Below, piece after piece: positions 1 to 64,000 of a DNA stretch of 64,000 nt. How positions within the stretch are numbered: position 1 is the stretch's first letter; each line of letters opens with the position of its first letter. A program made the position numbers and the translations under genes. The notes beneath the pieces were generated by a model. It was not told the DNA's origin. It did not search any database and saw only the letters and a program-made list of their open reading frames with translations. This DNA comes from Harriotta raleighana (lineage: Eukaryota), in the NCBI GenBank assembly GCA_050575255.1, contig JBNZDD010013699.1, forward strand, positions 5,970,625 through 6,034,624, in the 5' to 3' direction.

Positions 1-348
1 CGACAGGGCAAATAGAGAAAAACTATTTCCACTCGTGGGCGAATCTGTGACCCGTGGTCACAGATTTAAAATAGTTTCAAAGCGAAGTAGAGGGGAGCTG
101 AGGAGAAATTTTTTCACTCAGCGAGTTGTTCGAATCTGGAATGCATTGCCTGAAAAGGTGGTGGAGGCTGATTCGATAACAACTTTTAAAAGGGAATTAG
201 ATCTTTATTTAGGGAGAACAGGTCTATTAGGCTATGGGGAGCGAGCAGGGCAGTGGGATTAAATCGCTCTTTTCAAAGAGCCGGCATAGACTAGATGGGC
301 CGAATGGCCTCCTTTTGTGCCGTAAAATTCTATGAATCTATGAATCTA
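1..348 (+). mobile_element. CR1 LINE 3' end (ORF2 C-terminus, 3'UTR and tail)
   Basis: TRGHRFKI...RRNFFTQRVVRIWNALP peptide; gatgggccgaatggcctcct 3'UTR; attctatgaatctatgaatctat tail. Confidence 0.92.
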
Positions 349-1010
349 TAACAACAACTTGGATTTATATAGCACCCTCCACGTCGAACTGCGTTTCAGA
401 ATGCTTTCCAATAACGGATCCTGGGGCCGAGCCAGGGGAAGGGGGAAGAAGGTGACCAAAAGCACAGTTGAAAAGAAAGTCTTTAGCCAAAACCTGAAAA
501 TAGAAAAGAAGGGGGCGAGGCAAAGGGAGTGAGGGTGGGAGTTCCAGAGCCTCTGGGCTTAGTGGCTGAAGGCACAGACGCCGATGGTGGAGCGGAGGAT
601 TTAGGGGTCAAGGAGGAGGCCAGACCTGGTGGAGCGAAGGCAACGTGTACTGTTGTGTGGGGAGAGGAGGTCAGAGAGGTAGGGAGGAGTGGAGGGATTT
701 GAATACAAGCATAAGGATCTTGAAATCAATTCTCTCCGGGACACGGAGCCAGTGCTGTCTGGCAGGGACTGGGGTACTCGGGAAACAGAGTTTTGTACGT
801 GTGAACATTTGGGCGGTGGAGTTCTGTATGAGCTGGATTTTATGAATGGTAGCGGAGGGGAAACCGGAGAGGAGGGCATTTGAATAGTCTAGCTAAGAGG
901 TGACAAAGCCAGAGTTTCGGCAGCTTTTAGGGTGAGATATTGGCAGAGATGGGCAATGCATCGGAGATGGAAGAAGGCGGTGTGGTGAGGGACCAGATGT
1001 GGGGGAGGAA
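349..1010 (-). mobile_element. L2 LINE 3' fragment, tail-to-tail with the CR1
   Basis: (AAC)n tail; minus-strand peptide remnants VQNS..R..., PPYLSDLL..., LRS...LL. Confidence 0.82.
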
Positions 1011-1368
1011 GGATAATTGGGGGATAATTTGACGTCCCAAATCATTTCACAGGGTATACTGTAGAATGCAATGACTGTTTGTGGACAAACAATGATGTAT
1101 ATCATAAAATACAAATTGGCTGCAGTGCAAACTAAACAGTTCTATCACGGGTTCTATACTACACTGTGCCAGTCCCATTTTCTCTCTTTTTCTCTACCTC
1201 TATAATATCTAATCAAACCTATATGTCCAAATATTTGGACCACCACCTTCCTTGTGGTCATGTTTGAGGTTTCTGGCTCAGTTTCTATCTGCAAGCCTAG
1301 TCCTGAATTCAAGCACTCAGGTGCTGCCCAGCCTAGACGGAGTTATATGAATGCAAATCGTTCTTGTT

Positions 1369-1459
1369 GAAGTCCTGTAGCTCAGTGGTTAGTGCACTTG
1401 CCTTGCGAGCAAGAGACCTGGGTTCAATTCCCGGCAGGGCAAAACCTTGGGCAAGTTTT
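1369..1459 (+). mobile_element. tRNA-derived SINE head (3'-truncated)
   Basis: gtcctgtagctcagtggttag (A box), ggttcaattcc (B box), then aaaccttgggcaagttt shared with other copies. Confidence 0.85.
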
Positions 1460-2163
1460 TGGAAAAAAAAGTGATCTTTGTAACTTAATATAATGCTGGG
1501 ATGACACTTTCGTTAAGTATTTAAAACAGTTACAATTTTAGTGGTGTCTAGTTATTTTCATCTCTTCATGGCTAATCTCTACTTAAACTATGATAAGAAA
1601 TTCTGCGGAAATAACTGAAGTCCTGAAATCCTGAAATGGCGTGAGGAGAAAAATATAGAAACAAAATGAAGAGATTGTTCTTTAATATTAATAATGCGTT
1701 ATAAGTTTAATAGAAATTGCAGTTAAAATGCTTGCAGATAAATTGCATGTTGCTGTATTTTCTTGGTGTTTAGAAAGGTATTCAAGACAAGGAAACATGT
1801 TGTGGTCTTTGTAATATAATATGGTGCTGGGATGACACTTCTTGTTTGATGTAAAATTTGAAATTTTTTGAAAGGTTGTAACATGTTTAGGAATGTAGTT
1901 GGGTTTCTGTTAATTCAGTAAAGGATTCTGTAAAGATGCACACACAAAGCTCCATTACATCAGAAGGATGGTCAGTATTGAAATGATTTTCAAATTTACA
2001 TTACACGAACTCCGTCTTGATTAAAATAAATATAAGTATGTATTTAGAACAGCTAAAAATTTTTAGTGATGTTTATCTATTTTCATCCCTTCACTTGAAT
2101 CATACAAAAACAACTATATTCCACTCCACCTAACCTCATGACTTAACCTCTTTTTAAACTCAT

Positions 2164-3002
2164 GGAGTCCTGTAGCTCAGTGGTTAGAGAACTTGCCTTG
2201 CAAGTGAGAGACCTGGGATCAATTCCAGGCATGGTGAAACCTTGGGCAAGTTTCCTTACTCCACATGAATGATAATCCCCTTATTTTAAAAAATAATGAA
2301 TTAGTCATTTTCAATCCACAACTGTTTGTTGGACAATGATGTGCGCGTTTCGCCCACAAATATATTGTCAATTCACTTTACAGCATATTGTTATATTATT
2401 CTGTGAAGTGCTTTAAGACCTTCTAGAACAGCGATTCTCAACAAGGGGGTACAAAATTACTTCCAAAATGATTTCAAAATTTTGAAACTAGGGAACTCTG
2501 GAGAGAAAATTAAAGAACAATCTCTTCATTTTGTTTCAATATTTTTCTCCTCACGCCATTTCAGGATTTCAGGTCTTCAGTTGTTTCCACAGAATTTCTT
2601 ATCATAGTTTAAGTAGAGATTAGGCCATGCATTTAGGTGGAGTGAAATACAGTTTGTCACTTTGTCTATTTTTTTATACGATTCAAGTGGCGATACATTG
2701 ATTTATTTAGCTCTCTTATTTAGCGTTTTATAGCTTTCCAAATAGTAAATTTAAATGTTATTTCCCTTGTTTTGTATGTGCTAGTTATTTGGTTATATAA
2801 GAAAAGCTTGGTTATAAAATGCATGTGGTATGAGAGGGGTGGTGTGTTTTTGTCTATTTACAAAAAAAAGACAAAGTGACAAACTGTTGAGTGGGGATAC
2901 ACAATAATGTTGAAAATTCACAAGGAGTACATTACTGAAATGGGTTAAGAATCACTGCTCTAGAAGATGTGGAAAGCACTATATCAAATGTAAGTATTAT
3001 TA
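2164..3002 (+). mobile_element. tRNA(Ala-like)-derived SINE with L2-type tail, interrupted by hAT element at 2429-2957
   Basis: Head with cttgcaa anticodon loop; body gcgtttcgcccacaaa; tail resumes after the insertion (gcactatatcaaatgtaagtattatt). Confidence 0.85.
2429..2957. mobile_element. Non-autonomous hAT-Charlie-like element
   Basis: TIRs cagcgattctcaac / gttaagaatcactg; 8-bp TSD ttctagaa/ctctagaa (Charlie NTCTAGAN preference). Confidence 0.88.
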
Positions 3003-5074
3003 AATTGTGAGAAAAATATCTATGAATACAGCTGATGACATGAAATTGTATGAAGAGAAATACTGTATATGTAAACAAAATTATGATATCTGTTCTAACT
3101 TTAATAATGCATTATCAGTAAGGTATTTTGTCTTGAAAATATTTCTGGAAGAAATATCCTCTTTCTGAAGAGACATAATCCTGAACCAAAATCCATAATA
3201 AACATGGAGCAACTTATTGGTATTAAAAGATACTAAAATCTAATTAATCTATTTTTGATTTAGCAAATATTTCAATTGTGCATTTCAATGTTTTTAAATA
3301 CTAACTTTCTGATTTACTTCTGAATCTTTTGATTTTCACCAACTGATTGACGGTATGCCTTTGCAGAGGTGTAGCTTCTATCTAAATTTTAATCCGTTAA
3401 TTTATTTTACATAAATTAATTATGATCTGGTATGACAATCTTCAGAAAAGATTTGTTTTAACTTTTGTTTTGGTTTTCAATTGGTTGATATTTATAGGTG
3501 TTGCCTACAATATATACCAAATAGAGATTAGTGGACCTATGTTACAGTGAAAGAAAGAATGGGATGCAGACAGGTAAATCATCATGGGTAGAAGGGGTGA
3601 GACAGCTGCTGGCAGGTGTATGTGAGTGCTGCTTGTGCCTGAAACCCTCACCTGTCTGATGTGCTGCTCCATGTATGCATTTCATTGATATTTACTGAGT
3701 GCCTTGACTAATTGTGTGATTTTAAACACTGAGCATGCTAGATGAAGCATAACAAAAAATATTGGAGAGTGAATAGAAGGAGACTCCACATCCCACCTGG
3801 AGAATTTACAACAACAAAATTACATTTATAGAGTGCCTTTCACGTCAGGAGGATCTCAGCTCATTTGGCAATGTGTTGTTTCTGATACAATTTCCTACTG
3901 TAAGTGTAATTTCTACAGTGCATGAAAAATTACCAGGATGCACTGAAATGCACCTCTTAAATGCTGAAGTGTTGGAAAGAAACCTAATTTTGTATTTAGG
4001 AAAGATATACAGAAGGTCAGGGCCAATTTACCATCCCCTAACAGCCTCGCATGAGGCCAGCAATTCAACATGGGCCAGTGCTGCACCACAAGTCACAGTT
4101 CGATCCCCTGTATGATATCAGCCAGCCCCTTCACAGACTCTCACCATTAGTAGTCTGGGCAGAGGCTCCTGATGCTAATTAGATGAACATTGCTAATCCT
4201 TGGACCTCAGGAATTTTTGCTCTGGAAGTAGTGGGAAAGTTAAATCCCAGGAAGGAATTGGGGCATGCTAAATTATTTTGGCTCTAATACCGGATTTATT
4301 CAACACTGGGCTATTTGCTGCTTAAACTGATTTGAAGGTGGTGATTCCAAGAAATGTATTGAACGTGCATTAAAATATTGATTAATGGCATGTTACATTT
4401 TGCTTTGATGTTTTTTCAAGTTTTTACAATATTCAGCAAATTGTACAATGTTATTTAATGTTAGTACATTAGTAAAATGTTAGTTAATGCATCATTTTAT
4501 TGGTAAATTATATTATAATTTTCCTTTCTAGAAATTAAAATATCCCATTTACTGTGAAAATAACTTGCAAGATGCAATAATTCCATTACTACTAATAAAA
4601 GGGAGCCAAAATGGTTTGAAGGATTTGGCTCTTTCATTTAATGCAACTCATTTGTCAGATTTTTAATTATTCTGTATCTGTAGAGCAGCATTTACAACAA
4701 TAACCTCGATTTATATAGCACCCTCCACTCCGGACAGCATCTCAGAGCTCTTCAATATGGAGTTCTAATGTATTTTGAGTTTTAACTTTACTAATTATTT
4801 CTTGCTGTTTTTCGACTTCATTTGGAAATTTGATTTGGAAAGAAATGAAGAGATCCAAACAAGTATGTACATTCTTGATTAATATACAGGGCTTTTCTTG
4901 AGGCCTAAATTACATTGGTTTCTCCCAATAAAAATAGCAGCAAAGCCAAGTAGCTTGAAGTAATTGTGAACATCCCCCGTATAATCAAGAACTTTAAGAC
5001 AAAGTAACTAAGCAAACAAAGTAGTCTGATATTAATTTGAAATCCATGATGTCTATTTTTCTATTCCTTCATAG

Positions 5075-5233
5075 GTTCTGATACTGCTCTTCCCAATCTC
5101 TCTGCAACTTGCTCCCAGCCTCAGCTCCCTTCTGTCTCTCCAACTTTCCCCATGCAAACTGAATCCAAGGACTCTCCCCCGCTCCTGGATGAAAAACTGC
5201 ACCAATCTGTCTTGCAAATTCCTGACGATCTGG
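5075..5233 (+). CDS. RALGAPA2: RALGAPA2 exon, 159 nt, phase 1-1 (SDTALPNL...LDEKLHQSVLQIPDDL)
   Basis: Acceptor ttccttcatag, donor G|gtacat, open frame, joins exon 9933 in phase (G+AC=Asp). Resembles the RalGAP alpha segment LDEKLHHSVLQTPDDL. Confidence 0.8.
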
Positions 5234-6406
5234 GTACATTTTGGGTCTTCTATAACTATATAATTTTAATTGTTTTGCTTGGTCATAATTTAGCTGGTGG
5301 ATATGTTTTCTATTTTCTGGTGAAAATATGGTGAAAAAGTTCTTTACAAACATGGTTTCATCCTGTTCACAGTCTGCAATCTGCTTCATGTTTCTATCTC
5401 TTATGTGGCTTGCTTTTAACATTTAAAATCAGATTCCTTTAACTGTGAAGTTGCACCATAAATATGGCATGATCTATAAAATCAAAGCTAATGAATTTGG
5501 CAATTTTTTTTCACTGTTAGTTATCAATTTCTTTGTATGCCAGTTAAGCTGGTTCTGAGTTGAATAAGTATCAGTAGGATATCAGGAGAACATTTATTAT
5601 GGTATGCAATGCAGTTTTTAGTGAACATTTTATGGTGTGTGACTATATAGTTTTGACAGTGAAATTTGTTATCAAATGAGCAGGATAAAGGGGTGGAGAC
5701 TAGGTTCTGACACCATCTGAAGAAAATGATTCCTCAAGCTATATTTATACTTGGAAGTTGGTTGCAAATAGCACCATGCTTACTACCTATTCCATTCTCG
5801 TATGGAAATAGCCTAGCATAGAAAACCAAAAATTTGCTTCACTCCTGGCAGTGTACGTACAGTGTGGCTATTGCTCAAACACTATATCTGGAATATATTG
5901 AGATGGTTCAAGATTCAGCACAAGAGCTTTAACTTCTGAACAGTTTATTTGTGGTAGCAAATTTAAGTCAAGGCACTGAATAAGATGCAATTGAATCCCT
6001 AGTTGCCCTTCCAGGGAAAATTTATTTAGTTTTAAAATAATCACCTGAAGGTTGACTGTACAAATACAAATGTTAAAGAAACATTTTCTTTTAAAAAGAT
6101 GTTGAGGTTAATTAGGGATCCTTGACAAACTGAGGTTACAGAGCTTTGTTTTATTTGATGTTGATGACTTTTCTGGAATTGATTTCCCTATCTTGCTCAG
6201 CTTCCAGCAGGTTTATCAGATTTAAGTTAACACTGGCTATGAAGGTGTTAAAGATTGAATTGTTCTAAGTGGTTTAACGGTGCATGTTGGTCTGACACAG
6301 AGAATAGTTTACCAATCCCCCGCCCAAAACAAAGTAGGTAATTTGGTGTACCATTACTTTGAACAGAATAAGTGGAAACAATAACCTTAAATTAACCTGT
6401 CAAATA

Positions 6407-7341
6407 CAGTAAAAGCATTTATCCGTGACCTGATCAACTGTAACTTCCGTATATCTGGCACCTGAAAAACAAGGTCCCATTCAAATAACCGGATCTTATC
6501 CGGCACAATCGCGGTGGCACATTTAATGAGTTGATTGTTGCACGAGAGTATAGTACGATTAGTTCTAAATGCTGTCGCTAGTGAGACTTCCGGTTTTTCC
6601 TCTTAAAACAGCATTGTCGGTTTTTCCTCTCCCTCTGTCCTTTTTCTCTCTCTCCCTATTTTTCTTTCTCTCTCTCCCTCTCCTTCCTTCGTCTGTAGCC
6701 CTTCCTCTCTCTTGCTATCTCTTCCCCTTTCTTTCTCTCTCTCTGACGGATATTACATATTGCCTGTGTAGCCTGACTGCATCGTGGGATTATGCCCTGT
6801 TTTGGTAAGGGATGGGGTGGGAGAAAGAGAGAGATGGGGGGAGAGCAAGGTTGGGGGGGGGAAAGAGAGGGAAAGAGTGGGGGAAGAGAGAGGAGTGGGA
6901 GAAGAGAGAGGTGGGAGAGAGGAGGGGAGAGAGAGGGGGTGTGGGTTGATTAATTTAGATGGAAAATGAGAGGAGGGGAGTGGTGTTGGGTTTGAAGCCA
7001 TTGAGATGCCAGATTGACTGAGTATGTGTGTGAAAGAGAGAGAAGGAAAGAGCGAGAGAAAGAAAGAAAGAAAGGAGGAAAAACTGACAGTGCCACTTTA
7101 AGAGGAAAAAACTCTTCTGTCCGCCATTGTAGAAGTTTCTTTGTGATTATAGACTGTAATAGATATTTATTGCTTTATTGGTAAGTATCAATACAATATT
7201 CCGTTATAATTTAGTCTATTATTAATATGGTATTTTTTAAAAAGTTTTTTTTGTTTGGGATTTTCGGCATCGAATATCCGGCATACCGTTTAACCGGTAT
7301 TGGCCAGGTCCCGAGAGTGCCAGATAAACAGGCTTTGACTG
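6407..7341. mobile_element. Tc1/mariner Tigger-like non-autonomous element with internal CT-rich and GA-rich arms
   Basis: TA|cagtaaaagcatttatccg ... cagataaacaggctttgactg|TA. Confidence 0.82.
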
Positions 7342-8189
7342 TATTCTTATTCTTTTTTTCTATAAATAAAACTGTTCATTTTCCAATTTAGCCTGATCCT
7401 AACCTGGTCTACATGTACTGTGTGACTTCATGAAACAAACTCAAACATTATGTAAAGAAACTATAAAAATGTGAAAGTTGTTGTTTCATTAGCTTAAAAG
7501 TGTATTTTTATGTTTTTTTGGTGTGCATTTGATAAAAATTAAAGTTGTTTAATCACATACAGCTATTGGGAGTCTCACTATTTTTGTGGTCAAGGAACAA
7601 AAATAGTTTTCCATTGGACAGAGAAATTCTCCATTTAATTGTGAGGGAACGGAGAAAAGTGTGGTATTGATCATTTGGCTTTCACTGTGCACTTTTTTTT
7701 GACTAATCATGGGGTTGTGTTGATAACTGCTATATATTACTGCCTTGGTTTGACATCCCATACTGATGGTGAAGAAATATATATTTATTTCCTTGTGGGG
7801 AAATGAGGGGTTAAGATTCAAGTATAATTGAAAGAACATTCTCTATTTAGTGTAATTGAATATGGTTGTTATTTGGGGATGCCCTTCATTTGTAAATATT
7901 AAAATGATTGAAATTAAGCTAGCTGAAAATTATCTATTTGAAACAAATGTGATGACAACACACACAATTCATGATTGTTTGCGATACACTGCTGTGCGTA
8001 ATTGGCTGCTGCATTTCACCCACAAAATATAATCAATCCACTTTACAGTAGTTTTGGTGAAGTATTTTGAGATGTCTTGATGACATGATAAGGCACTAAA
8101 TCAAATGCAAGGGTTATTGTCAGCCAACCTTCACTGCATTTAAAACTAGTATTATTCCATTACTATAATCGCATATTTTCATCCCCAAA

Positions 8190-8752
8190 ACAACAACAAC
8201 AACAAAATTACACATAGAGCAACTTACATGTTGGGAGTACATCCTGCTGAACAATCAGGTCAGGACACGAGCAGGGTAGGGGAGGATCGGGGTAGCGGGA
8301 AGGAGAGTAGGAAAGGGGGAAGAGTTAGGAGGGGAGTTGAAGGCACGGTCGAAGAGGAAGATATTGAGACCGATCTTGGAGGAGGAAAGGGAAGCGAAGG
8401 GATTATGGGATGGAGTTCCAGAGTGTGGGGGCAGCGAGGCTGAAAGCCCGGCCTCTGATGATTGGGCGGTCGACACGGAGCAGACCAGAGTCTGCTGAGC
8501 GGAGTGGGAGGGCAGGCTGATAGGGAGATAACAGGTCAGAGAGATAGGTGGGGGCAAGGCCATGAATGGCCTTGAAAGTGAGGATGAGGATCTTGAATTC
8601 GATCCTCTAGGGGATGGGGAGCTAGAGGAGACGGGCGAGGGTGGGAATGATGTGGTCGCAGAACCAAGTACGGGAGAGTACACGAGCTGCAGAGTTGTGA
8701 ATGATCTGCAGCCTGTGAAGGGAGGAACTGGGAAGGCCACACCTGAGTGCAT
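8190..8752 (-). mobile_element. L2 LINE 3' fragment
   Basis: (AAC)n tail; homologous to the copies at 14870, 28100 and 56485. Confidence 0.88.
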
Positions 8753-8856
8753 TTAGAAACAATTGAATGCTGAGGCTTTAGGATTCAGTACTTAAGTCTA
8801 GAAAGTCCATTATATTTTTGTTTCTAATATGTTAGAAAAGATCTGGAATTGTAGTA

Positions 8857-9300
8857 CAGTAAAAGCCCATTTATCCGGTATCCACGGTACCTGGCCAGTA
8901 CCGGTTAAACGGCTTTCCGGGTGAACGTTTTTAAAAAATAATTAATTAAAAATTATTTTAACACGTACCATATTGATAATAGGCTAAATAATAACAAATA
9001 ATAACAATATTGTATGGATATTTTATTGTAAGTGTTGTACACTGTACCATATAAATAATAGAGTAAATACAGTATTAACAGATACTGTAATAACAGAATA
9101 TGTATGGCTACTTTATTGTAAATGTTCAACAATACTATATAAATAATAGACTAAATACACTAAGAACAGATACTATAATAACAGAATATTGTATTGGTAC
9201 TTTATTATTTCTACTTAACTTCTGCAATGACCGCCACAGGAGGAAAACAAAACGGAAGCGCGACTTTTTAAAAATAAGGTAGTAGCGCGACTTTAGGCTA
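8857..9300. mobile_element. Tigger-like MITE, one end only, opposite orientation to the 20881 copy
   Basis: TA|cagtaaaagcccatttatccgg; interior is the reverse complement of the right part of the 20881-21372 copy. Confidence 0.75.
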
Positions 9301-9932
9301 ACTGATGTCACGTGCTACCTAGTGTTCCATCTTTTATACAGTATAATTAGCTGAAGGAGCAGCACAAAATAAAAATCAATATATGTTTAATTATTGCATA
9401 CTATAGTGCATGACATTAAAGAAAACAATAATAATAGATGTATGTCGCTGCTGGACAAATATTTTACAAAAGAAAGTAGCCTAATATTGCTCTTGTTGCA
9501 TGATTTGATTTTTTTCCACATTAATTATCATAATTAACTTGAAATTTGCTGCTGCGTTGAATCACCTCCATTGAACGTTCTTATGCATCTAGTTTTGCAA
9601 GCTTTTCACACTTATTGACAAATGAAATTAATAAATTGCTTGCTCCAATAAGGAGCATTTGGAAACCGAGTCATATTAGCACAAAAAAATCCATGTTTAA
9701 AGTTATATTTGCTCAGAGCAACCTATGCACATTAGCACTTTCAACATTTTTTCTCTGTGAATTGTACGAACCTGGAAAATGTTACCAAGACATTGATAAT
9801 GTAATGTTCTGGATCATTTGATGATTATTGCAAATTTAAAAACTTCAGTAACCCTTTAAAAAAATACAATACTGGACATTTATATATTTAATGTAGCGTA
9901 AAATCCATTTTGACACTTATTTCATTTTTCAG

Positions 9933-10126
9933 ACAGTAGTGAGTGTCTAGCAGATGAGTGCAGTATCATTGCTGGAGGAAGCCTCACTGGCTGGCATGCT
10001 GATGCAGCTGCGGTGTTATGGAGAAGAATTTTGGGGATCTTGGGGAATGTCAACTGCATTCGCTGCCCTAAAATCCATGCTCAGGTTTTTGAATATCTCT
10101 GTGATCTTTGGCAGAAATTAGCCAAG
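9933..10126 (+). CDS. RALGAPA2: RALGAPA2 exon ([21 protein letters not shown]...WQKLAK)
   Basis: tttttcag acceptor, AAG|gtaatt donor, 194 nt, phase 1-0. Confidence 0.96.
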
Positions 10127-11396
10127 GTAATTTGTCTGAATGCAATTTTAGTTTTTTGTTTTGTCATTAAACAAACTTGCATCTGTTGTTACTATGAATG
10201 CATCCTGTTTTATGGCACCTTTGCATATGCTCGTATACATCTGAACTCATACCTGACATTCGTAATTGCAACTTTGAGTCTGAAGACTCTTGCAATTAGT
10301 CTATAATTATAGCAGCACAAAATGTTGCTGTGCTGTGAACTTGTGCAGTGGCTTCACACTCGATTTCTTTGATTTTTTTGACAGACACAGACAGACACAC
10401 TCCTGTAGGTACATAACCTTTCTTGAATAGAAAGGAAAATGGTGTAACAAATTTATGTAAACTGTCACAGCATGGAATTAAGCCATTTGACCCAACTAGT
10501 TCATGCTGGTGTTTGTACTTTGCAAGTGCCACTTCCCTCTCTCATAGTCATCTACTTAATCCATGTCACAAACAGGTATTTTTCTTATCATACCCATATA
10601 AAGTTATCTCCAAATTGTGAATCACTTTGCAAACGAAATTGATGACATTAAATCCGGGCAATTCCAGAGATGATTTGATGATCTGTTTGTTATGGGCAGT
10701 CTGAGATTCTCAACAGATCCTCAGTTCCATGTCTTACATTTAAGTTGCTGTCTGTGAATGAAAATTTCAACACATACACAGGGTTGCATCCTAGTTCTAT
10801 TTAAAACCAATTCTGATTAGTTCAAGTCAAAATTGTGTTAATTATTTATGTATCTTTATTCTGTGTTCAATTATTCATGTTAATGTATTTGAAAAAGATA
10901 GGCAGATGGTTAAAATCTTAGCTGACTGGGGTATATTTTGTAAACTTTGGACATTATGTACTTGAGAATTGAAGAGACAGTTATTTCTGTTTCTGTTGGT
11001 TTACTTCAGTGATTTTTGAATTTCACTATCGTGTTGTAACAAAGATAATACTGTATTAAACAGCTTGGATTAAAACCAAAGGTATTTTAAACAAACCTAG
11101 ATTAGAGAGACGGTAGTCATTCATCTTGTAAGATTTGTTTTTTATGCACGAATATCATTTTAAAAAATATCCACCGCTCTATGATAAATAAATAATTCAG
11201 CAAACTGTTGCTATGTTACTACTTAGGGTTAAAATAACCCACAGGACCAGAGCTTTTAAATGCCTCTTCAGTTATTAGACTGATTTTTCTCAAGGGAAGC
11301 TTCAGAACAGCCTTTAGTAATGTAGTATTTTGCTTGGTAAGTAAAGCTGGTTAATTTGAAAGATGGAGTATGCTTCATTATTATATTAAGTCACTG

Positions 11397-11811
11397 CAGT
11401 AAAATTCCTTTAATCTGGCACCTGTTAATCTGGAATGTTTTGTAATCTGGCATCTGCGACTGTCCTTTTTTTTCCAATATGTGCATCTCTTCCCAGAGAG
11501 CCTTCACACTACTCGGTGCATTTTCCTCGGGGACCTGTCACTGACGTCATGTTTAATAAATGCGCATGCGCACGCAATTTTTTTTAAAAAAAATTAACTT
11601 TTGGCGGTTGTGATGCCCATTTAGGCAGACCGTCTGCTCCGCCGGGATGGGGAGAGCTCTAGTTTTTGCTATGCATGTATGTAACATAAATAAGAGCACA
11701 GCACACTCAAATCCTCCCATCTCTAAGAGTAACTAACGTCCAATAATCCGTCATATTACTAATCCGGCACTGCCTAGGTCCCGAGCATACCGGATTATCG
11801 GAATTTTACTG
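11397..11811. mobile_element. Tigger-like MITE
   Basis: TIRs cagtaaaattcctttaatctgg / ccggattatcggaattttactg|TA; internal TGCGCATGCGCA. Confidence 0.82.
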
Positions 11812-11859
11812 TACTTTTTGTTGGAGGAGATTAATTAAGACTTTCTGTTTCCCTTTTAG

Positions 11860-11958
11860 ATCAGAGACAATTTGGGTATCAGTCTAGATAATCAGACTTC
11901 ACCACAGTCTCCAGTGTTGATTCCACCTCTTCGTATGTTTGTTTCCTGGTTGTTCAAG
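11860..11958 (+). CDS. RALGAPA2: RALGAPA2 exon ([12 protein letters not shown]...SWLFK)
   Basis: ccttttag / AAG|gtaaga, 99 nt, phase 0-0. Confidence 0.96.
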
Positions 11959-12260
11959 GTAAGAACAATAAAACACTTTCAATAGTTATTGGCAGTCCTA
12001 ATCATATTTTGAAGAATAACTGAAGTTGATCTGAAGTGAAATTGTAAAATTTCCATCATTTTACCTATTGTTTTGTGTAACTGATGTAATGGCTAGATAA
12101 TTTTAGAATTTAACATGTTCATTTCCACAGTGTTTAACCTTGTAATAAGTTTAACTGAATTTGTAAAAGCGGTGGAGCATATTAAGTTAATAATTGCAGC
12201 TTTTGAAAAGAATACACGAATACTAGAATAGTAATTGTATTGTTATATCTTTATTTTTAG

Positions 12261-12416
12261 GCTACAACTCTGTCCAATGAATATAAAGAGGGCAAACTGC
12301 AGGCATATAAACTGATTTGTGACATAATGACAAAGCGTCAAGATGTCTTGCCAAACATCGATTTCTTAGTGCACTTTTATCATGTGATGCACAGAGGCAT
12401 CGTATATGAGGATCAG
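12261..12416 (+). CDS. RALGAPA2: RALGAPA2 exon ([16 protein letters not shown]...YEDQ)
   Basis: tttttag / CAG|gtaaat, 156 nt. Confidence 0.96.
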
Positions 12417-14684
12417 GTAAATTAACTTTGAGATGTTATAGAAGTATTAATTCATAACAGGAAACTTCACACCTGATGTGTTTAATAATATGTTGCAAGA
12501 TAAGTGATACACTGCACTCTTGACTGATTTTAAAAATGGGAGAAAGATAATTTGTTTAAAAAGTTAAAATGAGGCTATAAATTTTATAGAAAATATGCTG
12601 GATGTATTGTTTAGAAGCGCTGCTATGGAATAAATATATTGTTTGGAATTGGTTTGTTTTTCAACTTTGTGGCATTAAGTATCTGCACAATAGCATCTTC
12701 ATTATTTTAACTGACCAATTGGCCTTGTATAAAATTCTGTAGTGCATTTGATTATCTGGCTATACTTATCGTTAAAGTTTTTGATCTGATTCTTAATTTG
12801 ATATCTGTTTAGAATTCTTTGAAGGCATTAATCAAAACCTAACCAGGACTCTCGAAATGGAGAATATCTTCTCTTGTTTTGCTTGAATTTTGTAAATATT
12901 ATACCTGTGTCTATCAGCTCTGTGATCACAATCTTGGCCTTTATCATGGAGTATTTCTCTAGTTTGTAGTTTGCTGTGCAGTCTACTTTTAGATTTTTTA
13001 AATTTTATGAGCATTCTAGTTTATGGGAAATCACTAAGAGGAAACTTTAGCTTGAAATCCTGGAGATTGACGGGAATCAAATGACTAATTTCTTTAATAT
13101 TAAAAAAAATCTGTATTGGCCTTGCATAAAATGCAACTTATAAAACAAAAAAGGAAGTTGGAGTGAATTATTGTGTATTTGTATCAAAACAAACCGCATC
13201 TGGAGGATTACTGATGTTGTATTAATTTCTGCCTGCAGGTGGCATACAATGCTACATTAGCCTGATTCTACCTCTGGTATGCAAAATTTGTTGTTTGATA
13301 TTGCATTTACTTATAAAATACATTCAAGTAAAATCAATTTTATAATAAAGCTTCAAGAGAACTCCTAGAACAATTGTACCAAACACATAAGCAGAATAAT
13401 ACTGATTGCACCAAATGCATTGAATGATTTGAAAATAAACTTCTAAACCATAAGCATGAAGAATTTAAAGAAAGAATAAATACTGAAATAGTTATAATTC
13501 TGATTGATGAACAATCGTTCTAAATTCCCACATGATGTGGGAAATTCTTCAAGGTTAGTTTATGCACTGTTGCAATCGTTAGATAATAATAGCATTTCAT
13601 AGGGTGCCAGATGGCTGAGGTATCAACAACCAGTAATTAATTGTAAATGAGTAACTGCCAATAATAAATGCAGGGGTGTGAATTAAAATAGCAGTGCTCT
13701 TTAAGCATTGTTGGGTTTCCATTTACATAGCAGCTAATAAAATTAGTCACAATATCCCACATTGGTTCCCTTTTTTGCCATCTCAGAAGCCTAGCTTTCG
13801 ATATAACTCTTGACAAAAGAAACTTGTGTGACCTTGGGAGGACTTTACCACTGTGGTGGTGGACTACCTTCAATAGTAGCAACACCTCTTCCTGTCTCCT
13901 AAAGACATGTTTATATTGTACTTTCGGAGACCTTCAAAGTGAAGGGAGCCCCACAATTGGGTACTGCTCTCTATGCTACTGTTCCATTTACTCTACAGCT
14001 GAGTTGGTCTAATGCGGTGTTCTTGTCGGGCTCACATGTGCAGTGCTCTACAAAACATGCATGTGTATGAAGAAAGTGGCCTTGTTATGCATTGAGTGGG
14101 AGCATGCCTGGTAGAATAATATTCCCTGCATGTACATATCACATGCTTATTTTTTGTAAATCATATGGGCAACTGGCAGGATGTATTTATGAACTAGGTG
14201 GCAATGTAGTTACTTAAAAGCAGTATTTGTAAATATAAGAATATATACAATATTCGGCTTTTTTTGCATTCAAATGGAGGAAAGCATTTTCTATGTTCAG
14301 CATTTCATTTTTTATTTTAGTTTCGCAACATTTATAGTTTGTATTTTTATATCCAGGTGAGACTCTTTCTAAAAAAAATCTATTGTGCAAAGTATAATCT
14401 GAGTGGATATATTTACTCCTTTGTGTAATTCTTGCACAGGCACAGTGCCTTGGGATGTCCTCTCGACATGAAAAGCACTGTACAAATGAAATTTGTTGTT
14501 GATCTTTGTTCTAAACTGAAATTCCTTCAGCATGATGAATTACAGAAAGTGTAGAAATGCCACATATTTATTGTAGTGCAAGTCAAGTAATGAATAAACA
14601 AAACATTGCTCTTTGTAATGGTTATTCACAAATTATATTGTATTATGGCATTCCAAATGTAAACTGAATTTAATACCATTTGTC

Positions 14685-15620
14685 AGTGGCTGATTCAGTT
14701 GGTAACATTCTTGATGCTGAGTCAGAAGAGCTGCATATGATCTAAGGTGACAATACATTCAGTGCCTCAGAGAAGATGCATTGATGAAGATACTGCCCTT
14801 CGAATTAAGTGTTAAGACAAGATCCAGGCTGATTATTCAGATGGACGTTAAAAATCTTGGGTATTATTCAACAGCAACAAAATTACACTTATATTGTGCC
14901 TTTCAGGTCAGGAGGACGTCCCAAGGCTGGACAGTCGGTGTTTCAGACTTGAGCTGGGGTTGGAGAAAGGGAGCATTTGGGGGGACCGATAGGACCATCG
15001 AATAGTAGGTTCTTGAGGCTGGACTTGAAGGAGGCTAGGGAGAGTTGTAAGGTGGAGGGACTGTGGGATGGAATTTCCAGAGGTTCTGGGCAGAGTGGCT
15101 AAAGGCTCGCCCACCAATGTTGGGGTGGGTGGGTCGGGGTACATGGATTAGGTCAGAGCCTGGGGGTGGACAGGTTGGTAAGTGGTTATGAAGTCGGAGA
15201 GATAAGGTGGGGCGAGGCCATGGAGGGCTTTGAATGTGAGGACCAGGAGGACCAGGATCTTGAATTGAATCCTCTGGCTGATGGAGAGCCAATGGAGTTG
15301 CGCGAGAATGGGGGAGATAGAGTCACGGAGCTTGGAGCAGTAATGGACACAGGCCGCAGAGTTCTGGATGATCTGCAGCCTATGAAGGGAGGAATTGGGA
15401 AGGCCGACAAGCTGGGCATTGGCGTAGTCGAGCCTGGATGTGATGAAGTCATGAATGAGGGTTTCAAAAAGAGAATGGAGTTTCTTCCAGTGTCGTGGCC
15501 AACAATCCCTCAAATAAAATTGGTCATTCACTTCATGGTTATTTGTGAAACATTGCTGTGTGTAAATTAGCTACTGTGTTCACTCACAAAACAGTTATAT
15601 TCTGCAAAGTTTTAGGAACT
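14685..15620 (+). mobile_element. DeuSINE-like element split by an L2 insertion (14870-15462)
   Basis: tRNA-like head, ttcagatggacgttaaaaatc, resuming gtgtcgtggccaacaatccctc and ttgctgtgtgtaaattagct after the L2. Confidence 0.68.
14870..15462 (-). mobile_element. L2 LINE 3' fragment (RT C-terminal remnant)
   Basis: LIHDFITSRLDYANAQLVGLP..LQIIQNSAA..LHWL..RIQFKIL..GLAPPYLSD. Confidence 0.93.
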
Positions 15621-18600
15621 TCTCCAGATACAAAAAAGACACCATACCAAATGTAAGGATTATTATGATCAAATGAATTGAGGAATTCAGTCTTCATTGA
15701 CCTCAAAGTTGACACATAACCCCCTACTCCAAGGCACCAATTTATGTTTTGGTATGGTTCCACATACAAATATTCCTCCTGTACCTCACTTGAGACACCA
15801 TTATTTATGCTTGGATCTAAACAGTGTAGTGCAATTTCCTGGTTCAGGATCCCTCTCCTTGTATTTTTCTGCAGACTTTTAAGTGGCGCCATGTTTTTGC
15901 TCTTCGTTTTTTTTTAAAAACAAAGAAGCTGTCTTACCGTTGAAGTTTCCGTTATATGCGCTGTGAAACAAATTCAGTTTTGAAAGGCTGACCTTTTTCT
16001 TACCCTGAGGCTGGCAGCAGATAACATCAGAATGATTCAGTGCTATGACACAGGACGTTTTGTAACCCATTCATTTTTGTAAGAGTATGACTGTTCAGTT
16101 GATTGGAGACTGCTGCCATTTGGACAGTAGTCTCAATGTAAAGAAATTGGATTTTTTTAAAAGATGTATGGAGCGCTAATAGTTGCTCTTTTGAACTTTT
16201 GTATTTCTTTTTTAAAAATATCTGTGCATTTGTGTGAAAACTCAACCATGAATATTTACTTTAAATGAAGCTCCTTAATAAACGTAGAGCAGACACTTAT
16301 GACAAGAAGTGTTTCTGTAATCTCAAGTTGAAATTTATCATTTTCAAGCATATTACTGTATATTGCTGGTTTTCCTTTTTTTTGTTTTACACTGAATACA
16401 TATTCTGAAACCATACATTTTCAATCAAAAATGCAAAGCATAGAACAAAAGACCATTCAACGATTTAATCCCACTTCTTCACAGATAGTATAAAGTTATT
16501 TTACCATGTGCCCAACTGACTTGGAAAAATGTTCTTCAATTAATATAATAATTGTCATCCTTGCATTTGATATGGTGTTCAGTATTGTACATCTCATCAT
16601 TCCAGAAATTTTCTCTGTATGTTTGTTTGTAGGCCAATTTGCACATTTCATTGTCTCACAAACAGCCATTAAGTGAGGAACTAGAATTTTAGTGCCATGG
16701 AATTTAAAAAGTTGACATGAACCAGTAGATAGGATTCAGTTTAATTTCCCAGAGTGCATGGGTGACAATGCAGCGTTTTCCATACACTATACTGGAGTGC
16801 CAGCCTAGATTGTGTTCAAAATCCTGACGTGTCACTTGAATATACAGTCTTCTTACTTTGGGGTTTTGGTTGGTGCAGTGGGTTTGATCTGGTATCTGGG
16901 TTTGTTGATTGCAACTCAGTCTGTGAGACAAATACGTCACTTCTGTTAGTTATATGTAGGAATGTGACATAGATTTGCATACTAGCAATCCAGTTTCAAT
17001 TGTTGTGGACTTGTGCATAAATTGTGCTTAATTTGGCACTAAATTATTAGTATTCATTTGGAGTGACACAGGATGTCAAGCAACAATCCCAGAGGGCACA
17101 GAGTCAATGAAATAGTGGACGCTATTGGGCTGATGAAGTTGAAGGAGAATTGAGGGAGTTTCAAACTGTCCTCAAACATACAGTGCTGTTACTTTGAATT
17201 TTTGGATGCTGACACTGGGAGCAAAAGAAAAAAGGTCACAAAATATGCTATAATAACATTTAGTGGACTGCCCCACATTTCATTGTCAAAATGAACCAAT
17301 CAAGGTGTTGAGTTTATTTTAACTGGACTGAAAGCATATACTTTGTACTTTTCTTCTTTTAGCATTTCATGGAACAAGACCAAATATGTTATTATGATAG
17401 CATTAATCTGAACTAAAATATTTCACTGTCACATATGCTAGGGTTACTGATGGAACTTTTCTGTTGATTAAAAATGAATTGTTTAAAAGTGTGATGACTA
17501 GGAGGATCTTCATACCCACAATCTGTATATATGCTTATCTTAAAGCCTTTGATTTTTGTTTTAGAAAGTTTAAAGGTCACAGAGATGTTTGTATGTGTTT
17601 ATTGATTCTGTGCAATAACTAGTAATAAAAGTCATTTTGTTTTTAGAAAAACATGGCCATCTAATCATGGATGTGCAATCACAGGGACAATTATAGCTGT
17701 TCTACAATCACTTTGCTTCTCTTCCCACCCAAATAAATGAAATGCTGCACTAATTTGAATACTTGAAGTTGATAATGAACAGGATTGTTTTGCACATTTT
17801 GTACATCAAGGGTCAATCATCCAGGAACTAAGGGATTGCCAGAGTAACAAAGTGCACTCACTAACCGCCTGTTGCTGCAGCCATATGTTTTCACTGCTGC
17901 TTGGATTTCTGGAAGCACTATGTACAAAGCATTCAATTAAAGTGATTCATTTACCAGGTAGCAACCAGCCTGCTGCGTTCTGTATTTACCGAACTGTGCT
18001 TTAAAAGGAAAGAAAAACATGCCTGTATTTGAATTAGCCGATTTTTATGATCCTTTTGATAAAGGGCAGATGGTCTCATCTTGTGGTTTTCCTTGACAAA
18101 TTGCAGCTTTTAGATAAGTTGCAAGTTATGGTAACAGGTTAGAGTGACCGACCATGTTTGTTAAGGAAGTTCTATGTTTGTGAAGGCTATAATTCCCCCC
18201 TTCTATGGATGATATGGTACGCATGGCAGCATTTAAAATACTGCATAACATTTTTATTTTTGGAACAAAGTAAGCTTGATACATAACTGCACTTGTTGCT
18301 ATGTGTACGGTTTTGATTTCAACAACTTTGTATCTTGAATGGTACATTATTTATTTTCTATTGACTAGGAATGAAACATTTGGCATTTGTAGATGACTGT
18401 TCTAGTTTTAGGCCAATGAAATTGCCATCAACCTTGGGTAATTTATCAATTTTACCTTGGAAATAATCCATTTAAAATATACCAGGAAGAGCAGTAAAAT
18501 AGGTATGTTTAATGAGACAGATCTGAAACTGATTTAATCCTAGTTATGAAAATAATGTCAGATTACTGTAATTTTTTTAAACACGTATTTTACTTATACT

Positions 18601-18789
18601 GCAGTGGTTATACTTATCCTGGTGGTTCACATAAATGGGTCTTTGAAGCTGTCTGAACAGGTTGCTAGAACTTTTTTTAACAAAAACATAAGGGATCCTT
18701 GTCTTGAAAAATACTGTAGAGGCAAGGAAGTTCTGCAAATCCCTTACAAGTAACTTGTTACCAATCAACTGGAGTATTGTGACCAAATC

Positions 18790-19400
18790 TGTAGGAAGGA
18801 TTGATCAAGCCTATGAAGAGGGTGCAGAGGAGATTTTACTAGAATATTACCAGGGATGAGGGACTTTCGTTATGTGGAGAAGCTACATAACTTCTATTTT
18901 TCCTCCTTAGAACAAAGGAGCTTTTAATAGAGGTGTTAAAATTATGAGGAGTTTTGATAGATTAGACAATTATTCATTCACTTAATTATTTTCTTGAAAA
19001 AATCAGAATACATTCTTTGAGCCTGTAGCTCAGAGGTTAGAGGGCTGGCCCCACAAGCAAGAGACCTGGGTTACTACTGGCCACTGCTACCAATGGCAGG
19101 TGGGTCGATAACCAGGGACATAATCAAGATAATTGGCAAAAGAAATAAAAGAGATGAGGAGAATTTTTTTTACACACAGTGTTGTTACAGTCTGGAATGC
19201 ACTGTAGGAAAGGGTGGTGGAAACAGATGCAATAGCAGCTTTCAAAAGGGAATTGGATAGGTACTTGAAGAGGAAAAATGTGCAAGGATATGGGGAAAGA
19301 GCAGGGGAGTAGGGCAGATTAGGTAGCTCTTCCAAAAAATCGGCAAAGATACAAAGGGCTGAATGGCCTCTTTCTGTACTGAAATATTCTATTATTCTAT
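18790..19400 (+). mobile_element. CR1 LINE 3' fragment with ~100-bp foreign insert
   Basis: gagggtgcagaggagatttt...; gggctgaatggcctc; attctattattctatattctg tail. Confidence 0.85.
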
Positions 19401-19871
19401 ATTCTGTAATCATACTTTGGATGCTAGTCTTTGTTACATTGAAGCCATTAATTTCATAATGCATTAATTGTAATATAAAAGACTTTAATCTACTCAAACA
19501 TTAAACATGGATTTTACCACCTCTTTAACAGGCAACATATGCCAATTTAAATTAATTTCCATTTGCTCGTATATTGCTAAGTATAATTGTCCTGGACAAT
19601 AGGTAGCTGTATTTGTAATTACAGGTTTGATACAAGAATGGCACAGCCTCTTAATTTTAAAGTTAGATCTTTTGTTCTCCACCACAATCTACTTTGTTGT
19701 GCAGTTGTGTTTGCAAAATCCATCTGAACGCCAGAGAATGTTTGGCTTTGAAATCCAACAACTAAGAAAAATTAAAGCAGATTTTAAAAAAATCAAAAGA
19801 ACAACATCCCTAACTGTTAAAATCAATGGAATTAACTTGCCTTTCTAATGCTTGCCACCAACAACGAATTA

Positions 19872-20310
19872 CATTAAAACCTTGTATATCCGTGACTCGA
19901 TGAACCGGAAACCCCGTCGAACCGGAACCTCAAAAAAAAGTCCTAATTCGATAAACCGGAGGTTATCCGGCAGAATAGTGATAACGCATTTAATGAATCG
20001 ATGTCGCACGCGAATACTGGAGCAGATATTTCGGCTGGCCGCTAGTCAAGTCTAAACTCGTTTCTGCTCCTTTTAAAAGTCGCGTTTTTTTTACCTCTGT
20101 CGGGTGAGGACTGCCATTGTGAAGTTAAGTATAAATAATAAAGTACTAATACAACATTCTGTTATTATTTAGTCTTATTAATATGGTATGTGTTAAAATT
20201 ATTTAACATTTTTTTAAAAACAAATTACTTTTAAAAAAACGTTCAACCAGAAAACTGTTTAACCGCCACTGGCCAAGTCCCATGGGTGCTGGATAAACTG
20301 AGTTTTACTG
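19872..20310. mobile_element. Tigger-like MITE
   Basis: TA|cattaaaaccttgtatatccgtgac ... ggataaactgagttttactg|TA. Confidence 0.82.
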
Positions 20311-20495
20311 TACTTGTTTAGTGCCCTGATGTATATCTTGAATGGTAGATGCTGTATTGTCCCTATTCTCCTCCTGGGAATTTTATATCTAATTCTGTGG
20401 CAATCAAAGAATAAGAAAGTTTCCCACCAAGTCCTCTGTTGTACAACAAATCATCCACTTAATTGTTTTCTTGAAAAAATCACAATACAACCTCT

Positions 20496-20851
20496 GAGCC
20501 TGTAGCTCAGAGGTTAGAGGGCTGGCCCCACAAGCAAGAGACCTGGGTTTGATTCCCAGCAATGAGAAACATTGAGCAAGTTTCCTTACTCCACATGCCT
20601 CTCTTTACCTAAAAGCAAGCAGGAACCTGTTGTTAGTTGATTGGTGGATCGCTTTTCCATTGGTAATAATTCCCTAAAAAAAAAGTAGTCATTTAATTCT
20701 TGACTGTTTGTGGGACACCATCGTGTGCAATTCGCTGTCACATTCTGCCTAAAACATTTACAGTCAATTCACTTTACAGTATATTCTGTGAAGCACTTTG
20801 AGACATCTCTAAGAGGTGATCAGTGCTATATCAAATGCAATGATTATTATT
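20496..20851 (+). mobile_element. tRNA-derived SINE, near full length
   Basis: A/B boxes, conserved body, gctatatcaaatgcaatgattattatt tail. Confidence 0.87.
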
Positions 20852-20880
20852 GAGTTTTCCATGCTAAATTCTGTAATATA

Positions 20881-21372
20881 CAGTAAAAGCCAGTTTATCC
20901 GTGACTCGATGAACCAGAATTTCCGTATAACCAGTATGTCAAAAAAAAGTCCCCATCCAATTAACCGGATGTTATACGGCAGAATAGCGGTGGCACATTT
21001 AATGAATCGATTGTTGCACAAGAGTACTGTACAGATATTTTGGCTTGCCCCTAGTAGAGCTTTAAGGTCACGCTGCCGTTTTTTTCTATTGCGTGGCGTC
21101 CACCATTGCAGAAGTTAAGTATAAATAATAAAGTACCAATACAATACTCTGTTATTACTGTATTTAGTCTACTATTGTATTTATTTTGGTACAGTGTACA
21201 TTTACAATAAAGTACCGATACAATATTCTGTTATTATCTGTTCTTATTTAGTCTATTATTAATATGGTATGTGTTAAAATAAGTTTTTTTGTGTGTTGGG
21301 TTTTCTAAGTCAGATGCTGTTTAACCGGCATTGGCCAGGTCATGCGAGTGCCGGATAAACAGACTTTTACTG
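20881..21372. mobile_element. Tigger-like MITE
   Basis: TA|cagtaaaagccagtttatccg ... cggataaacagacttttactg|TA; homologous to the 19872 and 6407 copies. Confidence 0.88.
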
Positions 21373-21832
21373 TAGTTAGTTTTTCAGTTAGATTTCACAA
21401 AATATATCGCTTACCCTGTCAGACTGCACAAATTTCTAAATTTTGTATTGGAATGAAGTTTACAATTGTAATACATAACAATTGTTTTCTCTTAATTAAA
21501 GTCAGATTACAGACTATTGCAATATCTAACTCTAAAGCATTGGTTTCTTGTGTATATTTTTTCTAACTGTAAAAGTAATTAAAACAGCAAAATGCATTTG
21601 TATAGCACCTTTTATATCAGGGGGATATCCCAAGGCATAAAATCTAATGCAAAAATTTTTTACTTACAAAGTGCAATTTCTACACTTAATACTATATCCT
21701 GTGAAACACTTTGAGATTTTTTTTGTGTGAAAAATGCAAAATCAAATGCACGGATTATTATCTAATTTTTGTTTCTTGTAATTAATCATTTTTCCAAATG
21801 AATAAACTTCTTATCTTTTTTACCCAAACCAG

Positions 21833-21961
21833 GATGTCCTGAATACACTTATTAAGCACTGTTCACCCCGCTTTTTCCTGTTTGGTTTACCTGGTTTCAG
21901 TATGATGATAGGAGATTTCATCACAGCTGCCACCCAAATCCTCAGTTTAGAAACGTTGGAT
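21833..21961 (+). CDS. RALGAPA2: RALGAPA2 exon ([15 protein letters not shown]...LETLD)
   Basis: ccag / GAT|gtaagt, 129 nt. Confidence 0.96.
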
Positions 21962-22299
21962 GTAAGTATGATCATTTTGTCCCAATGGACTCACAGCAGC
22001 TAATGAGGTTCAGATTTCTCCACTCAGACAGGTGTTTTCTCATTAATGCAATGTGAGGCTGGGTGCTCAGGGCAGATACCATGGCAGCCAATGTGGGAGG
22101 CAGAGAGTATAGCTCAAAGGTGTTTCATCAAACTGCTATAAGTGAGAAACCATTTACTTGTCAATATTATAGTACCTTTCACTCAAACAAAAATCTAAAT
22201 TGTTTTTTAAAATCCTTTTAGCTATACAGTTCTAAATATAATTATTGTAAATAGACAATTGTTATTAAAAAGCAATGCATTTTGTTGTGTATTATGTAG

Positions 22300-22428
22300 G
22301 CTCCACGTTGCGAAGCACAAATTCTTCTTGGCTCTCTGGTCTGTTTCCCTAATCTCTACCACCAGATGTTGCTGCTGCAGCCTGTTGCTGGTGCCACTGA
22401 CATCATCACAGGAAATGAAGACATCAAG
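22300..22428 (+). CDS. RALGAPA2: RALGAPA2 exon (APRCEAQILLGSLVCFPN...NEDIK)
   Basis: tgtag / AAG|gtaatg, 129 nt. Confidence 0.96.
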
Positions 22429-22761
22429 GTAATGCAGGTTAACTGCCTGGAATAGAGGAAAAATTGTTGAGCCGAAGATTAGCATTGCAATATGAAATTC
22501 TGTTGTGCTTGAATTAATCTCTTGCTGTGACCACGTGTACTTTTTCAAAGCTTTTTGTTAGTTGTTTACCAGCTTGCCTTGTTAATTTTAGAATCACTTT
22601 GATCATTTGGCAAAATATATAAAGAATATCTTAGAAAACTGGCCTACTCCCACAAAATGAAGTATCTTGATAAGTAAAGGTCTCAATTTCACTATATGAG
22701 TTCACCTTCTCATTTGTCAGTCTTAAATATTGAAACTATTTTGTTATTTCAAATGGTATAT

Positions 22762-22980
22762 ATGGGTATCCCCTGATTTACATGTTTCTATTTACACTGT
22801 TTCGATTTAACAAACATTTGGTTTTGTTTTAAAGCCAAAAAAATGTGCGCATCTGTTTTGCGCATGCGCAGTACATAGTGTATTTCATGGGACCGCATGG
22901 GAAACTATTTCAATTTACGATGTTTCAATTTGTGTGACATTTTTCAGGAACGCAATCCTGTCATAAATCGTGGATACCTG
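22762..22980. mobile_element. Tigger-like MITE (second family)
   Basis: ggtatcccctgattta ... taaatcgtggatacctg|TA; internal TGCGCATGCGCA. Confidence 0.7.
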
Positions 22981-23989
22981 TATTGGTTTTCAGTTTCACT
23001 TCATCGATTTAACCATTTTGTCTCATATTTACATTTCCCAGATTTTTTAATGAAATATAAATTTTCATTTGTCTATCTTGTTAAAGATCAGATAGTGTAC
23101 AATCCAATTTACTACTTTGTAGAAAGAGAAATTACACCAGTCTTTCCTTGTGTACTTGAAATTACAACGGTGCTATTAGGAGATAATACCAGATTTTCTG
23201 ATTTTTCCAGCTATTTCATGCTAATTCTCCATTGGTGTTTTGCACCCATTACCTGTTTTCATTTATTTAAAAATTTGAACAAGATAAATACATTTATTTG
23301 AGTTGAGGGATCATGTAATATAAGTGATGCAATTCAAGATACTTAAAGATGAACACAATCAGGATCTTGCTACATTTGAATCCTAATTGCAGATAGATAG
23401 AATCTTCCTTTGACAGGAAGATTCGTCTGTTATTTCCTGTACTGCAGTAGATGTGGTGACTTGCAATTAAATGTCCATACCAGGTGGACCGATTGAACTG
23501 TCCATTTCCAATCTGTTTCAGATTGAAGTAGAATCTTTCCATATAAACGTAAATTCATGTCCTTGCACATCATTTTGGTGAATGAAAAACAATGTGACAA
23601 CATTGGTAGTATTCAAATAAACCATTTGTCAAGAAATTGCACTAAAATGTACAACTGAAATTGCTCAAGATGAAACTTCCATGAGGCTCCTCACATGTTT
23701 TATCAAATATTGAAAATTATTTAAACTAATTGTAAATGAGGTCAAAGTTTAAAATCTTAAAGTTCTATTTGCAGCAGTATTATTGTACACAGTATTCTAT
23801 ATTGTGATGGTGAAGTCTTTTGATGAGCTGAGCTATGTGATCCATTGTTTAGCTTTTATGGGACTAAGGTGACACCAGAGTGATATGGAATTGTGTGAGA
23901 GTGGGAATTAGATGTAGAAAGGGAAGTAGGTGCAAATTTTAAAAATATATATGGTATAATATTGACAATAATATAATAACATGTCTGTG

Positions 23990-26900
23990 AACACAGCTGG
24001 GTAGCTGAGAACCATGGTATGCCCAGTGTGTGTCATGTAAGAACTCCAGGATGCCATTTGTAACCTGGACAATCAGATATGCATGAAGTGCCTCTGGCTG
24101 CTCAAGCTTGAGCTCAAGATTTCTGAGATTGAAGAGAGACTGGAGTCACTACATCATATATGGGAGGCTGAGGATTTCATGGACCAAACATTTCAGGAGG
24201 TGATCACCCCACAGCCACTGAGGCTTCAGAGGGAAAGTGATTGGGTGACAAACCAGCATGCTAGGAAGAAGGGATGGGCAGTGCAGAAATCCCCCTAAAA
24301 TGTGGCACTCACAAACCAGTACTAAATACTGATGAGGGTATTGATTCCTTGGGTGAGAGGAGCAAAATGCAAGTGGATTCACAGGGGGACATAGGGAAGA
24401 GTGTCAATGCGATTGCCATTGGGGATACAACAGTCAAAGGTATAGACAGGCTTTTCTGCAATCGAAGACGTGGGTGTCAATGGTATGTCCTGGTGCCAGG
24501 GTTGAATACATCACAGAACTGGTGCATACAATTCTACAGGGAAAAGGGGAACATTCAGAAGTGGTTGTCCATGTTGGGATCTATGAGGGTGGAAAAAAGA
24601 CTGAGATACTGCAGGGAGAGTATCAGAAGCTGGGGAGAAAGCTAAATAGTAGAACCTCGAAGGTGATGATTTCTGGATTACTACTTCCAGTGCTTTGTGC
24701 AAGTGAGTTTCAAAATGGCAGGATCAAGCACATGAATGCATGGTGGAGAAATGGTGCAGAAAGGAGGGCTTCAGGATCATTGGGACCACTTCTGGGACAA
24801 GTGGGACCAGTACAAGATGGATGGGTTATACCTAAACAGGGCTGGGACTAATGTCCTTGCAGGGAGATTATCTAGTCTTTGCAAAGGGATAAGGTGCTAG
24901 AGGGCCTAAAAACATTCTTAGGCCCTTTAGCACTTAAACTACTCTATCTGGTTAGAGTTTAATGAACAAAAAATGAGCTGTTACTCTGTTAGGGGTATAC
25001 TACGAACCACCAAAAAGTGGGAAGGAGATAAATGAGCAGATCTGCAAGCAGATTTCAGAAAAATGCAAAGTCAATAGAGTAGTGATAATGGGGGACTTCA
25101 ATTATCCCAACATAGACTGGCAAAATAACGGCGTAAAGGGCAAGGAGGGAGAAAGGATTCCTGAAATGTGTTCAGGACAACTTTCTTGATCAGTATGTTT
25201 CCAGCCCAACGAGGAAGGAAATAGTGCTGGATCTAGTTCTGGGAACGAAGTAGGGCAAGTGGTAGGTTTCAGTAGGAGAGCATCTGGGCAATAGTGATCA
25301 CAACATTATTAGATTCAGAGTACTTTATGGAAAGGGCCAAGGAACAATCAAAGGATACTCAACCAGAGGAGGGTTAATTTCAGTGAGTTAAAAAGGGACC
25401 TAACCAAGGTGGACTGGAAAGAAACATTGGCAGATAAAACAGCAATGGGAAGTCCTCAAGGAGGAGATAGTTTGGGGACAGGACAAATACATTCCCATAA
25501 AGGGAAAACGTAGCTCATCCGAACCTCCCTGGGACTAAAACATAAAAAGGAGGCTTCTGACAAATGTCAGAAGACAACCATATAGAATATAGCAAATACA
25601 GAGGAGAACTGAAAAAGGAAATAAAAGAGGCAAAGATTATACAAGAAAAGATTAGCGGGTAACATTAAAGGGAACCCTAAGATATTTTATAAGCATATCA
25701 AGAATAAAAGGTTAGTCAAAGGTAGAGAGGGGCCAATTAGGGACCCAAGGTGGAAATTTTATTGCGGTGGCAGAGGGCATGGCTGATGTACTGATTGAGT
25801 ACTTCTCATGTGTCTTCACAAAAGAAGAGGATGCAGCCTCAGAATTGGAGGAGAGGGTAGAGGAATTGGATAGGATAATTATAAACAGAGAGGAAGTACT
25901 AAAAAGGTTGACAGTATTCAAGGTAGATAAGTCACCTGGTCTGGACGGGATGCATCCTGGGTTACTAAGGAAAGTACGGGTGCAAATAGAAGAGGCTCTG
26001 GCCCCAACCTTTCAATCTTCCTTGGACACGGAGGTAGTGCCAGAGGACTGGAAGGTTACTTAAGTTGCTGATGTACAAAAAGGGGCAGAAAGACAAACCT
26101 GGGAACTACAGGCCAATCAGTATAACATCAGTAGTGGGGGAAACTTCAAGAGACTATAATCTGGGACAAATTAAATCTTCACTTAGAAAAATATAGGTTA
26201 ATAAAAGACAGCCAACACAGATTTATTAAAGACAAATCTTGTCTATCAAACCTGATAGTGGTTTTTGATGAGGTAATGGAGATGGTGGATGAAGGTATAA
26301 CAACAACAACTTCAATTTATATAGCGCCTTCCACGTCAGACGGCATCTCAGAGCGCTAGGTAGAGCAGTTGATGTAGTTTATAAGGACTTTCAAAAGGCA
26401 TTTGACAAAGTGCGGCATAAAAGACTTCTAAGGAAAATAGAAGCCACGGTATTAAAGATACAGTGGCAGCATGGATCCAGAATTGGCTGGGAGACAGAAA
26501 GCAGAGAGTTGTGGTGAACGGCTACTTTTCTGACTGGAGGGAAGTGTACAGTGGTGGCCCAAAGGGATCGGTATTGGGACCACTGCTCTTTTTTGTACGT
26601 ATAAATGATCTGGACTTGGATATAGGGAGTACAATTTCCAAGTTTGCAGAAGATACAAAGTTAGGAAAAGTAGTAAGTAGTGAGGAGGATAGTAACAGAC
26701 TACAAGAGGACATAGACAGAATGGTAAAATGGGCAGACATATGGCAGATGAAGTTTAATGTGGAGAAATGCGAGGTAATGCCTTGTGGGAGGAAGAATGA
26801 GGAGAGGCAATATAGTCTAGATAGTACAAACTTAAGCAAATCTTTGAAGGTGGCAGGTCAGGTAGATAAGACTTTTTTTTAAAAAAGCATACAGGATACT

Positions 26901-27242
26901 AGGCTTTATAAATAGGGGCATAGAATACAAAAGTCAGGAAGTATGTCAGTGATTCAAGGTCACAGATTGAAATAGTTTCTAAAAGAAGCAGAGGGGAGGT
27001 GATGAGAATTTTTTTCTGCAGCGAGTTGCTTGAATCTGGAAGTATTGCCTGAAAGGGTGATGGAGGCCAATTTCGATAGTAACTTTTAAAAGAGAGGTGG
27101 CTGGTTATTTGGGGAGAACGGGTTTGTGGGGTTATGGGGAGAGAACCGTGAGTGGGATTGACTTTGAAAAACTCTTTTCAAAGAGCTAGCACAGACACAA
27201 TGGGCTAAATGGCCTCCTTTTGTGCTGTATGATTCTGTGATA
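23990..27242 (+). mobile_element. Decayed, internally deleted near-full-length CR1 LINE (ORF1 Zn-finger/zipper plus esterase; ORF2 endonuclease-RT)
   Basis: CMKC..L......ISEIEERLESL; VVVHVG...LGRKL.SRTSKVMISGLL (SGNH esterase-like); MGDFNYPNIDW; KSPGLDGMHP; GSVLGPLLF..IND..KFAEDTKL; 3'UTR and atgattctgtgat tail. Many frameshifts. Confidence 0.93.
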
Positions 27243-27435
27243 TAGCATCTTTCACATTAGGAGGACATTTTAATGGTGCAGGACATCTCAGGGTTTGGTG
27301 TGGGGAGAGATCTCCAAAAACGGTCAATTTGACAAGAACAAGTAGAGACAGAATATTGAAGGGTACACAGAAATTACAGGGAATTAAAATGGATGGCTTC
27401 TTGGAGGAGCAAACTCTTGACAAAGAGCATGATTA

Positions 27436-27570
27436 TAGAATCATAGAATTATACAGCACAGAAGGAGTCCATTCAGCCTATCATGCCCGTGCCGGTTCTT
27501 GAAAGAGCTATCCAAATTAATCTCACTCCCTCTCTCTCCCCATAGTCTTAGAAATTTGTCTTCCCCAAAA
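27436..27570 (-). mobile_element. CR1 3' end
   Basis: atagaatcatagaat tail and acagcacagaaggagtccattcagcc. Confidence 0.8.
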
Positions 27571-28099
27571 TGATCTGTGTTTAACATTTCTGTGTTTCAA
27601 TAAGTGGAAAGAACCCTTGAACCTAACCATCTTGTAACACAGAACATCATGTCCTGTAATCACAGTGCATCTTGATGCTGTTCAGAGTTATTTATTTAGC
27701 ATCATATTGAGTTATGTTTGTGGCTAAATGGTGTGCATTTCTAGAATACATGTTTAGGTTATGGCATCACCTACTTTTTCCCTTGAAGGTGTGAATACAG
27801 ATAATGCTTAGCTTTGTATACTGAGGTTCTGTTTTCGAAGGGCGTTGAATTTTTATTTCCGAGAAAGAAATTTAAGAGGATTTAGATATACATGTGAAAA
27901 TGTCAAGGCTAAACAACTTGTCTGATTACTGACGTATCAAATTGTTTAATATTTATATATTGGAATAACCTTAAAATATGTTAAAGCAGCATAGGAAGTG
28001 ATCATTTTCTGAATTCTCTAAAATAAAGTATTGGTATAAGATACCACCAATACCCGGTGAGAATATAAAATTGGCTTCTTAGAACAAACGTTTGTGCAT

Positions 28100-28860
28100 A
28101 ACAACAATAAAATTTCATTTCTAGAGCGTCTTTCACGTCGGGAGAATGACTCAAGGTGCTTAGGTCGGGACCTGAGCAAGGGAGAGGGGCAAGGTAGAGG
28201 GGAGGGGCAAGAGAGAGTTAGGAGGGGAGGGAGAGAGTTGGGAGGCAGCAGAAGGCACGATCGAAGAGGAGGGTCTTGAGACAGAGGTGTTTTTAACATT
28301 GGTGCAATCGGTGCAACACACTGACGGCCCCTCATATTGCGAGCCCTCAAAGTAATGTAAAACATCATCGAAATGGGAGGATTTCAGTGTGCTGTGCCCT
28401 TGTCTTTTGTTAAAAATAGCGAAAACCAGAGCTCTCCCCAGCCCAGCGGAGCAGGCGGTCTGCCTAAACAGGCATCGCACCCGCCGATAGTTAATTTTTG
28501 TATAAAATAAAATTGCGCACTTATTAAACTTACCGTCAAATTGCACCAAGTAGTTTGAAGTCTTAAAAACGCCTCTGTCTTGAGACCACCTTGAAGGAGG
28601 CAAGGGAGAAAGTGAGGCGGAGGGTCTATGGGATGGAGTTCCAGAGTGTGGGGGCAGAGAAGCTGAAGCCCAGCCATCGATGGTAGGGCGGGTTGGGTGG
28701 GGGACATAGAGCAGAGCCTGCTGAACGGAGGAGAAGGGCAGGATAATAGGAGAACAGCAAGTCAGAGAGATAGGAGGGGCAAGGCCATGAATGGCCTTGA
28801 AAGTGAGGACGAAGATCTTGAATTCGATCCTTTGGGGGATGGGGAGCCAATGGAGCCAGG
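28100..28860 (-). mobile_element. L2 LINE 3' fragment interrupted by a hAT MITE
   Basis: L2 tail; sequence continuous across 28282-28577; homologous to the 8190-8752 copy. Confidence 0.88.
28282..28577. mobile_element. hAT-type MITE, 296 bp
   Basis: TIRs cagaggtgtttttaa / ttaaaaacgcctctg; perfect 8-bp TSD tcttgaga. Confidence 0.9.
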
Positions 28861-29479
28861 CAACATAATGATGGAAAATGCAATAATTGATAGAAATGGA
28901 ATTTGTATTTTCTTACAGTACCTCGGCATTATTACTTTATCATAGAGTTTTAAAGAGGTCAGTGGATCTTAATGTATCAGTTGATTGCTTTAATGTTTTA
29001 AGTGATTTGATCTGTCAAATAATAGGTCTTCAATCAGCTCTTTCAAACAAACATCTGTTTTTATAAGCATTTTGCTGCTTTGTGTCAATTATTTCCTTCA
29101 AGCCCCTTGTTTTTTATATTGTCATCTATCTGTTATACTGTACAACAACAACAAAAAATTACATTTATTTCAGGTCAGGAGAACATCCCAAGGCACTGGG
29201 AGTTAAGCTATACTAAAATTCTTGCAAAGACTAGTTTTCAATAAAACATCCAGCATTTTTTTAAAGCTTTTCACGAGTTATAAAAGTTCTTTTATTCCTA
29301 CTTTTGCACTGTTTCTTTAGAATTGAGCATTGAGGGAGGGATTTATGATTTGACAATTCTTTGAGAAGTCTTCTGATGGGAGTTGTAAGTTTAATTTTTA
29401 ATATTCATGACCTAGGACTAAACTGAAATGCAAGGAGAGTTGTCCTTAAAAAAATTGTAATATTCCAATATATTTCTAG

Positions 29480-29538
29480 GATTATTTGATAAACATTCTA
29501 ATGAGGAATGCCAGGAATGAGACTTGTGAGACTGCACG
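29480..29538 (+). CDS. RALGAPA2: RALGAPA2 exon (DYLINILMRNARNETCETAR)
   Basis: tttctag / CG|gtaaga, 59 nt, phase 0-2. Confidence 0.94.
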
Positions 29539-30479
29539 GTAAGAAAATTTTATATTATTAATGACTACAAATGTTATATAGAATATTTTTTGAAAATCTA
29601 TTATATTCATCTTTTTAAATTCATAAAATACTTTTTTTTGAACAAAACAATTTTTGAAAGGGGAAGAATTTTGCTGCGTCTATAATGAATATCTCTAATG
29701 AAATAATAACTCTCTGAAGGGCATCCAGTTTATCTAAATAACTGATGCAGATTGGCAAGGGCACAATGACCACAGAATGTATGTTCAGTACTCCTGAAAT
29801 TTAAACAGATAGGATTGTTGTTGAGAACACAACTTGTTGTTGTTGGGCAAGCTAGTAGCTACTCATCCAGCTAAGACCACCTTACCTATTGGATTTTGGC
29901 TTGCAAGGTTAACAGGAACCAAGGAGGAAGAATCCCTATCCCCAGTGACCATATGATCCTCCATTTCCTACTGACGAGCAAGGCTGGCTGGTCTGTGAAT
30001 TTGAGTGCTGTAGACTTGTCTGCATCAGGGACCAGACAACCGAGACTGCCAAATACGTCATTTGGAACCAGATTATCTCCAAGGACTGCTTACCTTTAAC
30101 CCTACTCCACCACCAAGGATCCATGGATAGCAACTACTTTGTTAGCACATTTATTTTCAGTGCCAGTATTCAACAGGATTTTATTTGGTATAAAATGTCT
30201 TTGCAACACTCATTTTGTGGAAGGTAGTGCTCTGTCCAAGGCATATTGCACTCAATAAATTAAGTTTTAATAAGGATAGTTTAATGAAATACATAAACCA
30301 GTTTATACATTCAATACACGTAGTAAGTTACCTGTCAGCAATTTGCTCACCTGCAAAAAGAGCTGAGTAGAAGAGTATAAGTGACAGTGATAATGGCCAA
30401 AAAGAACTATTCTATCTCAGTGGAACAACATTGCAATGTACTTGAGTTTTTAATATGCAACTTTTTAAATTGTATTTAG

Positions 30480-30588
30480 ATGTATTGCAGTGTGCAGTAT
30501 TGGAATCTGGATTTGTGAAGAATTGGTGGAGTGTACAAACCATGCTCAAGTCAAAGATGCATTGAATGTGTTAGGAGTGACACTGAAG
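30480..30588 (+). CDS. RALGAPA2: RALGAPA2 exon ([15 protein letters not shown]...GVTLK)
   Basis: atttag / AAG|gtaatg, 109 nt, phase 2-0. Confidence 0.96.
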
Positions 30589-31300
30589 GTAATGTGTACT
30601 ACATACTCATCATTTGAAGTGCAAATACTCAATTAATAGAATCAAATGAGATTATTGTTTGCAAAGGTTAAAAAAAAAACTTTAATGGATTAAAAATTTA
30701 ATTTCCACATCATTGCCTTGTAAAACAATCAAGACTGGAAAAGGACAATTCAATTTTTTTTAGAAATAAAAAGCAACAAAATCTGGGTCCCATTTGTGAT
30801 ATTCATAAACTGTATTTGTTGTGTTAATTATAGTGTTCAGTTTGTAAAATATTCAGTGAAATTAATCACCAGAAAATTGTAATGAGCCATCAAACTAGAA
30901 AAAAAAGGCTTAACTGGAAATTTCACGGTTACAATCACTGTTTTGTTCTGTCCAACGCTGCAATATTATGTCACAAATATTTTGACATGTGAACTAAGCA
31001 TTGTTTATATATTGAACTAATGATAGAAATTACTGCTGTTATCATGCCTGCTTCTTTTTGTAAAAAGAATTACACCAAGTTAAAGCCAATTTTATAAAAT
31101 GCCAGAGTAAATTTATTGATGGGTAGTTCGAAGGTACAATGCTTTTATCTCTTAGTGTATTCCATATACATGTTACTTAGGAAGTGATATTTGGTGTTTC
31201 TATAAATCTTTAAATTTGCCTGTTTCCTTCACCAAAAGACAAAGCAAATTTACTTCAATATTGTCAACAAAGTGGTATTCATTGGAGTACATCAACAATT

Positions 31301-31578
31301 TAATAATAATCATCCTTGCATTTCATATAACATCACAGATTCATCTCAAATCGCTTCACAGGATAAACTGCAAAGTGAATTAACCGTACATTTTGTAGGC
31401 GAAAAGCAGCAGCAAATTGCACACAGCTGTGTCTCACAAACAGTTGTGGATTGAGTGACAATTTTTTTTTGGGTGGGATTATTACTCCCGGAAAGCGATC
31501 CACCAATTGACTCACAAGCGGGTTGCTACTTACTGCTAGGTAAACAGAGGCATTTGTGGAGTAAGGAAACTTGATCAA
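31301..31578 (-). mobile_element. tRNA-derived SINE (5'-truncated)
   Basis: Reverse complement of SINE tail and body (gcgatccaccaat, gtaaggaaacttg). Confidence 0.82.
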
Positions 31579-32569
31579 CAATTTATTCCACCAACATCTT
31601 GCATTTAAATAACGCTGTTCACACAGAGTAGCATCCCGCAGCACTTAACAGTGTTGTATTTTGAATTTAACATAGTTTATGGCATAATTAGTAATCATCC
31701 TTGGCTTTAATATAGCATTTTATCAGGTTGTCAGTGTCTCAACCCCCTTCATAGGATATCTATAAAGTGGTTTGACTGTATTTTCTGGGCAAATAGTTTA
31801 CGCCATTCCCATGAAATACCATATTTCATGAAAAGAAGATATAATTGTGAACCTGCTATACATTGATGGAAAAAAAATTGTAGCGATGTTACTAGGATCC
31901 ATCATTATACTTAACAAACAAGTACAAGATATTTCTATTTAATTATAATAGTCAGCATTTATAACATTTACAATCCATATTACTGTACCAAAGGGCCTAC
32001 CGACAAATTCACCCTGGAACTGCAGAATTGGTTTTAACTCAATGCAGATGATTGAGTAGAAAATAGACAAGATAATTTCAGCAATGTTATGTGTTTTTGC
32101 AACTTCTGGGTTAAGAAATCCAAAGCATTAAGACAGGAAGTCCCCCAAATGAATGGCAAGCAAAAAGATGGCTGTTTCCCCCCTACACAAGTATTATGCA
32201 TATTCATGGGAAATGGATGTTTAGTTATGAACCCTTGCCCAGACTTTATTTTTGCAAATCTTTTGAAATATAGCTAATGTATTTTTTTAAATTGAGAACT
32301 GCATTAGCAGTATATTTGTTGCAAAAATATTGAAGTGTGTAGTTCTGTATGCTGTTTAGCATTTAAAAGGAGTGACAGACTCAAAGAAGAATAAGATTAT
32401 TCAGGTACACTGCAAATGTTCACAGGATGCAACTTCTTCAGATCTGCCTGTTAATAAATGCTGACACTTATGAAAATACACTTGACATATATAAACTACA
32501 GGCATTTTTTTCTTCCAATTAACAAGTCGTTGTGTCCCAGCTTTGCTCTTCTCTTTCACGCCATGGATG

Positions 32570-33422
32570 AAGTTCCACAGTGTGGGAGCAGAGAGGATGA
32601 AAGCCCGGCCACCGATGGTTTTGCCGGTTAGGTTGGGTGGTTACACCACCTCTCCTCAGCTCAATCTTCGCGGACCTGCCCTTGACTAGTTAGACTCTTA
32701 CCTTCCCCAGCGCCTTGAGACGTCCTCCCAATGTGAAAGGAGATATATAAACGTGTTGTGGTTGTCTCCACTTTGGCAGCACTAATGGTTTCTCCTCCAG
32801 CCCCTGCACTATCACGCTTGGTGTCCCCCAGAAGTCTGTCCTTGGCCCTCTCCTTTCCCCTTGGTGACATCCTCCACAGACATGGGGTCAACTTCCTTAT
32901 GTAAGCGGATGACACCCAACTCTTAACTTTCTCCATCCTCGATTCCAGGACAAGTGGTGCTCTGACACCAAGTCCTGGAGGAGAGCTAACATTCTACAGT
33001 TGAATGTCCACAAGCCTGGGGCCTTCCTGATTGCAGCACAGGCATTGGCAGCATCAACTTCCATGAATGCACACTCCACCTCACCAGGCCAGACAGGAAC
33101 CTACATGTCTTGTTAGATCTTCAACTGTCTTTTCTCCCCCACATCCATACCGTGACCCGCTCTGCCTTCCTTCACTTCCACACAACATCGACTCCGCCAC
33201 TATCTCACCCCTCAGGCCACTGAAACTCATTCATGCCTTTATCACGTCCAGGCTCAACTATGCCAACCCCCACCTAAATCCCACCTAAAGATCATGCTTT
33301 TTAATTGTACTTATGGTCACCTCCCCACTCCTTCTCCCCTGGCTCATTGTCAGACTCCACCACTCTGAAGTGCTCTGAGATGCTACCCTGCATGAAGAGT
33401 GCTACATAAATGCAAGATGATG
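32570..33422. mobile_element. L2 fragment cluster: inverted piece plus tail (32570-32765) and an older + strand L2 (32790-33422)
   Basis: gtgtcccccagaagtctgtccttggccctctc (RT motif), LIHAFITSRLNYAN, two L2-type tails. Confidence 0.75.
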
Positions 33423-34375
33423 TCAAGAAGAGGCTGCTACCTAACATTAAAAAGAAAATTTGCTGATTTTAATGTCTATGGTTTAAACCAGTGTTATTTT
33501 ACTGCCACGTTTCACCCACAAAATCCATAGTCAATTCACTTCACAATATATTCTGTGAAGCACTTTGCGTTTAGTAACATGATAAAGCGCTCTAGCAAAT
33601 GAAAGGATTAATATTTTTGCTTACAGTATGAACAGTAGTAAGTAGTTCAGAATCTGTTACTGTTACTATGTATATATAGATATATGATTACTTCGGTCAT
33701 ATTCAAAATAGTGTACCGTTGAGCATACTTTTACAAAATGTGTTTTTAATATTTTGTGATAAATTGGAATAAAATGAAAAATTATTTTAATATACAATAG
33801 TGGGCATAAACTTTTGATGTTTGTGGGATTGGTTGTGATGCATCAAGAAGAGACAAAAGCCCATTAATTCCATTATTCAGTTCAAAATAAAATATAAATG
33901 TTTAGAATAATCTAGCTGTTGCAATTTAACTGCATACCTTTGATGTCCATCCAAAGTCAAGTATTAATCACTTATTTTACTTCTTGAATTCATTTCTTTA
34001 ATCACTTTATTTTTTTTTAAAAACAACTTGTGTTTCTGCTGCTTGCAGTTAATTGCTGGCTGAACACAACATGGCCATTTGCAAGCCAGCAGAACTCAAA
34101 TTGCCACAGGTGGAGCCTTTTCAAAAATGGAACAAACATTGTACTGATTTTCTGAGGGAAGAAGCTTTTATAGTGAAGTGCATTTCATCTTGTACTTGGA
34201 GATTCCGAGAAGCTAGCAAACAATAGAAGACAATAAATAGGAATAGATACTGTACTAAGGATAGACATAGAAAAATGATAGCCTTTGATGCCCAAGGATA
34301 GGATACAATTAGAGTTAGATTGTATAAACTATTTTATGACCAGAGTACAGTCATGGTGTACTTATTTATTTCTAG

Positions 34376-34486
34376 TTTTCCAACAAAGTTGTTGCAGAAG
34401 TAGCTTGTGATGTTCTTCAGCTGCTGGTGACACATTGGGAAAGGATGAAGAAGTACGAGTCCCAGCTTCCCAAGAAAATTACTGAG
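34376..34486 (+). CDS. RALGAPA2: RALGAPA2 exon (FSNKVVAEVACDVLQLL...KKITE)
   Basis: tttctag / GAG|gtaaat, 111 nt. Confidence 0.96.
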
Positions 34487-34623
34487 GTAAATTGCTTTCT
34501 TTCAAGCATTGTTGAAGGTATTGAGATTAGGATTGCTCTTTTAATCAAACATATATTATAAGGTGAGCACATGTTTAATAATTTTCACCTTTCAATGAAA
34601 TATCTATGTGTTTTTACACACAG

Positions 34624-34692
34624 ATCCTTGTAGCCACGATTGCATTTCTTCTGCCAAGTGCAGAGCACTCATCAGTGGATATTGATAAAAGG
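34624..34692 (+). CDS. RALGAPA2: RALGAPA2 exon (ILVATIAFLLPSAEHSSVDIDKR)
   Basis: acacag / AGG|gtaagt, 69 nt. Confidence 0.96.
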
Positions 34693-34791
34693 GTAAGTGT
34701 GAGCCCCTTTATTACTACTATTTAGCTGCAAGATAATGATTTGGGGGAAAGTAAGAGGTACATAAGACAATATTTTCTTTCTTCCTTTCAG

Positions 34792-34929
34792 TTGATAGTA
34801 TCTCTGTTACTCTGCCTTTTGGATTGGTGCATGGCGATGCCTGTAGAAACCCTCCTGGAACCTATTAATGCATCCATTCTGGAGGACCAAATAACACGAA
34901 GAGCACCTTTGCTGGACTATATTTATAGG
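34792..34929 (+). CDS. RALGAPA2: RALGAPA2 exon ([15 protein letters not shown]...LDYIYR)
   Basis: cctttcag / AGG|gtatgt, 138 nt. Confidence 0.96.
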
Positions 34930-35609
34930 GTATGTATGCACTGAGTGTGCAGCTGCTATTGTAGACATTTTAAAACTGGTCGGTTGTCTTATCTACTACC
35001 GAAAGGGTTCGGAGGGAGAGGGAGAAAACAAACTCTGTTGTGTTCCTTTTAGAATTGCCAGTGTTGCTTATGACATCCCAGGGATGAGGAATGTAGGAAA
35101 TAGATATGTAATATCATGCTTGGAGGTGATTTTCTGTAGCTAGGATACACTTTCAGTGGGTGAGGAGAGAGCTGTGTTCCTGTCTGACAGCTCTATTCAC
35201 CTGAGGGTTTGATCCTGTCATTTGGTACATAGTGACATTCTCTTTGTTAGTATTAAGTGCTTGAATATCCATGTAAAACTATAAATAGAATATATTAAAA
35301 TCCCAATTTGTTTCTCACTGACGGAACAATAGTATCAGTTCAATCATGGAATGATAATCCTATGATCTGGTATAGTGTGTATAACATTGGAATGTCTCAA
35401 AGTATTTACAAGTAATTGCAGTCAAGTTCAATAACTATGTAATTGTCATCAAATGTAACAGCCAATTTACTCATACAGCCACCCCACCCTCCCTCCCCAA
35501 CTACCACCACCAACTATAAAGTGAATTTATCTGGAGGATTGTTGGTCAGGATAAAAGGGAAATGCCATTCTCTTTTTGAACAGTGTCATAAGATCTAGGC
35601 ACCAACCAT

Positions 35610-35940
35610 TCACAATTGGTAGCAACCTTACCTTCGGATCTAAAGGTTGTAGGTTCAAGCCCCACATTGAGACCTTGATCTCGGTCTACTCTTGCACTCC
35701 TATATTGAACTAGGAAAGTCCTGCACGTGTATTTAGAAGATTCCATGACCCTATTCAAAAACAAGGGCATTGTTTCCCTGTGTTTTGTTCAACCATCCCC
35801 AGATTAATTGGTGATTCACTTCATGGTTTTCGCGGGACATTATTGTGTGCAAATGGGCTACAAAATCACTACATGAGACAACAACCACTCTGAGAAGAAC
35901 TTTGAGATGTTTCAACACAAGAGATACCATATTGAATGGT
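35610..35940 (+). mobile_element. DeuSINE-like element
   Basis: ggttcaagccccac B box; gattccatgaccctattcaa; cgggacattattgtgtgcaaatgg core. Confidence 0.62.
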
Positions 35941-36829
35941 ACCATATGAAATCATTTGCAACATATTCCTGAACAGGCAGATTAGGATCTTGCCTCATCT
36001 GAAGGTTGGCGCCTCTGACAATTTAGATCTACTCTATTGCTGATGTAATGCCAGCCTTAATGGTTTTGTTGACTGACTGATTTTAGGTCAGTCAGTCAAG
36101 GCTCCAAAATAGATGATGGGAAAAATGTTGTGCTTTTTGAGCTTCACAAAGGCTGTTTTTCAGCTATTTCGTAGTTATAATCGGAGAAATATTTCATCGA
36201 TTAACATGTCGAAAAATATTAAAGGACTATGCTAGATCAAGATTGCCATTCTGAGCGTTTAGGAAGACCATTGCCTGGGATTTCAATATTTTTCTACTTT
36301 TATTGGTTTAGGAAGAATTTACTCCAGTCATGTTAGAGTTTTAAAAATCAGTGCTCTTAACATTTTGAACTGTACTCTTTAAAAGTATTGAATATATATG
36401 TCTGGGGGCTGTCTTTTCTCATGATGAGTGGTACTGATGTTGTTTGAATGAAAAATGGCACATGGACATTTATTCAGAATTCCATCAACTGCCACATTAC
36501 CAACCCATCTCAGTTTTATTTAATTAGGATGAACTTTACACTGTTCACATTGCTTGTAATTGCAGCGCCAGAGACTCATAATTACTAGATGCAGTCTTAG
36601 CTATGATTAATCATTGTACTTGAGCCTCGGTTTTAATTAGCTCCTGGAGGAGTAAAAGAGCACAAGGTTGACAGAAGAGGGAAACTGTGCTGCTTTTTCA
36701 ATGTGCTGTTTGCTAACCAAATTAACAGTGAACATTAGTGTCATGGACCTCATACAGTTTACTTGAATTGGATCACAAGGTTGCTTTATATCAGACTCAT
36801 TACACACATTTATTCTCCATGTTTTACAG

Positions 36830-37013
36830 GTATTGCATTCCTGTGTTTGTGGCTCTCACCTCTTCACCCAACAAAGTCAATACCTCCTGACCCTTGCCGA
36901 TGTGTCTTCTACGGACTACGATCCATTTTTGACATTGGGAAATGTCAAGAATTCTGAGTCTACTCATTCATACGTCTCCAAGGATATTGCTAGTCTTCTT
37001 ACTGTCACTGAAG
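36830..37013 (+). CDS. RALGAPA2: RALGAPA2 exon (VLHSCVCGS...TDYDPFL...LLTVTE)
   Basis: ttttacag / G|gtgtgc, 184 nt, phase 0-1. Confidence 0.94.
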
Positions 37014-38473
37014 GTGTGCATCTCTGACAAGTCTTTCACCTTTTCAAATTTCCAATGCTTCTTCCTGAGCTGCACTTGTCAGCCTACATCCAGCAGAGAG
37101 GCTTCCTCTTACTAGCTCTTGCAGATTTGTCCTTTCATTCAGATTCATATAAATCCTCTTCCTGTGAATGTTAATCCTTGAATAAGTGATAATGGCTTAG
37201 TACCATCACAGACCTTGCTTTTTTTTAAATTAAGAGGTTGCCATGATTATATTTTAATTCATTGTAAAGATTTTTTTCACAGCTATACTGTTAGACTGTT
37301 TAGATCCTAATATTCACAATAAAACCAAGCCCCATTATCAGTTATTACTGGCATAGTGATCTTCATACATTAAATTGTTACCAGAAAATTCTGATAAAAA
37401 GTTTTCATAGTACAATAAAAACATTACAGTACAAAACGTAGTCTAAAATGGCCAGCAAGCTATTCATAGTACAATAATTATGGAAGTAAGTCTATATCTT
37501 ATTACTACTTTAGCTATTAACCTAGATTAATCTGCAATGGGAAGTAGCAAAGATGTAATTTATAACTTAGCTAGTTCTGAAAATGTTATTATTGATCATT
37601 TTATCAAAACTCCTGAATAGCATGTAAAATGTTGTCAAATACCATTTCCCATGGAGCTGCTTCTTCAGAGTAGCAGCAGTGTTAACAAAATTCATCTGCT
37701 TTAGTAAAATGTCAAATCTTTCAGCAATACAACATTATTCATATACAAGAGGAATTTGGTGTTACCAATAATAATTTGAATTTTATTTCTATGTATAGCA
37801 TATTCTCCTTTGACTTTTTTTGTATTGTCTCAGTATCCTATATTGCAGCCATAGTTTGCCTTTAAATGAAGTACTTTTATTGACTTGGCCATTTCTCTTA
37901 TGGTTGTTTGTGGGACCTTGCCCGCACAAACAGCTGCTGCATTAAACTTCAAAATACAAAATGTGTATTTAACAATTACCTATAAAGAGCTTTGAGATAT
38001 TTTGATGGTGTAACGTGCTATGCAAATATGAGTACTTGCTTACATACTTAGAAAATATAAATAGTTTTCTTTCTTATTTATTTTCTATATAGCACCAGAA
38101 GCTGTGCAAGGAATACAATATTTGCTGAACGGTGAAAAATATATCATGTTGATTTGAGGCAGTTTGAGATTGCTGCATCTAATTAATCCACAAGTGCCAT
38201 TTCCACTTCCCATGCATTATTTTAAAAAAACTTGCTAATTTGGTTACACCCCATGGAGGTTACACAATCTGCCTGTACTGTTAAACACATTCTCAAATGT
38301 TCTGCTTTTAAATTAACTGCAACCTGTCAATGACTTATTAATGGGATAACAGAGCACATTTTTTTCTCCTTTTCACCTTGATTTCCCTGTAGATTTTCAA
38401 AGATTTTCTTATTATTTTTCCTTCATCTCCATTGAAGACATTTTTCCTGTGAAATTCAAGGATTCCTATAGAA

Positions 38474-38653
38474 CAGTGGTTCTCAACCCTTTTCAGTAAT
38501 GTACCCCTTATTCATTTTCAACATTATCATGTACCCCCACCCAACCATATACACACACACCACCCCCCTCATTCCACTTGCATTTTATGACCAAGCTTTT
38601 CTTAAATAACAAAATAACTCCTGGGATATATGTACCCTGATTGAGAACCACTG
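38474..38653. mobile_element. hAT-Charlie-like MITE, same family as 2429-2957
   Basis: TIRs cagtggttctcaa / ttgagaaccactg; degenerate TSD ctatagaa/ctgtagat; first ~70 bp match the reverse complement of the 2957 end. Confidence 0.85.
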
Positions 38654-38975
38654 CTGTAGATAACAGGACTGAATGTGATTTATTTGTATCAACTCCGATT
38701 CTGCCAGTCTTTTTGAAAATAGTAATGCTACATCTGTCATAGGTATTGATATGTTGCTTTAACAAAAGAGAATGAGATCTTGGGTTGAGAACAATAAATA
38801 AATTAGCAAGTGTAATAATAATGAGTGCGAGTGACTTCATACGTTGCATTATTATTAAACCCCAAAATGTAATCACGGACAGAGGTGTGATCAGGGTCAG
38901 AAAGAGTGGAGATGGTATATTTTCAAATGGCAATAATAGTTTGAACAATTTTTGTGTGGTCAATATGTATTCCAG

Positions 38976-39762
38976 GGAAGAAGAAAAGAAGTTTGGAATT
39001 GATCCCTCTTACAGCGCGGATGGTAATGGCACACCTCATCAACCATCTGGGGCACTATCCACTAAGTGGAGGACCAGCCATACTTTACAGCCTCATCAGT
39101 GAGAATCATGACAATCCCTACGTCGAGTCATCCGATCTGTCGGCTGAGGTCTTTAAAAGTCCAAATTTGCAACTCTTTGTGCTTAATGATAGCACTCTAA
39201 TTTCCTACCTTCAGATTCCTGTAGAGGAAGAAAGGACTTTAAGCAGTGAACCAAAGGTTCCTGCCTCAGATGTGAGGGTAATTGTGCGTGATATCTCTGG
39301 AAAGTATTCTTGGGATGGTCAGATTTTGTATGGACCTTTTGACAATCAGATGTCTTGTTGTAAAGACTGTAAAACATCAGTATCGTCAAACATGAATAAG
39401 ATGCCTGGCAACCAATTTGATACACAGAGATCAGACTCTGGTCTTTTTCAAGATGATGATGATCTCGATAAGCTACTTGAAGACTTAGGTAACAGCAGTC
39501 CAGAATGCCTACCCCATCCACAGCTAAATCTAAGTGAGCCCGCTCCACCACCACTCGGTATGAGCTATGAACAAGAAAGAGACATCATTGATTCTATACT
39601 CAGGCAGAACAATCAGGAGGAGGAGTACATTCGCAGATGGAACAGAGATCCAAGTATGAGTGTGGCCTGCCAGAAAGAATCTGTTCATCATGAACCTCAG
39701 GCACTGTTCTACTACTGCAAATTGCTTCTTAACGATATGGGAATGAATTCCTGGGACCGAAG
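38976..39762 (+). CDS. RALGAPA2: RALGAPA2 large exon ([20 protein letters not shown]...MNSWDR)
   Basis: ttccag / AG|gtaagc, 787 nt, phase 1-2; corresponds to ORF 38954..39766. Confidence 0.97.
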
Positions 39763-42700
39763 GTAAGCAAGCTATTTATAAATCAGTCTCAAAGTCAAAT
39801 TGGATTATCAGCAGGGTTATAGAAGTTTTGTTTAGAATAATTTTATCAAAATTACAGTGATTTGCACTGCGTTTGCCTGCAAAAACAGTCATTAATCCTA
39901 CAAGACCTGTGAAGCACTTCACAAGGCTAACATCCTTTATAGGATTGAGGTTTGTAGAAATTAATTTAGTTTACATAGAAGTTTGCCAGTTAATGTCCAT
40001 CTCACTAACATATGTCATTTAGATGTCATATATTAGCTCCATGGAGCTATCTACTGCCTTAGCTTATGAAACTGTAGAAAATTAGAAAATCCCTTACTGA
40101 ACATGAAACAGTTTTCTATCCAGAAATGAACGAGTGTATGTCCATGTATTGTTAGGAGTATATGTTTCAGTGAGCCTTTTATTCTTTTAATTTGTCTATT
40201 TCTCCATTCATGATGGTCAAAAGGAGTGCGCTGAGTAAACAAAAATTTGTTCTGGTCTATAAAATATAGTTCAGAAATTGGGAGTAAGATATATTGGCAA
40301 ATGGAGCGAACCTCTTTGTAAGATTGGCCATAATTCTTATCTGCCAGTATCTTTAACACCTTCGCAATCAGTGTTCAAATCCGCTCACTTCCTGACACCT
40401 CCCTACCTCTCAACCGCTGAGCCCCCAAACACAGGAACACTCTTTCATTCCCTCTGCCTTACCCCCTCTCAGCCCCCTTTTCAAGTGCCGCCTGAAAACC
40501 TTTCTCTTCGACCATGCTTTATGCCTACCGCCCCTCATTGTGAGTTCAAAGTTCAACCATGGAGTTTGAACCCAGAAGCTGATTGAGAGGTGAGAATCTT
40601 ATTAACCAAGCCAGACAAAATAACAGCAGAAGGATAGCAATAGAATAATATCTAACCAGGCTTCCATTATAAGAGATGAGGAATAGAGCGAGACTGGTTT
40701 AGGTATATCTGATTTCCCACATATTTTATTTTTGGAAATCTGCTTTGCTCGGTTAAAAATTCACTGGTATGTTTGATATCATCATAAGAATTCCACCCAT
40801 TAAATCAGTATACAAATATTTACATCGTGTATTTGTTGGATGTACAAATTTACAAGCATCTGTTGTTAGACTATTGTTGCCCCTGCCCAATCAGTTGTGA
40901 AAGTATACTACCTGACAAACTGAGTATGTAATTGGTTGTGCTGTAATATACGATTCTTCTGATTCAAAAACATTTTTTTTCTTTGTGTTTTGGCCAACAA
41001 TCCACCAGGTAAATTGGACTTCCACTCCATGGCCTAGAGCACAAATTCACTGCTATTTTTGCTTATCTTTCAGCGCTGGGGGACGTCCTCCCGACGTGAA
41101 AGGTGCTCTATAAATGTGATTTTGTTAGTGTTCTTGCCCATCATATAGATTAGATTCTGATCAGCAAATCTATTTCCAACCTTTTATAACATGGTCAGGT
41201 AACTGATTTCATGTGTCATTCACTCAGTTTATAATGGTTTGTTGCATTTCATAAACTTTTGTGCTAAAATAAGGGTAGATTTTTCAAAGAATACAGCACA
41301 TTCAAAACTGCTTTTACAATTGACCAATATTTCTGTGAAAGTCCCTATTAATCCAATACCAATGCTCTGGTGAATATTATTGCCCCCCTTTTGTACCGAT
41401 CTTAGTGCCATCTATAGCAACGGTCTCTGGCTCAGCTCCAATATTCAAGCCAGGATTCAATATCAATACTGAGACCATGCCAGAATAAGTGGTGTTGACT
41501 GCTGAGTGCTTTTTTCAAAACCAGCACCCTTCTTGCAGCAATAAGCAAATATCCCTCCCCTCAGGATATTTTGAAGGATTCCTCAAATGTTCTGTTACAT
41601 TCTCTATTGTTGAGGGCTTATCTCCAGATAGAGTTGGATTCTAGGTGGATGTTTACAGTATTTGGAATATTCTAGTTGTTAACTCTTCTAACAATCCGAA
41701 CAAGCATTCCCACAAGCAAACTGTTTTTTTCCTACCGCTATCTTGGAACGTTTGCTTGTGCATAACGACAACAACACCACCAAAATTACATTTGTATTGC
41801 GTCTTTCACGTCACGAGGACATCCCAAGGCGCTGGACAGATACTGCTTCTGACCAGAAGCGAGACTTGAAGGAAGCCGGGGGGGGGCAGGGTGGAGCAAT
41901 AACAGACTTGCTAATGAATGCCTGAGGAGTTAATTACCCTGTTCCAATAGTTTTGACTAGATTTTATGTGATCACGTACCACAAAACCATATGCACTTTG
42001 AACAAAATATTACATTGGAGCAGAAGAACAACAAAAGTACATTTGTATAGTACAGTATGTACATTTGTTTACCTTTCACGTCAGGAGGACGTCCCAAGTT
42101 GCTAAAGTTAATAATTAAAGGTAGATAACAAATTATTTACATACAAAATTAATAATGCTCTCAATGCAATATATACTATCAAATGAAAAATACTTTACAA
42201 TTCATGTACATATTCGTGCAGCTCAAACCTTTTAACACTACAACTGGGAACAACGGTTTTTTAAAAACATATGAAAGGTCCACCTGATTTTCTCTTCTTA
42301 TATTTTGTTCTAATGGATCAATTCTTTGTCTCATTGACCTATTTGAGTTTATCAATCTAGTTTGATGCTGCCTGCTGCATGGCAATCAGAAAACTTGACG
42401 ATGGCTAGAGTGATCTCTTTATATAACAATCAGATTTCAATATCACAAAGGTTTTCTCTTTGAAGTCAGATCTTTTGATTTTTAATGAGATTTCCAAGTC
42501 TAGTGCATTTTGCCACATCCATTTTGGCTTGTGTGAATTGTTTAGTTCCTTTGCATAATTAATGAATCAATGTTAATAGCTTAATTCAGACAATCCACTC
42601 AATGCTAATTGGATGTTCAATTCATATGTTATCAAAATTTCTGAGGCTCAGCAAGTCTTTGATCATATACAACAAAGAAACAAAAAGGATCTAACTGATT

Positions 42701-42993
42701 GATGTACCTACAATATTCCTGCTTCGTCACAGATTCTATAGCAGCTCCTGCAACTAAGGAACACTTTCAGGTGTTGCTGACCTTCATGATTCTGTACTGA
42801 TGGCACATAAGGGACTAGAAAAGAGCAGTAACAGTGGGTTTCTATCTGGTAACCAGTTGTCCTGATATCCAAATAGACTTCCTTATTTCCTGAGAAAAAG
42901 GTTATGAATGGTTCATCAGTCAAGAACTTGCTCAGGCAAAGGCCTCTAAGGATGCAATACCCCTTTGCTGCTGATTGCATGAATTTAGTCTAC

Positions 42994-43133
42994 GATCGAT
43001 CTGCCGAAGGGTCGTGGACCCGAAACGTTGACTCACTTTCCTTTCTCCATGGATGCTGCCTGACCTGCTGAGTTTTCCCAGCAACTTCTGTTTTTGTTCT
43101 AAATTTCCAGCATCTGTGGTATTTTGTGTTTTG
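42994..43133 (+). mobile_element. Penelope-like element terminal fragment with hammerhead ribozyme remnant
   Basis: Perfect 14-bp TSD tgaatttagtctac (42980-42993, 43134-43147); ctgccga-agggtc-gtg-gaccc-gaaacgtt core followed by gatgctgcctgacctgctgag. Confidence 0.8.
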
Positions 43134-43283
43134 TGAATTTAGTCTACTTGGGCATGCTGCTTCCAGTGTCATTGTTTTTATATCAGTCCACTGGCTGCAT
43201 TATGAATGGCTTTCAGGTGTCTGCTAAATGTAATTGGAAATAAAATTCTATAATGAAATTAAGAGTGCACTTACCAATTATTT

Positions 43284-43619
43284 GGAGTCCTGTAGCTCAG
43301 TAGTTAGAGTGCACACTTTGGAAGCGAGAGATCCAGGTTTGATTCCCAGCAGAGCGAAATGTTAAGCAAGTTTCCTTATTCCACATGTGTCTGTTTACCT
43401 ACCAGTAAGTGGTACACTGCTTTTTAATCAATTGATAGATCGCTTTTTGGTGGAGGAATAATTTCTTTTAAAAAATTGGTCATTCAATCCATGACTGTTT
43501 GTGGGACTCTATGATTCATTTACCTAGCAATGGCTGCCACGTTTCACCCACAAAATATACACTTATTCAGTTTACTGTATATTCTGTGAAGAGCTATATC
43601 AAATGCAAGGATTATTATA
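43284..43619 (+). mobile_element. tRNA-derived SINE
   Basis: ggagtcctgtagctcagtagttagag head to atcaaatgcaaggattatt tail. Confidence 0.87.
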
Positions 43620-46600
43620 TATTATGTATATTTGAGGTGTCCTATTATGAACCTTTTCATCCCCCGCTTCTTGTAATATTCCATAGCACTTTCCACAATT
43701 TGAACTAGATTTAGTGTTCAGATTATAATGTTTTCTTCCCTCCTCCTCCTGCCCCACACCCCTCCCATTATGCTATGCCTGACATTCATTCTTATCCTCT
43801 ATTCACTAAAAGAAAGCAGCTTCTGTATTGAAGATTTCAACCAGCTGTAATTCTCATTTTATAAACCTTATTATGCTGGTGGAGAAATGATCAGAAGTCA
43901 ACATTATTGTAAATTTAGCCTGGAGTTTTATTATGAAACAGCTCTATGGAAGGAGAGCTCCTAACCAGCTCTGTGAATACTATTAAGACGTTTTCTGGAC
44001 ATGAAAGGTGTTATGTAAATTGTATTACAGTGTATTTGATGCACAAATTATAAACTGCCCCAGACTTCTGAAGGATCATTTTAATTAACAAAAAAGATGC
44101 ATTCTACATAGCTATTACTCACCTGTGAGCCTTGACTATGAGTATCATTGGGCCACTGATCTCTGCAGAGCATCGCAGCCAACCTGATGAGCAACCAGGA
44201 GCAGGAACTTTCTAGTTTCCCCCTGGTAAGGGTGGGGCCAATTTATCCTCCTCACAGTACATTTGTGTACTGCCTTTCACGTCGGGAAGACCAGTAATTG
44301 ATCTAATGAGCATCTGGTCTGTAAGTTCCACTGGCTGAATTTTGAATGTAGTACAGTTAATTTGGGATTTGTTTCTAAAAATGAACAAAACTAAAAAAAA
44401 GCTAGAAGGTACTAATTCCCCCTCATCAAAATGTATATTTTGTCAGGCACATGACATCAGGCACTTTCCTTCCATCTGTTGCCAGACTGAACTTCAGGCA
44501 TCATTACATTTTCTGTTTAAATAAGGATGAAACAGTGGGCATGTTTCCTTGTTCCATACACCTGTTTGCCCAGAATGGCAGAATATACAGTTAGTTCACT
44601 TGTATATTCTGTAAAATGCTTTGGGATGTCTTGAAGATATGCTTTGGGATGTCTTGATAAGATATTGTATCAAATGCAAGGAGTATTATTAGTGTCAACT
44701 CGTTAGATAAAGTGATTTGTTGGTTCAAGTAAACAATACTCTTCAGGTTTTTTTTTAACTCAATCAGCCCATCATGTGGGAGTTTCAAAACTTTAAAATC
44801 ATCCAAAAGTTCCTTAACTCTGATGCCACAACGTTTTAGTCAATATTACACCTGTTTGCAGACTATTCATTTTACCTGAATTAAGAAGTGTGTTATCTTT
44901 AATCCTTGATGAAAAATTAAATTAATTAAAAATCCTGTCCTGCCATTGGGGTGGGAAGTTTGGCAAAAATAATGCATTTAACTTTTAAATAGTGCTTTTA
45001 GCACTACTCGTGAAATTAATATCCTTTTTCATCTTGTAACATTAGAGGTCTGCTTTTGAACAGCTCCAAGCAGTATCTGTTTTCTTTAGTTTTCAACAGA
45101 TGTTCAACCCAATTTATGTATATGTTACATAACCTCTTCACATATATACCATCTTACTCTGCTCACGTTTACAATGTATTTCCCAACAGAGCTTTTTGCC
45201 ACAGATTGCGTATGATACTGTGTTCCCCAGACAAGATTGCAAACCTGTCTTGTACATAGAATTACACAAATTATAATCACAGGAGGCCTATATTGTGCTT
45301 GATTTTCCTTGCGGAAGCTGTTTTATAGAACCCTGGATATACAATTTCTGGTGAATCCATATACAATGTGCATAAAGCTATAAAATTATTGGATTATCAG
45401 GTTCAATTTGGATGAATCCTAACATTTTAAATTGTTGTATAAGAATTGGTGTCATTACTTCTCTGATCACGTCAGCAAGCATACATAACACTACATGCTT
45501 TGTGGTGCATTTTGCTTTTTCATTTTCAAAGCAGTATAATAGGGTGGAGTGTGTGGGTGGGGGGAGGGTGTAATTTGTGATGTGATTTATCACCAATGAT
45601 GATCTTATCATTTAGCAAGATTGTTCCCCAATTTTAAACATTGATATTCATTATATACAAATGGAACCATTTTACTTCAAATCTTTTATTTCAAAGTTGT
45701 AAGAACTATTTTGCTAGTACTAATTTGTGGATGCCAATTATGAACAGAAGCAAAACTGGTTGGAAATTAATAATCAGAATGAATTGAGCAATATTTAAAT
45801 TGTCACTGAATTCATAATTTTTTTAACTGTCTTATTTGCCTTTGTTTATAAATACACAATGCAATGGTATCAACTGTATTCAAATTTAGAATGACACATA
45901 GTTTTTTTTCTGGTTTCTCAAAGTTTTGATGCTTTTTAGAAATTTTCACATTGTGCAGATAGAAAAATGAATGGTATGAATTATGTTCAAGTCTCAAGTC
46001 CTGAGTTTAGGGCTAGTGTGTTTATGAGTCCCATAGCCAGAAGTGTAAACACAAGCTGAAAATCATTGAGCGTTCCCATGCACGACTGTAATCCAACCCC
46101 TAACCATCTGCTTCTTTGTGCATTATATATTCATTGTTGGCCAAGACATAGGACAAAACACCCTTCTCTTTTTAAATGGTGTCATAGGATCTTTAGCGTT
46201 CATCTGAAGAACAGTGCTGCGTTCTGCCTACAAAATAAACTTTATTGTAGTTACTTTATAGTATATCCCATGAAGCGCTTTCAGATGTCTCAAAGTAAGG
46301 CTCTATATCAAATGCAAGGATTATTATTATTAAATGGTGAGATGCTGACACCTGGCTATCCAGTTTTGCAAGTGTGCATTTTTATGGTTTAGGTTTCTCA
46401 CTTATCCTCCTTTCTCCGCCCTTTCTCCGTCCTTTTTCCTCCCTGATTTTACCCCACCCGCTTTTTCCTCCGTCTCCCTCCTTGTCCCTTTTTCCCCCCT
46501 TCTTCCCTGGCCCCACTTCCGTGTGTGTTTGTGGGACACTGCTGTGCGCAATTTGGCTGCCGCGTTTCGCCCACAAATATACAGTCAGTTTTTTCCTACT

Positions 46601-47070
46601 TTTCTTCCCCCAACCCCTCCCCTGACTTGACTGTACAGCGCCTTGGGACGTCCTCCTGACGTGAAAGGCGCTATATAAATATAATATATAAATAAAATAA
46701 ACGTGATATTGTACTATGTTACAAGTATGGAAGGCACATTTCTACATTTCAGTATCTTTGACTTTTCTACTTTGCTGTTCGGGGACAAACAACTTGTAAC
46801 TGAAAATATGACAGAGGTTAATCAAAATAATTCATTTGTCAAGAAATGCATGAAGAACGGATTTAAAAAGTGCAAATCCACCAAATAAATTTACCAAGTT
46901 CTGCTGAATGTTCAAATTTAGAAAAAATCAATTGTTCACTTTAGCATAATTAGCAATAAGAGAAAATTTAGTCTAATGTAATAAAAACAATTTCCTATAA
47001 ACCATGGCACCTATAAAGTTTGGCAAAGTACCAAGATTCTGCAGGTGATTGAAATCGAACAAGAAAGTGT

Positions 47071-47320
47071 TCTCCTGTAACTTAGTGGTAAGAGCATTCA
47101 ACATGCAAGCAAGAGATCTGGGTTTGATTCCCAGCAGGGCGAAACCTTGGGCATGTTTCCTTACTCCACACACCTGATAATAATTCCTCAAGAAAAAACA
47201 TCACATCTTCTAGACGTCTCAAAGTGTTTCACTGAATATACTGTTAAGTGAATTGACTGTATGTTGGTGGTCAAAATGCGGCAGTCAATTGTGCACAAAT
47301 GTAAGGATTATTATTATTAT
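47071..47320 (+). mobile_element. tRNA-derived SINE, rearranged (body segment inverted)
   Basis: + strand head, inverted body piece (~47200-47295), then aggattattattatt tail. Confidence 0.72.
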
Positions 47321-49306
47321 TTATTCTTGCTTACTGGTTCTGAGGAGAGCACTGAGATGTTATGTTGAACATAATGACTGAAAATATGGCAGAAGTTGAT
47401 CAAATTAGCAATGCATATCACACTCCTTGAAGGGTGCTATATAAATGCAAGTTGTTGTTGTACTGATCAATAGTAGTACTGAACATTTAGCTATGTATTT
47501 AAAATGGCAATATCCAATTGCAAAATTTATAGAATCATAGAAGGACACTCGTATTGATATAAAAGCCAGGCTCCATACTCAAACTATGTGCTGCACTTTG
47601 AACAGTCAGTTTGCCAAAACAATCACAAATAGTATCAATGTTGGTCAAACTGATAGAAAAGCGGAACAACGGTGGAAAGTCAGTTTGGTTTCACCAAAAT
47701 ACATTGCTTTTGGATGAAGAATCCTTGACAAGGGGACAAAATATTTGAATTTTTAACAGAACAAAATAGGATGAGACATTGGAGGAATATCTATACTCGG
47801 AGGGTTTCATCTTGAATTAATGCATCTGATGTCTGCCAGCATGCCAGAAGCAGTAAAAAAAAGAACCATCAATGACATGTTATACATCGTGGCAGCTTGT
47901 TTCAGATTAAACTGAATTGTTTCCAAAGAGACTTTTTTCTCGACAAGGCATTTGCGAAGCCTTTGATGTTGGTGTGCAAAGGTTTGATAATTTTCCAAGT
48001 TTTTCTTCAGTAAATATTATATGAATATTTCAATAGAACCCTTTATGAAAGATAAAACAGTGTTTTCATCTTTTCTGTGCTTAGCTTGGGTGTTAAGAAT
48101 CTATGTGCATATTATTTACATACCTTGAATATTGGTCTTTAAAGAATAAGTATCAGTGTGCAGTTTTTCAGAATTAAAGTGTGATGTGAAATTGATTGTC
48201 ATTCATTAACAACATTAAATAAATAGGTTCCAACTGAAATTATTGTAGGAATATATTGCAGTAAAATTATTGTTTAATAGTTTGATACAATGAAGTTTAC
48301 AATTTTACAAGGTTTTTCAATATTTTGTAGAATAGATTATGAATAGAAAAAAAATCAAAAAATTAAATAAAGTTAACTACTGCTGTCCTAAAATTGTTCA
48401 CCACTGTCATTTTGTGTAGATTGCTAACATATTTGCAAAATTCTAATTATATTTCAGTTTTTGCTTTCTTAATATATATACTCCATTCAATAATAGGATC
48501 CTTCCAATTTGCAGTATATAGAAATATATTTACTGTACAGAAGAAGGCCAGTCGGTCCATCGTTTTGGCACCAGCTTCCACCTCTCACCTTTTTACCCCC
48601 CATCATGCATGCTGTTATCACCAGCAGCTTGATGCATCTTCATACCTCACTTGTCGTATCCCCTAGCTTCCTATAAAAACTGCAAACAATCAAGAAGCCT
48701 GCACTCTACCAAACCAGTCCTCTGCCAGACCAGGGTCCCCAAACTCATCACCCCATCCTCACTGGCTCCCTATTCTACAGAGAGTTAAATTTGAGATTCT
48801 TGTGCTCTCAAGCCCTCTCAAAGCTCAGTTGAAGACCTATCTCTTTGATTGGAACGTCCTCCCGACATGAAAGGCGCTCTATAAATGTAATTATATTGTT
48901 GTAATTGTATTTTGATGTTGCTGTACTTTTGACCACCTTTCCCACACTTGCTTCCACCCACACTCCTAGTTATTTGTGTGAACCACTTTGAGACTTTTCG
49001 CTCACAAAATATAGTCATTTTACTTTACAGTATATTCCATGAAGCGCTTTGTAATATCTAGAAGATGTGAAATGCATTGTATCAAATGCAAGGATTATTA
49101 TTATTTTATTTAAAAGTAAATGGTTTTGTTGCTGTTGTTTCATTGAAAGATTTAGGCACCAATGTCCATTGTGAAGTATGAATTCTTAATAAATTATTTC
49201 TGTATTAACATTTGAATAGGTATTACTGTATATGGAACCAGGTGATTGATATGTGTTGTATTAATATCCCTTTACCCATTTTAAACAATGTACCTTTTGC
49301 TTGAAG

Positions 49307-49378
49307 GAACAGTTTTCATCTTCTGAAGAAAAATTCTAAGCTATTAAGGGAATTAAAAAATTTGGATTCCAGGCAATG
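49307..49378 (+). CDS. RALGAPA2: RALGAPA2 exon ([24 protein letters not shown])
   Basis: ttgaag acceptor (in-frame alternative cag 6 nt downstream) / TG|gtgagt, 72 nt, phase 2-2. Confidence 0.92.
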
Positions 49379-50356
49379 GTGAGTAGGTTGAATTTTGTAA
49401 TATTTTCTTTCATATCTGCCAAAGATGTTCCTTGTACAGTATTTGGGTTTAGGCTTAATTTATTCAGTATATTGTGACATTACTTCGTATTCATCTATCT
49501 ATAGGAGATTGAGAATGATGCCCATTCATTTTTTTAAATGAAATCTCCTAAATTAAAGTTAGTCATACTGATACATGTGCCACTATTAGTATTCATTAGC
49601 CAACAGATGTTTGTCCCAACAAAGTATAACTAGCATTGTAGGAAAATGATAATTTGCTGTAAAAGCTAATTTGTACAATACTATGAGCAAACTCTAAATC
49701 AGGTAAATGACTAGAAATGTGTTTCAAAACAAATGTAGCTGACAGGCACAAGAGATGCAGATTTTCGCAAACTTTTGTGTATTGTGCAAGCACATAGTTT
49801 TACATTGGTATTCTCTTCAGACAATACCATGTATGTTTTCAACTAATATGATTTGCATCTCTTACAATAGCACCCTTTCCATTTAAACCTGATGTTTTCA
49901 TTAAAAATATCAATCAAACATTTTTTAAAAGTACACAATATTGTCCATGGAGCAAACATTGAGTGTTCCACTTAATTTCTATCTGCTTAGCCATACACAA
50001 CAGTGCAGCATCATTTAATTAAACTACTGTTATTTTTGTCTTTTAAAAATAAAAATAAGTGAAAATTATTTTTCTTTGAAGTGGCTAACTGGGATGTCAC
50101 TTTTAAAATAAATACTGTACATGTAACTCAACTTGTCTGTGGACAAAAGTAATATTTTATCAGGATTAAGTATCATAAATGTACATAATATATAATATGA
50201 GTTCACACATATGTTCATAAAAATGTGCCATCATTAGATTCAATTTCTCATATCTTGATTTTCAATCCCGATATATAATCTATTATGACAATTTTTTTAT
50301 TTCCTTGTTCAAAATAATATTAATAATGAGATAAATTTATTCATATTATTTTTCAG

Positions 50357-50480
50357 TCGTGAAACTCATAAAATTGCAGTGTTTTACATTGCTGAAGGAC
50401 AAGAAGACAAGTGCTCAATCCTTTCAAACACTAGAGGAAGCCAAGCGTATGAAGATTTTGTATCTGGGCTTGGCTGGGAG
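50357..50480 (+). CDS. RALGAPA2: RALGAPA2 exon, GAP domain ([18 protein letters not shown]...GLGWE)
   Basis: tttttcag / GAG|gtaaag, 124 nt, phase 2-0. Confidence 0.97.
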
Positions 50481-52772
50481 GTAAAGAATGATTTTCTAAT
50501 TGTTTGTTATTTCATAAATAATCTTCAACGTTATTAACATTGGTACTAAAAGTCCTAAAATTATTTTGAAACAAGCAACCTGTTTTGGCAAAACTAACTA
50601 ATAATGATGTGGTTCCAGTTGGTTATTCTACGTTTGTTAAGTGGAAATTTCTTTGCAGCATTTACAGTACAAGGATCAAAATTTTCTGTCTGCAATTCCT
50701 GCATACTCCTGAAATGTCTATTAAATGTGTGTTTTAGGCATCAAAACATTCTTGATATTAAAAAGAAATCCTGTTCAATTAAATTGACCCAATTTAAAAA
50801 GCTAGGCAGTGAACCATTCTCCAGACAAATGAGGGTGTCTGTCTTATCCCGGTTTTTTAGACCCAAACAATTTAAATTCATGTCTTGGGATAATTATGTT
50901 GATGCTAGTTAGTGCATGATGATATTTACCACATCAAACTGCAATGAGTATCCCGTTTCACCTCTATGGTTAGCATTGGGGAGCAGTACAGAGGCTGATA
51001 TTTCGCCTTGTTCAAATATTTAATCATATGAAAGATAAAAGCATCATTTGGAAACGTGCAGAATAAGAAACCTATTAATATGAGAAGCTGTTTTGCAAAC
51101 ATGCAATGCTTTGCCATGAATGAATTTTCCTTTGGAAACCATTTCCATATTTACAAAGGAATTGGATGAACATTTGAAAAGGAAACCTGTAAAAGAATAT
51201 CAGGAATATAAGAAGTTAGCTCCAGTGGGTGATCTGGCACAAGTTTAGGCTTGACAATCTGAATTGGCCCATCTGATAGTATAATCTTTATTATTCTATT
51301 GTTTTTAGATTTGATCAAAACATTTATTGATGAAGCAATATCAATATGTGATGAGTATTGCCAAATTATAAAAAGCTGTGATATTTTCACTTAGGACCAA
51401 AATTTTAAACATAAGAATTCAATAAAGATAATAATTCATCGGTGTTATCAGATCTATTCAGCTGATAGTTTTCCATTTAATCTCAGATGTTTGGGGAATA
51501 TATTTGACACATTTCATACCGAACAGATGTGCACTTTGAGTGCTCAAAATTCCTCGTTTTAATCCGATCCATGTTTCAATTTTATAATAAAAAATACTTT
51601 TTAAGCATTTACTGTACATCCCTCTTGTCACAATTCAAAGTCTTAGCAGAGTTTGATGCCCCAAACTGTTAGCAAAAATATAATAAGTTTAGCACATTCC
51701 AGCCAACATCTGGTACTGCTATCTTTCCATTAATAAAAAAAACTTAACAGTGGCTAGCCTGACTTCAAGTAAAAACTCCCACCTAAGCAACCTTTGGAAC
51801 ATTTAGAGGATAAGCATGGTCTAATTACAATCTTACTGCATTGTATCTTATTGTCCTTATTTCACCAGCGCTATTTAGGGTTGAATACCAAATCTTGTAT
51901 AGTGATAACTTGTATTTTATTTCATATATAATGGTCTTCTCTGTGCACTTCTTTTGTGAAACTTTCACTACAACTTAATGAAACGCAATATCAAATGCAA
52001 GGATTGTTTTTTCTAATTACAATTGTAGTCACAGTGATGGACATTCTTTAATGCAAATTGCGACGGTTCTCACTTCTTGATGTACGTGCAAATTTTATTA
52101 ATGCTTTCGTACTAAGTGACCACTGCTTCTCTCCTAACCCTGTCAGTGTGAGTCCCTATTTTAAAGTAGACTCAACCAAGTCAGAGTCACATAACGACAG
52201 GTATTCTCAGTTAACCCCAATGCCCAATAAATGGAATGTCTAACTGGAGTCTAATCGCACTATTAAATCTTCGATGTTGCTAACAACCCTCCAAAGTGCA
52301 TACTCCTTTCTTGTCTAGATGCTACTATAGAGACTCAAGGATACAATCAGTAGAAACAATAGCACTTTGTTAAAACTTAGTTAAAATCAGCCGTAGGCTA
52401 AAATGCATATAAAAAATCTAACAATGGAAGATATACAACAATTGGAGATAACAATCACACAAAACTATAACAACTGGCAGCGCAATACTACATTAGTGAA
52501 GAAATATAAAACCAACTCTGACTGTACAGTAGTCCTGTAGACACCACGTACAATCTGAAATTTCCCAGAACCCATTTAAAGGGGCAGGCTTCCCCATTTC
52601 CCTTAAATAATATATAGGTATCCATCCATACTATTTACTGCAAAAGACTGCAAGAATGGGATAACCATGACAAATTGTGCATCTAGAAAATCTTCTTTAT
52701 ATTTGAAACAACTTTATTTCTAAATTGAGAGTGAGTTTTGAATATTTCTGAAGACTATTTATTGTACTCCAG

Positions 52773-52928
52773 ATAAATCTGTCCACACATTGTGGTTTCA
52801 TGGGCGGTTTGCAGCGGAATGGCAGTACAGGACAAACTGCACCATACTATGCTACCTCTACTGTGGAAGTCATCTTCCATGTTTCCAGCAGAATGCCATC
52901 AGACTCAGATGATTCAATAACAAAAAAG
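52773..52928 (+). CDS. RALGAPA2: RALGAPA2 exon, GAP domain ([20 protein letters not shown]...SITKK)
   Basis: ctccag / AAG|gtaaag, 156 nt. Confidence 0.97.
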
Positions 52929-55230
52929 GTAAAGTGATCAATGAATGTTGAGTAAATTATCCTGAAATATATTACTCCAGTTGGCTTTGTAAGAATGAAG
53001 AATGTAAACTAGCAAATAATGAATTTGACGGCCTTGCCTAAAATTATTTTAATGTGTATCTACATGAATTCAAGGAAATGGAAGTGATAGCAGAATTGGA
53101 AATGAAGCATTTGTTCATCCTTCAATACTAACTACTGTATGATGCATGATTAAAAAAAAATCAGATGTGAAACAGTGATCTTGCTTCATAGTCTAACAGT
53201 ATTCCTTAACTTGAGCCTCAGGTGAATATTTCCTAGTGTGGTTTAAAACTGAAAGTTTGTTTTTCTGCAGTCTTTTTATACTGCTTCATCTACATTTTCA
53301 GGTCCAATTATTGCCAACAACATTTAAATTTTGCACCATGACAGAAGGGTTTTATATAACAACAAAATTACACTTGTATAGCGCCTTTCACGTCAGGAGG
53401 ACGTCCCAAGGCGCGGGACAGTCACTGTGTCAGACCCGAGCTGAGGATGGGGGAGGGAGGCAAGGGGGGTATTTAGGAGTTGCCGATGGGACGTGGCAAT
53501 TGTTAACAGATTTAATAAATAAACTACATTAGCCGAGTTGTGGTAACTCCACTCCAATTATAATCTACTTTGGAACATAATTCCTGCATGTTCTTATGCT
53601 TGTTGATTACTTGAGGAGTCTTCACTCAATTTCCTAATCCAGGACTATTGTTAAAATTGATCAATTTGAATCCCTAGAAAGGCTGTTTTTTTTGCAGTTA
53701 AATCAATGATGCTTTCTTCTTGGCAATGGGGAAGCTTGCTTCAAAATTGTGTGCACACACACTTTATCGAATTACAAATGAGAGGGTACTTGATTTAGCA
53801 AAAGAGAAAAAATTACAAGCCTTATCGTAATGATAAAAATCACTTATTGTGGGTTCATTTATTCAGGAGTTTCATTGAAAATTGTTGGGATGAAAACATT
53901 AATGGCAATTGATCAACAGGCTGAGTAAGAAGAATGTAACTGAATGATATGATACAATAGGCCTGTGTAACACTCAGGGGCTGATGAAATCTACCTGTGT
54001 TGAGACCAGACAGCACAGAGTTCTCTGTTTATCAAGAAGAAATGGAACAGGCAAGAGCTGCATTCTTTTGTTTAAAAGAAAAATCTTCATATGGATTTTA
54101 ATGTCATACTAATGAATTCATGAGCACACTTTGCTAAAAATTAATCAGCTATGGTTTTGAGTGGGGGATCCTAGAAAGGCACAATGTACATTGACAGGCT
54201 CTTAGCTAGAATAAACGTTTTGTTCCATACTGAATATGCCATGATAGAGGTAATCACATAATCTAATCTTCCTGCTGACACTGCAATTATTGTTTTATTA
54301 CATCCAAATGCATAATTTTTAAAGCATCTAGATAAGTGACCAGAAATGCCCAGCAGAGTAACTAGTCTGCTCGTACCTAGGAAACCTTTCAACTTAAAGT
54401 AGTGGCAGCTACAAATTAGTTGAATTAATTAATCATTAACTGTTGTGATGTTTACTTTTGCAATGCATTTGGAAGAAAACCAACATGCTATTATCTGTTG
54501 TCAGGCTAGAAATATGGTGTGAGAATATTCCCTTCTAATGAGTGTTCTGGTAACTTCAATGAAAATAAAATCATCAGGTCATGGCCTTAAGGTCTGGCTG
54601 TACTTGCATATTGGAAGCTCAGTGTACTTGACTTAACTCAGTCTAATGTATAAAGTGGATTTGCAAATCTTGTACAACATTGGTCAAAGAATTTTCTGAA
54701 CCTTTTTTTGTGGTTCGTATTGACTTGAAAGAGAGTCTGAATCTCAGAACACTGTGCAGTATGTGTCTGTCACTCCAACAATGCTATTGTGAACAATGAA
54801 GAAAGATTTTGACTATAAATTCATAAAACAGATCAACCATACTTAATTATGTAATGTAAGCATTTTAACTGTACAAAAACTCTTAATTACTTCCTCACTG
54901 TTGAGCTCTGTTATCTGATTTTAAATATCCCCCACCCTCCCAAAAAAAACTAGAGTACATCCTTTCTCTGTATTGTATTCAGCGGTGCAAAAATGCTCAA
55001 ATGTAACACAGCTTTCAACCACAATTTTAAAAATCAATGTTATTATCTTTAATGGATCTTAGCATTTGACATTTTCAAATGGCTAAGCATTTTGAAGTCT
55101 TCCAATTGTATGCTAATACCCTATAAATTGCACAATAAGCCTTCATCTTTTATCTACAAATAGTCATTACATTTCACAATGTTTTAGATATGAATCCCTT
55201 TGAACCAATTTATTGACATAGCATGCATTT

Positions 55231-55400
55231 AATAATAAGAATCTTTGCATTTGATGTAGCACTTTATCACGTCATCTAAACATCTCAAAATGCTAACAAC
55301 TGTAAAGTGAATTGAATATCTTTGCGGGCGAAATGCAGAAGCTAATGTGCATAGCAGTGTCCCAAAATTGTTGTGGATTGAAATGACCAATTTATTTTTG
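55231..55400 (-). mobile_element. SINE 3' half
   Basis: aataataagaatctttgcatttgat...gcgggcgaaatgcag. Confidence 0.75.
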
Positions 55401-56484
55401 TGTAGGAATTTAGATACTGATTATGGAAATCATTATAAATATTGCTAACTACAACATATAAATGTTAAGTAATATAGTTCAACACTTTACAATTAATTTA
55501 TGAAATTTAACAGTTACATTTTAAGTGATGAATTCTTAATAAGCTTTTGTTCTTGCATACTATTTTTAAAATCAGTTTTACCCAACCACAATGTTGAACT
55601 GGGGCACTTTTAGTTTTCCTCGTGACTCAACCCACTTATTATATGGGGGTGAAACATAGAATGCAAACCTACATCCTGCAATAGAATTAAAATAATTTCA
55701 ACCAAACTATTTGCATGTGAGCTAAAGAAACAATAAATGTAAGAAATAAAAACATTATTTTGCATTTGAAATAAATTACGATGTGTTTGTGCTTCCTAGA
55801 AAACACAGAAAATAGTTTCTCACCGTATGAACTAGCAACATCCAGGTGTTACAAATCTTCTTGCTACCAGGTTTAGAAATTTAGAATGGGGAGATGCCAT
55901 TAAAGTGCACATCAAAATCGCTTAAGTTTATGATGAGTAGAATTTCATTTAGTGGTACTGTAGTATTATTGTATCACAATTTGAGGAAACTAAGATCTTA
56001 TCTTGTTTAAATTAAAAGTTTGGTATCATTCAATCGCTGTAATTTAAAAACATGCACATTTTATAGTTTTTCAGCAAATTGCTGCATCATGTGTCCCTTT
56101 GAACTCAGAAGCCATTATACTGATTTCCATTATGACTGACATCTAAGACTGACGTCATAGAGAATCTTGTATATTAGATTGTTAATTATATTGTTAATCT
56201 AATTAGGAATTAGATTGTTTGGGAGGTATTAGAATTGGCTGTGTATACAGCTACTTTAGGTCAAATCCCTAAGCATCTTATTATTTATGCTCTTCTACAG
56301 TTTTGTGCACTAAATACTTAGGCAAAAAAAATGTTTAAGCGATAGCTCACATGATAGCAGAACAATATTCTTTAATCCAGATTAGTTGGTCAGTCACCTC
56401 ATGGCTGTTTTTCTGATATCTGGAACACTCATTGGAATTCTTCCCAAGTCCATTTGCTTCACCTTCAAAATCAAAATCAAGGCT

Positions 56485-57068
56485 AGAAAATGGAAACTCC
56501 CTCTTTGTTGGTCTTCCCAGTTCTTCCCTTCACAAGCTGCATATCATCCAGAACTCTGCAGTTCGTGTCCTTTCACAAACTAAGATCCACGGCCATATCA
56601 CTCCCACCCTCGCTCAGCTCTATTGGCTCCCCATCCCCCAGAGGATCGAATTCAAAATCCTCATCCTCACTTTCAAGCTCATTAATGGCCTTTCCCCTTC
56701 TTATCTCTCCAACCTACTGGCTCCCTATCTACCTGCCCGCCTCCTCCATTCAGCGGGCTCCAGTCTGCTCCATGTCTCCCACCCAATCCACCCTGTCATT
56801 GATGGCCAGGCTTTCAGTCTCTCTGCCCCCACACTCTGGAACTCCATCCCACAGTCCCTTCATCTCGCTTTCTCCCTTGCCTCCTTGAAGGCTGGTCTCA
56901 AGACCCTCCTTTTCAATTGTTCCTTCTGCCGCCCTCCCACCTCTCTCCTTTCCCTTCCCCCCTACCCAGTCCCTCTCCTGTGCTCGGGTCCTGACCCCTG
57001 ACTGTTTAACGTCTTGGGATGTCCTCCCAACATGAAAGGCTCTCTATAATTGTAATTTTGTTGTTGTT
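56485..57068 (+). mobile_element. L2 LINE 3' fragment
   Basis: NSLFVGLP..LHIIQNSAVR..HITPTLAQLYWLPIPQRIEFKIL..AFS.SAPTLWNSIP; hairpin and (TTG)n tail. Confidence 0.93.
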
Positions 57069-57253
57069 GAGTCAGTTGCTTTGTGTGAAAGTTTCTATAT
57101 CAATGCAAATTGTTTTATTTGTGGAGCTTGCTGGCACAAATGGCTGCCATGCTTGCTTATAAAAACAAGTCAATGAACTCTACAATAATTGTTTGTTCCC
57201 ATGACAGAGATCGGCTCTCGTGTGAGGCACTGAAATAACATTGAAATATAATA

Positions 57254-57603
57254 CAGTAAAACCTCGTTCATCCGTGACCCGATCAACTGGATTGCTCGAC
57301 CCCCTCCCAGGGCAATTCCCCATTCCAGAATCGCGAGTTTGCTCACTTTGCGCATGCGCACTTAGTAAATGAAAGAACTTGAGTTTTTTACCGATCAGTA
57401 AAAAATGCTATTTTACCGATTTTTTTCCCGACTGTGCTGAAATGCTTTATTGGTACAATATTCTGTTACTATGTAGTGTATTATTAACATGGTATGTTTT
57501 AAAATAAGTTCATTTTTTATGTTGGGTTTTCGGCAACTTGTCCCCCGTTTATCCGGCAATTAGTCAACTCCCCCGAGCGTGCCGGATAAACAAGGTTTTA
57601 CTG
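57254..57603. mobile_element. Tigger-like MITE
   Basis: TA|cagtaaaacctcgttcatccg ... cggataaacaaggttttactg|TA; internal TGCGCATGCGCA. Confidence 0.88.
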
Positions 57604-57639
57604 TAATAGACTTTGCACTATTCTCAAATTGTAATTGCA

Positions 57640-58018
57640 CTTGTAGATTAAAGCGGCAGCTAATTTGCATACCGCATTTCCAACAAACAACCATAAAATG
57701 AATGATTTAAATGGATAATTGTTGGGCAGGATAAAAGAAGAAACATTCTTTGTTTAAGTGGAGACATGGGATTAATATCTACCTAAACAAAAAACGGGAC
57801 TTTAGTGTCTCATCTGAAAAATTTTAACTCCCAACAATGTAGTACCCAGCGCTCTGGGACATCCTCCCGACATGTAAGGTGCTATACAAGTGTAATTTTG
57901 TTGTTGTTATACTCCGCTGCACTGAAGTGTTTGCTAGCCTATCAGTTCAAAATCTTTAAGTGGGGCTTGAACCCACAACAATCTGAACCAGGGGTGAGAG
58001 TATTACGAATTGAGTCAA
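57640..58018 (-). mobile_element. DeuSINE-like element with a nested L2-hairpin insertion (57848-57909)
   Basis: gtggggcttgaacccacaac (reverse-complement B box), ctgcactgaagtgt, gtctcatctgaaaa. Confidence 0.62.
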
Positions 58019-60015
58019 AGTTTGCACCTGAAAATGCTGATCTTATGCTGTAGTCCTTCAACTCTCACCAAATTTCAGTTGATGCTTTTTTTAAAATGTG
58101 CTGCAAAAACTGCTAAGGTGGTTTGTCATAAAATGTTTAGTACTGTAGTATTGCAGCCCTCATTTTTGTTATGTGCCTCCGACCCCATGCTGAACCCTGT
58201 GCTCTTACAGTAGAAATTTGTTAGCTTTGTTAGATTGGATTTTTAGCAGCTAATCTTACCGCGACAGGGGTTGCAAGCTGTGACAGAACTGTGCTATTGG
58301 ATTTGTACAATTCATTTGGCTCCAAGAACTGTAATTGCACTCATGTCTTACAAGGCTTTTTTAGCCTGAGGCAGGACGAGAGCAGGAAAACAAATTGGCA
58401 GGGTTACAGTGAGAATGGAGCAGAATGAAAGGCACACATTATCAGTCTCCAGGCATTGCTATTCTGGCAGGAAGTTTCTTGGTTAATTTACAAATAAAAC
58501 TCAGTTTTTGAGGAAGAGTGCACTGTAGCACAAACAAAGGGGTGGTCAGGCTTCAGAGTGACTGAATAACAGGGCAACCATGCCTACTTGACAGCAGGAA
58601 TTTTTCAATCAAATTGACGACTCCATACTTGAGCCAGCTGGCTTTATAATGCAATTAACAGGAGAGGTCAGGCGCTTGGGCATGGTGCCTTGACCAGTGA
58701 CATGAATAGTTTGATAGCCACCCGGCTCACAGCCGGCAGAATAGCAGCATTAGTAAATGGATTTCTGTGGCACGCGACTGATCAAACAAGGATTCCGATT
58801 TTTTTTTTAAGTTCAGCAAAATTTATCTCAGAAGATTTGTGAAGCAGACCAACAGCCTAGCCTTTAAATAGTCAACATAAGGTGAATTGTATTTTGATTA
58901 AAACATGATTAAAGAACCAGTGTTTATTTACATTAAATGAAAATAAAGTGGATGAACTAATCTCCACTGAGCAGCAGTTGGGGTACCACAGTTAATCTCA
59001 AATCCTGAATGAAGAAGAAGAAAAAAAATTGGGCAGGATTTTGAAGCCTGCAATATATTCTATCTATGTAAAAGATGCAATATAAATGCAAGTTGTTGCT
59101 TTTACTCCTTGCTGGTAGTATGTAGGTGTGAAAGCACAGGTTCAAACTTATTATTACCTGCAGACAAATAACCTACAGATCCTCATGCAAGAAGAATAAT
59201 TTGCACTTGATTGGGTTTTAGCGCTGTCGGTAAAAATTATTGTCTATAAATTGATGAGATTAATGAAAAAAGTGAAATGGGGTGACTGGTGGGATCCAGT
59301 TATTGAGTGTTGGTACCAAATCAGTTTCTATATTTTTCAACAATGGAGTTGTCATGCAGGTAATGCCATTTTGATGATATTGCTACTGGGTGTAACTTAA
59401 TCAACTCCAAGCATCTATCATTTACATGCTAGGATTGAATGGCTTGAAGATCAAAGTAGGGCCCTTAAAGTGTTTTATAATAAACCTCACATTTCTTTAA
59501 CGGTCAGCACACTGTGACATACTTTCAAATAAAAATTGGAAATGAAAAATTAGTTAGAAAGAAGTTTACAGTTCAGCTTTATTAAGTGTCTTAATTTCCG
59601 ATAAACAAATCACTGCTTGGACATTTGATAGTTATGCATGTGTGCATACAACAAGGATAAAGTCAATTTATTTTCAATATTTCAGGCCCAGAGATCAAAT
59701 TATTGTTATTAAAATATTCATAATTGTACTATTGAACATTTTGACTGAATACAACACACCTTGGGACGTTCTTCCGATATGAAGAGCACTATATAAATGT
59801 AATTTTGTTGTTGTTGTTCAGATTTGCAAATTAAAGTGCCCAAATTATGCATCGAACCTTGAAAACCATTGTCCTGGAGAATTGATCCCTCTTTTGTATA
59901 GAATTTGATGAAATCTAATTGAAACCTTTACTATGGTAAAATCAATCTAGATTCATTCGTATTAATAAGTGCATTACATCCCAACAATTAATCAAGAGCC
60001 AATTTGTCATTGCAG

Positions 60016-60174
60016 CTTCGTCACCTGGGGAATGATGAAATTCACATTATCTGGTCTGAGCATACAAGGGACTACCGCAGTGGGATTATTCCTACGGATT
60101 TCGGCGATGTTTTGATCATCATCTATCCAATGAAAAATCACATGTTTTACATACAGATTTTCAAGAAGCCAGAA
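60016..60174 (+). CDS. RALGAPA2: RALGAPA2 exon, GAP domain with catalytic Asn thumb ([16 protein letters not shown]...KKPE)
   Basis: ttgcag / GAA|gtaagt, 159 nt; KKLRHLGND motif of the Rap1GAP/TSC2/RalGAP family. Confidence 0.97.
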
Positions 60175-62943
60175 GTAAGTTCAATTTTATTGCGCTTTAT
60201 TGAAAGTTGCATTGTATTGTTGTAACACGTGACTTCCTGAGCTATTCTGTGAAAAATTCTTCCTAAATTTCAAATAAAACGTTTCAATTTTTGATAAAAG
60301 AACTCTCTTTATGCACCACATATCCTCAGTACTGTAAAAAATGTTTCAAAAGAATCATCTTTTTAGTAAATATCTTCCCTCATCCAAATATATTGAGATC
60401 AAATAAATAGGATGGAGCATTCATCTTATTTCTGTCTGGACATGATTGGTTCAGATTATCTTGTACATTTGTCTATGTAACTGTATCTAGACTTCAAAGT
60501 CAAGTGTTTGGTACCTATAGATCTGATGAGGTGTTACAACAAATGAAAGCTTTTTATAATCCATCCTTTGGAATACTGCATAACAACACACCAACTATCC
60601 ATGTATTCTCATATTTTTGGAATTGGGCTAAATGTTTAAATTGTATGTAATTTGATGGTGTGCTGAGAATTGGAAAAACACATGAGTTTCACGTTCTGGA
60701 GGACATCTTTAAACTCATTGCACTGCTGTGCAACAGAGCTGGGTGTGGAAGCCAAACCAGGTGGCAAGGGGAAACATAACCAAAAGAGATGCATCTTGAG
60801 ACAGACTTTGAATGAGGTGAGGGAGAAAATCCGAAGGATAAGAGAGAGAGAAATAAAGACACAGTTAAGTACACGATTAGAGAAAGTCCCAAGCAGAGAG
60901 AAAATTGCAGAGATCCATCCACAATCGCACAAGATTGTTTTGCTGTTTTATTCCCGCGGCACAATGGGCAGATGGTTTAATATTTTTTCCACTGAATGTC
61001 GATCAGTGTACTTCATTTTTTATAAAAATCAGTCTGACACTCAATATTTTGTTTTGTACTCCTAAACTATAATGCTAACCAGGCCTCATTCCTATCTTAA
61101 AGGATCTAAATGCTTCTTCTTGTGTACACATCTACTTTGCCTCCATTTTTGCTTTTGCTAACCATATTTAAATAATTTATAAAACTACCAGGCCTTGAGA
61201 TTTGCAGAAGCCCTCTTACAACACCTTTCCACATTGAAACATTGCAATTTTGACTTTGCCCAAATTCCTATTTGAGACTATTTTCTAACCAGGATTCTAT
61301 TTCCATTCTATACTTCTTTAACCATTAATAGCTGATTAATTGTTTTGGAAAATCTTAAGCATTCAACATGGACTACACAGTTCTATTGTTCAGCAGTTTA
61401 TTTAAACACGACTTCCACTTCCTAAATAATGATGGCTGTCATTCAATGAGCTGTACTTTCCATCAGATCCTTTTAATATAATTAAGTTTATTTCTATATG
61501 ATAAACTGATTAGTTTCCATGATGTGCCTTGACTCTTTTTAAAATAATGGCACTATGTCTCTGGAAACTGGGAATTCTTTTATGCGGCATTCATAAATAT
61601 TAATTTGTTTGTCAATGAAGAGCAAGTTCTGTTTTCAAAATCTGCATCAACTCATCTAACAGATGGCCAGCTACAACTGATGCTTTTTAGTTTGTTGTGA
61701 CTTGGCACTGTGTAAATTCTACCAAATCTTTTGGAAGGTCCAGGAATTGAGGTTCCAGCAGCTTGCACAATCCAGAATGCCTGAAGCAGCAATACATTTT
61801 GCATTTGAGTCCAAAAAACCTGCCGAGTTGGCTCCTAAATGTCCCTCATTCATTCATGCATGAAAAACTGGGGGAGACATATTGCAAAAGACACAGTTTG
61901 CCCAAAATCTCCTTCTCTGACTCCAAGTTTCCAATGACATTCGTGTTTATTTTGGCATCAAAAAAGTGTTGGGCAAGCATATGCAAAAATCTAAACTGTG
62001 AAACATTGAGTTGTTTGTGATCCAGATCAAAATCACTAATTAACCTGAGAGAGAACAATGGGACCAATATTGGACTGAGGCAGTTGAAGGCATGTTGCTT
62101 TGCCATTATTTCATCTGTATGGAATTTGCTATAGTAGGTAAGCACCTGCAAAACCATAATTATTTGGTGTGTTGAAGATGTCATGACCTCCATTAGTGAA
62201 TGTGAATTACAGTATTTATATCAATAAGAAGACTCATCGGAATTGGCAAATGTTGAGTTCAAATCCAGACCCATTGTCCAATAATTATTGCTTTGTTTTC
62301 ATATCTGATACAAAGAATGGATCCAAGGTTTTGAAGACATTGGTTCATTTCCCATCATGAATATTTATGTCAGTTCCACAGTACAGGCCCAGCAAAGTGC
62401 TATACCAAAAGCTGAGCAACAGAAACTTTCAAAATATAGCTACTCATTTTGTCCTCTTATCTTCAATGATCTGGCCTTTCAATAGAATAAGAATTATTTT
62501 ATTCTACCTTTTGCTTCTTGTTTGAGAAAAACTTGGTTTGAACATCCTTGATTTGGTGAAGGGTTTCCTTGTGTATTAGACACCCTGCTGATCTGAAAAA
62601 AACTTTGTTTCTTAAACAAGTTCAATGATCTGGCCTCAATCATCTTTCCGTGGAGAGTCCCAACTGTTGGCTGCCCTCCAATGTGTACAGGAAAAACTTA
62701 TTGGAGGCTGTTCTCAAGCTATCTCACTGCCTTGGTACATCTAATCATCAAGGTATAAGTTATCATAGGTTTTGTTTTACATTTAGCTTAATTGTTGAAT
62801 TCTAAAGTATAGTAGCGAATACAGGACAAAAAAGATTAATGCAAAAAGATGGTATTTTACAAAGTAACAGGTATTTGATTAGAGAATTCGTCTGTGCCTC
62901 CTTCGAGGTTGATATACAATATCCTCCTCCCCATCTTTGTCTT

Positions 62944-62980
62944 CCTGTCTCTCTCTCTCTTTCTCACACACTCACACATT
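62944..62980. repeat. (CT)n/(CA)n microsatellite
   Basis: ctctctctctctttctcacacactcacaca. Confidence 0.7.
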
Positions 62981-64000
62981 CACTTGTTATCTCTATTCCA
63001 CTACCCTCCCCCACCACTACCCAGTCCTTCAGAACATTCATTTGACACGTGCAAATGGTTAATAAAACCAGGTAGTGGTCATAGTTTCACATCGTTTTAC
63101 CCAAAGTCTTTTCAAGTTCCCTCTTGGATAGCTCAAATGTAGACAGCATCCCAGGTTTGAATGTGATCATAAAATTGATTTATTCCAAATAAAATGAATC
63201 TTTCTACTCAACAACGAAAGTGGACAAAAAGAAAACCCTTCATCCACCATTAATCTTTCACAAGTATTTGCAGATCAAGTTTTGAAAGGGATTTATCCCA
63301 GTGATAACCCTAAACTAGAGGATGAGACTTGCTAGGAGTAATGCATGTTGCGGTTCTTGTGGACTGTGGCATTTAAATTGCATTCCCTCATCAAATGATT
63401 TTCTTTATCAAGTTACAGAATCCATGGAAACAGACATTGTTGTGGACAAGGTTTCAAACATGCTGCTTATTTGTGAAACTGATGTTAGCCTTTTTGTTGG
63501 CACAGAAGGCAGGATGTATAGACAATGTTAGTGATTTTTTAAAATTCAATTTATTAACATTATAGAAGAATTTTCTGATCAAATAGCTTTCACTTTTGTT
63601 CGAATGTCCACCTTTTTGTCTTATATTCACCACTTGGCAACCACTCATTGATTTGCACAGTTTTTGTCTTCAATAATTAAGTGATGCAATTATCATGAAC
63701 TGCAACCCCATCCATCAAACAAAGACTTACTCCAGAAGAATAGGAAATCTGTCAATACAAATGGTCTCCACGCGTCACAGATACAGAGGATAGAGCAAAC
63801 AATGAGAGCAGAAGCTGCCTGCAGAACGGGACTAAGAATGTCATATAGGCTCACTGCGCTGCAAATACCACTAGGGACATACCGTGGGTTCCCCAGGACA
63901 CAGAGCCTTCTTGTTAGTTGCGGCTAGTCAAGTGAGATTAATTCTCACCCATTTGCTATAAAGTTCAACACATTAATGGCCCCACTTGTCCAATATTACC

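What the first reader, a model, noticed from the sequence alone, without database searches (positions are those of the whole stretch)
42980..43147. 140-bp Penelope-like insertion built around a hammerhead ribozyme, with perfect 14-bp TSD
Seen: exact direct repeat tgaatttagtctac flanks a 140-bp unit whose first 35 nt fold as a minimal hammerhead: CUGCCGA (consensus CUGANGA, one substitution), helix II GGGUC-gug-GACCC, then GAAAC-GUU with the palindromic mini helix III. Established: Penelope-like elements carry minimal type I hammerheads that can act as dimers, and make TSDs of about this length. Inference: this is either a heavily truncated Penelope or a tiny non-coding ribozyme-bearing retroelement (retrozyme-like). 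It is sense to the RALGAPA2 pre-mRNA, so the core mutation and weak helix I may reflect selection against cleaving the host transcript.
Basis: partly seen in the sequence, partly recalled or inferred. Interest (0 to 1): 0.72.

Follow-up and report, generated by a model that had tools for sequence, protein, structure and literature searches.

The report
Solo Penelope tip with decayed hammerhead
This 140-base insert is a stub of an ordinary Penelope-type jumping gene sitting in an intron of RALGAPA2, with a broken copy of the small self-cutting RNA motif such elements carry; the one notable point is that many such stubs start at the same spot, likely the first base of the element's RNA.

Summary
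Observation holds: exact 14-bp duplication (42980-93/43134-47) around a 140-bp unit with a minimal-hammerhead motif, sense in a RALGAPA2 intron. The unit is the terminal repeat (hammerhead plus about 100-nt tail) of an autonomous RT + GIY-YIG Penelope-like element, probably Neptune type. The same sequence ends ORF-bearing copies and, in near-full-length copies, runs into the ORF. It is not a retrozyme: 0 of 97 copies tandem, 0 of 97 start at the cleavage site. Truncation is not random either: 40 of 97 copies start within 10 nt of the first hammerhead base (stop rate about 12-20 times that on either side), 30 nt behind a TATA-like box at an initiator-like site, often with a preceding G (12 of 18). 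Best reading: run-off cDNA from an internal priming site to the capped RNA start (inferred). The A6C core change looks like neutral decay (core 6.6% vs non-core 7.1% divergence; 35 of 59 copies broken); helix I is missing because the copy starts inside it. Selection on the host transcript is unsupported; strand bias not properly testable. The scan reported the same fixed-start stubs in other genomes.

The parts
42980..42993 (+). 5' target-site duplication (14 bp)
   Evidence: family TSDs 8-15 bp in 18 of 31 comparable copies
42994..42999 (+). 6 non-family bases at the 5' junction (untemplated, or remnant of a tiny inverted piece); they stand where the family has the first bases of hammerhead helix I
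   Evidence: junction extras of 0-19 nt occur in siblings
43000..43033 (+). Minimal type I hammerhead motif of the Penelope terminal repeat; A6>C at 43004; helix II 43009-43021; predicted cleavage site 43029|43030; helix I 3' strand 43030-43033 has no partner in this copy
   Evidence: architecture as in PMC4209133
43047..43119 (+). Long stem (arms 43047-58 and 43108-19) downstream of the hammerhead; candidate RT-binding fold (inferred)
43053..43133 (+). First 27 codons of a 37-codon upstream ORF that in near-full-length copies stops 2 nt before the main ATG
   Evidence: L175, L177, L184
43098..43133 (+). Optional 35-nt 'tail' between the family's two 3' ends (about -35 and 0), matching the two RT start sites described for Penelope elements
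   Evidence: 15 of 25 ORF-bearing copies end at -44..-27, 10 at -1/0; 32 of 35 inverted arms end at -45..-26; PMC11167929
43134..43147 (+). 3' target-site duplication (14 bp)
38945..39763 (+). Reading frame holding the upstream RALGAPA2 exon (host context)
49305..49380 (+). Next RALGAPA2 exon, approximate (host context)

Best explanation
The insert is a solo copy of the terminal repeat of an autonomous Penelope-like retrotransposon, likely made when the element's reverse transcriptase primed inside the repeat at the 5' end of its own RNA and ran off the RNA's probably capped first base after about 135 nt. Shown: the unit is both the 3' end of ORF-bearing copies and the sequence leading into the ORF; the 3' ends are fixed at two sites 35 nt apart; 5' ends pile up at the first base of hammerhead helix I; TSDs are 8-15 bp. 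From the literature: internal priming at two sites bounding the tail, extension of both target strands, and no need for ribozyme cleavage (PMC11167929). Inferred: the pile-up is the transcription start (TTAAAAA about 30 nt upstream, CCAGTTC fitting a recalled initiator consensus, excess G before the first A as from copying a cap). After insertion the copy decayed neutrally (7 changes in 134 nt, one of them in the core) and is predicted not to cleave. Confidence about 0.95 for Penelope stub, 0.85 for neutral decay, 0.6 for run-off at the RNA start.
For: Family size: 842 exact matches of the 25-nt 3' end, 1710 of a hammerhead-start pattern. 26 of 30 loci found with an ORF fragment end in the unit. 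L164: 2.75-kb element with an inverted unit at its 5' end. RT motifs are visible and homologues carry PF00078, best named hits in rays and sharks; GIY-YIG PF01541 E 2e-4, just under its cut-off. The unit runs into 5'UTR and ORF in L175, L177, L183, L184, L187. 5' ends: 40 of 97 at -140..-131; in non-inverted copies the stop rate is 0.051 per nt at -140..-128, against 0.0026 downstream and 0.0044 upstream; only 2 of 35 inverted arms pass -140. G before the first A in 12 of 18 non-inverted short starts not preceded by C (p 1.5e-4 at an expected 0.24), against 1 of 52 long copies; in 5 of 8 G-class loci with a readable TSD the G is not in the target (by eye, loci partly picked for G). L183, L185, L189, L199: an ORF fragment joined straight onto the same start, as after a template jump from an RNA end. 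Core 6.6% vs non-core 7.1% non-CpG divergence; core intact in 24 of 59.
Against: No RNA 5'-end data: only assembled contigs from four probable RNA runs, possibly of a related species. 5' ends scatter over about 10 nt and 22 of 40 short starts keep the upstream C, so the start is not one base. The G excess could also come from a jump onto the element's own TTTG end or from microhomology; inverted copies show no G excess (2 of 7). An RT stall at the structured hammerhead would give a pile-up nearby. Two T variants, both carried by this copy, are commoner in short than in long copies (18/44 vs 4/40, p 4e-4; 20/44 vs 3/26, p 4e-3), which a single-source model does not predict; the long set is biased towards the L013 subfamily. 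The sample is the first 100 of 842 listed matches and requires an exact 3' 25-mer.
Confidence: 0.62

Rival explanations
1. Same origin, but the 5' pile-up is an RT stall or repair hotspot at the folded hammerhead in the 3' repeat of full-length RNA, so the stubs are ordinary truncations with a structural hotspot.
For: The pile-up coincides with the hammerhead edge; a small cluster of ends lies at -116..-105, at the 3' side of helix II; starts are heterogeneous.
Against: A stall should fall at the 3' foot of the structure, not after it has been copied; the hammerhead region folds no better than shuffles (z +0.45); G excess and TATA/initiator-like spacing at the pile-up; long copies read through it.
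Confidence: 0.2
2. A SINE-like or retrozyme-like mini-element lineage: short copies are transcribed on their own and re-mobilised by the Penelope protein.
For: The unit holds the start site, hammerhead and tail; the D. virilis Penelope promoter is internal (PMC2377424, passages); two variants are enriched in short copies; non-autonomous PLE derivatives are described (bioRxiv 10.64898/2026.07.22.740005).
Against: No position has a fixed difference: the majority base is the same in short and long copies, and both variants occur in long copies; 0 of 97 tandem; no ends at the cleavage site; the TATA-like box lies outside the unit.
Confidence: 0.12
3. The core change and missing helix I were selected to spare the RALGAPA2 pre-mRNA from cleavage.
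For: The copy is sense and intronic; retrozymes are depleted from introns in Xenopus.
Against: 35 of 59 copies have a broken core at the background rate; intact cores are not depleted (24/59 against 27-36% expected); helix I is lost at the insertion junction; a single minimal hammerhead showed no cleavage in vitro. A crude flank-skew proxy showed no orientation bias (mean +0.010, p 0.13, n 95) and no difference between intact and broken copies (p 0.65), but has low power.
Confidence: 0.05
4. The 5' edge is a splice acceptor (CCCCAG|UU) and stubs derive from spliced RNA.
For: A pyrimidine tract and CAG precede the hammerhead; the D. virilis intron ends at helix I.
Against: In 9 of 18 copies with a TSD it abuts or overlaps the unit within 1 nt, leaving no room for an upstream exon; no shared upstream exon sequence was noticed by eye.
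Confidence: 0.04

Closest known systems
Pseudo-LTR and 30-40-bp tail of EN+ Penelope-like elements, Neptune/Nematis type (PMC8557442, PMC3846280)
   Same: RT followed by GIY-YIG, a CHRRRCNTC linker fitting CX2-5CxxC, hammerhead near the 3' end, optional tail, inverted 5' arms, TATA- and initiator-like motifs in the repeat, TSDs of similar size.
   Different: Solo repeats were described there as few, without TSD and ascribed to recombination or deletion; here they are the commonest product, carry TSDs and share a start point.
Minimal hammerheads of metazoan PLEs (Cervera and De la Pena 2014, PMC4209133)
   Same: CUGANGA, bulged base before helix II, G10.1-C11.1, GAAA, palindromic 15.2-16.2 without loop III, 4-bp helix I in the family, dispersed single and opposite-strand copies.
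   Different: This copy has A6>C and lacks the helix I 5' strand; helix II is 5 bp.
Poseidon PAc of Anolis (Frangieh et al. 2024, PMC11167929)
   Same: Two 3' ends bounding a tail about 100-140 nt behind the hammerhead; uncleaved RNA as template.
   Different: The PAc ORF starts in helix II, here a uORF and the main ATG lie downstream; a fixed 5' run-off product is not mentioned in the parts read.
Non-LTR retrozymes (bioRxiv 10.64898/2026.07.22.740005; PMC6155905)
   Same: Short, non-coding, type I hammerhead, related to PLE terminal repeats.
   Different: Defined by tandem units each with a hammerhead; here 0 of 97 are tandem and the unit is colinear with an autonomous element.

Membership tests
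EN+ Penelope-like element (source family) | [quoted passage not shown] | tested here: met
   RT homologues with PF00078; RVT_1 weak, E 0.003-0.17 in 3 of 6 fragments; GIY-YIG E 2e-4 to 0.2 in 3 of 6 fragments, below cut-off; order read in L164, L163; all copies seen are broken
EN+ Penelope-like element (source family) | Terminal repeat present at the 3' end and again ahead of the ORF | tested here: met
   (L184/L205 partial tandem)
EN+ Penelope-like element (source family) | Optional 30-40-bp tail and inverted 5' arms | tested here: met
   two 3' ends; 35 of 97 with an inverted arm
Neptune clade | CX2-5CxxC linker between RT and EN | tested here: met
   shared with Nematis (PMC8557442)
Neptune clade | RT phylogeny groups with Neptune references | not tested
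   no labelled reference set on hand
Minimal type I hammerhead (family level) | Intact CUGANGA / GAAA / UH core with helices I and II | tested here: met
   majority sequence of 59 copies
Minimal type I hammerhead (this copy) | Intact core and helix I | tested here: not met
   A6>C; helix I 5' strand absent
Minimal type I hammerhead | Helix II covariation | tested here: inconclusive
   100 of 151 listed variant matches were one-sided changes of the same family by eye; no second family to compare
Minimal type I hammerhead | Self-cleavage | not testable with these tools
   needs an assay
Non-LTR retrozyme | Head-to-tail tandem units, each with a hammerhead | tested here: not met
   0 of 97 with a unit directly upstream; rare tandems elsewhere not excluded (two close pairs)
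Non-LTR retrozyme | Unit ends set by self-cleavage | tested here: not met
   0 of 97 direct and 1 of 35 inverted ends at -104..-102
Non-LTR retrozyme | Circular RNA | not testable with these tools
   no raw RNA reads
Independent non-autonomous (SINE-like) family | Diagnostic changes absent from the autonomous partner | tested here: inconclusive
   no fixed difference; two frequency shifts

The most novel reading that the evidence does not exclude
The roughly 137-nt unit (RNA start, hammerhead, RT-binding tail) is a complete minimal Penelope cassette: first made as run-off cDNA, some solo copies are transcribed from an internal promoter and re-copied, forming a hammerhead-headed SINE-like lineage marked by the variants enriched in short copies, this copy included.
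Probability: 0.12. Interest if true: 0.6.

Novelty: new member of a known kind. Interest (0 to 1): 0.3.

Why it matters
The locus itself is a dead repeat of a known class. The family pattern is a useful fossil record: if the fixed 5' edge is the capped RNA start, internal priming (shown in vitro in 2024) explains why most insertions are tiny stubs, two-armed inversions and ORF-to-start jumps, it maps the promoter without RNA data, and it defines a candidate minimal RNA for Penelope-based insertion. I did not find this run-off reading in six literature searches, which cover open-access papers only; Repbase/Dfam were not available.

Tried and rejected
Rfam: no hammerhead hit on this copy or on an intact one, uninformative. 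Folding does not single out the hammerhead. RNA runs: no RNA holder on record; four probable RNA runs held as contigs contain family-like pieces but cannot show starts, strand or splicing, and do not cover this locus's near flanks. Pfam and PDB gave no RT match for the longest open stretch; the Atlas gave no answer. The covariation search returned only decayed copies of the same family. The flank T/A skew is too weak as a stand-in for gene direction (per-locus sd 0.063 against a host-gene signal of 0.02). The idea that the 6 extra bases are a tiny inverted arm could not be tested (too short). Sequence look-up in earlier findings: nothing. Rows dropped: three duplicate loci (L116, L125, L129) from the 100; L077's start was reset by hand and it was left out of the core and TSD counts; L153 dropped as duplicate; L245-L264 left out of the G count because they were picked by that base. 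No other copy of the family in the window or the next 30 kb.

Full report
Observation. The 14-nt repeat is exact and flanks 140 bases. Against the family, homology begins at 43000; the six bases before it are foreign, so the 5' strand of helix I is missing and the copy differs from the family majority at 7 of 134 positions, one of them core A6. Predicted folds of the copy pair the 5' junction with helix II or with the cleavage site and are no better than shuffles. Rfam misses the motif here and in an intact copy. The host is RALGAPA2 on the plus strand, with exons at about 38945-39763 and about 49305 (found with recalled motifs), so the insert is sense and intronic.

What it belongs to. The genome is 1.10 Gb; the unit had 730 candidates, its 3' 25-mer 842 exact matches, a hammerhead-start pattern 1710. 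Walking upstream from longer copies gave a retroelement ORF: L013 carries its last 1.07 kb, L163 and L164 about 2.6-2.75 kb. RT motifs are visible by eye (recalled motifs), homologues carry PF00078 with best named hits in rays and sharks, and a GIY-YIG domain follows (below cut-off) behind a CX4CX2C linker typical of Neptune/Nematis elements (PMC8557442, passages). 26 of 30 loci found with an ORF fragment end in the unit. In five near-full-length copies the unit continues into a 5' region, with a 37-codon uORF and the main ATG readable in three. The unit is therefore the Penelope pseudo-LTR core, present at both ends of the element's transcript.

Ends of the copies. I took the first 100 of the 842 matches, which are selected on the 3' end only; 97 are independent. 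Numbering from the 3' end, the first base of helix I is -136. Direct segments start at -140..-131 in 40 of 97, beyond -145 in 15, inside -127 in 36. In non-inverted copies the per-base stop rate is 0.051 at -140..-128 (30 of 45), 0.0026 downstream (16 of 61) and 0.0044 upstream (4 of 15). 35 of 97 have an inverted arm; 32 of these end at -45..-26 and only 2 pass -140. ORF-bearing copies end at about -34 (15 of 25) or 0 (10 of 25). None of 97 is in tandem and none starts at the cleavage site. TSD-like repeats occur in 18 of 31 non-inverted copies at the pile-up (1.75% of 400 shuffled pairs), 8-15 bp, with 0-19 junction bases, so this locus's 14 bp and 6 bases are typical.

Mechanism. PMC11167929 (abstract, main text and start of methods read, parts 1-2 of 4) shows that a Penelope protein primes inside its RNA at two sites bounding the tail, extends both target strands, uses uncleaved RNA, and that its hammerhead cuts only with the protein present. 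That accounts for the two 3' ends and the two-armed inserts. Because the same tail lies about 137 nt from the start of the transcript, priming there would give a short cDNA that runs off the RNA's 5' end. Three things point to -136 being that end: a TTAAAAA box about 30 nt upstream and an initiator-like CCAGTTC in long copies (consensus recalled; similar motifs are reported in PMC3846280, passages); a G before the first A in 12 of 18 non-inverted short starts not preceded by C, against 1 of 52 long copies (by-eye tally 14 of 22 in the partly overlapping list), not target-derived in 5 of 8 readable cases; and ORF fragments joined directly onto this base. These steps are inferred; no RNA-end data were available. 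Against: starts spread over 10 nt, inverted copies show no G excess (2 of 7), and a stall or a jump onto the element's TTTG end could mimic part of the signal.

Selection idea. The family core is intact, but in copies it decays like the rest: 6.6% against 7.1% at non-CpG positions, intact in 24 of 59, no fewer than the 27-36% expected. A single minimal hammerhead gave no detectable cleavage in PMC4209133 (abstract, results and discussion read, parts 1-2 of 4). The sense/antisense test needs gene models; a skew proxy was null and weak. The core change is best read as chance.

Retrozyme or mini-element. The retrozyme preprint (parts 1-3 of 5 read) defines them by tandem hammerhead units and derives them from PLE repeats; the defining tandem and cleavage-site ends are absent here. 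A partly independent short lineage remains possible: two variants carried by this copy are enriched in short copies, though they also occur in long ones, and the D. virilis promoter is internal (PMC2377424, passages). PMC6155905 was seen as passages only.

Novelty. Solo Penelope repeats with minimal hammerheads are known. The fixed start read as run-off at the RNA start was not found in six searches of open-access papers. My reading was noted before the look-up that showed the same pattern reported by this scan in other genomes; those notes are unchecked and are not counted as support. Verdict: real, ordinary locus; modest mechanistic interest at family level.

Noticed in passing
window 43286-43560: tRNA-headed repeat (Rfam tRNA 30.6 bits) with many matches among fetched loci: a SINE-like neighbour 140 bp downstream.
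   Followed up: partly
window 62462-62477 and 62621-62636: Exact 16-bp direct repeat spaced 159 around sequence with no match in the fetched loci; could be a small duplication or an unrelated insertion.
   Followed up: partly
window 1567-1689 and 2506-2629: Inverted repeat, 95% over 124 nt, about 820 nt apart; possible MITE-like element.
   Followed up: no
L183, L185, L189, L199, L195: Rearranged copies in which the 5' part of the ORF is joined directly to the terminal unit, four of them at or next to its first base; suggests template jumps after run-off.
   Followed up: partly
L175, L177, L184 (unit and following 40 nt): A 37-codon upstream ORF begins inside the unit and stops 2 nt before the main ATG; two pyrimidine-tract AG sites lie in the same stretch. 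Possible translational control or intron.
   Followed up: no
L025/L026, L027/L028, L115/L116, L128/L129, L152/L153, L180/L181: Nearby identical or near-identical duplicated stretches of 1-6 kb, likely assembly duplicates or recent local duplications.
   Followed up: no
window 25716-26882: Fragments of a CR1-like LINE reverse transcriptase by eye; family name recalled, not searched.
   Followed up: no
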